Shown: positions 1 through 6,516 of the stretch, one piece after another | Numbering within the stretch: the first letter of the stretch is position 1 | How the letters are laid out: each line of letters starts with the position of its first letter | IMG/VR virus record: IMGVR_UViG_2778261177_000001 | Span: 1 to 6,516 of that record | Direction: 5' to 3' (one strand) | Length of the DNA stretch: 6,516 nucleotides | From: a virus | Taxonomy: Duplodnaviria > Heunggongvirae > Uroviricota > Caudoviricetes | The notes under the pieces: generated by a model | Database searches by the model: none | Seen by the model: only the letters and a program-made list of their open reading frames with translations | Told to the model about the DNA's origin: nothing | Made by a program: the position numbers and the translations under genes

Positions 1-418
<418 letters not shown>

Positions 419-441
<23 letters not shown>

Positions 442-637
442 TTCTGATCCTCTTCAAAAGGCTACCTGTTACTGGTCGATTTAAGTCAACCTTTACCGCT
501 GATTCGTGGAACAGATACTCTCTTCCATCCTTAACCGGAGGAGGGAATATCCTGCATTCGCGTACCCATCGACGAACTGTTTCAAGGCTTCTTGGACGTC
601 GCTGGCGTGCGTTCCACTCCTGAAGTGTCAAGTACAT
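419..637 (-). CDS. xis: excisionase Xis (lambda-type)
   Basis: 72-aa ORF MYLTLQEWNARQRRPRSLETVRRWVRECRIFPPPVKDGREYLFHESAVKVDLNRPVTGSLLKRIRNGKKAKS, essentially identical to lambda Xis from memory. SD GGAG lies 8 nt upstream of the ATG. The 3' end overlaps the int start by 23 nt. Confidence 0.92.
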
Positions 638-664
638 CGCAAAGTCTCCGCAATTACACGCAAG

Positions 665-685
665 AAAAAACCGCCATCAGGCGGC
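665..685 (-). terminator. candidate intrinsic terminator between the Cys-rich gene and xis (minus-strand sense)
   Basis: Minus-strand RNA would read CCGCC-UGAU-GGCGG (5-bp all-GC stem, 4-nt loop) followed directly by UUUUUU. The stem is short, so strength is uncertain. Confidence 0.4.
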
Positions 686-727
686 TTGGTGTTCTTTCAG
701 TTCTTCAATTCGAATATTGGTTACGTC

Positions 728-1027
728 TTATTCGATGCGCACTCCTGGTATTTCGCCTTTTGATATTGCTAAGTCATAAATTTGCGCGGCACTATACCCA
801 TCTCGCATCCATGAATCTAAGGCGCGAACAGCCTCGCTACGCTTTTTATCTTCTCTCTCATTTTTGATATCAACGAGGACATCAACGCAATTAAGGCAAA
901 TGTGGATTTTGTCCTTACATTCGATCATGGCGGCTTTGCCATGATTTCCGCCACACAGTGAGCATAAATCTTCAGGGGCTGGCTGGTATTTCTGTAACGT
1001 TAGAGGGTTGAATGTTGAACAGGCCAT
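728..1027 (-). CDS. small Cys-rich putative zinc-ribbon protein, hypothetical; occupies the lambda ea8.5 position, possibly Ea8.5-like
   Basis: ORF 728..1039 in the track. I prefer the ATG at 1027 (MACSTFNPL...) because GGAG at 1034..1037 sits 6 nt upstream, whereas the ATG at 1039 has no SD. Cys spacing is C-x2-C-x11-C-x6-C-x2-C, followed by a helical-looking C-terminal half. Stop is TAA at 728..730. Confidence 0.6.
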   Translation of the reverse strand: MACSTFNPLTLQKYQPAPEDLCSLCGGNHGKAAMIECKDKIHICLNCVDVLVDIKNEREDKKRSEAVRALDSWMRDGYSAAQIYDLAISKGEIPGVRIE

Positions 1028-1037
1028 AATCATCTCC

Positions 1038-1064
1038 ATAAAACAAAACTCGCCGTAGCGAGTT
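1038..1064 (-). terminator. terminator-like hairpin plus U-tract immediately 5' of the Cys-rich gene start (minus-strand sense)
   Basis: Minus-strand RNA AACUCGC-UACG-GCGAGUU (7-bp stem, 4-nt loop) followed by UUGUUUUAU. The U-tract abuts the SD and start codon. Confidence 0.3.
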
Positions 1065-1065
1065 C

Positions 1066-1096
1066 AGATAAAAGAAATCCCCGCGAGTGCGAGGAT
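1066..1096 (-). terminator. candidate intrinsic terminator in the intergenic leader (minus-strand sense)
   Basis: Minus-strand RNA AUCCUCGC-ACUC-GCGGGGAU (8-bp stem including one G-U pair, 4-nt loop) followed by UUUCUUUUAU. Confidence 0.45.
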
Positions 1097-1221
1097 AGTT
1101 ATTCATTGTCGATATTTACATTTATTTCGAATATCTTTACTGGGTAATCGCCAAAGTCATATGTTTTTTATTCTGTTTTATAAGCACTACCAAGTACTGC
1201 TTATTACAAATAAGAAAAGGC

Positions 1222-1253
1222 TGAAAAAATATTTAAGGCCACAACTGTGGCCC
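1222..1253 (-). terminator. candidate intrinsic terminator downstream of the DUF1311-like gene (minus-strand sense)
   Basis: Begins 10 nt after the TAA stop. Minus-strand RNA GGCCAC-AGUU-GUGGCC (6-bp stem) followed by UUAAAUAUUUUUU. The U-run is slightly offset from the stem. Confidence 0.45.
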
Positions 1254-1262
1254 TAAATTTAC

Positions 1263-1961
1263 TTACGGCACTGCGTTAATCAGATTACAAATACCTCTTT
1301 TGGCAGGGTCTGAATTCAACTTCTGAAAATTGGCGTTCAACATAGCCGTGTGTAAGTGATTCTCAACCTCAAAGAATAAGTCGATTTTGCCCTCTTTGGC
1401 TGCCTGTTTCTTCCAAATATTCACTTGGTCATCAGCAATACGACTGGCGCAAGTGAACAAGAACGAACTGCCTCTAGGAATGGATGTCGTGCTGTAATAC
1501 TCACCATCTACTTCTACATATTTAGCTCGGAATGACTCTAAGGTTAGCTCATTGCCGTTCTTGACCGACTTAGCTTCTGCCTTACTTGTTTCTTCCTGCT
1601 CTTCAGAATGTTTCTGCGCCGACGTGGGTATGTCATTGGCCGCTGTTACGCTGACTGAACTCCCCAAACCTTTGAGGCCATTAATTTGGATAAGATAAGC
1701 CAGCTCCAGAGCCTTATTATCAGTGAGTTTTCCACGCATATTTACCCACTGACGTTGAACCATTTTTAGGGTGTCTGCGTTCTCTGGGTTTCCTTTGAGG
1801 GCACTAGAATAGGCAGAGCTAAGCTGTTCGTCTAATTTTGACAGACGTTCGTTATCGCAGATTTTATGTTCGATTGCTGTCGAAGCCTTTTGGCAGTCAA
1901 AGCTGGCTGCAAATGCACCCGGCGATGCCACTAACAATGATGCCAGTAGGATATTTTTCAT
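1263..1961 (-). CDS. secreted DUF1311 / lysozyme-inhibitor LprI-like family protein (moron)
   Basis: Track ORF 1263..1988. I prefer the ATG at 1961 (MKNILLASLLVASPGAFAASFDCQKAST...) because GGAG lies 6 nt upstream and it starts a canonical signal peptide (K, hydrophobic core, AFA-A cleavage-like site). The mature N-terminus FDCQKASTAIEHKICDNERLSKLDEQL...Y...QRQW matches my memory of the DUF1311/LprI N-terminal motif. Stop is TAA at 1263..1265. Confidence 0.75.
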   Translation of the reverse strand: MKNILLASLLVASPGAFAASFDCQKASTAIEHKICDNERLSKLDEQLSSAYSSALKGNPENADTLKMVQRQWVNMRGKLTDNKALELAYLIQINGLKGLGSSVSVTAANDIPTSAQKHSEEQEETSKAEAKSVKNGNELTLESFRAKYVEVDGEYYSTTSIPRGSSFLFTCASRIADDQVNIWKKQAAKEGKIDLFFEVENHLHTAMLNANFQKLNSDPAKRGICNLINAVP

Positions 1962-1984
1962 ATTCACTCCATAAATACAAAAGC

Positions 1985-2000
1985 GCATTACTATAGCACT
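1985..2000 (-). promoter_or_regulatory. candidate extended -10 sigma70 promoter for the DUF1311-like gene
   Basis: Minus strand reads GTGcTATAGT, a TGn-TATAGT extended -10 (plus coordinates 1990..1998), about 30 nt upstream of the ATG at 1961. No convincing -35 hexamer. Confidence 0.35.
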
Positions 2001-2091
2001 TAACCGATCGCTTATCTCGCCCGTTCGTCATTCTTATCTAACCAGAACATGCGACTGCCACAGCACATGTCGAGGATTGCTGCATGTCCAG

Positions 2092-2529
2092 TCACTGGTT
2101 GCCTCCTTTGCGAAGCTGGGCGGCTAACTCATCACATATGTGCGTCAAAGAGCAAAGTTTGATTGATGGGTGTTCGCGCATCATCTCAACCCCCTGCGCC
2201 CGCACTTCAGACAGGAAAGAGTCGGTGGCTGGGGTTTCAACACGGATGCTGTCGCGCAAGATGAAAAATGCATTGAGCATTCCAGTCTCTGGCACTTCAT
2301 CCTGATGCTTCTCATACGCATCAAGAGCCTTCATCATCTCTGCTCCGAATGGTTGAGGGTGCACAGACTTCAGCTCCGCATTCTCCGCCGCCAGCGCCGC
2401 GCACTTGGCCTCCGCTTCAGCAAATTTGCGTACCAGATATTCAGCATTTGTTTCGTTAACCTTTAAATCACATGGGATGCATTTACCTTTCAGAAATCCA
2501 TCCATCTCAATTAGTGTCATTCGTTTCAT
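2092..2529 (-). CDS. hypothetical protein (145 aa; coiled-coil-like central segment, CxxC near N-terminus and CxxxxxC near C-terminus)
   Basis: Track ORF 2092..2547 begins at a GTG. I prefer the ATG at 2529, which overlaps the upstream small-ORF stop as ATGA (translational coupling) and has GGAG 9 nt upstream. Stop is TGA at 2092..2094. Start is ambiguous between 2547 (GTG), 2529 and 2520. Confidence 0.6.
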
Positions 2530-2690
2530 TTCTTCCCACTCCGCCACATCGCATTCAGATATTTGTTTTGATTCACTGACGGAGAAGAATTTCTCTTAAG
2601 CAATTCCTCTCTCGATGGCATTGGCTTTACGCGTTGGCGAATAATCATTTCTGCCGGAAGAATGCCGGGATTGTATGCAAGTCCTCTCAT
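2526..2690 (-). CDS. small hypothetical protein (54 aa), middle gene of a coupled three-gene cassette
   Basis: ATG at 2690 is preceded by GAGGA 7 nt upstream, directly after the TGA stop of the 98-aa gene. Its stop overlaps the next gene start (ATGA). This is the 3' part of track ORF 2526..2843, whose full length starts at TTG and overlaps the 98-aa gene. Confidence 0.4.
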
Positions 2691-2700
2691 GGTAAATTCC

Positions 2701-2997
2701 TCAGTCATTACTGATAGCGCCATAGCGTGAGCGGTAATTACGCAGGCGCGGGTCGATATATTCAGGGAAGTGGGTATATGTGGCTTTGCGGAATGGTCGG
2801 ATTGATGTCTGGTAAATTCGCTCGCGTTCTTCTTTCTCTGCAAGCCATATACAGTGGCGAAATTCCTTTTCCTCTTTCGTTTCCTGCGGTAGAGACATTA
2901 TCCGGTCGTAGTTTTTCCTGAATTTATCCAGCACCTCCGATACGGAATTGCCGGAACAGCGGCGCGCGTCATCCGCACCATACAGAGGCGCTGGCAT
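2701..2997 (-). CDS. hypothetical protein (98 aa, basic, Arg/Lys/Glu-rich)
   Basis: ATG at 2997 with strong SD AGGAGA 5 nt upstream (minus strand aatcAGGAGAaaatcATG). Stop is TGA at 2701..2703. No family recognised. Confidence 0.65.
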
Positions 2998-3054
2998 GAT
3001 TTTCTCCTGATTAAATTGCGTGAATAGCGTGACGAGGGAAGGGGAGAGTTACTG

Positions 3055-5913
3055 GTGCAAAGGGTATACCCGAACACGGCACTGGTTGGCGTGCAGGTGG
3101 ACTCGGAGCAGTTCGGCAGCCAGCAGGTGAGCCGTAATTATCATCTTCGCGGGCGCATTCTGCAGGTGCCGTCGAACTATAACCCGCAGACGCGGCAATA
3201 CAGCGGTATCTGGGACGGAACGTTTAAGCCAGCATACAGCAACAACATGGCCTGGTGTCTGTGGGATATGCTGACCCATCCGCGCTACGGCATGGGGAAA
3301 CGTCTCGGTGCGGCGGATGTGGATAAATGGGCGCTGTATGTCATCGGCCAGAATTGCGACCAGTCGGTGCCGGACGGCTTTGGCGGTACGGAGCCGCGCA
3401 TCACCTGTAACGCTTACCTGACCACACAACGTAAGGCGTGGGATGTGCTCAGTGATTTCTGCTCGGCGATGCGCTGTATGCCGGTATGGAACGGGCAGAC
3501 GCTGACGTTCGTGCAGGACCGACCGTCGGATAAGGTGTGGACCTATAACCGCAGTAATGTGGTGATGCCGGATGATGGCGCGCCGTTCCGCTACAGCTTC
3601 AGCGCCCTGAAGGACCGCCATAATGCCGTTGAGGTGAACTGGATTGACCCGAATAACGGCTGGGAGACGGCGACAGAGCTTGTGGAGGACACGCAGGCCA
3701 TTGCCCGTTACGGTCGTAACGTCACGAAGATGGATGCTTTTGGCTGTACCAGCCGGGGGCAGGCACACCGCGCCGGGCTGTGGCTGATTAAAACAGAACT
3801 GCTGGAAACGCAGACCGTGGACTTCAGCGTGGGTGCCGAAGGGCTTCGCCATGTGCCGGGTGATGTTATTGAAATCTGCGATGATGATTATGCGGGTATC
3901 AGCACCGGCGGGCGTGTGCTGGCGGTGAACAGCCAGACCCGGACGCTGACGCTCGACCGTGAAATCACGCTGCCATCCTCCGGCACCACGCTGATAAGCC
4001 TGGTTGACGGGCAGGGGAATCCGGTCAGCGTGGAGGTTCAGTCCGTCACCGACGGCGTGAAGGTGAAAGTGAGCCGGGTTCCTGACGGCGTTGCAGAATA
4101 CAGCGTGTGGGGGCTGAAGCTGCCGACGCTGCGCCAGCGCCTGTTCCGCTGCGTGAGTATCCGTGAGAACGACGACGGCACGTATGCCATCACCGCCGTG
4201 CAGCATGTACCGGAAAAAGAGGCCATCGTGGATAACGGGGCGCACTTTGACGGCGACCAGAGCGGCACGGTAAATGGTGTCACGCCGCCAGCGGTGCAGC
4301 ACCTGACCGCAGAAGTCACCGCAGACAGCGGGGAATATCAGGTGCTGGCGCGCTGGGACACGCCGAAGGTGGTGAAGGGGGTGAGCTTTATGCTTCGCCT
4401 GACCGTGGCAGCGGATGACGGTAGTGAGCGGCTGGTCAGCACGGCCCGGACGGCGGAAACCACATACCGTTTCACACAACTGGCGCTGGGGAACTACACG
4501 CTGACGGTCCGGGCGGTAAATGCGTGGGGGCAGCAGGGCGATCCGGCGTCGGTATCGTTCCGGATTGCCGCACCGGCAGCACCGTCGAGGATTGAGCTGA
4601 CGCCGGGCTATTTTCAGATAACCGCCACGCCGCATCTTGCGGTTTATGATCCGACGGTACAGTTTGAGTTCTGGTTCTCGGAAAAGCGGATTGCGGATAT
4701 CAGGCAGGTTGAAACCACAGCCCGCTATCTTGGCATGGCGCTGTACTGGATAGCTGCCAGTATCAATATCAGGCCGGGCCATAATTATTATTTTTACGTT
4801 CGCAGTGTGAACACCGTTGGCAAATCGGCATTTGTGGAGGCTGTTGGCCAGCCGAGTGATGATGCATCCGGCTATCTGGATTTTTTCAAAGGCGAGATAG
4901 GGAAAACCCATCTGGCTCAGGAGTTGTGGACGCAGATTGATAACGGTCAGCTTGCGCCTGACCTGGCTGAAATCAGGACGTCCATTACGGGTGTCAGCAA
5001 TGAAATCACGCAGACCGTCAATAAGAAACTGGAAGACCAGAGCGCGGCAATCCAGCAGATACAGAAGGTTCAGGTTGATACAAATAATAACCTGAACAGC
5101 ATGTGGGCTGTGAAGCTGCAGCAGATGCAGGACGGACGCCTTTATATCGCGGGTATTGGTGCCGGTATTGAGAATACTCCTGACGGTATGCAGAGTCAGG
5201 TGCTGCTGGCGGCGGACAGGATTGCGATGATTAATCCTGCGAATGGCAACACAAAGCCGATGTTTGTTGGTCAGGGTGATCAGATATTCATGAACGAAGT
5301 GTTCCTGAAGTATCTGACGGCTCCCACCATTACCAGCGGCGGTAATCCTCCGGCATTTTCCCTGACACCGGACGGGCGGCTGACGGCGAAAAATGCCGAT
5401 ATCAGCGGTAACGTGAATGCGAACTCCGGGACGCTCAACAACGTCACGATTAACGAGAACTGTCAGATTAAGGGGAAACTGTCCGCCAACCAGATTGAGG
5501 GCGATATTGTCAAAACAGTGGGTAAGGCTTTCCCGCGGGACTCCCGGGCACCGGAGCGGTGGCCATCAGGAACCATTACCGTCAGGATTTATGACGATCA
5601 GCCTTTTGACCGGCAGATTGTTATTCCAGCGGTGGCTTTCAGCGGTGCCAGACATGAGCGGGAGAATAGCGATACTTATTCGTCATGCCGCCTGATAGTG
5701 AAGAAAAACGGGGCTGAAATTTATAACCGAACGGCTCTGGATAATACGCTGATATACACGGGTGTTATTGATATGCCTGCAGGCAGTGGCGTAATGACAC
5801 TGGAGTTTTCTGTATCAGCATGGTGGGTAAATGACTGGTATCCCACAGCAAGTATCAGCGATTTGCTGGTTGTTGTGATGAAGAAAGCCACTGCAGGCAT
5901 CACGATTAGCTGA
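3055..5913 (+). CDS. J: host specificity / central tail fibre protein J, 5'-truncated (lacks about 180 N-terminal residues; probable pseudogene or remnant)
   Basis: 952-codon frame. From about 3064 ([69 protein letters not shown]...) it matches lambda J from around residue 183 to the C-terminus, as I recall it. An in-frame TAG at 3025..3027 and the divergent gene starting at 2997 leave no room for the J N-terminus. Track start 3055 is a GTG with GGAG about 8 nt upstream. Stop is TGA at 5911..5913. Confidence 0.88.
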
Positions 5914-5931
5914 ATTTTATAACCCAGATAC

Positions 5932-5959
5932 GGGCGCCAGAAATGGCGCCTTTTTTATT
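5932..5959 (+). terminator. rho-independent terminator downstream of J
   Basis: GGCGCC-AGAAAU-GGCGCC (6-bp GC-rich stem, 6-nt loop) followed by UUUUUUAUU, 19 nt after the J stop. Confidence 0.7.
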
Positions 5960-5980
5960 GCAGAAAAGCGAGAGGTAATT

Positions 5981-6516
5981 ATGCGTAAAGTTTGTGCAGC
6001 CATTTTGTCCGCAGCCATCTGTCTGGCCGTATCCGGTGCGCCTTCATGGGCGTCTGAGCAGCAGGCCACACTGAGCGCAGGGTATCTTCATGCCCGTACG
6101 AACGCTCCCGGCAGCGATAATCTGAACGGGATTAACGTGAAATACCGTTATGAGTTTACGGACACGCTGGGGCTGATTACGTCCTTCAGTTATGCCAATG
6201 CTGAAGATGAGCAAAAAACGCATTACAGCGATACCCGCTGGCATGAGGATTCCGTGCGTAACCGCTGGTTCAGCGTGATGGCGGGACCGTCTGTGCGCGT
6301 GAATGAATGGTTCAGCGCGTATGCGATGGCGGGTGTGGCTTACAGCCGTGTGTCGACTTTCTCCGGGGATTATCTCCGCGTAACTGACAACAAGGGGAAA
6401 ACGCATGATGTGCTGACCGGAAGTGATGACGGTCGCCACAGCAACACGTCTCTGGCGTGGTGGGCTGGCGTGCAGTTTAACCCGACCGAATCCGTGGCCA
6501 TTGATATTGCTTATGA
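5981..6516 (+). CDS. lom: outer membrane protein Lom (Ail/Lom family beta-barrel), 5' portion; continues beyond window end
   Basis: ATG at 5981 with SD AGAGG 5 nt upstream. Translation MRKVCAAILSAAICLAVSGAPSWASEQQATLSAGYLHARTNAPGSDNLNGINVKYRYEFTDTLGL... closely matches lambda Lom including the signal peptide. Open to the window end, so absent from the ORF track. Confidence 0.9.
   Translation, partial: MRKVCAAILSAAICLAVSGAPSWASEQQATLSAGYLHARTNAPGSDNLNGINVKYRYEFTDTLGLITSFSYANAEDEQKTHYSDTRWHEDSVRNRWFSVMAGPSVRVNEWFSAYAMAGVAYSRVSTFSGDYLRVTDNKGKTHDVLTGSDDGRHSNTSLAWWAGVQFNPTESVAIDIAY

Follow-up and report, generated by a model that had tools for sequence, protein, structure and literature searches.

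A probable patchwork of two unrelated terminator units upstream of xis in the remnant of a lambdoid prophage

Three terminator-like hairpins crowd the intergenic region between an LprI/DUF1311-family gene and a cysteine-rich open reading frame (ORF) in the window, that is, in the whole 6,516-nt stretch of DNA analysed here. In the preliminary description these hairpins were seen packed into one region; they do not form one element, as the first of them (T1) belongs to an LprI cassette, and the other two (T2 and T3) form a separate module of 74 nt. Taken together, the evidence makes it probable that two unrelated terminator units were pieced together here in a former leftward early (pL) operon, units that would be read through under the control of the N antiterminator and would also serve as insulation. 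The earlier account had left a choice between antiterminated read-through in the manner of lambda and an attenuator or small RNA. The lambda-style half of this alternative agrees with the N genes found upstream in Escherichia coli A25, phage ev099 and lambda, and the other half found no support. Given an N gene farther upstream on that strand in intact relatives, read-through dependent on N would best explain the arrangement. Table 1 shows the features of the region and their coordinates.

Table 1. Features of the window in and around the hairpin region; positions count from the first letter of the window.
Feature	Position	Strand	Description
xis (excisionase)	419..637	minus	Pfam PF07825, E 3.9e-41; next gene downstream, same strand
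Fourth terminator-like hairpin	660..687	minus	Stem 687-668, AAGCCGCC-UGAU-GGCGGUUU followed by UUUCUU; between Cys-rich ORF and xis
Cys-rich ORF	728..1027	minus	99 aa, CxxC...CxxC; homologue of 933W L0063 and Sf6 gene 19
74-nt module	1029..1102	minus	Stop-codon context, T2, 11-nt linker, T3, Shine-Dalgarno sequence (SD) GGAG (1037-1034)
T3	1040..1065	minus	Stem 1065-1046, 8 pairs; GAACUCGC-UACG-GCGAGUUU, then UGUUUUAU
T2	1066..1096	minus	Stem 1096-1077, 8 pairs (5 G-C); AUCCUCGC-ACUC-GCGGGGAU, then UUCUUUUAU
L0064-like 3'-end remnant, non-coding	1103..1157	minus	933W homology 662-1157; 933W L0064 ends at the corresponding position
T1	1224..1258	minus	12-bp stem 1258-1231, loop AGUU, then A and UUUUUU at 1230-1224
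LprI cassette	~1226-2030	minus	69 nt of upstream sequence, LprI gene and T1; SSU5 homology (BLAST)
LprI/DUF1311-family gene	1263..1961	minus	232 aa from the RefSeq start, signal-peptide-like N terminus
Possible extended -10 promoter TGcTATAGT	1990..1998	minus	Candidate from motif reading

The three hairpins with their U-tracts lie on the minus strand where they were first described, and folding and a terminator scan agree on this. Only the extent given for T1 (1222..1253) has to be corrected, as its stem reaches 1258 and not 1253. When folded in isolation, T1, T2 and T3 have energies of -17.6, -12.1 and -11.9 kcal/mol (z -5.2, -5.6 and -4.4, respectively), and for each of them 0 of 200 shuffled sequences were as stable, so that the check by RNA folding and terminator prediction proposed in the preliminary description turned out in favour of the hairpins. 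All three are also kept in the centroid structure of a 256-nt region. A scan of the 235-nt intergenic stretch (1028-1262) detected three terminator-like sites where dinucleotide-preserving shuffles give 0.1 +/- 0.4, and not one promoter-like site where the same shuffles give 0.8 +/- 1.0. Each hairpin combines the elements by which an intrinsic terminator is recognized, namely a markedly stable G+C-rich stem (of ~5-14 bp) with a loop within the range of 3-8 nt, here 4 nt in every case, and a U-rich tail immediately 3' of the stem on the transcribed strand. Their location is likewise that of terminators, T1 lying 5 nt past the LprI stop codon and T2, in relatives, 2-4 nt past the stop codon of the upstream gene. 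No T-run was seen after the stems of T1, T2 or T3 on the opposite strand. A score of the d'Aubenton-Carafa type fell on both sides of zero, with +2.3 for T2, -11.4 or +15.7 for T3 and -12.6 for T1, and it is not relied on because the result shifts with the delimitation of the stem. T2 and T3 resemble each other above the level of shuffled controls (2 of 2000 shuffles scored as high), which hints that the pair may have originated in an old tandem duplication.

The first of the two units is the LprI cassette, a portable segment of which T1 forms the 3' boundary and for which it would act as the terminator. The gene that it carries matches the Pfam family PF07007 LprI (E 2.3e-5) and phrog_4675 (E 3.5e-94), and is also annotated by RefSeq in E. 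coli A25. The cassette is 83.5% identical to SSU5_101 and its flanks in the Salmonella phage-plasmid SSU5, which is otherwise unrelated to the window; with SSU5-like phage-plasmids the match extends to ~1173. In T1 one A stands between the stem and the Us, and the U-tract of the SSU5 counterpart is poorer. Among E. coli genomes, only 12 have a match over at least 80% of window positions 640-2100, which include the LprI gene. Being patchy among close relatives (12 genomes, versus 2299 with the T2-T3 module) and having a copy in an unrelated phage, the cassette may be moron-like. A possible promoter of the cassette is the motif TGcTATAGT, from which the sequence is conserved with SSU5 through to the LprI ATG, diverging farther upstream; a scan for -35/-10 consensus sequences did not flag this motif at 1998-1990. 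Such a cassette, with a candidate promoter, a gene and a hairpin of its own, would be self-contained. It would have entered the operon with an Ea22-like gene on one side and, on the other, the last gene ahead of xis, and the LprI-family protein that it encodes would be secreted.

The second unit, which comprises T2 and T3, has its closest known counterpart in the early-left region of phage lambda. The 74-nt module is 96% identical (BLAST) to lambda 29288-29361, a segment that lies between the ea8.5 stop and the start of orf55 (lambdap35). In the window as in lambda, 2 nt separate the end of the module from the next ATG, whichever ORF follows, and T3 directly adjoins the SD. The corresponding lambda hairpins were predicted by Bloch et al. 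2014 (PLoS One 9:e108233, PMC4195576), who ran ARNold on the lambda exo-xis region. Table 4 of that study gives t3-lambda as TTACATAACAATCCTCGCA CT CGCGGGGATTTATTTTATCTG (-11.4 kcal/mol), t4-lambda as TTTTATCTGAACTCGC TACG GCGGGTTTTGTTTTATG (-9.2 kcal/mol) and t5-lambda as AAGAACACCAAGCCGCCTGATGGCGGTTTTTTCTTGCGTG, and each of the three was called by both Erpin and RNAmotif. According to the lambda alignment, T2 is the homologue of the predicted t3-lambda and T3 that of the predicted t4-lambda; as predicted lambda terminators, then, both have already been described. In the record of Salmonella phage MG40, the second hairpin (the T3 homologue) is annotated by the depositor as a terminator. A literature search on lambda 3' ends (Term-seq, tL3) returned no mapping or termination assay for these hairpins, the published support being in silico. 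A full-text literature search with the hairpin sequences returned no match, probably owing to the spaces that break them up in the published table. The finding is an ordinary one, and what is mildly new is the documented ubiquity of the 74-nt module and its mosaic behaviour.

The module is widespread. It occurs in 316 phage records, including lambda, 434, HK140, mEp043, Sf6, P22-like Salmonella phages and many Stx phages, and in 2299 of the 5426 complete E. coli genomes (42%), with up to six copies per genome. By anchoring on the unpaired linker, 102 copies were collected, and they revealed about 14 unrelated upstream contexts and about seven unrelated downstream ORFs, joined in 29 combinations. 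In nearly all of the upstream contexts a stop codon lies 2-4 nt before T2. There are also partial copies with T2 only, with T3 only, or with both hairpins but no tail, and in one variant T2 is replaced by another hairpin (CCGC-UUAAU-GCGG). The annotated relatives inspected (A25, ev099, lambda, 933W, Sf6, 434 and MG40) all have the module on the early-leftward strand, one to three genes upstream of xis/int. The module copies are nearly identical, and among 27 distinct variants 94.4% of the cells pair, versus 93.5% in shuffles, with a single double change; the covariation score of the stems does not rise above that of the shuffles, and copies so similar place the stems beyond what covariation has the power to confirm. 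Most of the variation falls in the T2 loop (pi 0.18) and in an alternation of U-A and U-G in the T3 stem, and the UACG loop of T3 hardly changes from copy to copy (pi 0.005), a pattern that is compatible with structural constraint, without proving it. An exceptional conservation of the module was considered and rejected, as its overall diversity (pi 0.066) equals that of the third-codon positions of the adjoining orf55 (0.066). Since the module is no more conserved than these positions, its near-identity across phages points to recent exchange and not to demonstrable selection on the sequence.

On either side of the module lie further blocks of phage homology. The L0064-like remnant upstream (1103-1157) has 80% identity to Stx phages and HK022, and its former stop codon, TAA at 1101-1099, lies 2 nt before T2; in some other genomes the L0064 counterpart is annotated by RefSeq as an ASCH-domain protein. 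Downstream, the Cys-rich ORF matches phrog_3680 (E 9.8e-69), its residues 1-99 aligning with profile positions 1-99, and has no Pfam family. As to the earlier statement that the last hairpin ends directly at the SD and the start of this gene, the SD does adjoin T3, and the most likely start is ATG 1027, the one that RefSeq uses in E. coli A25 and that agrees with the end-to-end PHROG match; the ATGs at 1039 and 1033 fall within or beside the SD. An assignment of the Cys-rich protein as an Ea8.5 homologue was tried and dropped, as no PDB match supports it beyond a weak resemblance to the zinc-binding domain of ClpX (E 0.05). Between the Cys-rich ORF and xis lies the fourth terminator-like hairpin (-13.0 kcal/mol, z -2.75), which is identical to the predicted t5-lambda. 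It belongs to a stretch (640-728) with 100% identity to lambda, in which the orf55 of lambda survives as a 3'-end remnant (677-728).

The operon to which these pieces belonged can be recognized from intact relatives. Over window positions 56-3068 the intact prophage of E. coli A25 has 98.5-98.8% identity, rising to 100% over 640-2100, and upstream of the hairpins, on their strand, are abc2, ssb, recombination genes, kil and N. The gene order in phage ev099 and in lambda is as in the A25 prophage. N is annotated upstream on the strand of the module in the three records followed that far, namely A25 (14617-14889 of the prophage segment compared), ev099 (gp47) and lambda, the last together with nutL. 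In the window, homology to the A25 prophage breaks off within the 3' end of ssb, at 3068, and a J gene that lacks its 5' part begins on the opposite strand at 3055-3068; in place of an upstream N, the truncated ssb is fused to the truncated J. This junction is absent from the complete E. coli genomes searched. By this comparison with relatives the window is a deletion remnant that has lost all that lay from ssb to the middle of J, including pL, N, the genes for immunity, replication, lysis and head, and most of the tail genes. The fusion of ssb to J implies that pL and N are gone at the locus, which fits the earlier suggestion that the antiterminator is now deleted.

It had likewise been noted that almost no room is left for a promoter in front of the Cys-rich gene, and this is borne out by the absence of promoter-like sites in the scan from T1 to the gene and by the contact of T3 with the SD. 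For the same two reasons the Cys-rich gene has no evident promoter of its own, and its transcripts must cross T2 and T3. An operon of this kind is not unusual in its abundance of terminators. When the same scan was applied to lambda as a control, it recovered hairpins at 31287-31265, 33952-33931, 33512-33493 and 33162-33145, presumably the experimentally defined tL3, tL2a, tL2b and tL2c, and their stems and U-tracts are of a quality similar to those of T2 and T3. As the lambda scan shows, a pL operon with many terminators is the normal case.

In an intact phage, the hairpins would distinguish between polymerases according to their origin. A polymerase starting at pL and modified by N at nutL would ignore T2, T3 and the 687-668 hairpin, and would then transcribe the small downstream ORF, xis and int. 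A polymerase started elsewhere, as for example at the cassette promoter, would be stopped at T1 first, with T2, T3 and the 687-668 hairpin as back-ups. Since an unmodified polymerase would be stopped, the excision genes should remain silent unless N is made, and the tandem pair may in addition insulate xis/int from transcription begun at inserted cargo genes such as that of the LprI cassette. The U-rich tail of T3 together with GGAG could at the same time be where translation of the following ORF is initiated, whichever that is, and this would explain the distance of 2 nt from the module to the ATG. With pL and N lost, the hairpins in the window would be relics, and the Cys-rich gene is probably no longer transcribed from its normal promoter. 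A more tentative proposal, which we regard as rather doubtful, is that the 74-nt unit has been selected as a portable insulator and joint, keeping xis/int strictly dependent on N by halting transcripts from cargo genes upstream, and at the same time offering lambdoid phages a preferred crossover site for the accessory gene next to xis; such a dual role could account for a module that 42% of complete E. coli genomes carry, with at least 29 combinations of flanks.

Termination might not be the main function of the hairpins. As N-antiterminated transcription runs through them, they come to sit inside the mRNA, where they could act mainly as barriers to 3'-exonucleases for a cleaved upstream message and as a portable cassette for translation initiation. 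Such a role would suit the stable UNCG-type tetraloop of T3, which hardly varies, as well as the constant inclusion of the SD within a module that is set 2 nt ahead of the start codon in at least seven unrelated ORFs. It is nevertheless unlikely as the principal function, given that a U-tract follows directly after each hairpin, a feature needed by an intrinsic terminator and not by a stability element, and that both ARNold programs call the hairpins terminators. The mosaic of contexts invites another thought, namely that the 74-nt module persists chiefly as a linker for homologous recombination between xis-adjacent genes, its terminator activity being incidental. The 102 copies with their ~14 upstream and ~7 downstream contexts in 29 combinations, the differing points at which partial copies break, and a diversity equal to that of neutral sites next door are what such a linker would produce. 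A mere linker, however, could do without a pair of hairpins whose U-tracts are confined to the transcribed strand and which sit exactly between a stop codon and an SD; moreover, where T2 is replaced, the CCGC-UUAAU-GCGG hairpin takes its place, and the annotation of Sf6 marks 'boundary sequences' elsewhere and none here. This explanation is judged improbable, somewhat more so than a role in RNA stability or translation. All of these roles, whether in RNA stability, as a translation cassette or as a linker, fit the data and could go together with termination, and the strand specificity of the U-tracts argues for termination as the primary design.

The two remaining explanations, both raised in the preliminary description, concern regulation by the RNA itself. 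An attenuator-type leader of the Cys-rich gene, operating by alternative folding of T2 and T3, a leader peptide or a bound factor, would account for the position of the hairpins directly in front of that gene, and a reading of the stems finds a shared CUCGC/GCGRG core through which the arms could in principle cross-pair. Both the minimum-energy and the centroid folds, however, are two independent hairpins, and one and the same module precedes at least seven unrelated ORFs. The sequence upstream of T2 is unrelated between copies (~14 contexts), and hence holds no conserved leader ORF, antiterminator arm or promoter; even the 44-codon ORF that begins at ATG 1106 has no start in lambda and in most other contexts. 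An Rfam scan of the whole window at E <= 1 returned no match, a result that counts against an attenuator and a small RNA alike. With no conserved alternative structure, leader peptide or binding domain found upstream, an attenuator appears very improbable, and the suggestion of an attenuator-like leader is not supported. A small RNA, derived from a 3' UTR or released as a T2-to-T3 fragment of ~65 nt that ends in a terminator hairpin and acts in trans, is equally hard to credit. It is true that a terminator hairpin with a U-tail is the usual 3' module of Hfq-binding small RNAs, and that lambdoid prophages of EHEC encode many short small RNAs at conserved positions, as reported in the EHEC Hfq-CRAC paper. 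That paper, however, places the prophage small RNAs downstream of PR', away from xis, and the preprint on the Pas small RNAs makes no mention of xis, excisionase, exo or Ea22. In the region itself there is neither a promoter-like site nor a conserved seed region or body 5' of the terminator, so that the idea of a small RNA element is not upheld either.

The reading of the region as two terminator units subject to N-dependent read-through has mainly practical value. The module, common and mobile as it is, can conveniently mark the xis-proximal end when lambdoid prophages are annotated. Beyond annotation it is of little consequence: the odd cluster of three terminators is the seam between a cargo cassette and a lambda-type tandem terminator, and the hairpins of a degraded prophage can now be tied to named, previously predicted lambda sites.

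Several known systems invite comparison. Morons of lambdoid phages are reportedly inserted genes with a promoter and a terminator of their own, and the LprI cassette is similar to them in being present in few relatives, in being common to SSU5, in ending with a terminator hairpin and in containing a conserved candidate promoter motif. It differs in that it lies in the early-left region, whereas classical morons are mostly found in the late region, and in that its promoter is only a motif. The resemblance of T2 to t3-lambda and of T3 to t4-lambda extends to the sequence, with one or two base differences each, and these two together with t5-lambda occupy the same strand and the same place just upstream of xis. 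The lambda pair, however, stands between ea8.5 and orf55, while the pair in the window stands between an L0064-like remnant and an L0063-like ORF, in DNA from which pL and N have been deleted; in lambda, too, these terminators are known by prediction. The terminators tL2 and tL3 of lambda have been mapped biochemically, and N-modified polymerase overrides them. T2 and T3 share with tL2a-c and tL3 the short G+C-rich hairpin with an interrupted U-tract and, in intact relatives, the operon and the strand, and the logic would be alike, with downstream genes expressed only once N acts; their sequences and positions are different. Terminators arranged in series are expected to multiply the efficiency of termination, and as two intrinsic-terminator-like hairpins about 30 nt apart T2 and T3 recall the T1-T2 pair of rrnB, to which they are unrelated in sequence and from which they differ in that T3, as the second terminator, is joined with the ribosome-binding site of the gene that follows.

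T2 and T3, two minus-strand terminator-like hairpins with U-tracts (window 1038-1096), are alike in having a common CUCGC...GCGRG stem core and a common UUU-N-UUUUAU tail, and only two of 2000 shuffles reached their similarity score; this suggests that a single terminator was duplicated in tandem long ago. In phage 434 (L127 1235-2011), the module, the 74-nt unit made up of T2, T3 and the SD, is immediately preceded on its upstream side by two small opposite-strand ORFs with membrane-protein annotations, and the start codon of one of them falls within the T2 arm; these ORFs could have arisen by insertion in antisense orientation, or be an artefact of annotation.

The LprI cassette, i.e. the LprI/DUF1311 gene and its flanks, may carry its own promoter in the form of an extended -10-like motif (see the table), which is conserved with phage SSU5 together with the whole LprI leader, the divergence being found farther upstream. 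The stretch downstream of T1, the hairpin at the 3' boundary of the cassette, matches SSU5-like phage-plasmids at about 82% and includes an imperfect hairpin.

Additional features of the window and their coordinates
Feature	Position	Strand	Remarks
Fourth terminator-like hairpin	687-668		between Cys-rich ORF and xis; identical to predicted t5-lambda
Cys-rich ORF	728-1027		phrog_3680; homologue of 933W L0063 and Sf6 gene 19
Imperfect 9-bp hairpin, AAGCAGUAC-UUG-GUAGUGCUU	1181-1203	minus	without U-tract
TGcTATAGT, extended -10-like motif	1990-1998	minus	29 nt upstream of LprI start
Deletion junction, from homology to A25 prophage	2998-3068		ssb 3' end / J lacking 5' end
Strong terminator-like hairpin, GGGCGCCAGAAATGGCGCC + UUUUUUAUU	5932-5961	plus	

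Homology to the intact related prophage of E. coli A25 ends at window 3068, within the last ~58 nt of ssb, and the J tail-tip gene, which lacks its 5' end, begins at 3055-3068 on the strand opposite ssb. Judged from this comparison, the region is a deletion junction at which everything from ssb to mid-J has gone from the prophage; none of the complete E. coli genomes in the set searched has the ssb'-J' junction. Antisense to J, an Arg/His/Pro-rich ORF of 620 codons (3049-4911, minus strand) looks like a shadow ORF of this G+C-rich gene and not a gene in itself. The hairpin beyond J is located 19 nt past its stop codon, ahead of a lom-like gene. At the other end of the window, the int reading frame (441 downwards) is open as far as the edge, and homology to the int genes of lambda and A25 breaks off at ~55. 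The final 18 codons (VTNGAIVIHTQRLKSDPG) are presumably unrelated to lambda Int; there may be another junction at window 1-55, or int may be mosaic.

The Cys-rich ORF has a CxxC...CxxC spacing and weakly resembles the ClpX zinc-binding domain (E 0.05); judged by sequence, it is not a homologue of Ea8.5. Between this ORF and xis (window 660-728), window 677-728 is a remnant of the orf55 3' end that is no longer coding. In lambda the hairpin of t5-lambda, a terminator predicted in the exo-xis region (Bloch et al. 2014, PMC4195576), overlaps the orf55 stop codon.

Follow-up and report, generated by a model that had tools for sequence, protein, structure and literature searches.

A mobile phage cassette encoding a predicted exported protein with a partial DUF1311 domain and a phage-restricted C-terminal domain

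What does a phage-borne gene named after a lysozyme inhibitor encode, and what might its product do for the phage or its host? The gene in question lies in a 6,516-nucleotide stretch of a decayed Escherichia coli prophage (positions 1 to 6,516 of the IMG/VR record IMGVR_UViG_2778261177_000001; this whole stretch is called the window below), flanked by two phage accessory genes, one ea22-like (2092-2547) and the other phrog_3680 zinc-finger-like (728-1039); an earlier note made from the sequence alone had likewise placed it between phage accessory genes. Its product corresponds to RefSeq WP_000789829.1, "lysozyme inhibitor LprI family protein", and to phrog_4675, whose annotation in PHROG is 'unknown function'. 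It is an accessory gene that had been catalogued before, and the literature search found no paper on the protein encoded at 1263-1961.

The gene model proposed earlier stands, the gene occupying 1263-1961 on the minus strand (ATG at 1961, 232 aa). ATG 1961 was taken as the start because the upstream in-frame ATG at 1988, which would add nine residues, has no Shine-Dalgarno sequence and is missing from the phage-plasmid orthologues. The coding sequence is under purifying selection (omega 0.13-0.17 overall, pairwise dN/dS), and the protein is built from a helical domain of partial DUF1311 type, followed by a flexible linker and a C-terminal domain restricted to phages, with two cysteines in the first (C23 and C35) and two in the last (C171 and C225). 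PADLOC and NCBIfam searches with the protein gave nothing meaningful, the weak NCBIfam matches (CpoB, A1S_1983) being far under the cut-offs.

Table 1 Coordinates of the gene, its protein domains and the surrounding cassette in the window (a hyphen in a peptide marks the predicted cleavage site).
Feature	Position	Strand	Description
CDS	1263..1961, stop codon included	-	232 aa, ATG start at 1961
Signal peptide	1908..1961	-	aa 1-18; predicted SPase I cleavage AFA-AS, no lipobox; hydropathy and -3/-1 rule
N-terminal helical domain	1662..1907	-	aa 19-100; partial DUF1311 with C23 and C35
Disordered Ser/Glu/Lys-rich linker	1551..1661	-	aa 101-137; pLDDT below 50 (AF2)
C-terminal domain	1266..1550	-	aa 138-232; short helix, beta-hairpin, three long helices (AF2)
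Shine-Dalgarno GGAG	1967..1970	-	5 nt before ATG; identical in all aligned orthologues
Candidate extended -10 TGCTATAGT	1990..1998	-	sole TGNTATANT in the window; conserved in phage-plasmids
Weak -35-like hexamer GAGATA	2013..2018	-	3/6; 17 nt upstream of the -10, read from sequence
Intrinsic terminator	1222..1258	-	hairpin 1231-1258: 12-bp stem, 4-nt loop, then AUUUUUU
Whole exchangeable cassette (promoter-like region, leader, ORF, terminator)	1226..2030	-	common with phage-plasmids
Methyltransferase 5' remnant, 27 codons	2012..2095	-	marks the insertion/replacement site

The N-terminus of the protein has the features of a Sec-type signal peptide: MK, a hydrophobic core ILLASLLVA (mean KD 2.97) and the segment SPGAFA-AS, with a predicted cleavage site AFA-ASFDC. 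The n-, h- and c-regions and the AxA-A site are kept in nine homologues; in all nine, T4-like phage proteins included, position -1 is occupied by a small residue and position -3 by A or V, and sequence invariance among them begins precisely at +1 (ASFDC). The signal peptide and export claimed in the earlier note find support in conserved sequence features, which suggest that the product is a Sec-exported, soluble and probably disulfide-bonded periplasmic protein. The predicted location agrees with that shown experimentally for the DUF1311 protein ScwA of Salmonella, which is periplasmic and a DsbA substrate whose stability is disulfide-dependent (PMC7933661).

By profile comparison, the N-terminal domain is homologous to DUF1311, the family that the earlier note had associated with its cysteine-containing motif. 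In the Pfam search PF07007 (DUF1311/LprI) scored 25.3 bits (E 2.1e-5), narrowly above its gathering threshold of 22 bits; the curated threshold was exceeded in eight of nine diverse family members (best E 2.3e-6), and hhalign aligned the domain to the canonical E. coli YecT with a probability of 87% (E 3.9e-6). The Pfam match is partial and falls short of full length (aa 23-78, profile positions 1-70 of 106), and the alignment to YecT stops at QRxW..R; after this point, where YecT continues FRDKE(C), no cysteine was found in any homologue, and the domain has two of the four canonical PF07007 cysteines (C23 and C35), Cys3 and Cys4 being missing. Its AF2 model has four helices (pLDDT 74-89), and its omega is 0.10-0.13. 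The PF07007 proteins (YecT, ScwA, Etsi4 and the N-domain of LprI) have the same arrangement of a signal peptide, then a C...C...LD..L...Y...QR.W..R motif in a helical domain, whereas YecT, Etsi4 and ScwA are without the extra linker and C-terminal domain present here. Four conserved cysteines were confirmed in ScwA and its orthologues, and Pfam shows conserved cysteines for the family (PMC7933661). No DUF1311 structure was retrieved from the PDB by sequence, profile or Foldseek search. Direct kinship with EHEC Etsi4, a validated DUF1311 immunity protein, was considered and discarded, pairwise similarity being absent; Etsi4 itself falls under the Pfam threshold of PF07007.

The linker differs in length and sequence between homologues (omega 0.4-0.6), and the C-terminal domain is under strong constraint (omega 0.05-0.09). 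Modelled alone with AF2, this domain gave a confident model (pLDDT 87.6, pTM 0.80). Two further cysteines and no recognisable fold had been noticed earlier in the C-terminal half: C171 and C225 are invariant in all the homologues having the domain, and comparison with the PDB returned neither a fold match nor a sequence match. In BFVD the model matched only the Aeromonas T4-like phage homologues; the domain has 12 cluster representatives among 1.84 billion, and a pattern-based scan that took one genome for each species located it only on a phage-plasmid contig. It also follows an unrelated lipoprotein N-terminus in P0062 and P0064, and in Phi1 the N-terminal domain is joined to another C-terminus. 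Relatives of the C-terminal domain were found only in phages and mobile islands.

The expression signals described in the earlier note, a candidate extended -10, a Shine-Dalgarno sequence and a terminator hairpin, are all present (1990-1998, 1967-1970 and 1231-1258), the promoter status being predicted. On both strands of the whole window TGNTATANT (TGnTATAnT) has a single match, at 1990-1998, with 0.65 expected per window; the element is kept in two diverged phage-plasmid lineages, as TGATATAGT in pG6809-1 and TGCTATAGT in L014. Between lineages with a synonymous-site dS of 0.6-1.0, identity over the 40 nt preceding the ATG is 83-90%, and across the family the 5' region is conserved above the level of synonymous sites. 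A generic sigma-70 consensus scan did not call the candidate promoter, because its -35 is poor (GAGATA, 3/6). In the phage-plasmids the preceding gene has the same orientation and the -10 overlaps its stop codon, and co-transcription is therefore possible there. The terminator hairpin at 1231-1258 has a dG of -17.6 kcal/mol (z = -3.7; none of 200 shuffles folded equally well), and its stem GGCCAC/GTGGCC is kept in the phage-plasmids, with a changed loop.

A moron, in the sense established for HK97 and HK022, is a unit of promoter, gene and terminator that has entered between conserved genes of a phage. The cassette at 1226-2030 is 82-84% identical to the corresponding region of SSU5-like phage-plasmids of ~110 kb, and the homology ends at both edges (the comparison took in pG6809-1, a Kluyvera contig and ten IMG/VR loci of ~83% identity); it moves as one block between unrelated backbones, lambdoid prophages on the one side and phage-plasmids on the other. 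This exchanged unit agrees almost exactly with the self-contained moron that had been proposed at 1222-2000. The same slot holds a SAM-dependent methyltransferase gene in O157:H7 and other prophages; in lambdoid prophages the cassette replaced most of that gene, to whose 5' end in O157:H7 and other prophages the window is still 93-95% identical at 2007-2098. The locus resembles phage morons in its promoter-like element, single ORF and intrinsic terminator, in its mobility as one block, and in a slot that related prophages fill differently (methyltransferase), the 5' remnant persisting here. It differs from them in that its GC content is only slightly lower than that of its neighbours (0.40-0.46 vs 0.45-0.54), in that its expression from a repressed prophage is a prediction, and in that the phage-plasmid copies trail co-oriented genes by a gap of 28-38 nt and may be co-transcribed with them. 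At the sequence level the label "moron" is well supported. PSS-08-2, which keeps the terminator region without the gene, was considered as a guide to the cassette boundaries and set aside as uninformative, because the gene was lost there by an IS1-associated deletion.

In the contexts examined, the family was found on mobile elements only. Lambdoid prophages with the gene occur in 107 of 5426 complete E. coli genomes, and in the intact lambdoid relatives the gene sits in the pL-transcribed delayed-early arm; other members belong to phage-plasmids of Enterobacter, Salmonella and Citrobacter, and to T4-like lytic phages of Aeromonas, Klebsiella and E. coli, in which the locus lies in the early region between the primase gene 61 and gene 56; the T4-like orthologues include ORF027c of 44RR2.8t and gp026 of Marfa. 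One homologue is found in a serine-recombinase island of Yersinia, next to Lamassu and PDC-S71 defence genes, and another in an integrase/AlpA island; the association with defence islands was seen at one locus type. A 69-aa ORF, considered as a conserved upstream partner in the Yersinia and AlpA islands, was dropped, the two ORFs being unrelated. The 39%-identical homologue P0055 has opposite-strand genes on both flanks and so must be transcribed on its own. No family of the PADLOC-DB defence models matched at E <= 1e-3.

Our preferred reading, at a low confidence of roughly 35%, is that the protein may be a periplasmic binder protecting the infected cell or lysogen from an envelope-acting protein. 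According to this proposal, the cassette would be an autonomous transcription unit (moron) of temperate phages, and its product would act through binding, not catalysis: in the periplasm it would sequester or inactivate an envelope-acting protein coming from outside, for instance one that cleaves peptidoglycan, the likeliest target being the muralytic or penetration machinery of a superinfecting phage, although a contact-delivered muramidase toxin would be possible too. The outcome would be protection of the infected cell or lysogen, of the superinfection-exclusion or immunity type. T4 Spackle (Sp, gp61.3) inhibits the tail lysozyme gp5 in the periplasm and mediates superinfection exclusion; the T4-like phage homologues resemble it in being small, bearing a signal peptide and lying in the early region near the primase gene 61, and this likeness provides the functional analogy behind the proposal. 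Replacement of Spackle by the gene in T4-like phages was rejected: there is no profile similarity (the family profile against the Marfa spackle gave a probability of 2.4% in hhalign, over the signal peptide only), and since both genes occur together in Marfa, the gene does not simply stand in for Spackle. The purifying selection on both domains (omega 0.05-0.13) speaks for the proposal, as do the expression signals, the conserved signal-peptide features, the exchange of the cassette as a unit and its replacement of a methyltransferase gene, the isolated setting of P0055, the homology of the N-terminal domain to DUF1311, the modular use of the two domains and the distribution on mobile elements. 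Every role of a DUF1311 protein that has experimental support is periplasmic and concerns the cell wall (PMC12981562, PMC7933661). Sequence comparison also yields points against it, namely the partial, near-threshold match to DUF1311, the absent similarity to Etsi4 or Spackle, and the lack of a PADLOC match; pairwise dN/dS gave no arms-race signature. The weak -35, the possible co-transcription in the phage-plasmids and the single locus type behind the association with defence islands also count against the proposal.

A rival reading, in which the protein would be an orphan T6SS immunity protein carried on a phage and shielding the lysogen from a muramidase or amidase effector injected by competitors, seems unlikely. 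Signal-peptide DUF1311 proteins do occur as cognate or orphan immunity genes adjoining T6SS effectors that target peptidoglycan, of the lysozyme-like or PG-hydrolase type (PMC9796082, PMC8867033, PMC12135965), and one of them, Etsi4, has been validated, rescuing the periplasmic toxicity of the T6SS effector Etse4 (PMC12981562); the autonomous promoter/terminator layout of the gene points in the same direction. However, the protein has no similarity to Etsi4, none of the homologues located lay in a T6SS cluster, the contexts being phages, a phage-plasmid and islands, and orthologues in the early region of lytic T4-like phages fit such a role poorly.

About as improbable is a role in modulating either the lysis brought about by the phage itself or the remodelling of the host wall, in which the protein would bind a host lytic transglycosylase or the periplasmic domain of a phage endolysin, spanin or holin and would adjust when lysis occurs, or guard against premature lysis or lysis from without. 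The precedent is ScwA, which positively controls MltD levels and lyses cells when overproduced (PMC7933661), and the presence of the gene in lytic phages, where it would be useful during infection, and in the delayed-early arm of the intact lambdoid relatives is consistent with it. Against this, the gene was linked to a lysis cassette in none of the genomes examined, a cassette layout with a candidate promoter and a terminator of its own is typical of prophage-expressed genes, and no phage lysis genes lie near the homologue of the Yersinia island.

The reading that the name itself invites, a lysogenic-conversion lysozyme inhibitor that would bind host c-, g- or i-type lysozyme in the periplasm and raise the tolerance of the lysogen like Ivy, MliC, PliC and PliG, appears quite unlikely. 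It has in its favour the family name and the PF07007 match over the threshold, the predicted periplasmic location, which makes the protein a small exported envelope protein like Ivy, MliC/PliC, PliG and LprI, a promoter-like element possibly working in a repressed prophage, and the lysozyme inhibition reported for M. tuberculosis LprI in work cited in PMC7933661. LprI also pairs its DUF1311 module with a second C-terminal domain, as the protein described here does. The inhibition by LprI is, however, attributed to its MliC domain in that same citation (PMC7933661), whereas the second domain here is not MliC-like and is predicted to be helical with one beta-hairpin, not a beta-barrel; LprI is moreover a lipoprotein, whereas the protein described here is a predicted soluble SPase I substrate. 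No MliC, Ivy, PliC or PliG domain was detected, PF07007 being the sole Pfam family at E <= 1; no part in lysozyme resistance was found for the DUF1311 protein ScwA (PMC7933661); and homologues occur in obligately lytic T4-like phages, for which resistance to animal lysozyme has no obvious value. For the modulation of lysozyme or endolysin activity put forward in the earlier note, nothing beyond the family name speaks in support, and the DUF1311 match is partial; the note had marked the idea as speculation, which was appropriate. The RefSeq name overstates what is known, and the label is only partly justified.

That the gene is silent baggage in its source genome, an intact ORF surviving in a decaying, rearranged prophage remnant (nothing is left between ssb and codon ~207 of J, int is truncated, the promoter is only a candidate, and PSS-08-2 lost the gene without obvious consequence), is very improbable, given that the ORF matches its counterpart in the intact prophage of strain A25 at 100% identity, that both domains are under purifying selection and that the 5' region is more conserved than synonymous sites, and it would in any case bear on this copy only, not on the function of the protein.

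Returning to the periplasmic binder, a wider and more tentative version of it is that phrog_4675 and its T4-like relatives may form a new, widespread class of phage periplasmic exclusion or immunity factors, in which the C-terminal domain would be a novel fold that specifically binds a muralytic or penetration protein brought in by other phages, or else a delivered toxin, and blocks it, and the DUF1311 part would be a common periplasmic scaffold, by analogy with the pairing of DUF1311 and MliC in LprI. If the protein is an exclusion or immunity factor, a PHROG family that occurs in ~2% of complete E. coli genomes, in phage-plasmids and in many T4-like phages would gain its first known function, a new small fold would be defined, and the role of the DUF1311 module, for which the common annotation "lysozyme inhibitor" is probably misleading, would become clearer.

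The results support a secreted DUF1311-like protein carried on a moron cassette in this window, itself a fragment of a lambdoid prophage (gene order in the table). The product of the phrog_3680 gene (103 aa, CxxC...CxxC) reaches 15.7 bits against the ClpX C4 zinc finger, below the cut-off of 27, and the phage ev099 and many relatives have another small gene in place of the phrog_3680 gene. The AT-rich intergenic region between this gene and the gene under study (1040-1262, 223 bp) holds two more terminator-like hairpins on the minus strand (1096-1077 and 1065-1046), upstream of the zinc-finger-like gene; breakpoints of recombination recur at 1029 and 1065/1080 in related prophages. An Arg-, His- and Pro-rich ORF of 620 aa lies antisense to J (3049-4911, minus strand); almost certainly it is no gene but an artefact of high GC content (0.58) in the J coding strand.

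Features of the window and parts of the encoded protein (pLDDT from AlphaFold2, full length)
Feature	Position	Strand	Remarks
Truncated int	low-coordinate end		first in gene order; minus strand
xis	419-637	-	Pfam Exc, E 4e-41
phrog_3680 zinc-finger-like gene	728-1039	-	phrog_3680 function unknown
Gene under study	1263-1961	-	232 aa
Methyltransferase remnant	2012-2095 (with SD, 2012-2107)	-	27 codons; GTG 2095, stop 2012-2014, AGGAGG SD
ea22-like gene	2092-2547	-	next after gene under study
abc2, P22-type anti-RecBCD	2701-2997	-	follows ea22-like gene
Truncated tail-tip gene J, then lom	beyond abc2	+	end of gene order
Helical N-domain	aa 19-100		pLDDT 74-89
Disordered linker	aa 101-137		pLDDT below 50
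C-domain	aa 138-230		

The expression signals claimed in the earlier note (a candidate extended -10 promoter of the gene's own, an SD and a downstream terminator hairpin) were all recovered. Translation starts at ATG 1961, with GGAG 5 nt upstream; the in-frame ATG 1988 was rejected, since it is not conserved in the orthologues and has no SD. The candidate extended -10, TGCTATAGT, lies at 1990-1998 (minus strand), with 28 nt between its end and the ATG, and is the only match to TGNTATANT on both strands of the 6.5-kb window (0.65 expected). The candidate -35, GAGATA, is weak (3/6), and a generic promoter scan missed the candidate promoter for this reason. The terminator hairpin (1231-1258) has a 12-bp stem and a 4-nt loop followed by AUUUUUU, with a dG of -17.6 kcal/mol (z = -3.7; 0/200 shuffles folded equally well).

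One indication of a self-contained unit comes from the orthologues carried by non-mobilizable IncFIB plasmids (~110 kb) in Enterobacter, Citrobacter, Salmonella and Kluyvera. These adjoin phage-family genes (phrog_3451, Phage_phiTE_072), and because of such neighbours we take the plasmids to be SSU5-like phage-plasmids. They have only 1226-2030 in common with the window (82-84% identity), a block running from just past the terminator U-run to ~30 nt upstream of the -10 and matching almost exactly the moron delimited in the earlier note (1222-2000). The leader, the SD and the -10, including its TG, are retained, the 40 nt upstream of the ATG being 83-90% identical between lineages with a synonymous dS of 0.6-1.0; the terminator stem GGCCAC/GTGGCC is conserved and its loop altered. 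Positions 2007-2098 match the 5' end of a gene for a SAM-dependent methyltransferase (93-95% identity). The intact gene fills this slot in the prophages of O157:H7 and O111 and in many others; the 27-codon remnant, overlapping the end of the ea22-like gene, indicates that the cassette displaced most of that gene. A comparison of 23 lambdoid relatives from IMG/VR shows 1029/1065-2112 moving as one block between variable neighbours. The gene for the homologue P0055 (39% identity) is flanked on both sides by opposite-strand genes, so it must form its own transcription unit. As judged from these comparisons, the sequence evidence for a self-contained moron is good, with the caveats that the candidate -35 is poor and that the GC content of the cassette gene is just slightly below that of its neighbours. 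On the phage-plasmids, co-oriented genes end 28-38 nt ahead of the gene, and the upstream stop codon (phrog_3451 / Phage_phiTE_072; loci L005 4411-5000 and L014 2412-3000) abuts or lies within the conserved TGnTATAGT; co-transcription with the upstream genes is therefore possible there, and the -10 is partly coding-constrained.

The predicted signal peptide (MK-ILLASLLVA-SPGAFA, followed by ASFDC) contains no lipobox. Across nine homologues (down to 25% identity) its hydrophobic core varies freely, position -3 is always A/V and -1 always A/G/S, and invariance begins at +1, in agreement with the secretion proposed earlier. Of the cysteines noted at the mature N-terminus and in the C-terminal half, C23 and C35 belong to the N-domain and C171 and C225 to the C-domain, the latter two invariant in every occurrence of that domain. 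The DUF1311 assignment also held: the N-domain matches PF07007 with 25.3 bits (curated cut-off 22), as do 8/9 family members, and the family profile aligns with the canonical E. coli YecT (probability 87%, E 3.9e-6), which itself scores 64.8 bits against PF07007. Of the 106 profile positions of PF07007, only 1-70 are aligned, the homologues have no counterpart of the canonical third and fourth cysteines, and sequence, profile and Foldseek searches retrieved no solved DUF1311 structure; for these reasons we regard the N-domain as a divergent family member with two cysteines.

Modelled alone, the C-domain gave a confident structure (pLDDT 87.6, pTM 0.80) composed of one short and three long helices plus a beta-hairpin. 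Searched exhaustively with HMMER, 1.84 billion cluster representatives yielded 12 matches to this domain at E <= 1e-3, of which two, both repetitive giants, are probably spurious. A pattern-based scan covering 185,579 species, with one genome for each, detected it at one locus only, on a Kluyvera contig of 109 kb. Omega across three lineages (Nei-Gojobori) was 0.10-0.13 in the N-domain, 0.05-0.09 in the C-domain and 0.4-0.6 in the linker, indicating two functional domains joined by a spacer. The domains are separable modules: an unrelated N-terminus of lipoprotein type precedes the C-domain in the metagenomic proteins P0062 and P0064, and the phage Phi1 joins the N-domain to a different C-terminus. 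Both metagenomic genes (L022 709-1671 and L013 8001-8999, respectively) are directly followed by an 82-84-aa TM2-domain (PF05154) gene, with which the lipoprotein-type variant may form a functional pair. The protein itself is already catalogued (RefSeq WP_000789829.1, "lysozyme inhibitor LprI family protein"; phrog_4675, function unknown) and its N-domain comes from a known family; the linker and the phage-restricted C-domain make it a variant with a new architecture.

Every context examined was a mobile element. The cassette occurs in 107/5426 complete E. coli genomes, always in the int-xis-proximal accessory region, and in ev099. Homologues (26-38% identity) are encoded by ~145 lytic phage genomes infecting Aeromonas, Klebsiella and E. 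coli, almost all T4-like among the matches listed; the early regions of 44RR2.8t and Marfa have the gene between gene 61 (primase) and gene 56, and 44RR2.8t, CC2 and Marfa keep the C-domain with both cysteines. The Yersinia enterocolitica homologue P0063 (30% identity) adjoins Lamassu (LmuA/B/C) and the candidate defence gene PDC-S71, and a further homologue sits in an integrase/AlpA island. The Yersinia island (L002 486-11437) is compact and bounded by two serine recombinases, with LmuB/LmuC/LmuA, PDC-S71, an HTH regulator, two small ORFs and P0063. A related prophage of E. coli PSS-08-2 (L008 4001-4928) has lost the gene except for its last codons and the terminator region; an IS1A element adjoins this remnant, and nearby nin-region genes are truncated.

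What remains of the prophage in the window has been rearranged. Intact relatives are homologous up to 3068, which falls in the terminal ~58 nt of ssb; there a deletion junction (window 3011-3068 / 3055-5913) fuses the ssb end (minus strand) at ~3066-3068 to J codon ~207 (plus strand); this junction was found in no complete E. coli genome of the collection. All immunity, replication, lysis and head genes and most tail genes are absent. Homology is lost at 54-56, inside int, in all related prophages, and window 1-55 is 100% identical to positions 2060-2114 of an IMG/VR prophage (L025), 4.4 kb away and inverted, which suggests inversion or inter-prophage recombination. With pL, N and cI lost, the gene would be expressible here solely from its own candidate promoter.

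One role of DUF1311 proteins with experimental or genomic support is immunity to periplasm-acting, cell-wall-targeting T6SS effectors (PMC12135965, PMC8867033, PMC9796082, PMC12981562); comparison with Etsi4, the validated case from E. coli, gave no similarity, and an orphan T6SS immunity role is unlikely. We hold equally doubtful a modulator of lysis or cell-wall remodelling in the manner of ScwA, a periplasmic DUF1311 protein controlling the lytic transglycosylase MltD (PMC7933661). Inhibition of host lysozyme, suggested by the family name and raised in the earlier note, is less probable still and found no support: a Pfam search of the protein gave no hit to MliC, Ivy, PliC or PliG, ScwA showed no lysozyme phenotype, and the same paper attributes inhibition by M. 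tuberculosis LprI to its MliC domain (PMC7933661). That the window's copy is silent baggage is very improbable; its ORF is 100% identical to the intact A25 prophage copy. Our preferred reading, to which we give a probability of about 0.35, is a periplasmic binder. We propose it because the protein is predicted to be exported and has two domains of binding type, non-enzymatic and under purifying selection, and because its gene is confined to phages and islands, takes an early-region position in lytic phages and in one case has a defence-island neighbourhood. The logic is analogous to that of T4 Spackle, but the proteins are not homologous; a replacement for Spackle was rejected, as Marfa carries both. 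Once exported, such a binder would capture an incoming muralytic or envelope-acting protein in the periplasm and neutralise it, which would amount to superinfection exclusion or immunity.

Follow-up and report, generated by a model that had tools for sequence, protein, structure and literature searches.

The window analysed here is the whole of a 6,516-bp draft-assembly contig (NLOX01000049.1), and the block under study consists of three intact minus-strand open reading frames adjoining the 3' part of a tail-tip gene, J (Table 1). Direct reading of the sequence confirmed the tight packing, the Shine-Dalgarno sites and the ATGA overlap that had been described for these genes in the initial annotation. 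The AGGAG sequence of abc2 (3008-3004) lies 6 nt ahead of its ATG and is identical in the intact prophage L004, while the DUF2737 gene is preceded by GAGGA at 2702-2698, which shares bases with the TGA of abc2 and is separated from the ATG by 7 nt. The ATG of the 145-aa gene overlaps the DUF2737 stop codon as ATGA (2529-2526). A longer form of the latter gene, starting at GTG at 2547, is possible; the ATGA start is the one used in HK97 and P22 and also in the contig's public annotation, which calls the same three genes. The 4-nt overlap and the Shine-Dalgarno sequence placed at a stop codon suggest that the trio is translationally coupled.

Table 1. Positions of the genes, gene remnants and signals in and around the block.
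Feature	Positions	Strand	Basis
Class I SAM-dependent methyltransferase N-terminus, 27-codon remnant	2012-2095	-	tblastn
EaE / ead-Ea22-like mosaic gene, 145 aa	2092-2529	-	Homologue matches; start overlaps DUF2737 stop
DUF2737 gene, 54 aa; homologue of P22 orf56 (gp33), HK97 gp38 and HK620 hkaI	2526-2690	-	PF10930, phrog_1117
abc2, anti-RecBCD protein 2, 98 aa, intact	2701-2997	-	Pfam, PHROG, PDB and P22 matches
abc2 Shine-Dalgarno sequence AGGAG, inside the native 13-nt ssb-abc2 intergenic region (2998-3010)	3004-3008	-	Direct reading
3' remnant of phage ssb, last 19 codons and stop	3011-3068	-	Matches end of 168-aa SSB of L004
Deletion junction between early-left operon and J, crossover dinucleotide TA	3067-3068		Parent identity mapping
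Tail-tip gene J, 3' part from about codon 212	3069-5913	+	95-96% identity to gpJ

The ratio pN/pS was approximately 0.2 for each of the three genes, as determined against 75-83 distinct phage homologues in comparisons that are not independent of one another, which indicates that all three are real genes under purifying selection. Other sequence elements were also searched for. No Rfam family reached its gathering score anywhere in the window, and the window contains no Chi site, a count that is uninformative at such a length.

None of the three products had been recognized in the initial annotation as a known protein or domain family, a statement that had to be revised for every one of them. 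The 98-aa protein matched the Pfam family PF11043 (Anti-RecBCD_p2) with 203.6 bits against a cut-off of 25 (E = 4e-61), and the alignment covered the full length of both, placing residues 1-98 on positions 1-97 of the 97-position profile. The same protein matched phrog_656, annotated 'abc2 anti-RecBCD' (E = 2e-56), and P22 Abc2 as present in chain A of PDB entry 8B1T (E = 2e-55) and also in 8B1U. In a tblastn comparison, P22 abc2 was 91.8% identical to the Abc2 of the window, and Abc2 proteins 100% identical to the latter are encoded in 24 IMG/VR viral contigs or loci and in phage HZ41.

Structural analysis of P22 Abc2 has shown that it binds the Chi-recognition ('inactivated helicase') domains of RecC, near the proposed exit channel for recombinogenic single-stranded DNA, that its RecC-binding helical region comprises residues 3-66, and that its Pro68 sits in the active site of the host PpiB protein (PMC9836394). 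This binding to RecBCD was published without DUF2737 or EaE partners (PMC9836394), and Abc2 has elsewhere been summarized as a blocker of activation at Chi (PMC12315714). Within residues 1-66, the Abc2 of the window differs from that of P22 by only three substitutions (P11A, L32R and A65S), and Pro68, the proposed PpiB site, is present. Sequence comparison identifies gene 1 as Abc2, a RecBCD hijacker of the P22 type with a structurally characterized homologue, and its identity of approximately 92% to P22 Abc2 suggests that the product of the window would likewise bind RecC and modify RecBCD. The setting of the gene is that of an early-left Rec module, with the order SSAP-SSB-Abc2 in intact relatives, of which the window keeps only the last 19 codons of ssb; the combination of SAP, SSB and Abc2 has been termed the 'HK75-type' Rec module (PMC12315714). 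An anti-defence function had been among those suggested for the block, and this was borne out for gene 1, since Abc2 acts on RecBCD; a search with the PADLOC-DB defence models returned nothing for genes 2 and 3, and for Abc2 only a chance-level score of 11.8 bits.

The 54-aa product of gene 2 matched the Pfam family PF10930 with 102.7 bits (cut-off 25, E = 1e-29), residues 1-52 aligning with positions 1-52 of the 53-position profile, and it also matched phrog_1117. Its identity to the product of P22 orf56 was 74% (E = 1e-30), and at residue 36 it carries a serine in place of a phenylalanine that is kept in at least 90% of the aligned relatives. By these sequence criteria, gene 2 is a member of the DUF2737 family of the orf56 type. 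The structural model of this protein was of low confidence (pLDDT 63, pTM 0.23) and gave no informative fold match.

For the 145-aa product of gene 3, no Pfam or NCBIfam model was matched, and its PHROG matches (phrog_614, phrog_492, phrog_368 and phrog_583) are all of unknown function. The protein has at least 7,793 homologues at E ≤ 1e-3, mostly in prophages of E. coli and Salmonella, with names such as hypothetical protein, 'Eae protein' and 'ead/Ea22-like family protein'. Different parts of the protein have different closest relatives. HK97 gp37 and the EaE protein of HF4s, the latter with 74% identity, resemble it in the N-terminal and central parts. Residues 100-145 share 95.7% identity with the C-terminus of ev099 gp36 ('ead/Ea22-like family protein'), a protein that joins the N-terminus of lambda Ea22 to the C-terminus of gene 3, and P22 EaE is similar across 82 residues in the centre (E = 7e-10). 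These matches indicate that gene 3 is a recombining mosaic of the EaE / ead-Ea22-like family, the C-terminus of which is swapped freely. The possibility that gene 3 is a true homologue of lambda Ea22 was considered and rejected, as BLASTP gave E = 0.19 at 19% identity and comparisons by PDB sequence, profile and Foldseek yielded nothing significant; because no significant direct match to lambda Ea22 was obtained, gene 3 was placed only in the wider EaE/Ea22-like mosaic family.

A coiled-coil-like centre and two cysteine pairs had been noticed in gene 3. The AlphaFold2 model of the protein is all-alpha, with a predicted helix of 31 residues at positions 26-56, a mean pLDDT of 69 and a pTM of 0.34, and relatives of the protein carry a 28-residue (4-heptad) insertion within this predicted helix, together a hint of a coiled coil. 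By phmmer, profile and Foldseek searches, no significant PDB match was obtained, including to the C-terminal domain of lambda Ea22. The cysteine pairs are present (C17-x2-C20 and C126-x5-C132), but the suggestion of metal binding attached to them does not hold: of the 120 closest homologues, 11 retain Cys20 (82 have Arg and 25 have Ser), 19 retain Cys126 and 27 retain Cys132. A Cys4 zinc site was therefore rejected, the pairs being lineage-specific, and a metal site in gene 3 is unlikely.

In lambda Ea22, a coiled coil links a short N-terminal domain to a variable C-terminal domain of mixed alpha/beta structure; the protein is tetrameric and promotes lysogeny (PMC10834534, PMC7093339). By analogy, gene 3 may encode a helical scaffold that oligomerizes, can exchange its C-terminal domain and acts like lambda Ea22, a possibility supported by the 31-residue predicted helix and the 28-residue length polymorphism. 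No functional study of DUF2737, EaE or 'Ea22-like' proteins was found in the literature searched; the DUF2737 and EaE-like proteins are probably non-enzymatic accessory proteins, and the roles proposed for them are guesses. Homology to a characterized protein was thus found for one of the three products, that of gene 1.

The trio recurs in hundreds of enteric lambdoid phages, in which gene order and overlap are unchanged and the three genes again lie distally in the early-left (pL) operon. The counterpart in P22 is abc2 (gp34)-orf56 (gp33)-eaE (gp32), and that in HK97 is gp39 (Abc2)-gp38-gp37, likewise with a 4-nt overlap. HF4s has the same arrangement, and in HK620 hkaJ is annotated as abc2 and a DUF2737 match lies directly downstream over hkaI/hkaH. 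The initial annotation regarded the block as the strongest candidate in the window for an undescribed system, which is contradicted by its correspondence to these known gene sets and by its position at the end of a longer operon. Eight contigs that encode an identical 145-aa protein were examined, and the full-length ones carry the intact arrangement, in which the order is N…cIII-kil-Rad52-like SSAP-SSB-Abc2-DUF2737-145aa-LprI-like-55aa-xis-int. Over the aligned stretch, the window and the intact prophage L004 show 97% DNA identity overall; genes 2 and 3 are the same in both, and abc2 differs by five substitutions.

Downstream of gene 3, a short methyltransferase remnant was identified, the GTG of which overlaps the gene 3 stop codon and which falls within the 130 nt that natively precede the LprI-like gene. 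Along 21 aa it has 85.7% identity to the methyltransferase of a Klebsiella phage (tblastn, E = 1e-5); it matches many other phage DNA methyltransferases and is also present in the intact prophage L004. This remnant plays no part in the function of the trio.

Whether the three genes form a functional unit was assessed from their neighbourhoods in other genomes, and the conservation of the trio proved to depend on the relatives considered. Among viral loci anchored on Abc2, DUF2737 was located at most 304 nt downstream in 78 of 78 loci, immediately adjacent in 58 and with one extra small gene between in 20, and Abc2 was immediately upstream in all 77 of the loci anchored on DUF2737. Of 151 loci, 125 had an EaE-type N-terminus directly after DUF2737. 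With matches required to span at least 80% of the protein, Abc2 and DUF2737 were found in nearly equal numbers of phage records (225 and 223, respectively), and in Klebsiella phage phiKp_30 the pair is adjacent though its Abc2 is only 33% identical. However, when the divergent, phiKp_30-type DUF2737 was used as the anchor, an Abc2-like gene was found upstream in only 5 of 24 loci, and nine different, unrelated gene families fill the upstream position among these loci. Obligate pairing of Abc2 and DUF2737 was accordingly rejected, as it holds among close relatives and is broken in divergent loci. In addition, the C-terminal core of DUF2737, which corresponds to phrog_4684, occurs in several hundred records of virulent Salmonella and E. 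coli phages, including kagunaviruses, whereas Abc2 itself matched only 232 records in the same search. A pairing of DUF2737 with another RecBCD inhibitor in virulent phages was also considered, but the label 'host nuclease inhibitor' in phage EC3-1 was unsupported by PHROGs or Pfam.

A module boundary that is stable among the enteric lambdoid phages accounts for the adjacency of these genes better than an obligate machine of three parts would. Alternatively, DUF2737, possibly together with the EaE-like protein, might be a dedicated helper of Abc2, either bridging the RecBCD-Abc2 complex to the phage recombinase or SSB, or masking the hijack from host sensors. Such a role would explain the adjacency of Abc2 and DUF2737 both in nearly all enteric lambdoid phages with Abc2 and in phiKp_30, but we regard it as unlikely.

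The block had been placed next to a deletion junction, and this junction was mapped by comparison with the two parental sequences. Identity to the early-left parent (L004) reaches window position 3068 and identity to intact J begins at 3067; the exact shared bases at the join are TA, and the similarity across 3055-3068 is patchy (10 of 14 positions). On the early-left side, the translation of the ssb remnant is identical to the end of the L004 SSB. The interval described in the initial annotation as 58 bp between the cassette and J contains no sigma-70-like site, as had been stated, but it is not a spacer, being made up of the 13-nt intergenic region and the last 19 ssb codons. On the other side, the J fragment shares its identity with gpJ of many E. 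coli genomes, and its product carries the Pfam domains Phage-tail_3, Ig_J and Phage_Tail_Tip. The int, xis and ea genes are directed leftward and J rightward, a layout that fits a simple internal deletion of a prophage.

Such a deletion, joining the 3' end of ssb to approximately codon 212 of J, is much more likely than a chimera, because a shared 2 bp is too short to mislead an assembler. It would have taken out the whole interval that starts in ssb and holds the immunity, replication, lysis and head genes and most of the tail genes; pL, N, the repressor and the recombinase would have been lost with it. If the juxtaposition with J were instead an assembly artefact, the cassette would really belong to an intact prophage and follow ssb and the recombinase gene there. 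Flanking sequence gives the deletion no corroboration, since the window is a whole draft contig, none of 5,426 complete E. coli genomes joins the two halves, and the exact junction 53-mer is absent from the GTDB representative genomes. On the other hand, the TA dinucleotide and patchy similarity that the parents share at the join are far below the k-mers on which assemblers mis-join and are typical of illegitimate recombination, and the contig was recorded for two samples. An artefact is therefore considered very unlikely.

With regard to expression, the initial annotation saw no obvious promoter near the block, in agreement with our scan of both strands at 1900-3600, which returned no sigma-70-like site against 2.0 expected by chance. 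The whole window contained three such sites against 6.3 expected from shuffled sequence. The consensus promoter scan is crude, and the block could still be expressed by read-through or by non-canonical antisense transcription from J. Most likely, however, the trio is a silent, transcriptionally stranded remnant because pL and N are gone, and its open reading frames would be intact because the deletion is probably recent.

A different outcome of the same deletion would be domestication of the cassette, in which a fortuitous promoter in the antisense strand of J drives the three genes and their products modulate host RecBCD or recombination to the benefit of the bacterium. The three open reading frames are intact, as this would demand, the identical Abc2 recurs in the IMG/VR contigs and HZ41, and weak promoter-like matches are present on the minus strand inside J, at 4811-4784 (10 of 12 positions matching) and at 5768-5741. 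Nevertheless, promoter-like matches in the window are fewer than expected by chance and none lies within 1.7 kb upstream of the block, the identity to intact prophages fits a deletion too recent for decay, so that intact reading frames in themselves say nothing on selection, and the junction is known from one contig recorded for the two samples and from no complete genome. There is, accordingly, little probability that the cassette has been domesticated.

In conclusion, the block is the known abc2-orf56-eaE gene set, which lies far from the promoter at the end of the pL operon in a P22/HK97/HK75-type prophage and is here stranded by a deletion, a reading to which we assign a probability of about 0.9. 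The block is already known and ordinary, rather than an undescribed system, and only Abc2 in it has a known function. A very unlikely reading is that the trio is an undescribed, self-contained three-component system of an anti-defence, exclusion or toxin-like kind whose parts cooperate: the tight Abc2-DUF2737 linkage in enteric lambdoid phages, the near-equal record numbers, the adjacency in phiKp_30 and the frequent EaE-type N-terminus after DUF2737 would fit such a system, but gene 1 is characterized and its RecBCD binding was published without the other two proteins, the three genes close a longer operon and do not form a unit with a promoter of its own, Abc2-like genes are mostly replaced by other families upstream of divergent DUF2737 genes, the DUF2737 core is widespread in virulent phages, gene 3 exchanges its C-terminus freely, and no PADLOC model was matched.

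In an intact phage, the trio would be expressed as delayed-early genes, transcribed from pL under N antitermination right after the SSAP and SSB genes, and the 4-nt overlap and the Shine-Dalgarno sequence at the stop codon would let ribosomes move from gene to gene. Abc2 would then re-programme RecBCD rather than switch it off, so that Chi/RecA-dependent processing would be blunted and resected DNA would be open to the phage recombinase. The EaE-like protein may act like lambda Ea22, tipping the outcome of infection toward lysogeny. In the window, the illegitimate deletion between the 3' end of ssb and J would have left three intact open reading frames that are likely transcriptionally stranded and inert.

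The discovery value of the locus is small, as it represents a textbook piece of a P22/HK97-type genome and its lead gene product has been solved on its target. Its practical value lies in annotation, namely of a defective prophage that retains an intact gene for a RecBCD hijacker but lacks the promoter, the recombinase partners and most of the phage. DUF2737/orf56 and EaE are very common small phage genes, located beside Abc2 in hundreds of genomes.

Comparison with known systems places the block closest to those of HK97 and P22. HK97 has the same trio, with the ATGA overlap between gp38 and gp37, and approximately 94% DNA identity over the matched parts. The N-terminus of HK97 gp37 is nearly identical to that of gene 3, but gp37 is 176 aa long, its helical centre is longer, it differs from gene 3 in the middle and C-terminal segment, and it is directly followed by xis/int, whereas LprI-like and zinc-ribbon-like genes intervene in the window. 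P22 shares Abc2 and orf56 at the identities given above and an EaE protein related over its central region, but its EaE N- and C-terminal modules are unlike those of gene 3, its orf56 and eaE overlap by 13 nt rather than 4 nt, and abc1 and erf are located upstream in place of the SSB and Rad52-like SSAP genes of the intact relatives of the window; this upstream part of the operon is present in P22 and deleted in the window.

Lambda Ea22 occupies the same neighbourhood as gene 3, between the recombination genes and xis, is of similar size, and has the short N-terminal part, helical centre and variable C-terminal domain that are predicted in general outline for gene 3. The two are linked through mosaic intermediates such as ev099 gp36, although they show no significant direct similarity and the alpha/beta C-terminal domain of the lambda protein differs from the all-alpha model of gene 3. 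Lambda Gam and T7 gp5.9 target RecBCD, as does Abc2, but their sequences are unrelated to it; these inhibitors stop DNA binding and inhibit the enzyme outright, whereas Abc2 binds RecC and leaves the helicase activity largely intact.

Immediately downstream of the EaE-like gene (gene 3), a 27-codon ORF was identified whose GTG start codon overlaps the gene 3 stop codon, and whose product shares 85.7% identity over 21 amino acids with a Klebsiella phage methyltransferase. The ORF is what remains of a class I SAM-dependent (DNA) methyltransferase, namely its SAM-motif-I-like N-terminal part. Because the same remnant is found not only in the window but also in the intact prophage relative L004 and in phage ev099, whose ead/Ea22-like protein has the C-terminus of gene 3, it marks the scar left by an older deletion in the stretch separating the EaE-like from the LprI-like gene.

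The latter gene, located in the ea region, encodes a member of the LprI family (lysozyme inhibitor, DUF1311-type) that looks to be secreted. It is shared by the window and phage ev099 and is also present in Salmonella phage SSU5 (84% DNA identity). A hairpin resembling a terminator lies downstream of it, at 1258-1231, and the gene looks like moron-type cargo. Between this gene and xis lies a 99/103-aa gene, matching a PHROG of unknown function, with CxxC…CxxC spacing and a similarity to the ClpX C4 zinc finger that is weak and below threshold. At the DNA level, this gene shares 97% identity with 933W/Stx-phage sequence. Since intact relatives carrying the abc2 block (abc2, the DUF2737 gene and gene 3) have a 55-aa gene in this position instead, the region is another mosaic joint.

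The entire window (1-6516) corresponds to contig NLOX01000049.1 of the draft assembly GCA_002230545.1. This contig is cut within int at one end and within a lom-like gene at the other, and the evidence for the deletion joining ssb to J therefore comes from within this one draft contig, the flanks of the prophage lying outside it. The ssb/J junction was not found among 5,426 complete E. coli genomes.

In the window, the DUF2737 protein carries Ser at residue 36, whereas this residue is Phe in at least 90% of aligned relatives, so that their motif RNSFPSVN becomes RNSSPSVN. Because intact L004 has the same DNA at this residue, Ser36 is a lineage variant and not a product of decay following the deletion.

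In distant phages, the DUF2737 gene overlaps the start of the next gene by 4 nt (ATGA or GTGA). The downstream genes are unrelated: that of EC3-1 is NinZ-like, and Klebsiella phage phiKp_30 has a 69-aa ORF there. DUF2737 genes generally seem to be closely coupled to a variable downstream partner.

Positions of the features in the window and in related loci
Feature	Position	Strand	Match or comparison
LprI-family gene, 232/241 aa	1263-1988	(-)	Pfam PF07007 E 2e-5; phrog_4675
27-codon ORF, methyltransferase N-terminal remnant	2012-2095	(-)	similarity to phage methyltransferase
99/103-aa gene, between LprI-like gene and xis	728-1039	(-)	phrog_3680
DUF2737 protein residue 36 (Ser36)	2583-2585	(-)	aligned relatives
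DUF2737 and downstream gene in distant phages	L175 2441-2769; L176 2501-2874		4-nt overlap
SSB gene, 5' of abc2	window 3011-3068; L004 7013-7519	(-) in window	intact relatives

In the SSB encoded before abc2 in intact relatives, the canonical acidic tip DDDIPF is not terminal and is followed by 15 more residues. This extension might alter partner binding by the phage SSB, because the acidic tip of bacterial SSBs must normally be C-terminal for the binding of partner proteins.

Follow-up and report, generated by a model that had tools for sequence, protein, structure and literature searches.

A junction between ssb and the tail gene J in a defective prophage of Escherichia coli is probably the scar of a single large deletion

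The cryptic lambdoid prophages of Escherichia coli, such as Rac, DLP12, e14 and Qin of strain K-12 and the effector-carrying elements of EPEC and EHEC, have lost essential modules by deletion and IS insertion and keep the genes located at the prophage ends, i.e., int/xis, accessory genes, lom, tail-fibre genes and cargo. Degeneration of lambdoid prophages by deletion has been described in a review (PMC6379469). The stretch of DNA analysed here, to which we refer as the window, has undergone losses of the same kind and retains genes of the same kind. It is 6,516 bp long and constitutes a whole draft contig, NLOX01000049.1 of assembly GCA_002230545.1, to which it is identical in sequence, and all of its close matches are E. 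coli prophages and coliphages. What distinguishes the window from the known cryptic prophages is its strain-specific breakpoints, which join codon 150/151 of a phage ssb gene to codon 211/212 of the gene for the tail tip attachment protein J (Table 1).

Table 1. Features of the 6,516-bp window (strand given relative to the orientation analysed).
Feature	Position	Strand	Basis or remark
IS100 (IS21-family) terminus	1-55		exact 55-nt match; interrupts int, contig ends within IS100
int 5' fragment, ~128 codons	56-441	-	translation; intact 357-aa Int of locus L001; Pfam Arm-DNA-bind_1
xis (excisionase), 72 aa	419-637	-	Pfam Exc; excisionase annotation in relatives
Early-left accessory genes, four	728-2690	-	segment 99% identical to MFDS1001074 prophage at mdtA/ibs
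99-aa Cys-rich hypothetical protein	728-1027	-	
LprI-family protein	1263-1961	-	
145-aa hypothetical protein, no family	2092-2529	-	
DUF2737 protein	2526-2690	-	
abc2 (anti-RecBCD protein), intact 98 aa	2701-2997	-	PF11043 Anti-RecBCD_p2; ATG at 2995-2997
abc2-ssb intergenic spacer, 13 bp	2998-3010	-	read from sequence; colinear with locus L001 5943-5955
ssb 3' remnant: stop codon, last 18 codons and 1 nt	3011-3068	-	identity to intact-ssb relatives
Fortuitous GTG start and three codons, Q-R-V	3055-3066	+	antisense of ssb
Deletion junction, TA	3067-3068		three-way alignment and parent comparison
J codons 212-1159 and stop, frame intact	3067-5913	+	tail tip attachment / host specificity gene
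lom (Ail/Lom outer-membrane protein), first 178 of 199 codons	5981-6516	+	Pfam Ail_Lom, E = 4.7e-110; full-length Lom compared

Unlike the window, the lambda-like Escherichia phage ev099 (NC_049953) is intact (47 kb), and it carries in one genome both types of arm found in the window, in the order and on the strands that a deletion would require. The ev099 map reads A...J(+), lom(+), stf, att, int(-), xis(-), LprI(-), early-left genes(-), N, cI, cro, O, P, Q, lysis genes and cos, and the arrangement found in the window, int(-), xis(-), ..., abc2(-), ssb'(-) followed by 'J(+), lom(+), corresponds to this map permuted at att. The int-xis-LprI segment of ev099 is 98.6% identical to the window over positions 267-2232, and its J-lom segment is 94% identical. 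The recombination modules of the two elements are different: ev099 encodes exo/bet/gam, whereas the left arm of the window carries a module of the abc2/ssb/Rad52 type.

In our opinion, the junction is very probably the scar of one large non-homologous deletion in a lambdoid prophage of E. coli. The ancestral prophage would have had the order int, xis, early-left genes, immunity, replication, lysis, head, tail, J, lom, stf, and the whole middle of the integrated prophage would have been lost in one illegitimate deletion that removed the recombination, immunity, replication, lysis, head and tail genes together with codons 1-211 of J and connected what remained of ssb and J at a 2-bp TA overlap. 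The resulting element would be unable to make phage, and what it would retain is the set of early-left accessory genes, lom, and a J pseudogene that is 5'-truncated and has no promoter. Between its two arms the window has no genes for recombination, immunity, replication, lysis, head or tail, and both breakpoints lie inside genes that are intact in relatives; these breakpoints, as well as the order and orientation of the genes, are seen directly. From them we infer a single event, its molecular mechanism and its length, which would be ~31-33 kb by arithmetic on ev099 and lambda coordinates, from the recombination module to codon 211 of J. These two genomes were used for the estimate because the closest relatives of the left arm, found at the mdtA/ibs site, are themselves deleted; the search for an intact parent prophage at that site thus ended with elements that also carry deletions. 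The original prediction had likewise invoked one large deletion, which stands as the best explanation, while both of the endpoints proposed for it had to be moved.

The left arm is 99.0% identical over positions 56-3068 to the prophage located beside mdtA/ibs in strain MFDS1001074 and 100% identical over positions 2760-3068 to strain STECUZB006, and its identity to relatives carrying abc2-ssb stops after base 3068. In both of these strains abc2 is followed by a 13-bp spacer and then by a phage ssb gene of 168 aa on the same strand. The intact product, which is 168 aa long in loci L001, L005 and L008, contains the Pfam SSB domain. In the window, the ssb stop codon occupies positions 3011-3013 and the last 18 codons extend to 3067; the break lies 55 nt upstream of the stop codon, between the DDD and IPF codons of the C-terminal motif. 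The left endpoint, which had been placed among the xis-proximal accessory genes, is therefore in a gene of the recombination module. Two landmarks noticed earlier upstream of J are really there: the divergent start of a 98-aa gene is the minus-strand ATG of abc2, whose product is named 'phage anti-RecBCD protein' in members of its cluster and in relatives, and the TAG in frame with J, at 3025-3027, is antisense of ssb codons. The abc2-ssb spacer contains the ribosome-binding site of abc2, which reads GGAGAAAA on the minus strand. The region flagged at the outset, 2998-3066, consists of this spacer and the 3' end of ssb, which had been overlooked.

On the right side, base 3067 is where identity to J begins, both in phages and in 4,437 records of E. 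coli (megablast). An abrupt onset of J similarity had been expected near 3064; the onset is indeed sharp, but the megablast J matches all start at 3067, apart from a few that begin at 3055 owing to patchy chance similarity. The first J-derived codon, TAC at 3067-3069, corresponds to Tyr212 of lambda J and likewise of the J alleles that are 1159 aa long, 29 residues higher than the breakpoint near residue 183 that had been suggested. The reading frame is open over 952 codons, as stated originally, of which four (GTG-Q-R-V) are not J and 948 are J-derived, the intact protein being 1159 aa in relatives. The best J identity is 96-98%, and the two 1.4-kb halves of the remnant, when searched separately, gave best values of 97.8% and 97.0%. 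Residues 212 to the end of lambda gpJ (1132 aa) are colinear with J of the window, and lom follows in both. Unlike lambda gpJ, J of the window has neither a start codon of its own nor the upstream genes L, K and I, and its C-terminal third belongs to a non-lambda allele type, with 37-69% nucleotide identity over 4867-5913.

[quoted passage not shown] The remnant lacks J residues 1-211, that is, the N-terminal part of the HDII-insertion domain and the FNIII-A domain, and because this N-terminal region is gone the truncated J is left without a part of its hub domain. A Pfam comparison agrees with this: FNIII-A_GpJ (PF24801), which lies at residues 86-207 of the intact J of vB_EcoS-640R1, is absent from the open reading frame of the window, in which Phage-tail_3, Ig_J, Ig_J_second, Phage_Tail_Tip and Ig_GpJ_C are all present (E 1e-32 to 1e-43). 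The C-terminal receptor-binding domain of J is also retained.

J does not naturally begin at this point, which the original prediction had named as grounds for rejecting a deletion. In lambda, vB_EcoS-640R1 and four E. coli prophages, the start of J lies 633 nt upstream of where the match begins, and in 6/6 intact loci examined it is preceded by the tail-tip genes L, K and I; in the window, lom is found downstream of J as usual, but antisense ssb and abc2 take the place of L, K and I. Full-length J has ~1130-1165 aa and starts with MGKGSS..., which the open reading frame of the window does not. Its 952-aa product, encoded by 3055-5913, is on record in this single contig and falls into a 90%-identity cluster of 34,633 proteins, which are typically 1159-1165 aa long. 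Short members of the cluster (953, 952, 944, 973 and 1012 aa) were considered as candidates for the same truncation, but they are partial sequences, and none of them begins with MQRVYPN: those of 953, 952 and 973 aa have the normal MGKGSS start and end short C-terminally, and those of 944 and 1012 aa start at other internal points of J.

The left arm matches its relatives at 99-100% and the J arm at only 97-98%, and the closest relatives of the two arms differ. Considering that the number of J copies per E. coli genome has a median of 3 and reaches 14, and that the final junction alone is visible, the two arms might have come from different prophages, or the junction might be the last of several successive deletions or rearrangements. 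We regard this as unlikely. Lambdoid genomes are mosaic, so their modules normally differ in closest relatives; intact phage ev099 has both types of arm in the required arrangement; and the remnants located at mdtA/ibs keep this same int end together with the lom/tail-fibre end in the same orientation. In addition, more steps would be needed to arrive at the exact order and orientation observed.

A single deletion within one prophage is also compatible with what is found at the junction itself. In a three-way alignment, the left parent reads ...GGTGCAAAGGGTATA up to the break and TCGTCGTC beyond it, the J parent reads ...GTGAAACAG(T/G)GCTA before the break and CCCGAACACGG after it, and the window reads ...GGTGCAAAGGGTATACCCGAACACGG across the junction. 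Only the dinucleotide TA is common to both parents in register, and the switch from one to the other is otherwise clean. The longest word common to the two parental breakpoints within 100 nt on either side has 7 nt and is out of register, and random segment pairs give a null distribution of the longest common word with a mode of 7-8 nt. Over the 14 bases that precede the break, 8-9 are identical in register (p ~0.016 for at least 9 of 14, given the TA), a patchy similarity that is at best a weak, post-hoc hint. By calculation, a 2-bp overlap is expected in ~16% of random joins, and the overlap itself does not even show that microhomology was used. The short direct repeats suggested as possible mediators of the deletion are not found above chance within 100 nt of the breakpoints, and neither is a direct repeat of tens of bases present at both of them. 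No IS end is located at the junction, where ssb abuts J directly; the sole IS end is 3 kb away. This lack of a repeat or an IS element at the junction is a direct observation, and homologous, site-specific and IS-mediated recombination do not fit it.

Since there is no repeat above chance and no IS end at the junction, the joining was probably illegitimate and RecA-independent. A junction with 2 bp of microhomology, with no IS and no long repeat, is the signature of RecA-independent illegitimate recombination or microhomology-mediated end joining. The window resembles in this respect the products of RecA-independent illegitimate recombination and end joining in E. coli, although in our case the mechanism is read from the scar alone. 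The joining would fit either end joining or replication slippage with minimal microhomology.

The 2-bp overlap bears as well on the possibility that the contig is an assembly chimera, in which an ssb-bearing and a J-bearing prophage that are non-adjacent in the real genome were joined. The whole window is one short draft contig with a repeat at either end, the terminus of an IS100 on the left and, on the right, multicopy lom, which is cut by the contig end, and its junction rests on one short-read assembly. It is, moreover, common to no other genome: megablast with a 601-nt junction-spanning query did not find it in any of 5,426 complete E. coli genomes, scans for exact junction words of 20-42 nt had no match in 185,579 GTDB species-representative genomes, JGI metagenomes and IMG/VR, and among the collections searched the junction is found in this contig only. 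At the same time, the parents overlap by just 2 bp where they meet, and the longest word common to them within 100 nt has 7 nt, so that a repeat-driven misjoin by a de Bruijn or overlap assembler is excluded. The contig runs unbranched for 3 kb on each side of the junction, where it would normally be expected to break if intact continuations of ssb and J coexisted with it; the order and strands of its genes are exactly those that a prophage deletion predicts, an agreement that a random chimera would reach only by chance; and the contig is recorded in two samples, which may not be independent. We therefore consider a chimera very unlikely. Of the misassembly that the original prediction named as grounds for rejecting a deletion, the repeat-driven kind is eliminated, and what is left is a chimeric read, to which we assign a very low probability. 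The positions at which the contig ends, 55 nt into IS100 and inside lom, look like the typical stops of a k-mer graph assembler at repeats.

If the junction is a real deletion scar, its absence elsewhere agrees with a young, strain-specific event, and the substitutions in J, which can be counted directly, lead in the same direction. The dN/dS between the remnant and five intact J genes is 0.064-0.094, and among the intact J genes it is 0.072-0.120. The window departs from all six references at 23 positions, with 19 synonymous and 4 non-synonymous differences; ~76% of sites are non-synonymous. This pattern suggests that nearly all of the J divergence arose when J still belonged to a working phage and was under purifying selection, and neither the dN/dS values nor the substitutions contain detectable neutral decay in the remnant since the deletion. 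That the J frame is still open would thus reflect a deletion that is young compared with the divergence among J alleles; an open frame of 948 codons is then expected, and selection on the remnant is not needed. Of the two explanations offered originally for the open frame, the substitution pattern speaks for a recent event and not for selection on the downstream region, as dN/dS of the remnant equals that among intact copies. With a J remnant that has no signs of decay, the deletion looks younger than those of the K-12 cryptic prophages.

The truncated J could in principle be translated. The GTG at 3055-3057 is preceded, with an 8-nt spacer, by GGAG at 3043-3046, and gene callers choose this GTG as the start; to judge by its sequence, the AGGGGAG that ends 8 nt upstream of the GTG is a reasonable candidate for a ribosome-binding site. 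All of these elements are antisense of ssb codons. In a simple consensus scan of positions 2400-3400 on either strand, which is weak evidence, no sigma-70-like promoter or terminator was found, and the phage late promoter and Q are deleted. Expression of the truncated J is therefore possible only by read-through or from weak promoters. The earlier suggestion that the GTG and GGAG might allow translation is correct in that both are present, but they are a fortuitous product of antisense ssb and lack a promoter-like site.

Could the 952-codon frame, then, be a functional, selected short variant of J that is translated from GTG 3055? It is open throughout, has a GGAG 8 nt upstream of its start, is annotated by gene callers, and encodes all of the C-terminal J domains in intact form, including the receptor-binding domain. 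We nevertheless find this extremely improbable, given that the deletion brought antisense ssb codons into place as both start codon and Shine-Dalgarno sequence, that no promoter-like site was found within 650 nt upstream, and that the product would be without residues 1-211 and without its partners, since the deletion also took L, K, I, H and the other partner genes. The pattern of substitutions is the same as in intact J and offers no evidence of selection after the deletion, and the junction is in no other genome searched. It is only marginally less doubtful that the host keeps a translatable 5'-truncated J for its own use, or keeps the DNA as a host-range reservoir. If this were true, a truncated J with a complete central fibre and receptor-binding domain might, for example, mask receptors or act in exclusion, or else the DNA could serve as a reservoir of host-range sequences that are recombined into infecting lambdoid phages.

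The preferred reading, a deletion that left behind a non-functional J, has close parallels. Three related remnants (L005, L008 and L011) have different internal deletions and have kept the int end and the lom/tail-fibre end. At the mdtA/ibs site of Z1323PEC0012, a partial replication gene P abuts the C-terminus of a tail fibre, followed by cif, nleG and espJ; at the same site in TK3887, recT and a lysozyme gene, both truncated, abut each other, and lom and tail-fibre genes come next; and at another site in STECUZB006, a deletion extends from the late region to the C-terminus of a tail fibre. Taken with these three remnants, the window points to recurrent decay in which the lethal core is lost while int-proximal accessory genes and lom, tail-fibre or effector cargo are kept. 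This is ordinary prophage decay, and the type of event is already known. The open reading frame annotated as 'host specificity protein J' should accordingly be described as a 5'-truncated pseudogene in a dead prophage and not as a short variant of J. As a young and strain-specific deletion, the junction could serve as a lineage marker; beyond correct annotation its importance is small.

The left end of the window carries a further lesion, which had been overlooked in the original prediction: int is truncated by IS100 after approximately codon 128. The Int-like sequence stops at ...AAMLN, and the int reading frame continues into IS100. The same 55 nt adjoin istA in two further genomes of E. coli, in each of which the flanking sequence is different. 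One match (H4), which seemingly covered the window from 1 to 6516, was rejected as an artefact in which a J match had been joined to an unrelated copy of IS100; it nonetheless helped to identify positions 1-55 of the window as IS100.

The deletion that joins the 3' remnant of ssb to the interior of J has its endpoint exactly between the DDD and IPF codons of the single-stranded DNA-binding protein gene. In the phage SSB encoded by the recombination module of the related prophage locus L001, where ssb is intact, the DDDIPF tip is internal and is followed by 13 further residues, whereas in E. coli SSB the same tip forms the extreme C-terminus and serves as the partner-binding element.

Large internal deletions, each of them different, are also present in three further E. 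coli prophage remnants, two of which (L005, strain Z1323PEC0012, and L011, strain TK3887) occupy the mdtA/ibs site, the third being L008 (STECUZB006). In all three, early or replication genes are fused to lysis or tail-fibre genes; one end of each remnant still carries int-xis with accessory genes, and the opposite end carries lom, tail-fibre or type III effector cargo (cif, nleG, espJ, nleC). The prophage studied here also has its integrase gene cut by IS100, an IS21-family element, and is therefore disabled twice over. The left contig end lies exactly 55 nt inside IS100 and resembles the break of a k = 55 assembly graph at a repeat.

Features of the prophage fragment and of related loci
Feature	Location	Strand
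IS100 terminus, exact	window 1-55	
Integrase, cut after about codon 128 by the IS100 terminus	window 56-441	
99-aa protein, CxxC...CxxC spacing (CSLCGG...CLNC)	window 728-1027	-
145-aa acidic protein, coiled-coil look	window 2092-2529	-
ssb remnant	window 3011-3067	
Intact ssb	L001 5956-6462	
Internal deletion	L005 10262-11499	
Internal deletion	L011 4852-5956	
Internal deletion	L008 17510-18802	

In a search of complete E. coli genomes with 1.4-kb pieces of the J remnant (3067-5913), each piece matched at about 15,000 places, and even so the best identities were at most 97.8% and 97.0%, in contrast to 99-100% for the best matches of the left arm. The mismatches are scattered along J in patches that vary with the reference, a pattern that suggests fine-scale mosaicism of J alleles.

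Two early-left ORFs, encoding the 99-aa and 145-aa proteins, are 98-99% conserved among related prophages, and neither has a Pfam family.

At the right end, Lom contains LAWWAG (about 6455-6470), which in a close relative is LAWGAG. Because the Gly-to-Trp difference is only about 50 nt away from the right end of the contig, it may represent either a genuine allele or a sequence error close to that end.
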